Below, one piece after another: positions 1-40,884 of a stretch of 40,884 bases of DNA (positions within the stretch are counted from its first letter, which is position 1; every line of letters starts with the position of its first letter). The position numbers were made by a program, and so were the translations under genes. This DNA comes from a virus. The stretch lies in the UHGV virus genome UHGV-2008032. The stretch is one strand, 5' to 3'. Below the pieces are notes generated by a model. It saw only the letters and a list, made by a program, of their open reading frames with translations, searched no databases and was not told where the DNA came from.

Positions 1-641
1 CAGCCGAAACCGACGCAGAGCTGCGCATTCGGCAGGGGCAAAGCGTCGCGCTACCATCGATCACACCGTTTGAAGGTGTCGACGGTGCAATAGCTAACGT
101 TGCTGGCGTGACACGTCACAAGCTGTATGAGAACGACACGGGGGCAACCGACAGCAACGGGCTGCCGCCGCACTCAATTTCCGCCATCGTCGATGGTGGG
201 GATGTTACCGAAATAGCCCAGACCATCAGGGGGAATAAAGGGCAGGGAACGGCAACCTACGGGACAACTTCTGTCACGGTGCCGGATACTTACGGTAATC
301 CTCACGTCATCAGTTTTTCACGCTCTACCGATGTGCCAATTTTCGTAGCCATTACCCTGAAAGTTTTTACCGGGTATACCTCTCAAATCGGCGAGCAGAT
401 CAAACAGGCTGTTGCCGACTATATTAACGGCCTGACAATTGGCGACGACGTTCTGCTGAGCCGTATTTATTCCCCGGCAAACCTTGGTGTTGTGAGCGGC
501 GGTAATGCCCGATATTACGACATTCAGGAGCTGCTCATCGGCAAATCCTCTGACTCAGTCGCAAGCGGAAATATCGATATTGCTTATGACGAATCTGCGT
601 CATGCGTTGCGAGTCACGTCACTATCACGGTGACCTCATGA
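1..641 (+). CDS. Baseplate J-like protein, C-terminal part (5' truncated by window start)
   Basis: Frame open from position 3 with no start codon; stop TGA 639-641; sits before gpI-like, fibre and Tfa genes as in P2 V-W-J-I-H-G. Confidence 0.6.
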   Translation, partial: AETDAELRIRQGQSVALPSITPFEGVDGAIANVAGVTRHKLYENDTGATDSNGLPPHSISAIVDGGDVTEIAQTIRGNKGQGTATYGTTSVTVPDTYGNPHVISFSRSTDVPIFVAITLKVFTGYTSQIGEQIKQAVADYINGLTIGDDVLLSRIYSPANLGVVSGGNARYYDIQELLIGKSSDSVASGNIDIAYDESASCVASHVTITVTS

Positions 642-1318
642 GCAAATACACCGAACTGATCACTAACTACCATGCTACCAAGCCACTCTTTTTTGACCAT
701 ATAGATCTGAGCACCCGCCCGCTGATTGATGTGTCCAGCACTATGTCAGGGCTTATAACAGCCTTCGATATCGATACTGCTGTCGGTGTACAGCTCGACA
801 TCCTCGGTCTGTGGATCGGACGCAGTCGCATAGTCAGCCAGCCAATTAGCGGAGTTTATTTCAGCTGGGACACTGACGGGCTTGGGTATGACCAGGGCAT
901 CTGGCAAGGGCCATATGATCCTGATTCTGGCTATACGACGCTAAGCGATGAGACGTACCGCATCATTCTGAAAGCGAAAATCGCTATCAACAACTGGGAC
1001 GGTCGGAACGACTCTCTGCCTCCCATCCTTGACGCTGCTACCGCAGGCTCAGGCCTGAGGATGCAGATCGTCGACAACCAGGACATGACGATTTCGGTCT
1101 GGGTTTTCCCTGAAACTGATATTTCTGATGTGTCTCTCGAACTGATCGCCGCTATCAAACAGGGCTATCTCACCGTTAAATCAGCTGGCGTATGGGCCGG
1201 TGATGTTGAAACGCCTTCGGTAGAAACACCGTCAGAAGGCTCTAAATTCTTTGGGTTTGATATGGATAACGAATACATCGGCGGGCTCGATGTTGGAGCA
1301 TGGGGGACTTTACTCTAA
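638..1318 (+). CDS. Baseplate/tail protein, P2 gpI-like (DUF2313-like)
   Basis: ATG 638 overlaps upstream stop (ATGA); position between J-like and tail fibre genes. Confidence 0.5.
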   Translation: MSKYTELITNYHATKPLFFDHIDLSTRPLIDVSSTMSGLITAFDIDTAVGVQLDILGLWIGRSRIVSQPISGVYFSWDTDGLGYDQGIWQGPYDPDSGYTTLSDETYRIILKAKIAINNWDGRNDSLPPILDAATAGSGLRMQIVDNQDMTISVWVFPETDISDVSLELIAAIKQGYLTVKSAGVWAGDVETPSVETPSEGSKFFGFDMDNEYIGGLDVGAWGTLL

Positions 1319-2199
1319 TGGCAACAAATAACTTTAAAGCGTTCGCGCTTGATCCTAACGCTAACGTCATGTCACAGGCAGACTGGGAAGCGCTTCCGGC
1401 GCTGCTGTCTGGTTTTACTGCCGGGAAGGCCTCCAGTGCGCAGGTTAACAAGGCGTTGCGGCAGAGCAGTACCATGGCAGCTGTTATCGCGCAATTCATG
1501 GCTGATAAAACAGGACAGGATGTACTGGATAATGGTAACACCAGCCAATTAGAGGCGATATTTGCCAGTGCAATCCAGGGGCGTCTAATCAATGTCCGTG
1601 TGTTTACATCATCCGGGACTTACACGCCAACCAATGGAACAAAGTCGATTATCGTCGAAGTGCAAGGAGGAGGCGGAGGTGGTGGTAATGCCAAGGCCAC
1701 TTCGTCCACCACATATACATTGACCTCATCGGGAGGGGCTGGTGGGTATGCTAAATCCAGACTTACCAATCTTGCCGCCTCTTATTCTGTAACTGTAGGA
1801 GCAGGAGGCGCGGGAGGTGTTTCTGGAGGGCAGTCAGTTTTTGGCTCTATTACATGCGGAGGAGGAGGTGCTGGCAGCCAAATAGGCGGGTCTTATACAG
1901 CATCGAGCAGTGTAGTAACACTTGGCGCATCAGGAGGCGATGCTTCGGGTGGCAATATAGTTAATGTTCCTGGTTCGAGTGCCGATCCGTCACTTTTAAT
2001 CGCTGGCGGGGCTGTGTCTGCTGTTGGTGGAAATTCAGTCATCGGTACTGGTGGGAAAGGTGCCGGTTCTTCTTCTGCTACCGGACTTCCTGGAACACTA
2101 GGCGGCGGTGGTGGTGGTGCTAATGCCGCTGGAAATACTACGTTAATTGCTGGCGGTAAAGGCGGTGACGGTATTGTTATAATTTGGGAGTTTGCATGA
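1318..2199 (+). CDS. Tail fibre protein with glycine-rich C-terminal repeats
   Basis: ATG 1318 overlaps upstream stop (TAATG); N-terminus MATNNFKAFALDPNANV...ASSAQVNKALRQ typical of fibre N-domains; C-terminus rich in GGxGG repeats; followed by Tfa. Confidence 0.6.
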   Translation: MATNNFKAFALDPNANVMSQADWEALPALLSGFTAGKASSAQVNKALRQSSTMAAVIAQFMADKTGQDVLDNGNTSQLEAIFASAIQGRLINVRVFTSSGTYTPTNGTKSIIVEVQGGGGGGGNAKATSSTTYTLTSSGGAGGYAKSRLTNLAASYSVTVGAGGAGGVSGGQSVFGSITCGGGGAGSQIGGSYTASSSVVTLGASGGDASGGNIVNVPGSSADPSLLIAGGAVSAVGGNSVIGTGGKGAGSSSATGLPGTLGGGGGGANAAGNTTLIAGGKGGDGIVIIWEFA

Positions 2200-2594
2200 T
2201 GGCTATTTACGCATTAGTTAAAGACGGCGTTGTAGAAAACACAGTCATCTGGGATGGGGGAGGTGATTTGTTTCCTGACTACCAGGCGGTTGAACTGAAC
2301 GAAAATGAAACCGCTGGTCCGGGATGGACTTATGACGGAACTGAGTTCTATCCTCCAGTTGAACCGGAAAAGAGCCATGAAGAGTTGGTGGTTGAGGCTG
2401 AGCAGCAGAAAGAAGCTTTATTGTCAGAGGCGCAGACAACGATAAGCCTTTGGCAAACTGAACTGCAACTTGGCATCATCAGCGACGAAGATAAGGCAAG
2501 TCTGATCGCGTGGGTTCAGTACATCAAAGCCCTTAAGGCGGTCGACACGTCGAAAGCTCCGGATATCACCTGGCCTGTGCCACCAGCGACTTAA
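2196..2594 (+). CDS. tfa: Tail fibre assembly chaperone (Tfa)
   Basis: ATG 2196 overlaps fibre stop; C-terminal ...LIAWVQYIKALKAVDTSKAPDITWPVPP typical of Tfa proteins. Confidence 0.7.
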   Translation: MMAIYALVKDGVVENTVIWDGGGDLFPDYQAVELNENETAGPGWTYDGTEFYPPVEPEKSHEELVVEAEQQKEALLSEAQTTISLWQTELQLGIISDEDKASLIAWVQYIKALKAVDTSKAPDITWPVPPAT

Positions 2595-2608
2595 TTTCAT
2601 TTTGGCGA

Positions 2609-2623
2609 TGTGCCATATTTGTG
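2609..2623 (+). repeat. Arm-type integrase-binding repeat TGTGCCATATTTGTG (P arm)
   Basis: Exact 15-bp direct repeat of 2827..2841; related TGTGCCATT at 2661..2669; flanks the tRNA-derived core. Confidence 0.5.
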
Positions 2624-2732
2624 TCATACGTGGTAAATCGCCTTTCACTATCTTGCGTCATGTGCCATTGAGTTATGCAATGTGAATGCGGCAATGTACA
2701 TGTAAAACAGTTAGTTAAAAGTGATTCTACTA

Positions 2733-2778
2733 ATTCGTAATGCGAAGGTCGTAGGTTCGACTCCTATTATCGGCACCA
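2733..2778 (+). other. attP-like core: 3' 46 nt of a tRNA-Thr(CGU) gene (anticodon loop through CCA), not an intact tRNA
   Basis: ATTCGTAATGCGAAGGTCGTAGGTTCGACTCCTATTATCGGCACCA folds as anticodon loop TTCGTAA, T-arm GTAGG/TTCGACT/CCTAT and acceptor 3' strand plus CCA; upstream sequence has no acceptor or D-arm; integrase stop lies 15 bp away. Confidence 0.65.
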
Positions 2779-2792
2779 CTAACCACGCGGGT

Positions 2793-3956
2793 TCACGCGA
2801 TATTCACCAGTTCAGCAAAAGCGCCTTGTGCCATATTTGTGCCATTCCCCGCCAGAAATGAGTCGATTTGCATGGCATGCTGCGTCAGGTGATTCGGTGC
2901 CAGATGGGCATAACGCTGTACCATCTCGATACTTTCCCACCCGCCCATTTCCTGTAGCGCACTGAGTGGCACGCCGGACTGTACAAGCCAGCTTGCCCAG
3001 GTGTGCCGCAGGTCATGGAAGCGGAAATTTTCTATTCCCGCCCGCCTTAACGCTGCTCGCCATGCCGTGTTAGCATCAGACCGCATTTTGCGCACTGCCT
3101 TTGTTCTCGTTCCATCCGGGCGAACGGATGATTCAGTGTGAACAAAGACCCACCGGTTATGTTTCCCCAGCTGCTCCCGCAGCACCTTACAGGCCGATTC
3201 GTTCAGGGCGACCCCAATCGCCCTTCCTGCTTTCGCGTCCTCGGGGTGAATCCACGCGACCTTCCTCTGCATATCAATTTGTGACCACTCCAGATCGGTG
3301 ATGTTCGACCTGCGCAGCCCCGTCGCCAGTGCAAAAATAACAACTGGCTTCATATGCTCGGGAAGTTCCCGGATCAGGTTCGCCGCTTCCTCTTTGGTTA
3401 GCCAGCGAATACGCTTATTTTTCGGCACCGGGCATTTGATGTTCGGCGCCTTGGCTATCCATCGCCATTCGTTGGCCGCACATCGTAACAGCGCCCGGAT
3501 GAAAGCAAGGTGCGTCGCCTTCGTCGCCAGCGACGCTGGTTTATCCTTAAATTCAGGAACCGGCTTACCTCTTCGCAGCAGGCTGTCCCGTTTCGCCTCC
3601 CAGTTCATTCGATGTTTGCGATTAACCATCGAACTCACCGCCGACAAGATCCTGTCTTCCGTGATTGCTGACAGGTCCATTCCTTTGAAGTGCATTCTCC
3701 AGAATCCGATCCGGCTTTTGTCATCGTCCAGGCTTTTCTTGTGCTGCTTTTCGTTAAGCCAGCGAACGCACGCTTCATCGAACGTTCTCGGCTTAAACTC
3801 ACCCATCTTATCAACTCGCCATGCTTCAGCTTTCAGCTGATCATAGAGCTCCTGCGCTTGCCTTTTGTCCGTTGTCCCAAGAGACCGTCTAATTCGACTT
3901 CCACCAGGCGTAACGAAGTCGCAGTGCCACGTACCGGCACGTTGTTTGATTGACAT
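2793..3956 (-). CDS. int: Tyrosine integrase
   Basis: 387 aa; N-terminal arm-binding-like domain; C-terminal HDLRHTWAS ... VQRYAHL catalytic motifs; adjacent to att core. Confidence 0.9.
2827..2841 (+). repeat. Arm-type repeat TGTGCCATATTTGTG (P' arm, inside int 3' end), tandem with TGTGCCATT
   Basis: Exact copy of 2609..2623 on the other side of the core. Confidence 0.5.
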
Positions 3957-4180
3957 GCTTTAACCTCCTGCACATCAACCGCATTCACCGCGCTATTGTG
4001 TCTCACAGACTTAAGCGCCGCAATGCAGTCTGACTTGCAAATGCGATATGGGCTTTTAGGTTTATCTGGATTTATCTTTGCGGCCTGAAGTCGTCCACTT
4101 CGTATCCACTGCGTGATAGTGCCTTTGTCTACCTTCAGATACGATGCTGCCTCTTCACGAGTGAAGATTTCTTCTTCCAC
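3833..4180 (-). CDS. xis: Excisionase-like HTH DNA-binding protein
   Basis: GTG start at 4180 with GGAG 6 nt upstream; helix-turn-helix [25 protein letters not shown]; 3' end overlaps int start by about 120 nt. Confidence 0.5.
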
Positions 4181-4267
4181 TTGGAATCTCCATTTATTGA
4201 GTTGGTATTATTGCGGTAGGTCTGGATATCTTGAGAAATGAACAGGCCTCATCGAGTGTGAGGCGGG

Positions 4268-4612
4268 TTAGTCCTTGCGTAGCTCGCTAATTCTTCTGTA
4301 AGTCTCTGGTGCTTTGTTTCCGTGTATCTTCATTTCAGACTTCAACAGAGCAACGAGGGAATCCCATTCGTTGAGGATGCCTTTGAATGCCGGAACGCGC
4401 TTTGCAACCTTGTTGAATGAATCTCTGATTTCTGGAATCTGCTCAACAAGTGCAACGCATCGCCGAAAGTCTGCTGCGTCATGGGGAGCACCGAAGTAAT
4501 GACCATAGATATTCTTTTTCAGTCCACATGCGATTGAGGCAAGAGTTGCGCTACTGATGCCAACATCGCCAGTCGATTGCCATTTCAAAACCTTCATAGC
4601 CAAATCTGACAT
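4268..4612 (-). CDS. Hypothetical early protein
   Basis: Start placed at internal ATG 4612 with GGAGA 6 nt upstream; the longer ORF start at 4639 lies inside a terminator stem. Confidence 0.45.
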   Translation of the reverse strand: MSDLAMKVLKWQSTGDVGISSATLASIACGLKKNIYGHYFGAPHDAADFRRCVALVEQIPEIRDSFNKVAKRVPAFKGILNEWDSLVALLKSEMKIHGNKAPETYRRISELRKD

Positions 4613-4624
4613 TTCTTGTCTCCA

Positions 4625-4646
4625 ATAAAAAACCGCCATCAGGCGG
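4625..4646 (-). terminator. Intrinsic terminator within the leftward operon
   Basis: Stem CCGCC/GGCGG with 4-nt loop followed on the minus strand by a U-run (forward A-run 4625-4632). Confidence 0.4.
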
Positions 4647-4712
4647 CTTGGTGTTCTTTCAGTTATTCAATTCGAATATTGGTTACATTGTTTTCATATA
4701 TGAATAAATAAA

Positions 4713-4892
4713 TTAGCTTTTTTCGTTGCCTTCGCTTTCTTTATTAATTTTAACAAACTCGTTTTTACCACGCTCTCCAAATGCGTCTTTAGAGTCGTTG
4801 TATCCGCAATCGCAGCACACATAATCTCCAGACCATCCACGCATTGTTTTTTCTTTTGCAATATTTCCAGAACCGCATTTTGGACAAGACAT
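4713..4892 (-). CDS. Small zinc-ribbon protein (CxxC...CxxC)
   Basis: ATG 4892 with GGAGG 7 nt upstream; MSCPKCGSG...CCDCGYN cysteine pairs. Confidence 0.5.
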   Translation of the reverse strand: MSCPKCGSGNIAKEKTMRGWSGDYVCCDCGYNDSKDAFGERGKNEFVKINKESEGNEKS

Positions 4893-4988
4893 ATCACTAC
4901 CTCCAAAGCATGAGTGAGATGACAACGTAACATTGATTGGAGATTAACAATAGATTGCTGATGTAAAAGATATGTATAAGCTTCGCTT

Positions 4989-5555
4989 TCAAAGTGGAGG
5001 CTCTGGTAGCGGCATCCAGTGAGTTACGTCATCCAAGATATTTCCTGATAAATACGTGAAAGCTCTATATTTTTTGTAATCAATTGGATTTACAACCCAG
5101 TTCCAATATGCGGCCACGATTTCACCTTGACTAAATGCCAGTAACATTTTGGTTTCTTCCGGCATTCGCTCACTACAGCTTATCCAACCATCCGGAGTTA
5201 CCGGAGAGTTGCCCGATAGCTCGTTCAACTTGTAAGTTTGGCTTACGAGTTCGGCTTCCAGTTCTGCTATGCGCTTTTTTGCTGCTTCCAGCTCGCCAAG
5301 CAGCGCCAAGACGGTAGCCGGATTGGCTGCAGCGATGAATTCAGCATTGGCCTGCTGTTCCATTTGGAAATCTTCATCGAAACCGCTTTCAGGATGCGCT
5401 CCTTCAATTCTGCAAATGGGAAGATATCCAACAACGTCACGATGAATTAGCGCATCATCACAATCAAATCGGCTCTCTCCATATTCGAGCGACCACACCC
5501 CACACGTTGCTTTCTCTGCCGCTTCACGCAGTGCCTGATAGTCAATCTTGCTCAT
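4989..5555 (-). CDS. Ead/Ea22-like protein with C-terminal DUF551-like domain
   Basis: N-terminal ...YQALREAAEKAT...ANAEFIAAANPATVLALLGELEAAKKRIAELE pattern; C-terminal DGWISCSERMPEE...WMPLPEPP. Confidence 0.55.
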   Translation of the reverse strand: MSKIDYQALREAAEKATCGVWSLEYGESRFDCDDALIHRDVVGYLPICRIEGAHPESGFDEDFQMEQQANAEFIAAANPATVLALLGELEAAKKRIAELEAELVSQTYKLNELSGNSPVTPDGWISCSERMPEETKMLLAFSQGEIVAAYWNWVVNPIDYKKYRAFTYLSGNILDDVTHWMPLPEPPL

Positions 5556-5556
5556 G

Positions 5557-5856
5557 TCACATCACCCTGAATCCGTTGCATTTACGTAAGAAATCGCAGA
5601 TATAGCCCTTCATTTTTTCATGCCAATCTCGATCATTCCCATTGCACCACCCATCAGGTGGAGTCCAGTTTTCTATCAGAGCAGCCATTTTCTTTGCTTT
5701 CGCCGGAGTAGCTGTTGCGGTATCGCAGTAATGACGAGTGTCAACAAACTTATCCATGCCATCGATATCAAGTACGCAAAACCATGTGTGATTCGGAATT
5801 CCTACAGGTGGTATTTGTTGCCCACGTCGGCGTTTATCAATGAGATATACACTCAC
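5557..5856 (-). CDS. Hypothetical early protein
   Basis: 99-aa ORF abutting neighbours on the same strand. Confidence 0.4.
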   Translation of the reverse strand: MSVYLIDKRRRGQQIPPVGIPNHTWFCVLDIDGMDKFVDTRHYCDTATATPAKAKKMAALIENWTPPDGWCNGNDRDWHEKMKGYICDFLRKCNGFRVM

Positions 5857-6320
5857 TGGTTACCTCCTTTGCGAAGCTCTGCGGCGAACTCGTTAAGTGA
5901 TATGTAGCAATCTCCAAATGTTAACGAACCGCTCGACTGCATATGCTCCATAGCCATCTCCACGCCCTGCGCCCGTACTTCAGCCAGGAAAGCATCGGTG
6001 GCTGGGGTTTCAGTAACATCATCTTCCCATTCGCTAAACTCCTCACGACAAAAGTCATTAAATTCCTTCTCAGATTGCTTAAGCGAGGTATTTTCAGCAG
6101 CCATCTTCGCGCATTTAGCCTCAAGGTTATCAATCGTGATTCCAGCAGAACGACACTCCCGCAACGCCGTTTCTAGTTTTGATTCAAGTTCACCGAACTT
6201 ACGCACCAGATATTCAGCGTTTGTTTCGTTAACCTTTAAATCTCGGGGGATGCATTTACCTTTCAGAAAACCATCCATCTCAATTAGTGACATTTGTTTC
6301 ATTTCTTCCCACTCCGCCAC
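5853..6320 (-). CDS. Hypothetical early protein (coiled-coil-like)
   Basis: 155-aa ORF in the leftward operon with 4-nt overlap to the downstream gene. Confidence 0.4.
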   Translation of the reverse strand: MAEWEEMKQMSLIEMDGFLKGKCIPRDLKVNETNAEYLVRKFGELESKLETALRECRSAGITIDNLEAKCAKMAAENTSLKQSEKEFNDFCREEFSEWEDDVTETPATDAFLAEVRAQGVEMAMEHMQSSGSLTFGDCYISLNEFAAELRKGGNQ

Positions 6321-6458
6321 ATTGCATTCAGATATTTGTTGTCATTAACAGAACCGAAATATTTCTCTTAAGCAATTCCTCTCTCGATGGCATTGGCTTT
6401 ACGCGTTGGCGAATAATCATTTCTGCCGGAAGAATGCCGGGATTGTATGCAAGTCCTC

Positions 6459-6749
6459 TCATGATTTACTCTCCACGAACTGGTCAACGGCCATGCTAAG
6501 TGACACACCTAAAGTATCGATATGCTGCTGAATATCCTGTAGCGTCCGCGCTTGAGATAACAGAATTTCACGGTTGCATAACTCTTTAACCAGATGCTCA
6601 AACTTGCTGTAATAACCGATACGGCTTAGTGTTTCTTTCCCTGCATTCTCACCTTCTTTGATAATTCCTCTTTCGCTAAGAATCAGGTCGTGTTTGGTTC
6701 CGGTAATAACGTATTTGCCGAGGTCGATGTTTAGCTTCATTGTTTTCAT
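6459..6749 (-). CDS. Hypothetical early protein
   Basis: Start placed at ATG 6749 ([11 protein letters not shown]...) with GAGGAA upstream, just after the stop of the 6760..7056 gene; the longer track ORF would overlap it. Confidence 0.4.
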
Positions 6750-6759
6750 TGTTAATTCC

Positions 6760-7056
6760 TCAGTCATTACTGATAGCGCCATAGCGTGAGCGGTAATTAC
6801 GCAGGCGCGGGTCGATATATTCAGGGAAGTGGGTATATGTGGCTTTGCGGAATGGTCGGATTGATGTCTGGTAAATTCGCTCTCGTTCTTCTTTCTCTGC
6901 AAGCCATATACAGTGGCGAAATTCCTTTTCTTCTTTCGTTTCCTGCGGTAGCGACATTATCCGGTCGTAGTTTTTCCTGAATTTATCCAGCACCTCCGAT
7001 ACGGAATTGCCGGAACAGCGGCGCGCGTCGTCCGCACCATACAGAGGCGCTGGCAT
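6760..7056 (-). CDS. Hypothetical early protein
   Basis: 98-aa ORF in the leftward operon. Confidence 0.4.
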   Translation of the reverse strand: MPAPLYGADDARRCSGNSVSEVLDKFRKNYDRIMSLPQETKEEKEFRHCIWLAEKEERERIYQTSIRPFRKATYTHFPEYIDPRLRNYRSRYGAISND

Positions 7057-7069
7057 GATTTTCTCCTGA

Positions 7070-7585
7070 TTAAATTGCGTGAATAGCGTGACGAGGGAAG
7101 GGGAGGGTTACTGGCGCAAAAGGTATATCGTCGTCAAACTCCATAGGTGGTTCGCTGTGATTTACCTGCTTCTGAGGCTGCTGTTTTTGTTGCTGACCGT
7201 TATTTCGCTGAGGTGAAGACTGTTCATTGCTTCCTTGCTTGCCACCAAGCATTTGCATGGTTCCACCAACGCCCACGATAACTTCGGTAGTGAACCGATC
7301 CTGTCCGCTTTGATCCTGCCATTTTCTTGTCCGCAATTTTCCTTCAAGATAAACCTCAGAGCCTTTTCGCAGATATTCGCTGGCAATTTCTGCCAGTTTC
7401 CCGCTCATTACCACACGGTGCCACTCCGTCTGCTCCTTTTGCTCTCCAGTTTGCTTATCACGCCATTGTTCTGACGTAGCAACTATAAGGTTTGCAAATG
7501 CCGTTCCTGATGGTGAATATCTGATTTCTGGATCATGCCCAAGGCGACCAATAATGATCACCTTATTTACGCCTCTACTTCCCAT
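7070..7585 (-). CDS. ssb: Single-stranded DNA-binding protein
   Basis: OB-fold-like N-terminus, Gly/Gln-rich linker, acidic C-terminal tail DDDIPF. Confidence 0.85.
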
Positions 7586-8293
7586 TTATGCCGCCTGTTT
7601 TAGTTCGTTAACTCTGATGTTCATTACCTGAACGCATTTAGCCTGCGCATCCTCATTGCCAGCCATTAATTGCCAGTCATGCTGATAACGTTCTATGAGT
7701 TTTTTCTTGTCAGTTTCTGTTGATGCATAATCGCTGAAGTCTTTCAGGATTTGTTCGCAGTCAACCGATGGAGATTTCTGGTTGGTATTTTCTGGTGATG
7801 GTTTGTTATCTGATGCTGGGATTGCCCAGCCCGGCAGCGATGGAGGGAGCCAGTAAAATCCTGTTCCATCCTTCAGTTTTGCCCTGTGCCACCCCTGTTT
7901 TTTATCGGGAGATGTTTGTGCGAAACCTTCCTCAAGGTTATACAGATACCGACCGATTCCCCACTGAACGGCAGCGCGCTTCATTGCACCGGAACGACCA
8001 CCTTTGACGGCTTCTACCTGCGTGTTTTCAGCAGCATCCCATTTGGTTACCCATTCGGAATCAATCTTTATTGATATGCCGCATTCAACGCCGCCGTTGT
8101 TGGGAATATCGCGGTATTCATTGCGCCATCCTGCTTTGCCACAAACATCGTCAAGGCGTTTCATGATTGCCCGGTTCGTAACATAAGCCAGCACCATAGC
8201 CCACACCTTGCCATCGCGTGTTTTACCGCTTTGCTGTATTCGCCATTCGATATCTTCAGGGCAGAATGGCTCATCGAATTTGTTCAAATCCAT
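7586..8293 (-). CDS. Single-strand annealing recombinase, Rad52/Sak-like
   Basis: Motifs ...GKAGWRNEY...SGAMKRAAVQWGIGRYLY resemble Rad52-family annealing proteins; immediately upstream of ssb. Confidence 0.55.
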   Translation of the reverse strand: MDLNKFDEPFCPEDIEWRIQQSGKTRDGKVWAMVLAYVTNRAIMKRLDDVCGKAGWRNEYRDIPNNGGVECGISIKIDSEWVTKWDAAENTQVEAVKGGRSGAMKRAAVQWGIGRYLYNLEEGFAQTSPDKKQGWHRAKLKDGTGFYWLPPSLPGWAIPASDNKPSPENTNQKSPSVDCEQILKDFSDYASTETDKKKLIERYQHDWQLMAGNEDAQAKCVQVMNIRVNELKQAA

Positions 8294-8392
8294 AATTCAC
8301 CTCAGAATGGACATGGCCCAAGGAAATAACGCTGGTTTAATACTTCGACTCGGGACAAATTAAGGCATACCCGCATTCCTTCGCGGTCACCA

Positions 8393-8551
8393 TTATGGCG
8401 ATACCAGAGAGCTTTCTGCGTGTACATGCGTCTCTGTAACTTGCTCTCCTTCACTGTGGTTGCAAGTGACATGAATATCTCCTTCGTTACCGATTAATTC
8501 TTTCATCTGACGAATGAATTCTTCGTCTGACCAGTTATCTGTAAAACTCAT
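8393..8551 (-). CDS. Small hypothetical protein (52 aa)
   Basis: Hand-translated; ATG overlaps upstream stop (ATGA); below the ORF-track size cut-off. Confidence 0.3.
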   Translation of the reverse strand: MSFTDNWSDEEFIRQMKELIGNEGDIHVTCNHSEGEQVTETHVHAESSLVSP

Positions 8552-8700
8552 TTCCTGCGATACCACGGAATGTTGATCGCTGATTTCATCGCTTTATTTG
8601 CTTCAAGCCACATTTTGGAATCACCAATAAATCTGGCTATTACTGCTTTGTTCTGTGCAGCACGAAGCATCTGGTGATTGATGGCTATTTCATTGCGCAT
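8548..8700 (-). CDS. Small hypothetical protein (50 aa)
   Basis: Hand-translated; GGAGG upstream; stop overlaps next start (ATGA). Confidence 0.3.
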   Translation of the reverse strand: MRNEIAINHQMLRAAQNKAVIARFIGDSKMWLEANKAMKSAINIPWYRRK

Positions 8701-8819
8701 AACGCCTCCAGTTGTTTCTTTGCTGCTCTGATTAATTGTTTAACTCGGCGTGATAATTCAGATTCGTGCGGGTAGAAAGCGGACATGACGCCGCTACCCG
8801 CGAGCTGAAAGTGCATCAT
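8685..8819 (-). CDS. Small hypothetical protein (44 aa)
   Basis: Hand-translated; AGGAG 6 nt upstream of ATG. Confidence 0.3.
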   Translation of the reverse strand: MMHFQLAGSGVMSAFYPHESELSRRVKQLIRAAKKQLEALCAMK

Positions 8820-8902
8820 GGGTAACTCCTTATATTTGATTGCATAACGAAAACGCCTCGAGTGAAGCGTTATTGGTATGCGGTAAAGCCGCGCTCAGGC
8901 GG

Positions 8903-9151
8903 CTACTCTATTTCTTCTTCGAATGATTTTATTAGTCGGTCAATAACATCATCCGTTTCAATATCATTTCCGTCTGATTGCTTTAATACATCTATTGATT
9001 CTGCAGCGGTAAATTCCATCGCTGTGAGAAACTCGACAATTGCACACTCAACGACATATCGTTCTTCATCTGTACGACATGAGATAAAAGAGCATTTAAT
9101 TGCTGTTATTACTTTTTGTTTAAGCTCTGCAGGGTAATCAGTTTTTATCAT
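8903..9151 (-). CDS. Small acidic early protein (82 aa)
   Basis: Strongly acidic C-terminal half (...DGNDIETDDVIDRLIKSFEEEIE); first gene after a leftward terminator. Confidence 0.5.
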   Translation of the reverse strand: MIKTDYPAELKQKVITAIKCSFISCRTDEERYVVECAIVEFLTAMEFTAAESIDVLKQSDGNDIETDDVIDRLIKSFEEEIE

Positions 9152-9163
9152 CGTTTACTCCGT

Positions 9164-9193
9164 CAAAAAAATTGCCCTCACATTAGAGGGCAA
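9164..9193 (-). terminator. Intrinsic terminator in the leftward operon
   Basis: 8-bp stem TTGCCCTC/GAGGGCAA followed on the minus strand by an 8-nt U-run. Confidence 0.6.
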
Positions 9194-9408
9194 AGAAGAT
9201 TTCCAATAATCAGAACAAGTCGGCTCCTGTTTAGTTACGAGCGACATTGCTCCGTGTATTCACTCGTTGGAATGAATACACAGTGCTGTGTTTATTCTGT
9301 TATTTATGCCAAAAATAAAGGCCACTATCAGGCAGCTTTGTTGTTCTATTAACCAAGTTCTCTGGCAATCATTGCCGTCGTTCGTATTGCCCACACCATT
9401 GATTCTTA

Positions 9409-9495
9409 TCAATAGTCGTAGTCATACGGATAGTCCTGGTATTGTTCCATCACATCCTGCGGATGCTCTTCGAACTCTTCAAATTCTTCTTCCAT
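9409..9495 (-). CDS. Very acidic micro-protein (28 aa, MEEEFEEFEEHPQDVMEQYQDYPYDYDY)
   Basis: Hand-translated; GAGGTG 4 nt upstream of ATG. Confidence 0.3.
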   Translation of the reverse strand: MEEEFEEFEEHPQDVMEQYQDYPYDYDY

Positions 9496-9557
9496 ATCTC
9501 ACCTCAAATAAGTGGTTTGCTGCCAAAACAATGAACCATCCGGAAATTCCAGATAGT

Positions 9558-9785
9558 TCATAATTCACTCTTCAATACTTCCAACTTACTAATCGCCGAT
9601 AGATATCCGCGCTGATAGGGCATCATCATTCCTTCGAGCTTGCCACTTCTTAACTCCTCCCTGAGCAATTGTATTGCTTGATCAATAACCTCTGCCTTAG
9701 CGTCCTTTATGGCTTGCTTGCGGGGCTTTGCTTTCTGCTTTGGCAGATTTCTCAAGCATGATGGAATGTATGTCTGATTCATCAC
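9558..9785 (-). CDS. Hypothetical early protein downstream of N-like gene
   Basis: 75-aa ORF abutting the stop of 9786..10058. Confidence 0.4.
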   Translation of the reverse strand: MMNQTYIPSCLRNLPKQKAKPRKQAIKDAKAEVIDQAIQLLREELRSGKLEGMMMPYQRGYLSAISKLEVLKSEL

Positions 9786-10058
9786 TTACCTGGCTGTCAG
9801 TTGTTTTGATTTCCGGTAGCCTGCCGAGTAAATGGCTACGTTTGGCAGGCAAATACTTCCACTGCATTCTTCTGCCTTCTTGCAGCGAAGGCTTCCTAGT
9901 GATGCTGCTTTATCTGCTCTGACGCAACCAGAGAGCTTTAGCGCAATTTTTCGTGACAATCGCTGTTCTTGCATTGCCTGTTCACGTTGAGCCTGTCTGC
10001 GTGCTCTGCGGCGATTTCTGGCGTTATCGTCAGCCAGATATGTAATGACTACTGTCAT
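9786..10058 (-). CDS. N-like antitermination protein (arginine-rich motif)
   Basis: N-terminal NARNRRRARRQAQREQ arginine-rich motif; first gene downstream of PL and nutL, the position of lambda N. Confidence 0.5.
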   Translation of the reverse strand: MTVVITYLADDNARNRRRARRQAQREQAMQEQRLSRKIALKLSGCVRADKAASLGSLRCKKAEECSGSICLPNVAIYSAGYRKSKQLTAR

Positions 10059-10165
10059 GTTGACCTCCGATGATTGACTTTGGCGGTGACGCGCCGGGTG
10101 CTTATCTTCCGGTTGCCGTCGTGCAGCTGCACTTCACGTCACCCCAAAGCCAACTACTCTTTGGT

Positions 10166-10207
10166 TCCCGCATTTCGGCGGGACAATCCCATCAATGTTA
10201 AAGAGCC
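10166..10207 (-). promoter_or_regulatory. nutL (boxA GGCTCTTTAACA + boxB hairpin)
   Basis: Minus-strand boxA then 6-bp boxB stem TCCCGC/GCGGGA with loop CGAAAT, identical to the boxB at 11396..11415. Confidence 0.65.
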
Positions 10208-10252
10208 TGCCAATCTGTTCCGTTTGGCTACCAGCTTCCTGCTGATGGCTAG

Positions 10253-10281
10253 ATAATCACAAATTGTGGTCGTACTGTCAA
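10253..10281 (-). promoter_or_regulatory. PL candidate promoter (TTGACA-17-GATTAT)
   Basis: Minus-strand -35 at 10281..10276 and -10 at 10258..10253, overlapped by operator sites. Confidence 0.55.
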
Positions 10282-10316
10282 CACGAAATGTGATTGTTTT
10301 TATCACAACCCGTGTT
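10256..10316. promoter_or_regulatory. OL operator cluster (three 15-bp sites, consensus ATCACA-N3-YGTGKT)
   Basis: Sites at 10256..10270, 10281..10295 (reverse) and 10302..10316; same motif as the OR sites. Confidence 0.55.
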
Positions 10317-10357
10317 TACATTGATTTTAAAGGTAATTTAATTTTCTTTGGGCAACA

Positions 10358-10380
10358 AAAAACCCGCCGAAGCGGGTTTG
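10358..10380 (-). terminator. Terminator downstream of cI (U-rich on both strands)
   Basis: Stem AAACCCGC/GCGGGTTT with loop CGAA; U-run follows on the minus strand, 23 nt past the cI stop. Confidence 0.65.
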
Positions 10381-10402
10381 ATGTTTTTAAGTGGCGGGTA
10401 TA

Positions 10403-11044
10403 TCAGGAGAATTTCATCATCATCTGCACTGCTACGCCGATTATCTTGCAGTTGCCGTCGATTGGGATCAACGGATAGGCAGGGTTAAGCCCTTTCAGGT
10501 ATTTGTTACCGCCATCAATGATTAGCTTCTTGAACGTGGCTTCATTAGCATCTGTCAGCTTCGCAACTACCAGGCTTCCATTAACGGCTTCCTTTCCAGT
10601 GTCGAACAGAACCAGCATACCCTCAGGAACGCTAAGGCCGGTAGGAGCTGTCATTGAGTCGCCCTGAACCCTGAGCCAGAAGGCGTCACCGACAACGTGA
10701 CAATCTGATTCATACCACTCATCCACTGCCTGAGGGTTGTACGGCTCTACGGCCTCACTCCATGCACCTGCGCTAACCCAGCTAATCAACGGAAACTTTT
10801 CCCCTGGCTTGTATTGTCCCTGATAGTTGTCGCCAAAAAGCAGTTCTGCCGGAGCGACACCCAAAGCTTTAGCTATTACCTCTGCGTCATCAACACTAAC
10901 GCTTCTGGTTCCTGATTCATAGTTGCCGATCCGAGATTGTGAAGCCCAGCCGCAAAGCTCCGCAAGAGCCTTCTGTGTAAGCCCTTTATCTTCCCGTAAT
11001 CGCTTGATACGCGCGGCGATAGTTTCTGTTCTGTTCATGCGCAT
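10403..11044 (-). CDS. cI: CI-like repressor (HTH plus LexA-like S24 autopeptidase)
   Basis: N-terminal XRE-type HTH; C-terminal GDSM serine and downstream lysine; divergent from cro; -10-like TATAAA abuts the ATG, so the mRNA may be leaderless. Confidence 0.85.
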   Translation of the reverse strand: MRMNRTETIAARIKRLREDKGLTQKALAELCGWASQSRIGNYESGTRSVSVDDAEVIAKALGVAPAELLFGDNYQGQYKPGEKFPLISWVSAGAWSEAVEPYNPQAVDEWYESDCHVVGDAFWLRVQGDSMTAPTGLSVPEGMLVLFDTGKEAVNGSLVVAKLTDANEATFKKLIIDGGNKYLKGLNPAYPLIPIDGNCKIIGVAVQMMMKFS

Positions 11045-11049
11045 TTTAT

Positions 11050-11111
11050 ATCACATTCCGTGGTTTAAGGCTTTACACGATTTGTGTTGACTATCAATCA
11101 CAATGTGTGTT
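11050..11111. promoter_or_regulatory. OR operator cluster (three sites) with PR
   Basis: Sites at 11050..11064, 11075..11089 (reverse) and 11097..11111; PR -35 TTGACT 11087..11092, -10 about 11110..11116; cro ATG at 11149. Confidence 0.55.
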
Positions 11112-11148
11112 TAATAAAGACTGAGTGAACTAGCTCTTAAGGAAACCT

Positions 11149-11364
11149 ATGAACAACATTGCCAACGAACGGAAAAAGCTTGGCATCACTCAATCTGCGT
11201 TAGCAGGCGCGTGTGGCTGGAACCAGTCCCGCTTAGCTAACTACGAGTCAGGTATCCGGACTCCAGATTTAGAGTCGTGCCGTAGCCTGGTAAAGGCGCT
11301 GAATAAATTGGGGAGCAAGACAACGCTAGATGGCTTGTTCCCGCCGCGTAAGAACGCCGCATAA
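11149..11364 (+). CDS. cro: Cro-like HTH repressor
   Basis: 71 aa, XRE-type HTH; SD AAGGA; divergent from cI. Confidence 0.75.
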   Translation: MNNIANERKKLGITQSALAGACGWNQSRLANYESGIRTPDLESCRSLVKALNKLGSKTTLDGLFPPRKNAA

Positions 11365-11370
11365 GCAAAT

Positions 11371-11415
11371 TGCTCTTTAACAGTCATGGTCCTCATTCCC
11401 GCCGAAATGCGGGAA
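11371..11415 (+). promoter_or_regulatory. nutR (boxA TGCTCTTTAACA + boxB hairpin)
   Basis: boxA 11371..11382; boxB stem TTCCCGC/GCGGGAA with loop CGAAAT at 11396..11415; near-identical to nutL. Confidence 0.65.
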
Positions 11416-11472
11416 TACAACGCGCATAAGTTGATGCGCATAACTTCTTATTTGTTAAGGAAATACTTACAT

Positions 11473-11751
11473 ATGGAACTTACAAGTACTCGCAAGAAAG
11501 CGAATGCAATTACAAGCAACATCCTAAATCGAATTGCTGTACGTGGTCAGCGAAAGGTTGCCGACGCGTTAGGGATTAATGAATCGCAAATTTCGCGATG
11601 GAAAGACAGCTTCATCCCCAAAATGGGAATGCTTCTTGCTGTTCTTGAATGGGGTGTTGAAGACGAGGAGTTGGCGGAACTGGCTAAGAAAGTAGCCAGA
11701 ATGCTGACAAAAGAAAAAGCCCCGAAGAACGGCGAATTCTTCGAGGCCTGA
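11473..11751 (+). CDS. cII: CII-like transcriptional activator
   Basis: ...[26 protein letters not shown]... matches the lambda CII helix-turn-helix region as recalled; start could instead be ATG 11434. Confidence 0.65.
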
Positions 11752-11785
11752 TGTAGAAAGACTGGATCAATCCACAGGAGTCATT

Positions 11786-11932
11786 ATGACAAAACAACTC
11801 AGTCCTTACCAGGACAAAATTCACAAACACATACTACGTGATCGCTTCCTGTCCAGCTTCAAGCAGCCTGGTCGATTCCGGGCTGAGTTGGAAAAAGTGA
11901 AGCTGATGCAGAAGGAGAAAGGTCATGAGTAA
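11786..11932 (+). CDS. Small hypothetical protein (48 aa) overlapping the O-like start
   Basis: Hand-translated; AGGAG 5 nt upstream of ATG; 8-nt overlap with the next gene. Confidence 0.3.
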
Positions 11933-12824
11933 CATATCTAATCTAGCCGAAGCCAGAGAGGCCAGAAGGCTACAACAACCGCATCAAAGCAGCGGTAAGG
12001 GGTATGCCTTGCTGCACCGTAAAATTATGGATGTGCCGTTTTACAAGGACGCAGAAGCTGCGCATCTGTGGGTTCACTTAATCCTCAAAGCAAAGCATAC
12101 GCCTGAGTATGTAATGACTGACGCAGGAGAAATTCTGGTAGGCAGAGGGAAGCTACTTGGCGGTAGAAACTCTCTGGCGTTTGAAACAGGACTCAAACCA
12201 GATCGCGTTCAGTACCTGCTTAGAAAGTTCAAAAAACTCGGCATGATTGACTGGGTTTCACACGGTAAATTCTCAGTTTTCTCGGTAGAGAAATATGACG
12301 ATTATCAGTCAAATTTTGTACCAGCAGATTACCAGCAAATTACCACCTCAAAGCCAGCAATACCAATGCCTGCAAGCAATACTGTACCAGCAGATTACCA
12401 GCAAATTACCACAGATAAAGAATATAATAATATTATCTCTAATACTGACGTATTAGAGAGTACCGCAGCAGACAAAAAGTCTGACAAGAAAAAACCTTCC
12501 GTTAGCTGTCAGGATGTTGTCGATGCTTACCACGAAATCCTTCCTGAAGCGCCAAGAATCCGCGCACTGAATGACAAGCGTAAAAACCAGATCCGAACGT
12601 TCTGGCGCAAAGCCGGAGTGATAACCCGCCAGCTTGACGGGCATGGGTTCACGATGCAGGACTGGAGAAATTATTTGAGCTACGTAGGCGAAAATTGCCG
12701 ATGGATGTTCGAAGAGCGTCCAAACCATCAACGCGGAACTGTCTGGCACAAAAAGGGATTTGATTTCCTGCTTAACGATAATACCTACCTGAAAGTTCGT
12801 GAGGGTGAACACGATGACCGATAA
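11925..12824 (+). CDS. Replication initiator, lambda O-like, with internal origin iterons
   Basis: Position after cII and before the helicase; contains direct repeats and an AT-rich block as lambda ori does inside O. Confidence 0.6.
12317..12412 (+). repeat. Origin-like iterons: two perfect 30-bp direct repeats TGTACCAGCAGATTACCAGCAAATTACCAC
   Basis: Copies at 12317..12346 and 12383..12412, each with two ATTACCA sub-repeats; AT-rich stretch 12413..12460 follows. Confidence 0.6.
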
Positions 12825-14250
12825 TTTTTATGCGCCGCCCCATAGCATCGAGGCAGAGCAGGCGGTGATTGGTGGATTGCTTCTGGATGATGACAGCAGT
12901 GAGCGCGTCCAGAAAGTTCTGGCGATGCTGAAGCCTGATTCATTTTACAGCCGACCACACAAAATCATTTTCGAAGAAATAACCAGAATGCACCGTGAGC
13001 AAAAGCCAGTAGATGGCCTGACGCTTTTCGATGAACTGGAGCGTAAATCGTTAACTGTGTCTGTTGGCGGTTTTGCTTATATAGCTGAGATCGCAAAGAA
13101 CACGCCAAGCGCCGCAAACATCGTTGCCTATGCAATGCAGGTTCGCGAAACCGCAATGGAACGCTACGCCATCAACCGCATGACTGAAGCGACGGAATTG
13201 CTCTATTCCCGCAACGGAATGACTGCGACGCAGAAGTACGAAGCTATTCAGTCGATTTTCACGCAACTGACAGACCATGCAAAAACCGGATCGCGTCGCG
13301 GCCTTCGCTCATTTGGTGAGGTTATGGAAGACTGGGTTAGCGACCTTGAGAAGCGATTTGACCCGTCAGGCGAACAACGAGGAATGAGCACAGGGATCCC
13401 ATCGCTGGACAGGATGCTGTCACCGAAAGGTCTGGTGAAAGGCTCTCTGTTTGTCATTGGCGCTCGCCCTAAGATGGGGAAAACGACGCTATACAGCCAG
13501 ATGGCAATCAACTGCGCAGTGCATGAGAAAAAGCCCGCTCTGATGTTCAGCCTTGAAATGCCCGGTGACCAGATACTGGAAAAACTGGTAGGACAGAAGT
13601 CAGGTGTTAACCCGAATATTTTTTACCTTCCGGCGACAAATGACGCTGATGACGGCTATCAGGGTGATTACGATGGTGACTTCAACAGGGCGATCGAAAC
13701 AGCCAATCGCTTGAGTGAAATCGACCTGCTTTACATCGACGACACGCCGGGATTATCTCTGGCTCAAATAGTCAGCGAAAGTCGTCGAATCAAGCGAGAA
13801 AAAGGATGTGTTGGCATGATTCTGGTCGATTACCTGACACTAATGACTGCTGAGAAGGCCGATCGCAACGACCTTGCTTACGGCATGATCACCAAAGGAC
13901 TGAAGAACCTTGCCAAAGAGCTTGATTGCGTTGTTGTGCTTCTGACGCAGCTTAACCGCGCACTGGAAAGCAGAACCAATAAACGCCCATTACCAAGTGA
14001 CTCACGAGATACAGGGCAGATTGAACAGGATTGCGATTATTGGGTGGGGATCCATCGTGAAGGTGCTTTTGATGACAGTGTTCCACCTGGTGAAACCGAA
14101 CTAATCCTTCGTCTCAATCGTCATGGCAATACCGGCACGGTGTATTGCATTCAGGCAAATGGCTCTATTTATGACACAGACCAACAGTCCGCTGAAATGC
14201 GCCGCCGTGAACGCGAGGAACCGCAATCCAAGAAGAAAGGAGGATTCTGA
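12814..14250 (+). CDS. Replicative DNA helicase, DnaB family
   Basis: Walker A GARPKMGKTT; DnaB-like N-terminal domain; ATG 12814 overlaps the upstream stop. Confidence 0.85.
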   Translation: MTDNFYAPPHSIEAEQAVIGGLLLDDDSSERVQKVLAMLKPDSFYSRPHKIIFEEITRMHREQKPVDGLTLFDELERKSLTVSVGGFAYIAEIAKNTPSAANIVAYAMQVRETAMERYAINRMTEATELLYSRNGMTATQKYEAIQSIFTQLTDHAKTGSRRGLRSFGEVMEDWVSDLEKRFDPSGEQRGMSTGIPSLDRMLSPKGLVKGSLFVIGARPKMGKTTLYSQMAINCAVHEKKPALMFSLEMPGDQILEKLVGQKSGVNPNIFYLPATNDADDGYQGDYDGDFNRAIETANRLSEIDLLYIDDTPGLSLAQIVSESRRIKREKGCVGMILVDYLTLMTAEKADRNDLAYGMITKGLKNLAKELDCVVVLLTQLNRALESRTNKRPLPSDSRDTGQIEQDCDYWVGIHREGAFDDSVPPGETELILRLNRHGNTGTVYCIQANGSIYDTDQQSAEMRRREREEPQSKKKGGF

Positions 14251-14334
14251 TGACCATCTACATCACTGAGCTAATAACAGGGGCTATTTACACAGTAGCC
14301 CTTTTTTATTGGATTAAGAACGAGGGGGATCCTG

Positions 14335-14547
14335 ATGGACACCGTTAACGGAATGTGTTCAGACGCACCGCGTGCCAAAAAATGTAAATGCGGAAAATCA
14401 CCGACAATATTCGACATGGAGAACGGGTGCCAAATCTACTGCGCTAACCACGCTGCTGTGGCGGCCGCGAATTATCGCAGTGCGGTAACGGAGTGGAATA
14501 ACCTGAAATCTGTTAGAGAGGGAAGTCATGAAAAAACTAACCTTTGA
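14335..14547 (+). CDS. Small cysteine-rich hypothetical protein
   Basis: 70 aa; GAGGGG upstream of ATG; CKCG...CQIYC pattern. Confidence 0.4.
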   Translation: MDTVNGMCSDAPRAKKCKCGKSPTIFDMENGCQIYCANHAAVAAANYRSAVTEWNNLKSVREGSHEKTNL

Positions 14548-14968
14548 AATTCGATCTCCGGCGCATCAGCAAAACGCTATTCACGCAGTACAGCAAATCC
14601 TTCCAGATCCAACCAAGCCAATCGTAGTGATCATTCAGGAGCGCAACCGTAGCTTAGACCAAAACAGGAAGCTATGGGCCTGCTTAGGTGACGTCTCTCG
14701 TCAGGTTGAATGGCATGGTCGCTGGCTGGATGCAGAAAGCTGGAAGTGTGTGTTTACCGCAGCATTAAAGCAGCAGGACGTTGTTCCTAACCTTGCCGGG
14801 AATGGCTTTGTGGTAATAGGCCAGTCAACCAGCAGGATGCGTGTAAGCGAATTTGCGGAGCTATTAGAGCTTATACAGGCATTCGGTACAGAGCGTGGCG
14901 TTAAGTGGTCAGACGAAGCGCGACTGGCTCTCGAATGGAAAGCGCGATGGGGAGACAGGGCGGCATGA
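14528..14968 (+). CDS. ninB: NinB recombination protein
   Basis: Sequence closely matches lambda NinB as I recall it ([28 protein letters not shown]...). Confidence 0.8.
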
Positions 14969-15147
14969 GACGACAGCGACGAAGTATCACCGACATAATC
15001 TGCGAAAACTGCAAATACCTTCCAACGAAACGCTCCAGAAATAAACGCAAGCCAATCCCGAAAGAATCTGACGTAAAAACCTTCAACTACACGGCTCACC
15101 TGTGGGATATCCGGTGGCTTAGAGAACGTGCGAGGAAAACAAGGTGA
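14965..15147 (+). CDS. ninE: NinE-like protein
   Basis: 60 aa; ATG overlaps the ninB stop (ATGA); resembles lambda NinE. Confidence 0.55.
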
Positions 15148-15314
15148 TTGACCAAAATCGAAGTTACGAACAAGGAAGTGTCGAGCGAGCTTTAACGTGC
15201 GCTAATTGCGGTCAAAAGCTGCATTTTCTGGAAGTTCACGTGTGCTCCGATTGCTGCGCAGAACTGATGAGCGATCCGAATAGCTCAATGTGCGAGGAAG
15301 AAGACGATGAATGA
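15144..15314 (+). CDS. ninF: NinF-like small zinc-binding protein
   Basis: Hand-translated 56 aa; GTG overlaps the ninE stop; ...[22 protein letters not shown]... resembles lambda NinF. Confidence 0.5.
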
Positions 15315-16032
15315 GTTAATAAATGGCAATGCCATCAAAATGACAAGCATTGAAATCGCTGAGTTGGTAGAAAGCCGCCATAGCAATGTAAAAGTATCCA
15401 TAGATAGATTGGTGAAACGTGGCGTTATCAAGCCTCCTGCATTGCAGCACACTAACATAATCAATTATTTAGGTGTTATTACCGGGAAGCGTGATTTCTA
15501 CGTCTTCGAGGGCGAACAAGGTAAGCGAGACAGTATTGTCGTTGTTGCCCAGTTGTCGCCAGAGTTCACCGCTCGCCTTGTTGACCGCTGGCGAGAGCTT
15601 GAAGAAGCTGCGGTTAATATCCCCAAAACGCTACCAGAAGCGTTGCGCCTTGCTGCTGATCTTGCTGAGCAGAAAATGCAACTGGAAAACCAGCTCGCAA
15701 TTGCCGCACCTAAAGTTGAGTTTGCCGATCGCGTTGGCGAGGCCAGCGGAATTTTGATTGGAAACTTTGCAAAGGTTGTCGGTATTGGTCAAAACAAACT
15801 GTTTGCATGGATGCGCGATCACAAAATCCTTATTGCTTCAGGTTCCCGGCGAAATGTGCCAATGCAGGAATATATGGATCGCGGCTATTTCACAGTGAAA
15901 GAAACAGCGGTCAACACAAATCACGGAATACAGATATCGTTCACCACAAAAATCACCGGGCGTGGTCAACAGTGGCTGACCAGAAAGCTGCTCGATAACG
16001 GAATGCTGAAAGTAACAGGGGAGGCTGCTTAA
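15307..16032 (+). CDS. Rha-family regulatory protein with KilAC antirepressor C-terminal domain
   Basis: N-terminal Rha-like region; C-terminal ...FAKVVGIGQNKLFAWMRDHKIL... KilAC-like. Confidence 0.6.
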   Translation: MNELINGNAIKMTSIEIAELVESRHSNVKVSIDRLVKRGVIKPPALQHTNIINYLGVITGKRDFYVFEGEQGKRDSIVVVAQLSPEFTARLVDRWRELEEAAVNIPKTLPEALRLAADLAEQKMQLENQLAIAAPKVEFADRVGEASGILIGNFAKVVGIGQNKLFAWMRDHKILIASGSRRNVPMQEYMDRGYFTVKETAVNTNHGIQISFTTKITGRGQQWLTRKLLDNGMLKVTGEAA

Positions 16033-16322
16033 TGGCTAACCTACGCAAAGAAGCGCGCGGCAGAGAATGCCAGGTACGTATTTACGGCGTATGCAATGGC
16101 AACCCTGAAACTACAGTTCTGGCACATTACCGGATGGCTGGAATTTGCGGAACGGGAATGAAGCCTGACGACCTGATCGGCGCATGGGCTTGTAGTGACT
16201 GCCACGCGGAGATCGACCGACGCACCCATAATCTCGACAACAAAGACGCCAGACTTTACCACCTCGAAGGCGTAATCAGGACGCAGGCGATACTGCTGAA
16301 GGAGGGGAAGATTAAGTCATGA
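16032..16322 (+). CDS. DUF1364 protein (YbcO-like putative nuclease)
   Basis: ...ARGRECQVRIYGVCNGNPETTVLAHYR...CSDCHAEIDRRTH pattern resembles DLP12 YbcO as I recall it; precedes rusA. Confidence 0.55.
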   Translation: MANLRKEARGRECQVRIYGVCNGNPETTVLAHYRMAGICGTGMKPDDLIGAWACSDCHAEIDRRTHNLDNKDARLYHLEGVIRTQAILLKEGKIKS

Positions 16323-16681
16323 ACGAATATCAGTTTGTGCTTCCTTACCCGCCGTCGGTGAACACCTACTGGCGAAGACGGGGAAGCCAATACTACATCA
16401 GCGATAAAGGCCAGAAATACCGAAAAGACGTTCAGCAAATCATCCGCCAACTCAAGTTAGACATTTTCACCAAATCACGACTCCGCATCAAAGTCATCGC
16501 AGACGTTCCAGACTCCCGCCGCCGCGACCTCGACAACATCCTGAAAAGTTTACTCGACTCCCTTATCCACGCCGGATTTGCGGAAGACGACGAGCAATTC
16601 GATGACATTCGCGTAATTCGTGGTGTGAAAGTACCAGGTGGAAGACTTGGAATAAAAATCACCGAACTGGAGAACGCATGA
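16319..16681 (+). CDS. rusA: RusA Holliday-junction resolvase
   Basis: 120 aa; ...YPPSVNTYWRRRG...RRRDLDNILKSLLD... RusA-like. Confidence 0.8.
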   Translation: MNEYQFVLPYPPSVNTYWRRRGSQYYISDKGQKYRKDVQQIIRQLKLDIFTKSRLRIKVIADVPDSRRRDLDNILKSLLDSLIHAGFAEDDEQFDDIRVIRGVKVPGGRLGIKITELENA

Positions 16682-16863
16682 ACGCCACAATTCAAACGAT
16701 ACCAGAGCTTCTTATCCAGACACGAGGCAATCAGACCGAAGTGGCGAGGATGCTTTCCTGTGCAAGAGGAACAGTGCTCAAGTACAACCGAGACAGCAAA
16801 GGTGAGCGTCACGTAATAGTTAACGGCGTCCTGATGGTAACGCCAGGCAAAAAGGGAAGATGA
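16678..16863 (+). CDS. ninH: NinH-like small DNA-binding protein
   Basis: ...YGNQTEVARMLSCARGTVLKY... matches the lambda NinH pattern. Confidence 0.6.
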   Translation: MNATIQTIPELLIQTRGNQTEVARMLSCARGTVLKYNRDSKGERHVIVNGVLMVTPGKKGR

Positions 16864-17381
16864 TGAGCATAAGAGAACTAAACCTCACCAAAGAACAGCA
16901 CGATTGGCTGAATTGCTGGCTTGAACTGTGGGGCGCATGGGTTTATTCAGGTCGTCTGGAAAAGCGCATGAGCAGCGTAATAGCGAAGTTCATGGAGAGC
17001 GTAGAGCCGGGAAGAGTTATGACAAGGCCAATGTGCAATGATGATGATGGAATGTTGATTTCTCAGGTCGTCGATTCCGTCATGTACATTGACAAGAAAG
17101 CCTTTGGCATCCTCCTCAGCTACTACGCTCATGGTTCATCTAAGCGAGCAATTGCATCCTACTATCACGCGACTGCAAAGCCACGCAAGATGTGTGGACG
17201 TGGTGGCGAGGGATGGAGAAAACCTTCACTGGCAACCTGTAGAAACGAAATTGACGACATCCTGAAAGCGTCGTTATTTGTTTTGTACCAGCCAATGCAA
17301 AATGCTTTCAAAATGCGTAAACGTGTTGAGAAAGTTAAGCATGTTGCTGTTAAAAGCCTTGACATGCAATTATCCATTTAG
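16860..17381 (+). CDS. Late-gene antiterminator Q-like protein
   Basis: Last gene of the nin region; ...WGAW...RPMCNDDDGMLI... pattern resembles Q-family proteins; followed by a strong promoter. Confidence 0.6.
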   Translation: MMSIRELNLTKEQHDWLNCWLELWGAWVYSGRLEKRMSSVIAKFMESVEPGRVMTRPMCNDDDGMLISQVVDSVMYIDKKAFGILLSYYAHGSSKRAIASYYHATAKPRKMCGRGGEGWRKPSLATCRNEIDDILKASLFVLYQPMQNAFKMRKRVEKVKHVAVKSLDMQLSI

Positions 17382-17388
17382 CCATAAT
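17359..17388 (+). promoter_or_regulatory. Late promoter candidate (PR-prime-like): TTGACA-18-CATAAT
   Basis: -35 at 17359..17364 inside the Q 3' end; -10 at 17383..17388 just after the Q stop. Confidence 0.55.
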
Positions 17389-17398
17389 TAGAAGGTAA

Positions 17399-17440
17399 GC
17401 TGCCGTTAGTGACTCTTAAGTTGCAATGGTGGCTTTTTTT
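17399..17440 (+). terminator. Possible tR-prime-like terminator (weak hairpin plus T7 run)
   Basis: 9-bp stem with three G-U pairs and a 17-nt loop, then TTTTTTT at 17434..17440. Confidence 0.3.
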
Positions 17441-17598
17441 GTTTGCACAACAGGTAAGAGCATTGAACCCGCAGACCTCGCGGAATTGGTGAAAGGTGCC
17501 GCGCAGTGCTCTTATCGTTGTGGTGAACTCAATGGCGAGCTAGCAGATAGGCGACAGTGAAAATACTAGTCATGTAGCTGACCGCCGCGCGTACTGCA

Positions 17599-17647
17599 AT
17601 CGGCAGCGCACCGATGGAAGCCGGTTCGATTCCGGCCGCCACAACCC
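17599..17647 (+). other. tRNA-like remnant (anticodon-arm-like and T-arm-like hairpins, no acceptor or D arm)
   Basis: ATCGG/CAGCGCA/CCGAT hairpin then GCCGG/TTCGATT/CCGGC T-arm with canonical GGTTCGATTCC loop; no matching 5' half found. Confidence 0.25.
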
Positions 17648-17808
17648 AAACTGAGCCGTAGCCACTGGCTATCCTGAATTCATCAGTGATAGTTACGCTG
17701 CGGCCTTCTACACATGACCTTCGTGAAAGCGGGTGGTTCAATTCTGCTGTCTTCTTCACGTTAAAAGAGGAATTAGGCTTCGAAAATGCAAAAACTTGCA
17801 AAAATGAC

Positions 17809-17836
17809 TTGAAAACGAGTTTTGAAACTGCATAAT
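17809..17836 (+). promoter_or_regulatory. Candidate promoter TTGAAA-16-CATAAT upstream of the cargo leader
   Basis: -35 at 17809..17814, -10 at 17831..17836 in an AT-rich spacer. Confidence 0.35.
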
Positions 17837-17918
17837 TCCTATATGCTCGGACGTCAAAGGCGAAAGAGCTTACCCACCAGCGAAGATGCCTTGTGCGGAG
17901 CGGTGGGAAACACATTCA

Positions 17919-17947
17919 AGCCCTTGCAGAAATGCAGGGGCTTTTTT
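17919..17947 (+). terminator. Strong intrinsic terminator 31 nt upstream of the first cargo gene
   Basis: 10-bp stem AGCCCTTGCA/TGCAGGGGCT with GAAA tetraloop followed by TTTTTT. Confidence 0.7.
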
Positions 17948-17977
17948 ATTGGCTCAGTGCCACCAGGTGAACACCGT

Positions 17978-18529
17978 ATGCACACGGCGATCATTTGCGC
18001 TTCCGGACCTTCCCTCACCCACGACGACTGCCAGAAAGCCATTGGCGCTGGATTACCCGTTATTGCGGTGAATTCTTCATGGCGCGCGGTGCCGGGATGC
18101 TCTCACATTTACGCGGGTGATCTGCGCTGGTGGGATGTGAACATTCCCGCGCTGCCCGATGGCCCCGAACGCTGGTCATGTAACCGGAGAGCACACACCC
18201 GATACGGCGTGAGCCTCTTCCCGACAGATACCAGCGGCACATTCAATTCGGGGCAGAGAGCAATCCTGTTCGCTCACTGGCTGGGTGCCAGTAGCATCAT
18301 CCTTCTGGGCTTCGATTGCTCAATCTCAAACGGTAGTCACTGGCACGGCGATCACACAGTCCTCGATAACCCGACAGCAGCGAACGTAAAGCGCTGGCAT
18401 GGCGAGTTTGCCCGGGTTGCGGCGCAGCTGCGTGGAAGCGTCAATATCATCAACAGCAGCCGCCAGACGGCGCTTAATTGCTTTCGTCGCTTACCTCTTG
18501 AAGCTGCGATCAGCGAGGTTACATGCTGA
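17978..18529 (+). CDS. Cargo protein A: CstII/GT42-like or DUF115-like Rossmann-fold putative glycosyltransferase
   Basis: ATG 17978 with AGGTGA 7 nt upstream, after the terminator; motifs IICASGPSL, VIAVNSS, NSGQRAILFAHWLGASSIILLGFDCS, HWHGDH parallel the GNGPSL and YLSGIDFY layout of CstII-type enzymes. Confidence 0.45.
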   Translation: MHTAIICASGPSLTHDDCQKAIGAGLPVIAVNSSWRAVPGCSHIYAGDLRWWDVNIPALPDGPERWSCNRRAHTRYGVSLFPTDTSGTFNSGQRAILFAHWLGASSIILLGFDCSISNGSHWHGDHTVLDNPTAANVKRWHGEFARVAAQLRGSVNIINSSRQTALNCFRRLPLEAAISEVTC

Positions 18530-19464
18530 ATCCTCCGATTTACATCGATGGCATGCTGGGAATGGGAGATACCATTTACCAGCGCGCTTTCGTCAAACAA
18601 CTGCCTGCTGGGACATTCATTAAGACGGCATGGCCGGAGCTTTACGAAGATCTGCCGGTGAAAGTTGTCCGAAGTGACACCACGCTCAGAACGCAGCGTA
18701 AAAATGAGTTTCGCAGTTCGGCAAAGTTTTATCCGCCGCCATCGCCACGACAGACGAAGCGAATATTTTACGGACCGTATGATCTGCGGCGCGGTTCGAT
18801 ATTTGATGCGATGCGACGCCAGTTCGGCGTAACGCCAGCAGCGCTTGATTTGCCATCCTTTGGCCCGTCGCAGTTTACGCACCAAAAGCCGATCGCCGTT
18901 ATCCGTCCGGCAACGGTTCGTTCTGAATGGCGTAGCGACTCCCGAAACCCTGACCCCGATTACCTCCTGCGCGCATCGAGAATCCTGCGGAAACATTTCT
19001 GCGTGATTAGCGTTGCTGATTTGCAGGACGGGGAAGAGTGGCTGGTGGGTGAAGAACCAGAGGCGGATCTGAAAATGCACGCTGGCGAGCTCAATATCAA
19101 AGAGCTGATGCGCCTGGTTGAGCATGCCGCTGTCGTGGTTACGCCTGTTGGCTGGGCGCTGCCCGCTGCCATTGCGTACAAAACACCTGTTTACGTTGTC
19201 GCTGGTGGGCGCGGTGGGCATAACGCTCCCGAGATAGTCACCGATCCGGCGATGGATTTATCCCGCGTTGGCTGGGCAATCCCGGACAATTATTGTCGCT
19301 GCGAAGCGTGGGATCACCATTGCGACAAACGCATCTTCAACTTTGATTCAAAATTCGAGACATGGCTGAATGAAGTCGTTTTATCAGGAACTGAACAGCG
19401 GGCTGGTATTCCTCCCGGAGCTGGGCATCGGTCGTTATCCGGTTCCGGCATCACGCCCGTATGA
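18523..19464 (+). CDS. Cargo protein B: GT-B fold, GT9 (heptosyltransferase)-like putative glycosyltransferase
   Basis: 7-nt overlap with gene A; N-terminal IDGMLGMGDTIYQRAFVKQL and C-terminal AAVVVTPVGWALPAAIAYKTPVYVVAGG resemble the GT9 layout; Cys/His cluster CRCEAWDHHC. Confidence 0.45.
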   Translation: MLNPPIYIDGMLGMGDTIYQRAFVKQLPAGTFIKTAWPELYEDLPVKVVRSDTTLRTQRKNEFRSSAKFYPPPSPRQTKRIFYGPYDLRRGSIFDAMRRQFGVTPAALDLPSFGPSQFTHQKPIAVIRPATVRSEWRSDSRNPDPDYLLRASRILRKHFCVISVADLQDGEEWLVGEEPEADLKMHAGELNIKELMRLVEHAAVVVTPVGWALPAAIAYKTPVYVVAGGRGGHNAPEIVTDPAMDLSRVGWAIPDNYCRCEAWDHHCDKRIFNFDSKFETWLNEVVLSGTEQRAGIPPGAGHRSLSGSGITPV

Positions 19465-19984
19465 CGAGCAGTATTTCGCGAAGTATCAGCAGCTTGCCGA
19501 CACCGAAACAGGCAGAGCCTTAACGCAATCCCGTATTGAGCTGGTGGCGCGCCATTTTCACGGTCCTGTTCTCGACGTTGGTATCGGTGCCGGTCAGTTC
19601 GTCTCTACCCGACCGGGAACGCTTGGGTATGACATTAATCCGGCTGGTATCGCCTGGCTGAACGAGCGGGGCGCATTCGCTGACCTCTACGCCAGTCAGT
19701 GGCGCGCGCTGACGATGTGGGATGTCCTGGAGCACATCGACGAGCCGGAGCTGGCGGTACAGCAGGCTACAGAGTTTGTTTTCGTGTCGATCCCCATTTT
19801 TACCGATGCCGGAGACATTCTTCGCTCGCACCATTTCAGGAAGAACGAGCACATCTGGTATTTCACTGACGACGGTATTAAGCGCTGGTTTGCAGAGCAG
19901 GGCTTCGAATGCGCTGAACAGAACACAATCGAATGCCAGTTAGGGCGTAAGGGCGTCGCTTCGTACGCTTTCCGCCGCGTTTAG
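19370..19984 (+). CDS. Cargo protein C: class I SAM-dependent methyltransferase
   Basis: Motif I VLDVGIGAGQF, acidic loop YDINPAG, WDVLEHIDEP; no DPPY/NPPW DNA-methylase motif; start overlaps gene B by 95 nt. Confidence 0.55.
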   Translation: MKSFYQELNSGLVFLPELGIGRYPVPASRPYDEQYFAKYQQLADTETGRALTQSRIELVARHFHGPVLDVGIGAGQFVSTRPGTLGYDINPAGIAWLNERGAFADLYASQWRALTMWDVLEHIDEPELAVQQATEFVFVSIPIFTDAGDILRSHHFRKNEHIWYFTDDGIKRWFAEQGFECAEQNTIECQLGRKGVASYAFRRV

Positions 19985-20058
19985 TCCCCTCTTAGCCCAT
20001 TGCATTTGGGTTTATTCCAGTTTCGCACACATCACCCGCAAACAGGCGAGGTCAACCT

Positions 20059-20217
20059 ATGAATAGCTCTCACGGGATTTTTGAACAAACCATGAAATGG
20101 ATCGCGCTATATCTGCCGTCAGTTTACGCCGGGTTATGCGCTCTGGGCATCTCAGCGCTTATCGACATACGCGCAGGGAAGCCGAAACTCTACACCGCCA
20201 CTGGCGCGCTAAATTAA
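20059..20217 (+). CDS. Small hydrophobic protein (52 aa) upstream of the holin
   Basis: Hand-translated; GAGGT 7 nt upstream of ATG; one predicted membrane segment. Confidence 0.3.
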   Translation: MNSSHGIFEQTMKWIALYLPSVYAGLCALGISALIDIRAGKPKLYTATGALN

Positions 20218-20248
20218 ATAGAGCAAATCCCCTTATTGTGGGTAAGAC

Positions 20249-20572
20249 ATGAAGATGCCAGAAAAACATGACCTGTTAGCCGCCATTCTCGCGGCAAAGG
20301 AACAAGGCATCGGGGCAATCCTTGCGTTTGCAATGGCGTACCTTCGCGGCAGATATAATGGCGGTGCGTTTACAAAAACAGTAATCGACGCAACGATGTG
20401 CGCCATTATCGCCTGGTTCATTCGTGACCTTCTCGACTTCGCCGGACTAAGTAGCAATCTCGCTTATATAACGAGCGTGTTCATCGGCTACATCGGTACT
20501 GACTCGATTGGTTCGCTTATCAAACGCTTCGCTGCTAAAAAAGCCGGAGTAGAAGATGGTGGAAATCAATAA
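20249..20572 (+). CDS. S: Class I holin, lambda S-like with dual start
   Basis: [20 protein letters not shown]... closely matches lambda S as I recall it, including the Met-Lys-Met dual-start motif. Confidence 0.9.
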
Positions 20573-21032
20573 TCAACGTAAGGCGTTCCTCGATATGCTG
20601 GCGTGGTCAGAGGGAACTGATAACGGACGTCAGAAAACCAGAAATCATGGTTATGACGTCATTGTAGGCGGAGAGCTATTCACTGATTACTCTGATCACC
20701 CTCGCAAACTTGTCACGCTAAATCCGAAACTCAAATCAACAGCCGCCGGACGCTACCAGCTTCTTTCCCGTTGGTGGGATGCCTACCGCAAGCAGCTTGG
20801 CCTGAAAGACTTCTCTCCGAAAAGCCAGGACGCTGTGGCATTGCAACAGATTAAAGAGCGTGGCGCTTTACCGATGATTGACCGCGGTGATATTCGTCAG
20901 GCAATCGACCGTTGCAGCAATATCTGGGCTTCACTGCCGGGCGCTGGTTATGGCCAGTTCGAGCATAAGGCTGACAGCCTGATTGCAAAATTCAAAGAGG
21001 CTGGCGGAACGGTCAGAGAGATTGAGGTATGA
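20556..21032 (+). CDS. R: Endolysin, lambda R-like lytic transglycosylase
   Basis: [39 protein letters not shown]... closely matches lambda R as I recall it. Confidence 0.9.
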
Positions 21033-21466
21033 GCAGAGTCACCGCGATTATCTCCGCTCTGGTTATCTGCATCATCGTTTGCCTGTCATGGGCTGTTAAT
21101 CATTACCGGGATAACGCCATCGCCTACAAAGCCCAGCGCGACAAAGCCACATCCATCATCGCTGACATGCAGAAGCGTCAACGTGATGTAGCAGAACTTG
21201 ACGCCAGATACACAAAGGAGCTTGCTGATGCTAACGCGACTATCGAAAGTCTCCGTGCTGATGTTTCTGCTGGTCGTAAGCGCCTGCAAGTCGCCGCCAC
21301 CTGTGCAAAGTCAACGACCGGAGCCAGCAGCATGGGCGATGGAGAAAGCCCAAGACTTACAGCAGATGCTGAACTCAATTATTACCGTCTCCGAAGTGGA
21401 ATCGACAGGATAACCGCGCAGGTTAACTACCTGCAGGAATACATCAGGACGCAATGCCTGAAATAA
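21029..21466 (+). CDS. Rz: Inner-membrane spanin Rz
   Basis: N-terminal membrane anchor and coiled-coil periplasmic domain; overlaps the R stop. Confidence 0.85.
21228..21413 (+). CDS. Rz1: Outer-membrane lipoprotein spanin Rz1 (embedded in Rz, +1 frame)
   Basis: ATG 21228 inside Rz; lipobox LVVSAC; proline-rich mature region. Confidence 0.7.
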
Positions 21467-21498
21467 TTTTTTTGCAAATCACAAAGTCAATTTAATGA

Positions 21499-21520
21499 GC
21501 CTCGCGATGCGGGGCTTTTT
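21499..21520 (+). terminator. Intrinsic terminator after the lysis cassette
   Basis: 7-bp stem GCCTCGC/GCGGGGC followed by TTTTT. Confidence 0.5.
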
Positions 21521-21664
21521 ATATCTGAATTTCACAGCGCATCTCACGCGCATATTAACGAGAGCCTTTCAGTAAGCGAGCCTGAGAAATGCCGTTATAG
21601 GTGGCGACCTCTCTCGGGCGGCTTTTCTGTGAGACAGGCTCACTTTCTAAAAGGTAAAGACGCT

Positions 21665-22183
21665 ATGAATCATCAATTGGCTAATCTCGATTTCCGGGAC
21701 ATGGTGGTTGTTTCTGGTGATCGCGTGATCACAACCTCCCGCAAGGTAGCAGCTTACTTCGACAAGCAGCATCACCACATCATTCAGAAAATCGAAAAGC
21801 TAGACTGTTCGGATGAATTTCTAACCAGCAACTTTTCGCGGGTTACCTATGAACACAAGGGTAATCAGTATGTTGAATATGAAATTTCCAAAGACGGCGC
21901 GATGTACATCATCATGTCGTTTACCGGCAAAAAAGCTGCCGCCATCAAAGAGGCGTTTATCAAAGCATTTAATTGGATGCGTGACAGGCTGATGGAGATG
22001 GCTCACTCATACCAAAGAGAGCACAACGAGTTAATGCTGGAGTTCATGAAGGAAAAGGATGTTGCCAGTATGTCAGGACGCTTGCTGAACCGCTGGGGCA
22101 GGATCAAAAAACCGCAACTCATAGCAAGAATCGAAAGGCTTGAGCAGCAGGCGCAAATATCGATCCCCGGACTGCCAAAGTGA
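21665..22183 (+). CDS. Rha-family phage regulatory protein
   Basis: ...SRKVAAYFDKQHHHIIQKI...MSFTGKKAAAIKEAFIKAFNWM... Rha-like; start placed at ATG 21665. Confidence 0.55.
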   Translation: MNHQLANLDFRDMVVVSGDRVITTSRKVAAYFDKQHHHIIQKIEKLDCSDEFLTSNFSRVTYEHKGNQYVEYEISKDGAMYIIMSFTGKKAAAIKEAFIKAFNWMRDRLMEMAHSYQREHNELMLEFMKEKDVASMSGRLLNRWGRIKKPQLIARIERLEQQAQISIPGLPK

Positions 22184-22535
22184 CCATTCCAAAGCCCATC
22201 TACGGGTGGGCTTGATAATGAAACCGTGATTTACATCCCCACAATCCGGGTATGTAAAAGATAGTTCAGGCGAGAACAGATTTAACTAAATCTGTGCACC
22301 ACCAGTTACGGCAGTACCACGAAGCAACCCAAGCCAGTAAGTGGGGAAATAACACTGGCAGCCACTGAAAGATGAACCTCCAGCCTTATGGCAAAAAAGA
22401 TTCTTTGTGGTGGCGGGCTGATGGAAAGACATCGGTTATTGCAGAGACCATTCAATGAGTGGTCTCGACAATGGCTTATACCCTACACGGGATAACTTAA
22501 CTGATATCCCTTTTAACGGATAAACGGAGCCAATA

Positions 22536-23033
22536 ATGGCAAAGCTCACAGACAAACAAGAGCTGTTTGCCCATCCGGATGATGTGTATGTCGGAGAGTG
22601 TGTGATTTATACCGGCTACATAAATAAGCGAGGGTATGGGCAGAAGCACATTTCACGAAAGCCGCACTACGCACATCGAATCGCATACTGCGAAGCTAAC
22701 GGAATTTCGCTAGATAGCATCAAGGACCTGGTTGTTAGGCATAAATGCGATAATCCATCATGCGTGAATCCTGACCATCTGATTATAGGTACTGTCGCTG
22801 ACAATAATCGTGACAGGTCAAGGCGAGGCAGAAACTCATACCCTGACCGTTCAGGTGAAAAGAACGGAATGGCGAAATTAAAAGAGTGCGATGTCATCTG
22901 CATTCGACGTGAATATGTCCGCGGGAGCATTGGTAGGGGGCTTAGATCCTTATCAGAGAAATATGGCGTATCGACGACCATGATTGCTGACATCGTTAAT
23001 TATAGAAATTGGAGCAACGTTTCGGGGGTGTGA
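22536..23033 (+). CDS. HNH endonuclease (terminase-associated)
   Basis: H-N-H motif region ...HRIAYCEANG...RHKCDNPSCVNPDHL...; immediately upstream of the small terminase. Confidence 0.75.
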   Translation: MAKLTDKQELFAHPDDVYVGECVIYTGYINKRGYGQKHISRKPHYAHRIAYCEANGISLDSIKDLVVRHKCDNPSCVNPDHLIIGTVADNNRDRSRRGRNSYPDRSGEKNGMAKLKECDVICIRREYVRGSIGRGLRSLSEKYGVSTTMIADIVNYRNWSNVSGV

Positions 23034-23034
23034 T

Positions 23035-23589
23035 TTGAAACAGCTCACACCTAAGCAGGAACTGTTCTGCCGGGAATATTTAAAAGATTTAAACGCCACT
23101 CAGGCAGCTATCAGGGCGGGTTACAGCGAGAAAACTGCTCGCGCCACTGGTAGCGAGAACCTGTCAAAACCTGACATAGCAGATCGCATTGCTGAGCTAA
23201 AGGCTGAACGCAATGAAGAGGTAGGTATAGACGCTGCCTATGTATTGCGACGGCTGACTGAAATCGATCAGATGGACGTGCTTGACATTCTGCTTGCCAA
23301 TGGCGAACTGAAGCCCATTAAAGACTGGCCTAAGGTATGGCGCACAACGCTATCAGGAATGGATGTCGTCGAGATGGCATCAGCAGATAGTGCTGCTCTC
23401 CTGAAGAAAATCAAATGGCCTGATAAGGTTAAAAACCTTGAGTTGCTCGGGCGTCATGTTTCTGTTCAGGCGTTTAAAGACAATGTCAAAAATGAAGTGA
23501 CTGGTGCTGACGGAGGACCAGTCAGAACAGAAATTACCAACTTAACGCCGGAGCAGGCTGCAGAAGCGTATAAAAAAATGATGGGCTAA
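23035..23589 (+). CDS. Terminase small subunit
   Basis: ...[28 protein letters not shown]... small-terminase-like; TTG start 23035 chosen just after the HNH stop, but TTG 22984 is possible. Confidence 0.6.
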
Positions 23590-23591
23590 GT

Positions 23592-25214
23592 ATGCCGTTA
23601 CCATTTCCCTTCGATTTTAAACATCCTGATTACCAGATGGTTTTTGAATGGCGGATGGAACGCTTACAGCGCATTCGCCAGAACCCTGAAATATTGCCAG
23701 CACTAAAACAGTTTTACCGAACCAACCCGGCTCAGTTCATCATCGACTGGGGCATGACAACGGACCCGCGTAATATTGATTATGGCCTGCCGGTGACCAT
23801 TCCGTTTTTACTCTTCCCTAAGCAGGAGGAGTGGATCCACTGGATTATGGAACGCTGGGGCAATCGGGAGAATGGTATTACCGAAAAATCCCGTGAAATG
23901 GGACTCAGTTGGACCGCGATCGGACTGGCCTGCTCGCTTTGTCTCTTCAACAAAGAAATGGTCATCGGCTTCGGCTCCCGTAAAGAGGAATACGTCGACA
24001 GCACCGGTGACCCGAAGGCGCTGTTCTGGAAGGCGCGAAAGTTCGTGGAAACACTGCCCATCGAGTTTCGTGGTTCGTGGGACGAGAAGAAGCATGCGCC
24101 GTATATGCGCGTTGAGTTTCCAGATACTGGCGCGGTTATCAAAGGCGAGGCTGGCGACAATATCGGACGTGGTGACCGTACCACGCTCTACCTGGTGGAT
24201 GAAGCTGCATTCCTCCAGCGTCCTCTGTTGATTGATGCGGCGCTGTCGCAAACCACCCGTTGCCGTATTGACCTGAGCTCGGTTAATGGCATGGCGAACC
24301 CGTTCGCGCAGAAGCGCCACGGCGGAAAAATACCAGTATTCACGTTCCACTGGCGAGATGACCCGCGCAAGGATGAAGAGTGGTATCGCAGGGAGTGCGA
24401 GAAAATCGACAATCCGGTGGTGGTGGCGCAGGAACTTGACCTGAACTACAGCGCATCTGCGGAAGGCGTCCTGATCCCGTCCGACTGGGTACAGGCTGCC
24501 GTCGACGCGCATATCAAACTTGGTATTCAGCCAACGGGCAAGCGACTGGGCGCGATGGACGTCGCCGACGAAGGCAGGGACAAAAATTCCTTTTCCACCC
24601 GTCATGGCTTCCTCCTGGAGAATGTGCGGGAATGGTCCGGTGTGGGCAGCGACATTTATCAGTCCGTCGAGAAGGTCTTCGGTTTTTGCGAACAGGACAA
24701 CCTCGAAGAGTTTCGCTTTGACGAGGACGGGCTGGGCGCTGGCGTTCGCGGCGATGCACGCGCTATCAACGAACTGCGTAACGCTGCGCGCCGACCGTCA
24801 ATACTCGCCACACCGTTTCGAGGTAGTGGCGCGGTATTTGATCCGGATGATGAAGCTATTCGCGGGGACAACGGGCAAGCCGCCCGCCTGAACAAGGACT
24901 TCTTCGCTAACGCCAAGGCCCAGAGCTGGTGGCGGTTACGTAAACTTTTTCAGAATACCTGGCGCGCCGTGGTTGAAGGTATGGCTTACAACCCGGACGA
25001 AATCATCTCAATCAGCAGTAGCATGGCACTCAAAGATAAACTCATCATCGAGCTTTCGCAGCCGACCTATTCCATTAATGGTGTGGGAAAAATCGTTATT
25101 GATAAACAGCCTGACGGCACCAAGTCGCCGAACCTCGCCGACTCGGTGATGATCAGCTACGCGCCAATGAATTCAGCCCTGAACATCTGGGAGCTGCTAG
25201 GGAGACAGGCCTGA
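23592..25214 (+). CDS. Terminase large subunit
   Basis: 540 aa between small terminase and portal; acidic nuclease-like C-terminal region. Confidence 0.75.
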
Positions 25215-26680
25215 TGGCACGAAACAAGCAAGCCTCTCAGCGAACGGCGCAGGCCACCGCTGATGGCTACGAGAACTTTGTCGCCCGCGTGGGGATGCAG
25301 ACGCCTAACCAGCATTCAGCATCGACCTACCGGGCGAACTTCACCAGCCGCAACCGCATGCTGGTGGAATGGTCCTATCGTTCGTCCTGGATCATCGGCG
25401 AAGCGGTCGACGCTATCCCGGATGATATGACCCGCAAAGGCATTCGCATTACTTCGGAAATTGATGCAAAAGATCGCGGCATTCTCGAATCACAACTTGA
25501 TGAGTTGCAGATCTGGGATGCGCTGAACGACGTGCTGAAATGGTCTCGCCTCTACGGCGGCGCGGTCGGCTTCATCATGATCGAGGGGCAGGCACCAATG
25601 ACCCCGCTGCGGCTCGAAACCATTGGAGAAGGCAAGTTTAAGGGCATTCTCCCGCTTGACCGCTGGATGATTAACCCGGTGCTGACCCGTCGCATTAAAG
25701 AGATGGGGCCAGATCTCGGCAAACCTGAGTTTTACGACGTGGTGACCACTGCAACGGGCATCCCGGCCTGGCGCATCCATCACAGCCGCCTGATTCGCTT
25801 CGACGGGGTGACGCTACCATTCCAGCAGAAGATGACCGAAAACGAATGGGGAATGTCGGTTGTAGAGCGTATCTGGGATCGGCTTACTGCGTTCGACAGC
25901 GCCACTGTCGGCGCGGCGCAGCTTGTCTACAAAGCGCATCTGCGTACCTACAAAGTGAAAAAACTCCGTGAGCTTATTGCGCTGGGTGGCCCCGCGTTCG
26001 AAGCGCTGCTGAAGAACATCGATCTGATTCGCCAGTTCCAGAGCAATGAAGGCATGACGCTGATGGATTCCGAAGATACTTTCGAAACCCACCAGTACAG
26101 CTTCAGTGGTCTGGATGACATTCTTTCGCAGTTCGCTGAGCAGATCAGCGGTGCCGTTGGTATCCCGCTGGTACGCCTGTTCGGTCAATCCCCGAAAGGC
26201 TTCTCTACTGGTGATGCAGACCTCGCCAACTATTACGACCGGGTGAGTTCATTGCAGGAGCGCCGCTTACGGATTCCGATGCGCCGGATACTGGACATTA
26301 TGCACCGCTCGGAACTCGGTAAGCCGCTGCCGGACGATTTCACGTTTGAGTTTAACCCGCTCTGGCAAATGTCTGATGTCGATCGCTCAACGGTGGCGTT
26401 AAACACTACCAACGCAATCAGTACGGCGCTGGGTGATGGTCTGATGACACTGAAAGCCGCTATGACCGATTTGCGCGAAAATTCTGACGTAACCGGCATC
26501 GGGGCATCCATTACCGACGAGGACATAGAGAATGCCGAAGACGAAGCGCCGCCAGGCATCGGCGAACTTGGCGACAAACCGCCAGAGTCGCCAGGCGGAG
26601 ATCCGATATCGAACGAGCCTACGGCAGATAGCGCGGGCGGTCGGGGATATCGTAAATGGGCGCTACGATGGTTCAAATGA
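25214..26680 (+). CDS. Portal protein
   Basis: 488 aa after the large terminase; disordered acidic/Gly-rich C-terminus. Confidence 0.65.
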   Translation: MARNKQASQRTAQATADGYENFVARVGMQTPNQHSASTYRANFTSRNRMLVEWSYRSSWIIGEAVDAIPDDMTRKGIRITSEIDAKDRGILESQLDELQIWDALNDVLKWSRLYGGAVGFIMIEGQAPMTPLRLETIGEGKFKGILPLDRWMINPVLTRRIKEMGPDLGKPEFYDVVTTATGIPAWRIHHSRLIRFDGVTLPFQQKMTENEWGMSVVERIWDRLTAFDSATVGAAQLVYKAHLRTYKVKKLRELIALGGPAFEALLKNIDLIRQFQSNEGMTLMDSEDTFETHQYSFSGLDDILSQFAEQISGAVGIPLVRLFGQSPKGFSTGDADLANYYDRVSSLQERRLRIPMRRILDIMHRSELGKPLPDDFTFEFNPLWQMSDVDRSTVALNTTNAISTALGDGLMTLKAAMTDLRENSDVTGIGASITDEDIENAEDEAPPGIGELGDKPPESPGGDPISNEPTADSAGGRGYRKWALRWFK

Positions 26681-27305
26681 TAGCGTTACCGAAATAATGG
26701 ATGCGCTGGAGCGCTACAGCGAAATCATCACCCCCTGGGCGACTAAGGTTGCTGAGAGCTTCACCGCCGACATTGCGCGCCAGAATGAAAAGCAGTGGCG
26801 TCAACACAGCCGGAACATCAGCGCAGAGCTGCGCAACATGGTTGACCGCGCCCCGGTAGGCCAGGTGATGAAATCCATCGTCGCCGAGCAAATTAAGTAC
26901 ATCAAATCTCTGCCTCTTGAGGCCGCCGATCGGGTGTATGACATTCAGAACAAGGCCATCGAGGCCGTTGTGTCTGGTGGCCGCGCTGAACCATTCGCGA
27001 AAGAGATAGCAGCGTCCGGTGACGTGTCACGCTCACGAGCGAACCTTATCGCCCGGACTGAGCTTGGGCGCGCAACCGGCGCGCTCGATCAGGCGCGTGC
27101 GCTGTCAATCGGCTCGAATGGTTATATCTGGCGTACAGCCGAAGATGGCGACGTCCGGCATTCTCATCGAGAGATGGAAGGGAAGTTTGTCGAATGGGGC
27201 CGACCTCCAACGCTTGACGGCATGACCGGTCACGCTGGCGAGCTCCCGAACTGCCGCTGTTACAAAGAAATCGTCTTCCCCAACCCTCATTCTTATCTCG
27301 CCTGA
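26532..27305 (+). CDS. Head morphogenesis protein, Mu F-like
   Basis: C-terminal ...LIARTELGRATG...DGDVRHSHREMEGKFV...HAGELPNCRCYKE... MuF-like; start 26532 has GAGGA upstream but overlaps the portal by 149 nt. Confidence 0.6.
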   Translation: MPKTKRRQASANLATNRQSRQAEIRYRTSLRQIARAVGDIVNGRYDGSNDSVTEIMDALERYSEIITPWATKVAESFTADIARQNEKQWRQHSRNISAELRNMVDRAPVGQVMKSIVAEQIKYIKSLPLEAADRVYDIQNKAIEAVVSGGRAEPFAKEIAASGDVSRSRANLIARTELGRATGALDQARALSIGSNGYIWRTAEDGDVRHSHREMEGKFVEWGRPPTLDGMTGHAGELPNCRCYKEIVFPNPHSYLA

Positions 27306-27319
27306 ATCGCAGGTAAACC

Positions 27320-28540
27320 ATGAAATATTTTTTCAATACCCGGCTGGGGGAAACCCGCTATCAGCTGGCTGACGGCTCGTTGCTGTGCAAAGACGTGCCG
27401 ATAGGACGAACAGGTAAGCAGCTCTATGGTGCTGATGACCTGCCAAAACTGAAACCCGATAAGTTCGGTGAAATAGTCGTCACGCGTTCTCCTGAGCAGG
27501 TATTCCATCCCGCCACGCTTGCCTCATTCGAAGGAATGAGTATCACGGTGTTGCATCCCGAGGATGAAAACGGGGATGTGCGGCTGGTCAACCCCGAGAA
27601 CTGGAAAGAGCTTGCGGTCGGGCATCTTCAGAACGTTCGGCGCGGGACTGGTGATCAGTCTGATTTGATGCTGGCTGACCTTATCGTCAAAGACGAAAGC
27701 GCCATTCAGCTTATCGAAGATGGCCTGCGTGAAGTGTCGTGTGGCTATGACGCGGAGTACGAGCAGACCGAGCCAGGTAAAGCCGAGCAGGTCGATATTA
27801 CCGGAAACCATGTGGCTCTTGTCCCTAAAGGCAGAGCCGGAAATCGTTGTGCAATTGGAGACAGAGACACAATGGCAAATCAAAAGAAAAGCTGGTGGAC
27901 CCGCATGCGCACGGCCATCAAAACGGGTGACGCTGACACCATGAACGAACTGCTGGACTCTGCGCCAGCGGCGGTAACGGGTGACGAAGGGGATCTGCCG
28001 AGCGGCGTTAACCTCAACATTAACCTTTCACCGCAGCAACCATTGCCGGACAAAAAGCCGGAAATGGGCGGAGAGCCAACCGGCGACGGCGAGGACGATA
28101 TCAAAACCTTGCTTAAAGCCCTGCTGGCTAAGCTGGAAGGAAATGCGACGGGCGATAACGACAATAAGCCTGACGATAATCCGACCGGTGACGGCGAGGA
28201 CGATGAAGAGGAAACCACGATTACTGGTGACTCAGCCTGGCGTGCCGAAGTTATCGTTCCGGGTATCGATCTGAGCCGTAAGATGAAACCGACCGCGTTC
28301 AAACGCGAGGTTCTGGCTTCCGCTGACAAAACGCTGGTTCGCCAGATAGTCGGCGATGCGGATATCCGCAAATTGCCGAAACAATCGGTCAACATGGCGT
28401 TTAATGCCGTGTCAGAGATTGCCAAAGGGCGAAACACCCGCAGCACCACGGGCGATGCACAACGTCCAAATATGGGCATGACCAGCATCGCTTCCCTGAA
28501 CAAACAAAACGCCGACTTCTGGTCTAACCGCAAAGGATAA
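27320..28540 (+). CDS. Putative head scaffolding/maturation protein
   Basis: 406 aa with a long acidic low-complexity middle region, between MuF-like and capsid genes. Confidence 0.45.
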   Translation: MKYFFNTRLGETRYQLADGSLLCKDVPIGRTGKQLYGADDLPKLKPDKFGEIVVTRSPEQVFHPATLASFEGMSITVLHPEDENGDVRLVNPENWKELAVGHLQNVRRGTGDQSDLMLADLIVKDESAIQLIEDGLREVSCGYDAEYEQTEPGKAEQVDITGNHVALVPKGRAGNRCAIGDRDTMANQKKSWWTRMRTAIKTGDADTMNELLDSAPAAVTGDEGDLPSGVNLNINLSPQQPLPDKKPEMGGEPTGDGEDDIKTLLKALLAKLEGNATGDNDNKPDDNPTGDGEDDEEETTITGDSAWRAEVIVPGIDLSRKMKPTAFKREVLASADKTLVRQIVGDADIRKLPKQSVNMAFNAVSEIAKGRNTRSTTGDAQRPNMGMTSIASLNKQNADFWSNRKG

Positions 28541-28544
28541 TCCA

Positions 28545-29048
28545 ATGACTGCATATCTGTACCGGATGCCTGTTGGCATTGCCGGGGCTATCTCTCGCCC
28601 GCAGGACTTAACCGTCGAACCGGTGGTCCTTAAATCCGATAACGCCTTTGCTGCCTATGGGCTGGCTGGTAAATACGATGATGACGGTTTTTTCGTGCCG
28701 CTGGAGGACGGTGACACCGCCGACAAGGTGAAGGGGATCTACGTTCGTCCGTATCCGACCACATCGCAGCCAGACATGGTTCGCCAGGTGGGGACGGATA
28801 AGAATTTCCCGGGCGACGCCATGAAACGTGGCTACATGACCGTTAACCTTGGATCTGGCTTCGATGCCAGCACCATCAAAAAAGGTGATCCTGTCTACGT
28901 GGTCGTTTCGCTCGATTCAACCATTGACGTGCCGCTGGGCGGCTTCATGTCCACGTCCGTCAGTGGCAAAAACGTGGCGCTGACCAACGCCGAATTCACA
29001 GGGGCCGGTGACGCTAACGGCAATGCAGAAATCTCCTGGAAGATTTAA
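28545..29048 (+). CDS. Putative capsid decoration or accessory head protein
   Basis: 167 aa immediately upstream of the major capsid gene. Confidence 0.35.
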   Translation: MTAYLYRMPVGIAGAISRPQDLTVEPVVLKSDNAFAAYGLAGKYDDDGFFVPLEDGDTADKVKGIYVRPYPTTSQPDMVRQVGTDKNFPGDAMKRGYMTVNLGSGFDASTIKKGDPVYVVVSLDSTIDVPLGGFMSTSVSGKNVALTNAEFTGAGDANGNAEISWKI

Positions 29049-29059
29049 GGAACAGACGA

Positions 29060-30001
29060 ATGATTACTTTTGATCAGGCAACAGTTGATAGCTCTGGTGC
29101 CTTTCTCATCGGGGAGCTGGAGCGACTCGACCAGACGCTGAACCTGCCACTGGTGGGGTACACCTGGACCCGCGATATCCAACTGCGTGAAGATGTCTCC
29201 ATCGCAGATGACATTTCCAGCTGGACGAATACCAGCTTCGCCGCTGCGGGTACTGGCGCAAATCCGAATGGCAAAAACTGGGTAGGCAAAGACTCAACCG
29301 CTATTGCTGGCGTAAACGTGGATATCGGCAAATCCGGTAACCCGCTGAATCTCTGGGGCATGGAACTGGGCTGGACCGTTGTAGAGCTGGCAGCAGCTCA
29401 GCAGGTAGGTCGCCCGATTGACACCCAGAAGTACGACGGGATGCAGCTCAAATGGCAGATGGACAACGACGAGCAGGTGTATGTTGGCGATTCCGCATTA
29501 AACCTGAAAGGCCTTGTTACCCTGAACGGTGTTCCTGTCAACAACGCTGCCAAAACGTGGGCAACCTCAACACCGGACGAAATCCGCGCAAGCATTAACC
29601 AGGTGCTGTCTGATGCGTGGGCCGCTTCTGGTTACTCTGTGGTTCCGCGTGATTTGCTGATCCCGCCAGAGCAGTTTGCTCTGTTGTCCAGCATCATCGT
29701 TTCATCTGCGGGTAACCAGTCCCTGTTGACGTACCTTCAGACCAACACCATCAGCTATCACCAGAACGGTGTTCCGCTGAATATCCGCGCGGTTAAATGG
29801 CTGAAAGGCCGTGGTGTGGGGAATAAGGATCGCATGGTTGCGTACACCAACGATAAAAAATACGTCCGCTATCCGCTGGTGCCGTTGCAGAGCGTTCCTA
29901 TCCAGTATCGCGGTCTGTATCAGATTGCGACCTACTACGGCAAGCTCGGTGCGGTTGAGCCAGTGTACAAAGAAACCATTTCGTACGTTGATGGCATTTA
30001 A
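29060..30001 (+). CDS. Major capsid protein
   Basis: 313 aa in the expected position; followed by a strong GC hairpin. Confidence 0.6.
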   Translation: MITFDQATVDSSGAFLIGELERLDQTLNLPLVGYTWTRDIQLREDVSIADDISSWTNTSFAAAGTGANPNGKNWVGKDSTAIAGVNVDIGKSGNPLNLWGMELGWTVVELAAAQQVGRPIDTQKYDGMQLKWQMDNDEQVYVGDSALNLKGLVTLNGVPVNNAAKTWATSTPDEIRASINQVLSDAWAASGYSVVPRDLLIPPEQFALLSSIIVSSAGNQSLLTYLQTNTISYHQNGVPLNIRAVKWLKGRGVGNKDRMVAYTNDKKYVRYPLVPLQSVPIQYRGLYQIATYYGKLGAVEPVYKETISYVDGI

Positions 30002-30007
30002 CAGCCA

Positions 30008-30027
30008 TATGGCCCCCTTGCGGGGCC
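30008..30027 (+). promoter_or_regulatory. Stable hairpin just after the capsid gene
   Basis: 8-bp stem ATGGCCCC/GGGGCCAT with loop TTGC; no U-run. Confidence 0.4.
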
Positions 30028-30042
30028 ATTAAGGATGACCCA

Positions 30043-30264
30043 ATGGCAAAAAATAATGCAGTAATACACGTACATACCCCGTTTGTGCTCACGCTTCCCG
30101 ACGGTTCGCGGCGCGAGTTTGTTAAAGGCCGTCATGCAGTGGAGGAAGACGTTGCCACGCACTGGTTCACTCGTGCGCACGCGGAAGTATCCGTTGGCAA
30201 AGCCACAGACGCGCGTAACGAGGTAAAAAATGCCAAAGAATCAAAGTCTGCCAACGGTAAGTGA
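30043..30264 (+). CDS. Small head-associated hypothetical protein
   Basis: 73 aa; AAGGA 8 nt upstream of ATG. Confidence 0.4.
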
Positions 30265-30637
30265 TTTTCGCCGCGACTTCCCGCAGTTTGTTGACCCTGC
30301 CAAATATCCCGAAGCGCAAATCCAGTTTCGTCTGAATCTGGCCGATGAACTGCTGAGCGAAAACGTCACCGGCAAAAAGTTGTTTCCGTACTTTGCCGGG
30401 TTGTTCGTTGCGCACTACATGACGCTCTGGGCGGCAGACAGCAGAGCGATGCTGGCTGGTGGTCCGGGCGGTTCAACCAATGGTGTTCAATCCTCTAAGT
30501 CCGTTGACAAGGTAAGCGTCAGCTATGACACCAGCGCGACGCTGAATCCTGATGCAGGTTTCTGGAATAACACCCGATATGGCGTTGAATTTTATCAGTT
30601 GATCACGATGTTCGGTGCAGGTGGTCGCCAGCTATGA
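30230..30637 (+). CDS. Head-tail connector/adaptor-like protein
   Basis: 135 aa; GAGGT upstream of ATG; position between capsid and tail genes. Confidence 0.4.
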
Positions 30638-31188
30638 GTTTCAAAAGCGGTGTAACAACGAGGGTGGATAACGCTAAGGCCATTCTGGATGCGCTCAGGT
30701 CGCTAACCAAAAAGGATGTGCTGGTCGGCATCCCTTCGGAAGACAGCGAGCGTGAAGATGTTCAGTTTGGTAATGCCGGGATCGGCTATGTCAACGAATA
30801 CGGCTCACCAGCGCAAAACATCCCCCCACGCCCGCACCTGACCCCCGGCGTTAAATCGGTAGAGGAACAGACAGTGCCGCAGCTCAAAGCAGCGGCGCAG
30901 GCTGCGCTTGATGGAAATGCGGTGGGGGCGGAAAGAGCGCTCAACCGTGCCGGAACGCTGGCCGCTAATGGCGTCAGGCGTTACATGACTATTACCGGCT
31001 TTACACCGCTTGCTGATAGCACCGTTGAAGCCCGCGCACGTCGAGGTCGCAAAGGGGCGAAAGCTGAGCTTGCCCGACGCGCTGCTGGTGAGTCTCCTGG
31101 AACCGATCTGGTGAAACCGCTAATCGACACCGGGCAATATCGCAGAGCTATTACCCATATTGTGAGGGATAAAGATGCCGACTCTTGA
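30634..31188 (+). CDS. Head-tail joining hypothetical protein
   Basis: 184 aa, overlapping-stop arrangement typical of morphogenesis operons. Confidence 0.4.
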
Positions 31189-31561
31189 TGTAACAGACGT
31201 GCTTTTTGACCCCGATTTTTGCGACTTCAACCTGTGGGTAACGCGTCGCGCGCAAACGGTGGACGATGACGGGATCGGCAGCGACAGCGAAGTTAAAACG
31301 CAGTTTGCCGGGGTTGTTACTGTTGACCGCTCCCTGGAAAACCGCCGCATGCAGGCCGGGCAGGTTATCAGCGGCGCGATTCTCATCGTGACAACTGAGC
31401 GGCTGACACAGGGGCAGACTGGCCGTGATGCCGATATCGTGACGTATCAGGGCCGTGATTATCGTGTGACATTCGTCGACCCGTATACCGCTTACGGTGC
31501 TGGCTTCGTCCAGGCGCATTGCGAACTGTTGCCGTTTGATGGGGGTACTCCCGTTGAGTAA
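31175..31561 (+). CDS. Head-tail joining hypothetical protein
   Basis: 128 aa, overlaps neighbours. Confidence 0.4.
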   Translation: MPTLDVTDVLFDPDFCDFNLWVTRRAQTVDDDGIGSDSEVKTQFAGVVTVDRSLENRRMQAGQVISGAILIVTTERLTQGQTGRDADIVTYQGRDYRVTFVDPYTAYGAGFVQAHCELLPFDGGTPVE

Positions 31562-32102
31562 TAACACCAGCACAGAGCGCGGCTGGCTGACACCCACCAG
31601 CGGCGATCCGGCTTATGACGAAGCGCTCGACAGGCTGTTAAGCCAGTGGATGCGTAACGTTTCCGGTCTGTCTGCCGGGATGGTTCGTCCGCGCTGGCAG
31701 AAAAATCAGCCGCCACTGCCACCCGTTGAAACGAACTGGTGCGCGTTTGGCGTTACCGGGTTGCTCATTGATAACAACCCTGCATTCACCGGGCAGACTG
31801 AAGAGGGCGCTCAGCTCTGGAGGCATGAAACGTTCGAGTGCATGGCGTCGTTCTATGGTCCGGCGGGGATGGTGTATGCGTCCCGGTTTCGTGACGGTAT
31901 ATCTGTACCGCAGAACAACGCAGCACTGAATGCGCTGGGGCTGTCTCTTGGCGATTACACAGGTCTGACTCCCTTCCCCGAACTTATCAACCAGCAATGG
32001 GTTCGCCGTTACGACATGACGGTGCGACTGCGCCGGAAGGTTGTCCGCGAGTATGGCATCAAATCGCTGGTGGAAGTGCCAGTCACCTTTTTTGGAGAAT
32101 AA
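31539..32102 (+). CDS. Tail completion-like hypothetical protein (start uncertain)
   Basis: ORF frame from 31497; ATG 31539 or TTG 31554 are the plausible starts. Confidence 0.35.
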   Translation: MGVLPLSNNTSTERGWLTPTSGDPAYDEALDRLLSQWMRNVSGLSAGMVRPRWQKNQPPLPPVETNWCAFGVTGLLIDNNPAFTGQTEEGAQLWRHETFECMASFYGPAGMVYASRFRDGISVPQNNAALNALGLSLGDYTGLTPFPELINQQWVRRYDMTVRLRRKVVREYGIKSLVEVPVTFFGE

Positions 32103-32105
32103 ACT

Positions 32106-33266
32106 ATGACGCAGGGCTTACCTGTATCCAACGTTGTAAACGTTGATGTGATCATCTCGCCGAAAGCGGCTACTGGTCGTAACTTCGGCGCATTGCTAAT
32201 CCTTGGCTCTTCCACTGTCATTCCGGTGACAGAACGTACTCGCCTATATGCTTCCATTGAGGACATTGGCGAAGACTTCGGTGTCGACAGCCCGGAATAT
32301 AAAGCAGCGCAGGTTTTCTTCAGCCAGTCACCGAAGCCGACACAGGTTTATGTTGGTCGCTGGGCGAAGACGCTGAGTTCTTCCGAGAGTGGAGATACTG
32401 AAACTATCGTGCAAGCCGTTAATGCCTGCCTGCAATATACCAACTGGTATGGGCTGGTTGTCGCTGATGATGTTGTCGCTGGTGGCGATGTGCTTGATGC
32501 TGATGACGTGATTGAGGTTGCTAAACTCATCGAAGCGTCCAGCCTGAGCCGCATTTTCGGGGTAACATCTGCTGACGCCGAGATTATCAGCACGACTTCG
32601 ACGACTGATGTTGCGTCGAAATTAAAGGCTGGCAAGTATTCCCGTACCTTTGTTCAGTATTCCACCAGCAGCCCTTATGCGGCTGTTTCAGCTTTCGGTC
32701 GCGCGTTTACTGTCAATTTCAACGGCAGCAATACCACCATTACCCTGAAATTCAAACAGGAACCGAGCGTAACCTACGAAACGCTGACGGTAGGACAGGC
32801 GGCGGCTGTGGATGCGAAGAATGCGAACGTGTTCGTGTACTACGCCAACGACACGGCGATCCTGCAACAGGGCGTCATGGCGAACGGTGACTTCTTCGAC
32901 GAGCGCCACGGGCTCGACTGGTTGCAGAACTACGTTCAGACCAACCTCTATAACCTGCTTTACACCAGCACCACCAAAATTCCGCAGACTGATGCCGGTG
33001 TGACCCGTCTGCTTTCCAACGTTGAACAGTCCATGGATCAGTCCGTCACGAACGGTCTGGTAGCGGCTGGCGTGTGGAATGGTGGACCTATCGGACAGCT
33101 GAATTCCGGCGATACGCTGACCAAAGGTTATTACGTGTATGCGCAACCTCTTTCAGAACAGGCGCAGGCCGACCGAGAAGCTCGCAAAGCACCGTTAATT
33201 CAGGTGGCCTGTAAGCTGGCTGGCGCAGTTCATTATGCCGATGTGCAGATCAACGTGGTTCGCTAA
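32106..33266 (+). CDS. Tail sheath protein
   Basis: 386 aa immediately upstream of the tube gene. Confidence 0.55.
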
Positions 33267-33276
33267 GGAGCGATAA

Positions 33277-33717
33277 ATGGCAACTTATTCTTTTCTCGAT
33301 GTAACCGCGTCGCTCACCGGGCCGACCGGCGTTATCGATCTTGGTCAGGGTTCTGCCAACTCTGAGGAAGGTATCACCCAGACCATGGGCGGCAACAAGA
33401 ACACTATGACCATCGGTGCCGATGGCGAAGTGATGCACAGCCTGCACGCCGATAAGTCAGGCACCATTACGGTGACGCTGCTGAAAACCTCCCCGGTGAA
33501 CAAGAAGCTGTCTCTGGCGTATAACGCGCAAAGCCAGTCCTCTGCCACCTGGGGCAATAACGTGATCGTCATTCGCAACACGGCATCGGGTGATATTTCT
33601 ACTGCGCGTTCGTGCGCATTCCAGAAACAGCCTGATTTCAATAACGCCAAAGAGGGCGGGACTGTTTCCTGGGTGTTCGACTGCGGCAAGATTGACCAGC
33701 TGCTCGGGGAGTTTTAA
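33277..33717 (+). CDS. Tail tube protein
   Basis: 146 aa between sheath and chaperone genes. Confidence 0.55.
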   Translation: MATYSFLDVTASLTGPTGVIDLGQGSANSEEGITQTMGGNKNTMTIGADGEVMHSLHADKSGTITVTLLKTSPVNKKLSLAYNAQSQSSATWGNNVIVIRNTASGDISTARSCAFQKQPDFNNAKEGGTVSWVFDCGKIDQLLGEF

Positions 33718-33720
33718 CGC

Positions 33721-34146
33721 ATGGAATTCGAAATTAAAGGCGTGAAATATCGCACCGCAAAGCTCAGCGTTTTCGAACAGCTGAAGGTGTCCCGCAAGCT
33801 GTTGCCGGTGCTGGCCGGGATGGTTTCTGACTTTCGGAGCGTTCAGGAGAAGATCAGCAGCAAAGACACCGAAGGCGCGATGGCTACCATCCTGCCAAAG
33901 ATTGCCAATGCTGTGTCCGATCTGAGCGATGGCGACGTGGACGCTATCCTGTTCCCCTGCCTTTCCGTTGTTTCACGCGAGCACATGAAAGGCTGGGTGC
34001 CGGTCTGCCAGCATGGCGAAATGGCGTTTGACGATATCGACCTGCTGACCATGCTGCAACTGGTGGCGCGGGTGGTCGCCGACTCGCTGGGAAATTTTTT
34101 GCAAGGACTCCCTACCAGCGAGACGCCCACCCCGCCAGCGGAATAA
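33721..34146 (+). CDS. Tail assembly chaperone (zero-frame product)
   Basis: 141 aa directly upstream of the tape measure gene; contains a slippery heptamer near its 3' end. Confidence 0.6.
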   Translation: MEFEIKGVKYRTAKLSVFEQLKVSRKLLPVLAGMVSDFRSVQEKISSKDTEGAMATILPKIANAVSDLSDGDVDAILFPCLSVVSREHMKGWVPVCQHGEMAFDDIDLLTMLQLVARVVADSLGNFLQGLPTSETPTPPAE

Positions 34147-34334
34147 CCTTCAACAGCCTGCCGGGCGGTGAAGATTTTATTCTTCGTCCGGCGCTTGCCT
34201 TCCAGATTGACCAGAAAGACCTTAACAGCGGTGCGGTAGACCTCTGCCGCATCGCGCTTCTCAATGACTACCTCGACATGCGCGAGGATAACGACGCCCG
34301 GGTAGATAAATGGAGAGCGGCCAATGAGCGGTAA
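34095..34334 (+). other. Programmed -1 frameshift site T_TTT_TTG and -1 frame extension of the tail chaperone
   Basis: Heptamer 34095..34101 in the zero frame (aaT TTT TTG); -1 frame is open from there to TAA 34332..34334, which overlaps the tape measure start. Confidence 0.55.
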
Positions 34335-36339
34335 CGCAGATACGATTAAAGATTTCCTTGTTTCGCTGGGATTCGATATCGATCAGGCTGGCGCTAATAA
34401 GTTTGAAGCCGTGCTGAAAGGCGTTACCGCGAACGTTCTGAAGGTCGGCGCGGTGGTGAAAGGCGCAGCGCTGAGCATTGTCGGATTTACCACCCAGATC
34501 GCGAATGGTCTGGATAAAATTTACTGGGCATCCCAGCGGACGGGGGCCAGCGTCCAGGGCATCAAAGCGCTGGGCTATGCCGCATCGCAAACTGGCGCCA
34601 GCGCTGAGTCGGCCATGTCCTCCCTCGAAGGGTTGGCTGGCTTCATGCGTAGCAATCCGGGGGCGGAAGGGTTCCTGAACCGTCTTGGTGTCCAGACCCG
34701 CGATGCCAGCGGAAAGATGCGTGATACTGCTGCCATCTTTACTGGCGTTGGGCAAAAGCTCAACAACATGCCGTATTACCGCGCGAAGCAATACGCGCAG
34801 ATGCTCGGCATCGATGAAAACACGCTGATGGCGATGCGCAGAGGGATGGGGCAGCTCAGTTCTGAGTACGCGTTGACGGCAAAGCGTATTGGTTTTAATG
34901 CTGAGTCAGCGGCTAAACAGTCCAATATTTTCATGACCTCCATGCGTAATCTGACGATGACGCTTGGACAGGCGAAAGACAAGATTGGCTCTAACCTAGC
35001 TGGTGGCCTTGCTGGCAGCATTGATAACTTCCGCAGGCAGATACTCGACAACTGGCCGAAGATTGAAGCGGTCATCACGAAGATCATCAAAGGAATTCTC
35101 TGGGCAGGTGACGCGATTACCCGCGTGTTATGGCGAACTGGGCAAGCTGTTGAGGGTGTGATCGCCTGGTTCAAAAAGCTGAACCCAGCCACGCAGCAGC
35201 TTATCGCATTGTTCAGTGGGCTGTTGGTTGCATGGCGGCTGCTAAATACCGCTTTCATGTCATCACCCTTGGGCATGATAACGACGCTTATTATTGCACT
35301 TGGTCTGCTCTTTGATGATTACCAGACGTGGAAAGAAGGTGGCAAAAGCCTGATTGACTGGGGGAAATGGAAGACTGAAATTGATCAGGCCGTCAAAATG
35401 ATTGGTGACCTGAAAAAGACTGTTACGGACCTGACAAAAGCGCTGGCTAAGTTGCTCGGTATTGACCCCAAGTCATGGTCCCTAAAGTGGGATTTTAGCA
35501 ACTTCATTTCGCAAATGGGTGAGTTCGGCAAGATGCTGAACATGATCGCCGACCTGCTCAACGCCATTAAAGATGGCCGCTGGGCTGATGCCGCCAGCAT
35601 CGGCAAACAGATGCTTAATCAGGGCAGCGAAAATCCGTCAGCGATGCCGATGGTAACAGACAGCGCCAACGGAACCGCCGACTGGATTAAAGAGCACTGG
35701 GGATTCGATCCTCGCAGCGTGGGCCGAACGGTGCGCGGCTGGTTCGGTGATGATGAGCCTGAACAGCTCGGCCAGTCAGTTAAGCGGCCACAGCCAACCA
35801 AAGCAGGCTCTGAACTGCTGGGATGGATGCAGCCGATGTTTACCAACCTGGAACAGCTCTACCGGCTTCCGGAGGGGTTATTGCGCAGCGTGGCCATAAC
35901 GGAATCGGGCGGTAATCAGTTCGCCGTTTCAGGCGCTGGCGCGAAAGGTCTGTTTCAGTTTATGGATGGCACGGCGCGCGACATGGGCCTGCGTGGCAAT
36001 GATGTATTCGACCCGGAAAAGTCAGCTCAGGCAGCCGCTAAGTACCTCAGCCAGCTGTTGCGGCAGAACGGCGGAGACCTTAGCAAAGCACTGGCATCAT
36101 ATAACTGGGGGATCGGGAATGTTAAGCGTTATGGAATGGGGCTAATGCCGCAGGAAACGCGCAACTACATTCCGAAAGTAATGAGCAATATGCCCACCAG
36201 CGCCCCGGTGATTCAGCAGGAAACGAATATTAACATCCACGGTGTTTCCGATCCGCGTGAAGCTGCCCGTTTGACTGTTGACCGTCAAAAGGGCGTGAAT
36301 TCACAGTTAACCCAGCAACTCCCCGCAGGACCGAGATAA
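34324..36339 (+). CDS. Tail tape measure protein with C-terminal lytic transglycosylase-like domain
   Basis: 671 aa; central hydrophobic segments; C-terminal ...ITESGGNQFAVSGAGAKGLFQFMDGTARDMGL...NWGIGN... SLT-like. Confidence 0.75.
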   Translation: MSGNADTIKDFLVSLGFDIDQAGANKFEAVLKGVTANVLKVGAVVKGAALSIVGFTTQIANGLDKIYWASQRTGASVQGIKALGYAASQTGASAESAMSSLEGLAGFMRSNPGAEGFLNRLGVQTRDASGKMRDTAAIFTGVGQKLNNMPYYRAKQYAQMLGIDENTLMAMRRGMGQLSSEYALTAKRIGFNAESAAKQSNIFMTSMRNLTMTLGQAKDKIGSNLAGGLAGSIDNFRRQILDNWPKIEAVITKIIKGILWAGDAITRVLWRTGQAVEGVIAWFKKLNPATQQLIALFSGLLVAWRLLNTAFMSSPLGMITTLIIALGLLFDDYQTWKEGGKSLIDWGKWKTEIDQAVKMIGDLKKTVTDLTKALAKLLGIDPKSWSLKWDFSNFISQMGEFGKMLNMIADLLNAIKDGRWADAASIGKQMLNQGSENPSAMPMVTDSANGTADWIKEHWGFDPRSVGRTVRGWFGDDEPEQLGQSVKRPQPTKAGSELLGWMQPMFTNLEQLYRLPEGLLRSVAITESGGNQFAVSGAGAKGLFQFMDGTARDMGLRGNDVFDPEKSAQAAAKYLSQLLRQNGGDLSKALASYNWGIGNVKRYGMGLMPQETRNYIPKVMSNMPTSAPVIQQETNINIHGVSDPREAARLTVDRQKGVNSQLTQQLPAGPR

Positions 36340-36965
36340 TGGATATTTTATCAGCGATTTTTCGCCAGCAATCCCGGCGAATTGGCCTGCTGATCCCCAG
36401 CGTGGTCGTCTCCGAAAAGCATTCTGATGCGCTCGAAATTACTGAGCATCCGGTGGAGAAGCCAACAACGAATAGCGCGTCGGGTTTCATCGCCGATCAT
36501 GCGTATAAGCGTCCCAGCGAAGTCACAATGGAATGCGGCTTTGCTGGTGGCGGTTCGTTGCTGGACTTCATCGATACATCTTCAATCGGCCTCAGCGCCG
36601 GGCTTAGCCCAAAAGAAACATACCAAAAGCTGCTGGATATGCAGCTTGAGCGCGTGCCATTCGATGTGGTTACCGGGAAGAGGGTGTACACCAATATGCT
36701 GGTGCGTGCCATTGAGGTGACGACCGATAAAACCAGCGAGAACGTGCTGAACTGCACGCTTACCCTGCGTGAAGTCATCATAACGCATACAAAAAATGTC
36801 ACCGTTGCTGATAAATCCGATATGCAGGACGGGGTTAGTACATCTGCGGTGCAGAATTCCGGGACTAAATCCACCACCCCAGTAAATGAATCGGTAATTA
36901 AGTCAACAGGGTGGTTTGATGGACTAAAAGGAACCAGTCTTGGTAACTCTATAGGTATCCAATGA
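36339..36965 (+). CDS. Tail/baseplate assembly protein (hypothetical)
   Basis: 208 aa, follows the tape measure gene. Confidence 0.35.
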   Translation: MDILSAIFRQQSRRIGLLIPSVVVSEKHSDALEITEHPVEKPTTNSASGFIADHAYKRPSEVTMECGFAGGGSLLDFIDTSSIGLSAGLSPKETYQKLLDMQLERVPFDVVTGKRVYTNMLVRAIEVTTDKTSENVLNCTLTLREVIITHTKNVTVADKSDMQDGVSTSAVQNSGTKSTTPVNESVIKSTGWFDGLKGTSLGNSIGIQ

Positions 36966-37267
36966 ATGTAACTGAAATCCCTTTATCGCCGGATAACCAG
37001 CTATTTCGCATTCAGTTAGCAGAGACAACATACACGCTGAGAGTCATTTGGCGTGATTCTGCTGGCTGGATTCTGGATGTACAAGATAGCAGTGGCGAAC
37101 CGCTTCTTTCTGGCGTGCCGCTGGTAACCGGTGTAAATCTTCTTGAGCAATATCCTCAACTAGGTATTAACGGGGCGCTGCTCGTTGGCTGCGATGTAGG
37201 CGCACCGGACGAGCCCACCAAAACCAACCTCGGCACATACAGCCACCTCATTTTCGTGCAGGAGTAG
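36962..37267 (+). CDS. Tail/baseplate assembly protein (hypothetical)
   Basis: 101 aa, overlapping-stop arrangement. Confidence 0.35.
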   Translation: MNVTEIPLSPDNQLFRIQLAETTYTLRVIWRDSAGWILDVQDSSGEPLLSGVPLVTGVNLLEQYPQLGINGALLVGCDVGAPDEPTKTNLGTYSHLIFVQE

Positions 37268-37269
37268 AA

Positions 37270-38334
37270 ATGTCTCTTAACTGGATGCGCCATTTTGAGT
37301 TGCAGCTGTTGGACCAGAACGGGCAGGGTATTTCCCTGTCTGATTTTAAGGTCACGTTCCAGATCGAGTGGGCAGATACACGCTGGCCGCGCGTGGCAAA
37401 CGTGAAAATTTACAACCTTTCGACCGATACCACGAACAAGATACTGGGGCAGGAATTTGCCAAAATTCGCATCATTGCCGGGTATGACGGTATTGCGCCG
37501 GATGTTGATGCGAGCCAGGTTGGTGTCGCCCGGGAGATTTCACCAGACCAGGTAGGGCAGGTGAACGGTCAGAACTACGGCCTGATATTTGACGGTGATA
37601 TTCGCTTCACCGTCACCGGGAAGGACAACATCACCGATTCCTGGGTGCTGATTCAGGCCATCAGTAACCACGAAGCGTTCCTCTACGCGACTACCATCAC
37701 CACGCTTGCCGCTGGTTATACCGTTGCGGACCTGCACCGGGCGACTATGCAGGATTTCAACGCGTTCGGCGTGACGCAGGGCATTACCGGTGACTTTCCT
37801 GATACCGTGTTTCCTCGTGGCCGTGCGATTTATTCATCCACCCGTAACGTGATGGATAATATTGCTGCGCAGTGCAAAGCGACATGGCAGCTGGTGGATG
37901 GTCAGGTCCAGATGGTGCCGGAGGATAAATATATTCACGAAGCCATTGTGTTGAATGCCGATACTGGCCTGATCGGTATGCCGCAACAAACGATGGGCGG
38001 CGGAGTAAACGTGCGGTGCCTGATAAACCCAAACATCCGTATTAATGGTCTTATCCAGCTCGATCAGGCTTCGGTGTACCGCGCTGCGCTCGGCAATAGC
38101 GAAATCGCTCAGTCGCCCGGGCGTATCACCGAAACGGAAGAGAACGGCAACCGCGTGCTGACAGGTACGACGTCACAGGCTGCCAGCATTGCGACAGATG
38201 GCGTTTATATCGTCAAAGCTATCGACTATACTGGCGACACCAGAGGTCAGGCGTGGTACATGGATTTGATGTGTTTTGCGCGTGGGGCTCGCGAGCTTTA
38301 CAGCCAGAATGCCATGCTGAAAACCAACTATTGA
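37270..38334 (+). CDS. Putative baseplate hub / tail protein, P2 gpD-like
   Basis: 354 aa; size and position after the tape measure gene. Confidence 0.4.
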   Translation: MSLNWMRHFELQLLDQNGQGISLSDFKVTFQIEWADTRWPRVANVKIYNLSTDTTNKILGQEFAKIRIIAGYDGIAPDVDASQVGVAREISPDQVGQVNGQNYGLIFDGDIRFTVTGKDNITDSWVLIQAISNHEAFLYATTITTLAAGYTVADLHRATMQDFNAFGVTQGITGDFPDTVFPRGRAIYSSTRNVMDNIAAQCKATWQLVDGQVQMVPEDKYIHEAIVLNADTGLIGMPQQTMGGGVNVRCLINPNIRINGLIQLDQASVYRAALGNSEIAQSPGRITETEENGNRVLTGTTSQAASIATDGVYIVKAIDYTGDTRGQAWYMDLMCFARGARELYSQNAMLKTNY

Positions 38335-38344
38335 GGTGAATATT

Positions 38345-38689
38345 GTGAAGCGTGTAGCAGCCGTAATTTTTCTGCTGACTTCGTTTTTATCCTTGAGTGC
38401 ATTTGCTGATTCACAATGTGGTAACTACAGGGTGCACTGGGCGGATGATGGGCTTGCAAGAATTAATGGCGCAAAACCAGAAACTCAAAAAATCACTTTT
38501 CTGAAAAAAGAAGGTGATTATAACAATGTAAAATTTGAGTGGGTTGTTGCTACCGATCAACCCGGTCGCTGGGTGGGAATGGAGTTCATTGGGCGCAACG
38601 GAAAAGCCATTCTCAATGTCCAGTGGCTGCAAGCCAGCATGAATGCGCCGCGTCAGTATGCAACATACGACTGCCGAAAAGTAAAATAG
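38345..38689 (+). CDS. Secreted protein (signal peptide, two Cys) within the tail cluster
   Basis: GTG 38345 with GAGGTG 6 nt upstream; MKRVAAVIFLLTSFLSLSAFA then DSQC...; Cys near each end of the mature protein. Confidence 0.5.
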   Translation: MKRVAAVIFLLTSFLSLSAFADSQCGNYRVHWADDGLARINGAKPETQKITFLKKEGDYNNVKFEWVVATDQPGRWVGMEFIGRNGKAILNVQWLQASMNAPRQYATYDCRKVK

Positions 38690-38707
38690 CCCGCCAGATA
38701 GGCGGGC
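38689..38707 (-). terminator. Hairpin between convergent accessory genes (terminator-like for the minus-strand gene)
   Basis: 7-bp stem GCCCGCC/GGCGGGC with loop AGATA; U-rich tract follows on the minus strand. Confidence 0.45.
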
Positions 38708-38712
38708 ATGCG

Positions 38713-39003
38713 TCAAAAATATTGAGCTTTAATTATAATAAACACAATAATTACGAACAGGATGTTTCTAATTATTTTTTGCTTATGAGTAAGTTGTTTT
38801 TTTTCTGTCGATTTCCCGGGAGAGTAAAGGTTAGTGGTATGCGACAGCCCCGTGCCGGGAAGGCCATTTGTCATCTTTACGCCTTTTTTCCCGATGTTAA
38901 TGGTGGAACCTTTACCACCAATTGAAGTGCTTACTCCGCTTTTGCTAATGTTGATCGCGAGTCCGGGCGCAATCCGGATTCTTTTGCGAAATCTAAAGCC
39001 CAT
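38713..39003 (-). CDS. DUF4236-like protein with C-terminal transmembrane helix
   Basis: MGFRFRKRIRIAPGLAINISKSGVSTSIGGKG...GLPGTGLSH signature; C-terminal IIRNILFVIIVFIII; AT-rich context; AGGAG 6 nt upstream of ATG. Confidence 0.55.
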   Translation of the reverse strand: MGFRFRKRIRIAPGLAINISKSGVSTSIGGKGSTINIGKKGVKMTNGLPGTGLSHTTNLYSPGKSTEKKQLTHKQKIIRNILFVIIVFIIIKAQYF

Positions 39004-39191
39004 TTGTTACTCCTGTAGTCAAGAATGCGATGGTGCAGGTCCACTCTATGGCGGCTTCATGGCTGAAATTGATTTTTAATGCTTACTTGTTGCAAATATA
39101 TCCTAATACACCTTGTGAATATGTGCCATTGCAGCGGAAAAGCCTTACTTCACACTGATGTAGCTTAGTTACTAAGAGATAATTGATACCA

Positions 39192-39215
39192 AACCAGCTT
39201 CGGCTGGTTTTTTTA
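39192..39215 (+). terminator. Intrinsic terminator 10 nt upstream of the baseplate spike gene
   Basis: 7-bp stem AACCAGC/GCTGGTT with loop TTCG followed by TTTTTTT. Confidence 0.65.
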
Positions 39216-39225
39216 TGGGGTTTTT

Positions 39226-39966
39226 ATGCCAATTCCTACTCAATCACAGATCGGCGGCGAGCAGCAGACCGCGCAGGCCATTGCCGATTCGGTGTCTACT
39301 CAGATGCGCGTAGCGATGCCTGGCATCATTCAGTCGTTCGATCCTGACGCTGTAACCTGCACAGTAGAGGTGGCGCTTCGCGGTATTGTTGGCGACGACT
39401 CCACCGAATTAAAACCGCTGGTGGATGTGCCTGTCATCTTCCCGCGCGGAGGCGGTTGCACGCTGACCTTTCCGGTAAAAGAAGGCGATGAGTGCCTGCT
39501 GATCTTTGCCGACCGTTGCATCGATTTCTGGTGGCAGAGCGGCGGCGTTCAGGAGACCGTCGACCCGCGCCAGCATGACTTATCTGATGCGTTCGCCATC
39601 GTTGGCCCGCAGTCGCAAGCGCAAAAAATCAGCGGTATCAGTACCAGCGCCGCGCAGCTGCGAACCGATGATGGTGTGGCGTTCGTAGAGGTTTCCGCAG
39701 GACATAACATCACCGTTCAAACACCGGGCCAGCTCACGGCTACGGCTGAAGGTGGAACGACAATCACATCCCCGACTATCACGCTGAACGGCAACGTAAC
39801 GATTAATGGCAATCTGTCTCAGGGAATGGGAGAAAGTGGTGGTACTGCGACGATGCTTGGGCCGGTTACGGTAACGAATGATGTGACAGCTTCAGGTATA
39901 AGTGTCGCCACGCATAAACATGGCGGAGTTCAGACAGGCGGGGGAACTACTGGAGGGCCGCAATAA
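39226..39966 (+). CDS. Baseplate spike protein, P2 gpV-like
   Basis: 246 aa; C-terminal ...VATHKHGGVQTGGGTTGGP; precedes gpW-like and J-like genes. Confidence 0.55.
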   Translation: MPIPTQSQIGGEQQTAQAIADSVSTQMRVAMPGIIQSFDPDAVTCTVEVALRGIVGDDSTELKPLVDVPVIFPRGGGCTLTFPVKEGDECLLIFADRCIDFWWQSGGVQETVDPRQHDLSDAFAIVGPQSQAQKISGISTSAAQLRTDDGVAFVEVSAGHNITVQTPGQLTATAEGGTTITSPTITLNGNVTINGNLSQGMGESGGTATMLGPVTVTNDVTASGISVATHKHGGVQTGGGTTGGPQ

Positions 39967-40319
39967 TGCGATACCGACGAGAAGATGCTGACGGCGATTA
40001 CACTTTCGGGCAAGGTGACGACACCTTCCTTATCGACAGTCCGGAATGTGTCGCCCAGGCCGTAAAAACCCGTTTCGAGCTCTGGCGCGGTCAGTGGTTT
40101 CTCGATCTGACGGAAGGCACGCCGTATGTTCAGTCAGTGCTTGGGAAACAGCGATCAGACGTCTACATCCTGGCTATACGCGAACGCATACAGGACACGC
40201 CGGGCGTTCTGTCGATTCTTTCCTTCGATACCAATTATGACGGCACCAGCCGCCGCGTCACTTTCACTTCCTCCATTGACACAATCTACGGCCAGACGAC
40301 TGTAACAAGCGAGGCATAA
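39966..40319 (+). CDS. Baseplate wedge protein, gpW/gp25-like
   Basis: 117 aa; position between spike and J-like genes; overlapping start and stop. Confidence 0.5.
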   Translation: MRYRREDADGDYTFGQGDDTFLIDSPECVAQAVKTRFELWRGQWFLDLTEGTPYVQSVLGKQRSDVYILAIRERIQDTPGVLSILSFDTNYDGTSRRVTFTSSIDTIYGQTTVTSEA

Positions 40320-40884
40320 ATGGCTTTGAACCTCGACACGCTGGGGCTATCGGCAACGGTAACCGCCCAGGGGATTAGTGCGCCTGATTACCAGACAATC
40401 CTCGATACACTGACCAGCTATTTCAGGCAGATTTACGGTAGTGATGCCTACCTCGAACCAGACAGCAAAGATGGGCAAATGGTCGCGCTGGTGGCTCTGG
40501 CTGTGCATGATGCTAACAATACCGCTATCGAGATCTACAACTCGTTTTCACCGACGACAGCGCAGGCCGCAGCGCTTAGCAGCAATGTGAAAATTAACGG
40601 GATCACGCGAAAAGTAGCGACAAACTCTACTGCTGACCTTCTGTTAACCGGTACGGCGGGCACGACTATCACGAATGGCTCCGCACGGGATAAAAACGGC
40701 ATTATCTGGAATTTTCCCGCGAGTGTAGCAATCGGGGTTGATGGTACTGTGCTGGTGACGGCCACATGTGCGAATAGCGGTTCGGTTGCGGCGATGGCCG
40801 GGACTATTACCACCATTAACACACCGACTCGCGGCTGGGTGTCGGTAACCAACCCTGCTGCGGCTATTGTCGGTTCACCAGCCG
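40320..40884 (+). CDS. Baseplate J-like protein, N-terminal part (3' truncated by window end)
   Basis: ATG 40320 overlaps upstream stop; 188 codons open to the last base; joins in frame with 1..641. Confidence 0.6.
   Translation, partial: MALNLDTLGLSATVTAQGISAPDYQTILDTLTSYFRQIYGSDAYLEPDSKDGQMVALVALAVHDANNTAIEIYNSFSPTTAQAAALSSNVKINGITRKVATNSTADLLLTGTAGTTITNGSARDKNGIIWNFPASVAIGVDGTVLVTATCANSGSVAAMAGTITTINTPTRGWVSVTNPAAAIVGSPA

Follow-up and report, generated by a model that had tools for sequence, protein, structure and literature searches.

Accessory and defence hotspots have reportedly been described for temperate phages of the P2 and P4 type (by Rousset, in 2022). Other phage genes act at the envelope: the lipoproteins Cor (of N15, phi80 and HK022) and Llp (of T5) mediate exclusion by blocking receptors, and Spackle (Sp), a small periplasmic protein of T4, inhibits the tail lysozyme gp5 of the superinfecting phage. 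The prototype of the moron is gene 15 of HK97, which lies between the tail chaperone and tape measure genes and confers superinfection exclusion (Juhala 2000, Cumby 2012; PMC3594210). The locus analysed here is an ordinary kind of feature, a place in an integrated Escherichia coli virus where additional genes are swapped in and out between two genes of the tail tip; it carries the genes ORF1 and ORF2. The window, that is, the whole analysed stretch of 40,884 nucleotides (UHGV-2008032), comes from a phage that combines lambda-type regulation with a contractile tail of the Pam3/E217 type. The region is read, with moderate confidence, as a moron locus within the tail operon of a temperate myovirus of the SEN34-like type, with protection of the lysogen at the envelope level as its most likely role.

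Table 1. Features of the hub-spike locus and the late regulator, in positions of the window.
Feature	Position	Strand	Description
Lambda-type Q antiterminator	16860..17381	+	PF06530, E=1.4e-25
Baseplate hub	37270..38334	+	phrog_196 'baseplate hub', E=6e-84; weak Pfam E217_GP41 match; left backbone flank
Candidate sigma-70 promoter for ORF1	38204..38232	+	Inside hub 3' end; -35 TTTATA, 17-nt spacer, -10 TATACT; 9/12 consensus matches
ORF1	38345..38689	+	114 aa, phrog_3443, exported, predicted 8-stranded beta-barrel; longest-ORF start 38336
Predicted Sec signal peptide of ORF1	38345..38407	+	MKRVAAVIFLLTSFLSLSAFA, cleaved before D
Minus-strand hairpin	38689..38707	-	7 GC pairs, U-run on minus strand only; -16.7 kcal/mol, z -4.25
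ORF2	38713..39003	-	96 aa, DUF4236 and C-terminal membrane helix; variable cargo in the window
C-terminal transmembrane helix of ORF2	38719..38784	-	Residues ~74-95
DUF4236 domain of ORF2	38839..38997	-	Residues 3-55; basic, predicted cytoplasmic
AT-rich spacer upstream of ORF2	39004..39190		GC 0.40; ORF2 Shine-Dalgarno AGGAG about 39011-39015
Backbone intrinsic terminator	39191..39217	+	Stem-loop 39191-39210 and T7, directly before the gpV ribosome-binding site; right slot edge
gpV-type baseplate spike	39226..39966	+	PF18352, 1.5e-41, and GpV Apex motif; right backbone flank

An earlier sequence-only reading had placed two small convergent genes between the gpD-like hub and the gpV spike, and this layout is confirmed, with ORF1 on the plus and ORF2 on the minus strand (Table 1). 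The same holds for its observation that the region is AT-rich relative to the tail genes: the GC content of 38336-39225 is 0.427, compared with 0.509 for the whole window and 0.54-0.57 for the flanking genes, and the region is among the lowest 3.8% of 890-nt windows, with no other such patch in the late-gene half. ORF1 and ORF2 both have a GC3 of 0.42, compared with 0.64 for the hub and 0.58 for gpV, and both measures thus give the deviation from neighbouring genes that is one mark of a moron. The longest ORF1 frame opens 1 nt past the hub stop codon and the favoured GTG (38345) 10 nt past it; the GTG, which has a GAGG Shine-Dalgarno element 7 nt upstream and is also where RefSeq (PGAP) starts the gene in the near-identical copy of EC596, is the likely one. 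A 42-aa frame at 39030-39158 and the frames 38411-38716 (minus strand) and 38539-38925 (plus strand) found no support and are considered spurious. The further proposal of one two-gene island bounded by hairpins stands in part. Both hairpins are real, but they enclose the ORF2 cassette alone (38690-39190) and the hub/ORF1 junction has none; ORF2 with these flanks is a swappable cassette, whereas ORF1 is a long-resident, lineage-wide gene.

The variability of the slot emerges from 102 related loci, in which the gap between ORF1 and gpV was classed by DNA content. The gap ranges from 61 to 1714 nt and has 37 DNA-distinct contents, two of them empty, so that ORF2 is one of 35 or more inserts that can occupy it. 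Of the 102 loci, 83 lack the ORF2 cassette, which in E. coli is confined to the slot between ORF1 and gpV, where 19 of 52 family members carry it; its DNA is mostly 97-100% identical (about 85% in two of 18 cases) in prophages whose ORF1 DNA is 65-75% identical. The alternative cargo includes PD-lambda-1 (SNIPE; E=5e-83), for which experiments have demonstrated cleavage of phage DNA as it is injected (PMC13190303), as well as Phd/Doc toxin-antitoxin pairs, an Arc and P22-type antirepressor pair, a ClpP-like protein and EACC1-like proteins, and most of the other cargo proteins have no match in Pfam or PADLOC. At least one product with a signal peptide or membrane segment is encoded in the second slot by 17 of 34 cargo types (66 of 99 loci). 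About 1% of complete E. coli genomes contain a SEN34-like prophage, and such prophages are also found across the Enterobacterales. Nothing separates the hub gene from the spike gene in Pam3 (whose record annotates the hub as gp19 and the spike as gp20) or in the virulent Rosemountvirus birk, where the two genes abut or overlap, and insertion between genes that are adjacent in related phages is a second mark of a moron. This comparison, together with the diversity of slot contents among the relatives, supports the earlier view that non-structural accessory genes reside inside the baseplate cluster. The literature searched holds no description of a hub-spike hotspot.

The product of the first gene had been taken for a signal-peptide protein with two cysteines, and its hydrophobic N-terminus, the motif AFA followed by D and the presence of exactly two Cys (C25 and C110) bear this out. 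The hydrophobic N-terminus, a small-x-small motif and both Cys are kept in 66 of 68 full-length homologues; among 31 aligned homologues, the signal region varies in sequence with its hydrophobicity and its AxA-D motif constant, and 20 residues, including the two Cys, are invariant. ORF1 matches phrog_3443 over its full length (E=8.9e-46, residues 5-117 against profile positions 2-114 of 115), and when 1.84 billion representatives were searched exhaustively with an HMM of ORF1, just 59 matches were obtained, two of which are large repetitive proteins that look like spurious low-complexity matches. No relationship was detectable between ORF1 and the secreted hub-spike protein of Burkholderia phage Magia, the post-hub protein of Pasteurella Pmp2 or the secreted cargo types 2 and 12. 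Pfam, PADLOC and PHROGs assign no function to ORF1 or ORF2, and the PADLOC-DB v2 models give no family at E <= 1 for either protein.

According to the structural model, in which the signal peptide is a detached N-terminal helix of low pLDDT, the mature form of ORF1 probably makes a small barrel of 8 strands in the periplasm, with a C25-C110 disulfide as its staple. The predicted fold is the 8-stranded up-and-down beta-barrel that is typical of the avidin family, and ORF1 could be a small-ligand-binding periplasmic barrel (avidin/calycin-like) that alters host physiology or sequesters a metabolite, signal or toxin with no block of phage entry. This reading is improbable. The similarity to avidins in phmmer is local, with E about 1 per avidin, which is not significant at database scale; the hhalign probability for the ORF1 family is 43% with avidin and 0.7% with streptavidin, and Pfam Avidin matches none of 31 family members even at E <= 10. 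Membership of the avidin family is unproven and was rejected because both a significant sequence match and a Pfam Avidin match are lacking. Compared with avidin and streptavidin (calycin superfamily), moreover, the ORF1 chain is ~30 residues shorter and the polar biotin-binding residues are not recognisable, and W96, one of the tryptophans, is missing from a whole subfamily. Lastly, deep allelic diversification, as seen in ORF1 (see below), is found more typically in conflict genes than in genes for metabolite binders.

The description of the second gene as DUF4236-like with one C-terminal transmembrane helix proved correct. ORF2 matches DUF4236 (PF14020) with 73.6 bits, above the curated cut-off of 27, at E=1.8e-20 and over positions 1-54 of the 55 in the profile, and the helix is indicated both by hydropathy (Kyte-Doolittle maximum over 15 residues 3.05, from residue 77) and by the AlphaFold model, which consists of a six-strand beta meander (residues 6-60) and a helix (residues 73-95) with a pLDDT of 82. 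Residues 1-75 carry a net charge of +13, and the protein is predicted from this model to be C-tail-anchored in the inner membrane. Relatives show the architectures DUF4236-TM-SH3b and DUF4236-FtsK-gamma, and some have no membrane helix. DUF4236 genes recur within the tail modules of unrelated phages: in Klebsiella in the equivalent hub-spike slot, in Pseudomonas syringae and Leclercia in lambdoid tails, in Pasteurella Pmp2 after the hub, and in Clostridioides difficile phiCD38-2 between the tail chaperone and the tape measure, which is the position of HK97 gp15. A full-text literature search for DUF4236 and PF14020 yielded nothing functional, and searches of the SEN34/Brunovirus literature likewise gave no functional data.

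Alternatively, ORF2 may be a membrane-active toxin, an abortive-infection effector or an addiction module that kills or arrests the cell on a trigger. Its predicted nature as a small, strongly basic, single-helix membrane protein would suit such a role, as would the toxin-antitoxin pairs in the equivalent slot of relatives and the antisense orientation of the gene to late transcription, which could regulate it. The cassette, however, contains no partner or antitoxin gene, its sole other frame being the unsupported one of 42 aa, and 19 E. coli genomes stably maintain the protein, whose sequence is 100% conserved among them; furthermore, the helix-less DUF4236 proteins and the fusions to SH3b or FtsK-gamma fit a binding module better than a pore former. 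A toxic function of ORF2 is accordingly regarded as unlikely.

The distribution of ORF1 differs from that of the cargo. Among the loci selected by ORF1, it lies directly after the hub in every one that still has a hub (~100 loci). Pam3, Rosemountvirus birk and Hafnia phage yong1 all lack it, and in yong1, whose hub is 65% identical, an unrelated protein sits at its position. In near-identical prophages compared with the window, dS is 0.1-0.3 for the hub and at least 1 for ORF1, at an ORF1 dN/dS of roughly 0.1-0.2 that indicates purifying selection; judged from these sequences, the ORF1 variants are anciently diverged alleles that are exchanged between near-identical prophages. The distances between alleles are related neither to those of the tape-measure C-terminus (rho 0.09) nor, except weakly, to those of gpV (rho 0.34), the latter association being one that physical linkage could explain, and no co-varying partner was found among the tape-measure SLT region, Dit, plug, hub and gpW.

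These data also bear on the idea that ORF1 is a tail or baseplate assembly or structural factor of the lineage, which would explain its fixed post-hub position and would agree with its close packing with the hub gene and its strict synteny in the ORF1-selected loci retaining a hub. The idea is very hard to reconcile with the predicted Sec signal peptide, the conserved Cys pair, the relatives that are lipoprotein-domain fusions with an LSGC lipobox, the absence from Pam3 and Rosemountvirus, the replacement in yong1, the swapping of alleles independently of hub and gpV, and the existence of a chromosomal orphan homologue. Neither gene behaves as a core baseplate component, ORF1 having a signal peptide and being missing in Pam3, birk and yong1, and ORF2 being membrane-anchored and variable. 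Equally improbable is the reading of the region as tolerated junk, that is, horizontally acquired functionless frames at a permissive site: low GC and the lack of database annotations would suit it, but ORF1 keeps 20 residues invariant and a dN/dS of about 0.1-0.2 even though its synonymous divergence is saturated, and the reading frame and DUF4236 motif of ORF2 are intact in 19 of 19 copies and also in homologues across the Proteobacteria.

The transcription signals delimit the slot on both strands. The hairpin at 38689-38707 forms the left edge of the ORF2 cassette, overlaps the ORF1 stop codon and lies 5 nt past the stop codon of ORF2, of which it is likely the intrinsic terminator. On the plus strand, the stem-loop at 39191-39210 (-11.9 kcal/mol, z -2.2), with U7 behind it, is found at the same place before gpV in 37 of 37 cargo types, empty slots included. 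In the alignment of this terminator, 87.7% of cells are paired, compensatory changes occur at two pairs, and the covariation score is reached by none of 500 shuffles; the window itself carries the compensatory CCAGC/GCTGG variant. An own terminator, the third mark of a moron, is thus present twice, on the minus strand after ORF2 and on the plus strand after ORF1 or its cargo. Regarding promoters, synonymous conservation across 82 unique hub 3' ends is highest at the third-codon positions inside the hexamers of the candidate ORF1 promoter (GTT 73/77, TAT 78/82, TAT 80/82 and ACT 81/81, in sequences that are not phylogenetically independent and within a surrounding stretch that is conserved too), and these positions are kept in most of the divergent loci. 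The number of promoter-like sites in the region is 2, compared with 2.1 expected from shuffles. This pattern of conservation suggests that the ORF1 promoter may be embedded in the hub 3' end. The ORF2 promoter presumably lies within 39004-39190, where manual and automatic searches gave nothing convincing and no minus-strand site reached 9/12 matches. ORF1 is certainly also a late gene, because it starts 10 nt after the hub stop codon with no terminator between, and the lambda-type Q antiterminator could override the internal terminators for late transcription. The late-gene status of ORF1 fits less naturally with a purely lysogenic protective role.

The favoured reading, protection of the lysogen at the envelope, can be laid out as a sequence of steps. 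In the ancestral state, the hub and spike genes would have been contiguous, and in the enterobacterial lineage a unit composed of the embedded promoter, ORF1 and an intrinsic terminator would have been wedged between them. The interval from the ORF1 stop codon to the plus-strand terminator would then have taken up or traded cargo again and again, probably by homologous recombination in the conserved 3' half of ORF1 and in the terminator and 5' end of gpV, with the window having received a minus-strand DUF4236 gene that carries its own terminator. In the lysogen, local transcription would give ORF1 from the plus and ORF2 from the minus strand and would halt at the two terminators, leaving gpV silent. 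Conversely, during lytic growth, Q-modified RNA polymerase would pass both terminators, and since this read-through would be antisense to ORF2, the latter would probably be off. ORF1 would be exported by Sec, cleaved after AFA and folded in the periplasm, the compartment in which an incoming tail deploys its spike and its lytic-transglycosylase tape measure, and ORF2 would act at the inner membrane face, the site of DNA entry. Both proteins would, most likely, protect the lysogen at the envelope against incoming phages; circumstantial pointers to exclusion are the predicted envelope location, the cargo slot shared with SNIPE and the recurrent placement in tail modules. The functions proposed in the earlier reading, namely superinfection exclusion, envelope modification or host interaction, would all agree with the data.

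A more far-reaching proposal, which is considerably more tentative, makes ORF1 (phrog_3443) the founder of a new periplasmic anti-phage family, an avidin-like barrel that would intercept the cell-puncturing device with which contractile-tail phages arrive, be it the spike or the SLT tip of the tape measure, and would be kept as balanced ancient alleles beside the genes for this device. In the same proposal, DUF4236-TM would be a second widespread entry-blocking module, planted repeatedly in tail-tip operons by phages of Gram-negative and Gram-positive bacteria.

If envelope protection holds true, the SEN34-like hub-spike junction would be a compact and recognisable place to harvest envelope-level anti-phage genes, with 37 mostly unannotated cargo types in 102 loci and, as tractable candidates, a 93-residue predicted periplasmic barrel with deep allelic diversity and DUF4236, a widespread phage domain. 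The locus also exemplifies how a moron may grow into an operon, with one common candidate promoter and a common terminator, all within a late operon under Q antitermination. Should envelope protection prove wrong, the region would retain its use in typing these prophages, as a recombination hotspot with clear limits.

Among the known systems, the HK97 gp15 moron shares with the locus the insertion of an additional gene between late tail genes which relatives have side by side, deviant GC, an own terminator and a product that is a small inner-membrane protein (as predicted for ORF2). There is no sequence relationship, however, gp15 being a YebO family member with an N-terminal anchor and ORF2 a DUF4236 protein with a C-terminal one. 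With the hotspots of the P2/P4 type, the locus has in common a fixed site between conserved genes, at which many unrelated systems alternate among near-identical prophages, and a content that likewise comprises validated defence (PD-lambda-1/SNIPE) and toxin-antitoxin pairs. In contrast, the present slot lies at the SEN34-like hub/spike junction, has the resident gene ORF1 and a common terminator, and holds mainly small envelope proteins, not large cytoplasmic defence systems. Because the tape measure (34324-36339) has an SLT lytic-transglycosylase domain at residues of about 500-610, Spackle is a plausible functional analogy for ORF1, both being small Sec-exported periplasmic proteins (ORF1 by prediction) of contractile-tail phages; Spackle, though, is all-alpha and ORF1 a predicted all-beta barrel, with no homology between them and no co-variation of ORF1 with the tape-measure C-terminus. 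Lastly, Cor and Llp differ from ORF1, to which they show no homology, in that ORF1 has a signal peptidase I site and no lipobox; they resemble it as small envelope-targeted proteins that are encoded beside tail or adsorption genes and fixed in their lineage, and some ORF1 relatives are themselves fused to lipoprotein domains.

The window is a temperate phage or prophage that encodes an integrase, a CI-type S24 repressor and a lambda-type Q antiterminator together with an S/R/Rz lysis cassette, and its contractile-tail module follows the Pam3/E217 layout, with a tape measure bearing a C-terminal SLT domain, a Dit-like protein, a Pam3_gp18 plug, the hub, the gpV spike and wedge proteins. The nearest named phage is Citrobacter phage Omnitron (88% DNA identity across the hub-spike region), and a more distant one is Salmonella phage SEN34 (genus Brunovirus), whose description combines lambda-like regulation with myovirus morphology. 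The sequence-only reading had placed between hub and spike an AT-rich, hairpin-bounded island of two convergent genes, one for a signal-peptide protein with two cysteines and one for a DUF4236-like protein with a single C-terminal helix. Both genes and both products are as it described, and the stretch between hub and spike, with a GC content of 0.427 against 0.509 for the window, is the sole low-GC patch of the late half; of the boundaries, the hairpins on either side of ORF2 are present, whereas none lies at the hub/ORF1 junction. The locus is, with high confidence, a moron (an independent transcription unit inserted in a phage late operon) or accessory hotspot in which ORF2 is the variable cargo and ORF1 the resident exported gene. 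GC is equally low elsewhere only in the early/regulatory half (890-nt windows starting at 3991-4671, 6021-6051 and 8211-9101), where these stretches may hold further accessory genes.

Features of the window bearing on the hub-spike junction
Feature	Position	Strand	Remarks
Integrase	2793-3956	-	
CI-type S24 repressor	10403-11044	-	
Lambda-type Q antiterminator	16860-17381		
Tape measure	34324-36339		C-terminal SLT domain
Baseplate hub	37270-38334	+	
Candidate promoter	38204-38232		in hub 3' end; consensus-like TTTATA, 17-nt spacer, TATACT
ORF1	38345-38689	+	phrog_3443
Minus-strand hairpin	38689-38707	-	7-bp all-GC stem, -16.7 kcal/mol; U-run on this strand only; 5 nt past ORF2 stop
ORF2	38713-39003	-	DUF4236
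Plus-strand hairpin with U7	39191-39217	+	directly 5' of gpV ribosome-binding site
gpV spike	39226-39966	+	

About 100 related loci, selected through ORF1 homology, were gathered from complete E. coli genomes (the prophage family is present in 52 of 5426), GTDB species representatives (21 loci) and IMG/VR (80 loci). An ORF1 homologue lies directly 3' of the hub in every such locus with a recognisable hub, and the slot, defined as the space between the ORF1 stop and gpV, is 61 to 1714 nt long and falls into 37 DNA-distinct classes among 102 loci. The commonest is the window's own minus-strand DUF4236 gene (19/102), and two loci, in Rahnella and Pantoea, hold the terminator only. Other classes include Phd/Doc toxin-antitoxin pairs, an Arc and P22-type antirepressor pair, a ClpP-like protein, EACC1-like minus-strand genes, PD-lambda-1 (the SNIPE nuclease), proteins joining an N-terminal membrane helix to a Mu-F-like C-terminus, and numerous small proteins, secreted or membrane-bound, without annotation. 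Of 34 cargo types, 17 encode one or more products with a signal peptide or transmembrane segment in the slot, as do 66 of 99 loci. SNIPE cuts phage DNA at injection (PMC13190303), and its 409-aa homologue in Erwinia oleae (NZ_JNVB01000022.1; locus L025, 3407-4636; PADLOC E=5e-83) carries a T5orf172/MUG113 nuclease domain as well as a membrane helix at its N-terminus. In DNA, most copies of the DUF4236 cassette are 97-100% identical (2 of 18 about 85%), even where the ORF1 DNA is only 65-75% identical, and in E. coli the cassette is confined to this slot. ORF2 is thus exchangeable cargo, and ORF1 is resident.

Several loci show further peculiarities. The closest copy (E. coli EC596, NZ_CP156718.1; locus L002, 134-2035; 99.4% identical) has a hub gene truncated at its N-terminus and abutting a site-specific integrase gene, so upstream of the slot this prophage has decayed or been interrupted. 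A recurrent cargo family (Klebsiella phage Mulock, locus L109, 3000-3446, and related loci L014 and L024) starts with a membrane helix, continues with a basic linker and ends in a Cys-rich part that weakly matches Phage_Mu_F (E=5.6e-5), an unexpected joining of a Mu-F-like domain to a membrane anchor. In Pseudescherichia vulneris (loci L011/L073, 2293-2849), a duplicated 68-aa fragment of the hub C-terminus and, after it, a second, strongly diverged ORF1 paralogue lie between the first ORF1 and gpV, an indication that a unit made up of the hub 3' end and ORF1 recombined unequally.

The GTG at 38345 is the most likely start of ORF1: a GAGG precedes it by 7 nt, and RefSeq (PGAP) uses it in annotating the near-identical EC596 copy. 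The 114 residues of the product run from MKR through a hydrophobic segment and AFA|D to a mature part of 93 residues that contains both cysteines; the small-x-small motif, the cysteines and a hydrophobic though variable N-terminus are kept in 66 of 68 full-length homologues. The family is narrow (76 clusters found among 5.8 billion proteins, the named ones all from Enterobacterales; 59 representatives among 1.84 billion), and its PHROG has no function annotation. Some relatives sit behind a lipoprotein domain of about 190 residues with an LSGC lipobox; in some prophages (E. coli FJ_Ec_21, locus L003, 1039-1929; proteins P0079 and P0095) a longer gene replaces ORF1 and fuses this unannotated N-terminal domain to an ORF1-like barrel, and RefSeq labels the E. 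coli copy a partial pseudogene. In SEN34 (NC_028699.1; locus L111, 2496-2839), gp20 is annotated with 77 aa, and in-frame sequence upstream of it encodes a signal peptide and the N-terminal Cys conserved in the family; the true start thus probably lies upstream of the annotated one. A 116-aa member in Pantoea sp. C3 (NZ_CP173698.1; locus L028, 3989-4339; HMM E=4e-41) lies amid non-phage chromosomal genes, a case similar to HK97 gp15/YebO and a hint that the gene either came from the host or was stranded there as a remnant.

The AlphaFold model of ORF1 (pLDDT 81) has an N-terminal helix and eight strands, with C25 on strand 1 and C110 on strand 8; these strands would be adjacent in an up-and-down barrel, so a C25-C110 disulfide likely closes it. 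The local motif FIGRNGKAILNVQWL aligns with avidin FIDRNGKEVLKTMWL at an hhalign probability of 43%, which is non-significant at database level, and ORF1 has no match to streptavidin or Pfam Avidin; the modelled fold is thus termed avidin-like, with no homology claimed, and a ligand-binding role for this barrel is judged unlikely.

In the 96-residue ORF2 product, a lysine-rich linker joins a DUF4236 domain (E=1.8e-20) to a hydrophobic C-terminal helix, and the N-terminal 75 residues have a net charge of +13. Relatives include DUF4236-TM-SH3b proteins in Vibrio and a DUF4236-FtsK-gamma fusion lacking the helix. The charge and these architectures place the DUF4236 domain in the cytoplasm, with a predicted tail anchor in the inner membrane; that this membrane protein is instead a toxin or abortive-infection protein seems improbable.

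A hairpin with a T-run precedes gpV in all 37 cargo classes, empty slots included, with compensatory changes (CCAGC/GCTGG in the window, CCCGC/GCGGG in most relatives), 87.7% of cells paired and a covariation score reached by 0 of 500 shuffles. Q-modified polymerase is unaffected by a terminator within the late operon, so the strict conservation of this one argues that it is kept to stop locally started, non-Q-modified transcription. Within the hub 3' part, the most conserved synonymous sites are third-codon positions inside the promoter-like hexamers, retained in most of the divergent lineages; the ACT codon there is kept in 81 of 81, while nearby threonine codons vary freely. Many plus-strand cargo genes begin a few nucleotides from the ORF1 stop, so co-transcription with ORF1 and a shared terminator are predicted. 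ORF2 lies antisense to this unit, with a separate terminator; a search for an ORF2 promoter found none. Expression of the unit from the prophage is predicted with moderate confidence.

The claim that both genes are non-structural is borne out by comparison. Hub and spike genes share a 4-nt overlap in Pam3 (annotated in its record as gp19 and gp20) and abut in the virulent Rosemountvirus birk, and in Hafnia phage yong1 (hub 65% identical) an unrelated cytoplasmic protein holds the ORF1 position. In the temperate Burkholderia phage Magia (MT701587.1; hub about 30% identical), the junction carries a single minus-strand gene (locus L112, 2469-2840) whose product (about 124 aa, signal peptide) has no detectable relation to ORF1; the junction thus draws exported proteins in distant lineages too. 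Neither ORF1 nor ORF2 is predicted to be a baseplate component, the evidence on ORF1 favours a place in the cell envelope over one in the virion, and a structural role for it is very improbable.

With the window as reference, prophages whose hub, gpV and gpW differ by dS 0.1-0.3 and dN of at most 0.03 reach dS 1 or more and dN 0.15-0.3 in ORF1, so the alleles are old and recombination has carried them from backbone to backbone. The protein is under purifying selection (dN/dS about 0.1-0.2), with a conserved C-terminal half and a variable signal peptide and first strands, and a complete lack of function is scarcely credible. The SLT-containing C-terminal part of the tape measure varies like ORF1 among otherwise near-identical prophages (mean distance 0.21 vs 0.04 for the hub); ORF1 allele distances do not track it (rho 0.09) and weakly track the adjacent gpV (rho 0.34). 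Conflict genes typically show long-lived allelic classes at a fixed locus, and those of ORF1 are suggestive, not proof, of such a gene. Tentatively, and at somewhat below an even chance for each protein, a putative protection against incoming phages at the envelope is proposed, with the periplasm as the presumed site of action of ORF1 and the inner membrane face as that of ORF2.

Features of this kind, as morons or as defence hotspots of prophages, are already well known; particular here are the hub-spike junction of SEN34-like phages as the site, a resident periplasmic barrel with allelic diversity, a shared frame of candidate promoter and terminator, and two uncharacterised families; no description of any of these was found in the searchable literature. 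DUF4236 genes recur within tail modules of unrelated phages: Klebsiella Wanchaivirus-like prophages have one in this same slot, a lambdoid prophage of Pseudomonas syringae between gpK and gpI/J, Leclercia between tape measure and gpM (opposite strand), Pasteurella Pmp2 behind the hub, and C. difficile phiCD38-2 between tail chaperone and tape measure. The last position is that of HK97 gene 15, the founding moron, whose product is an inner-membrane superinfection-exclusion protein (PMC3594210).
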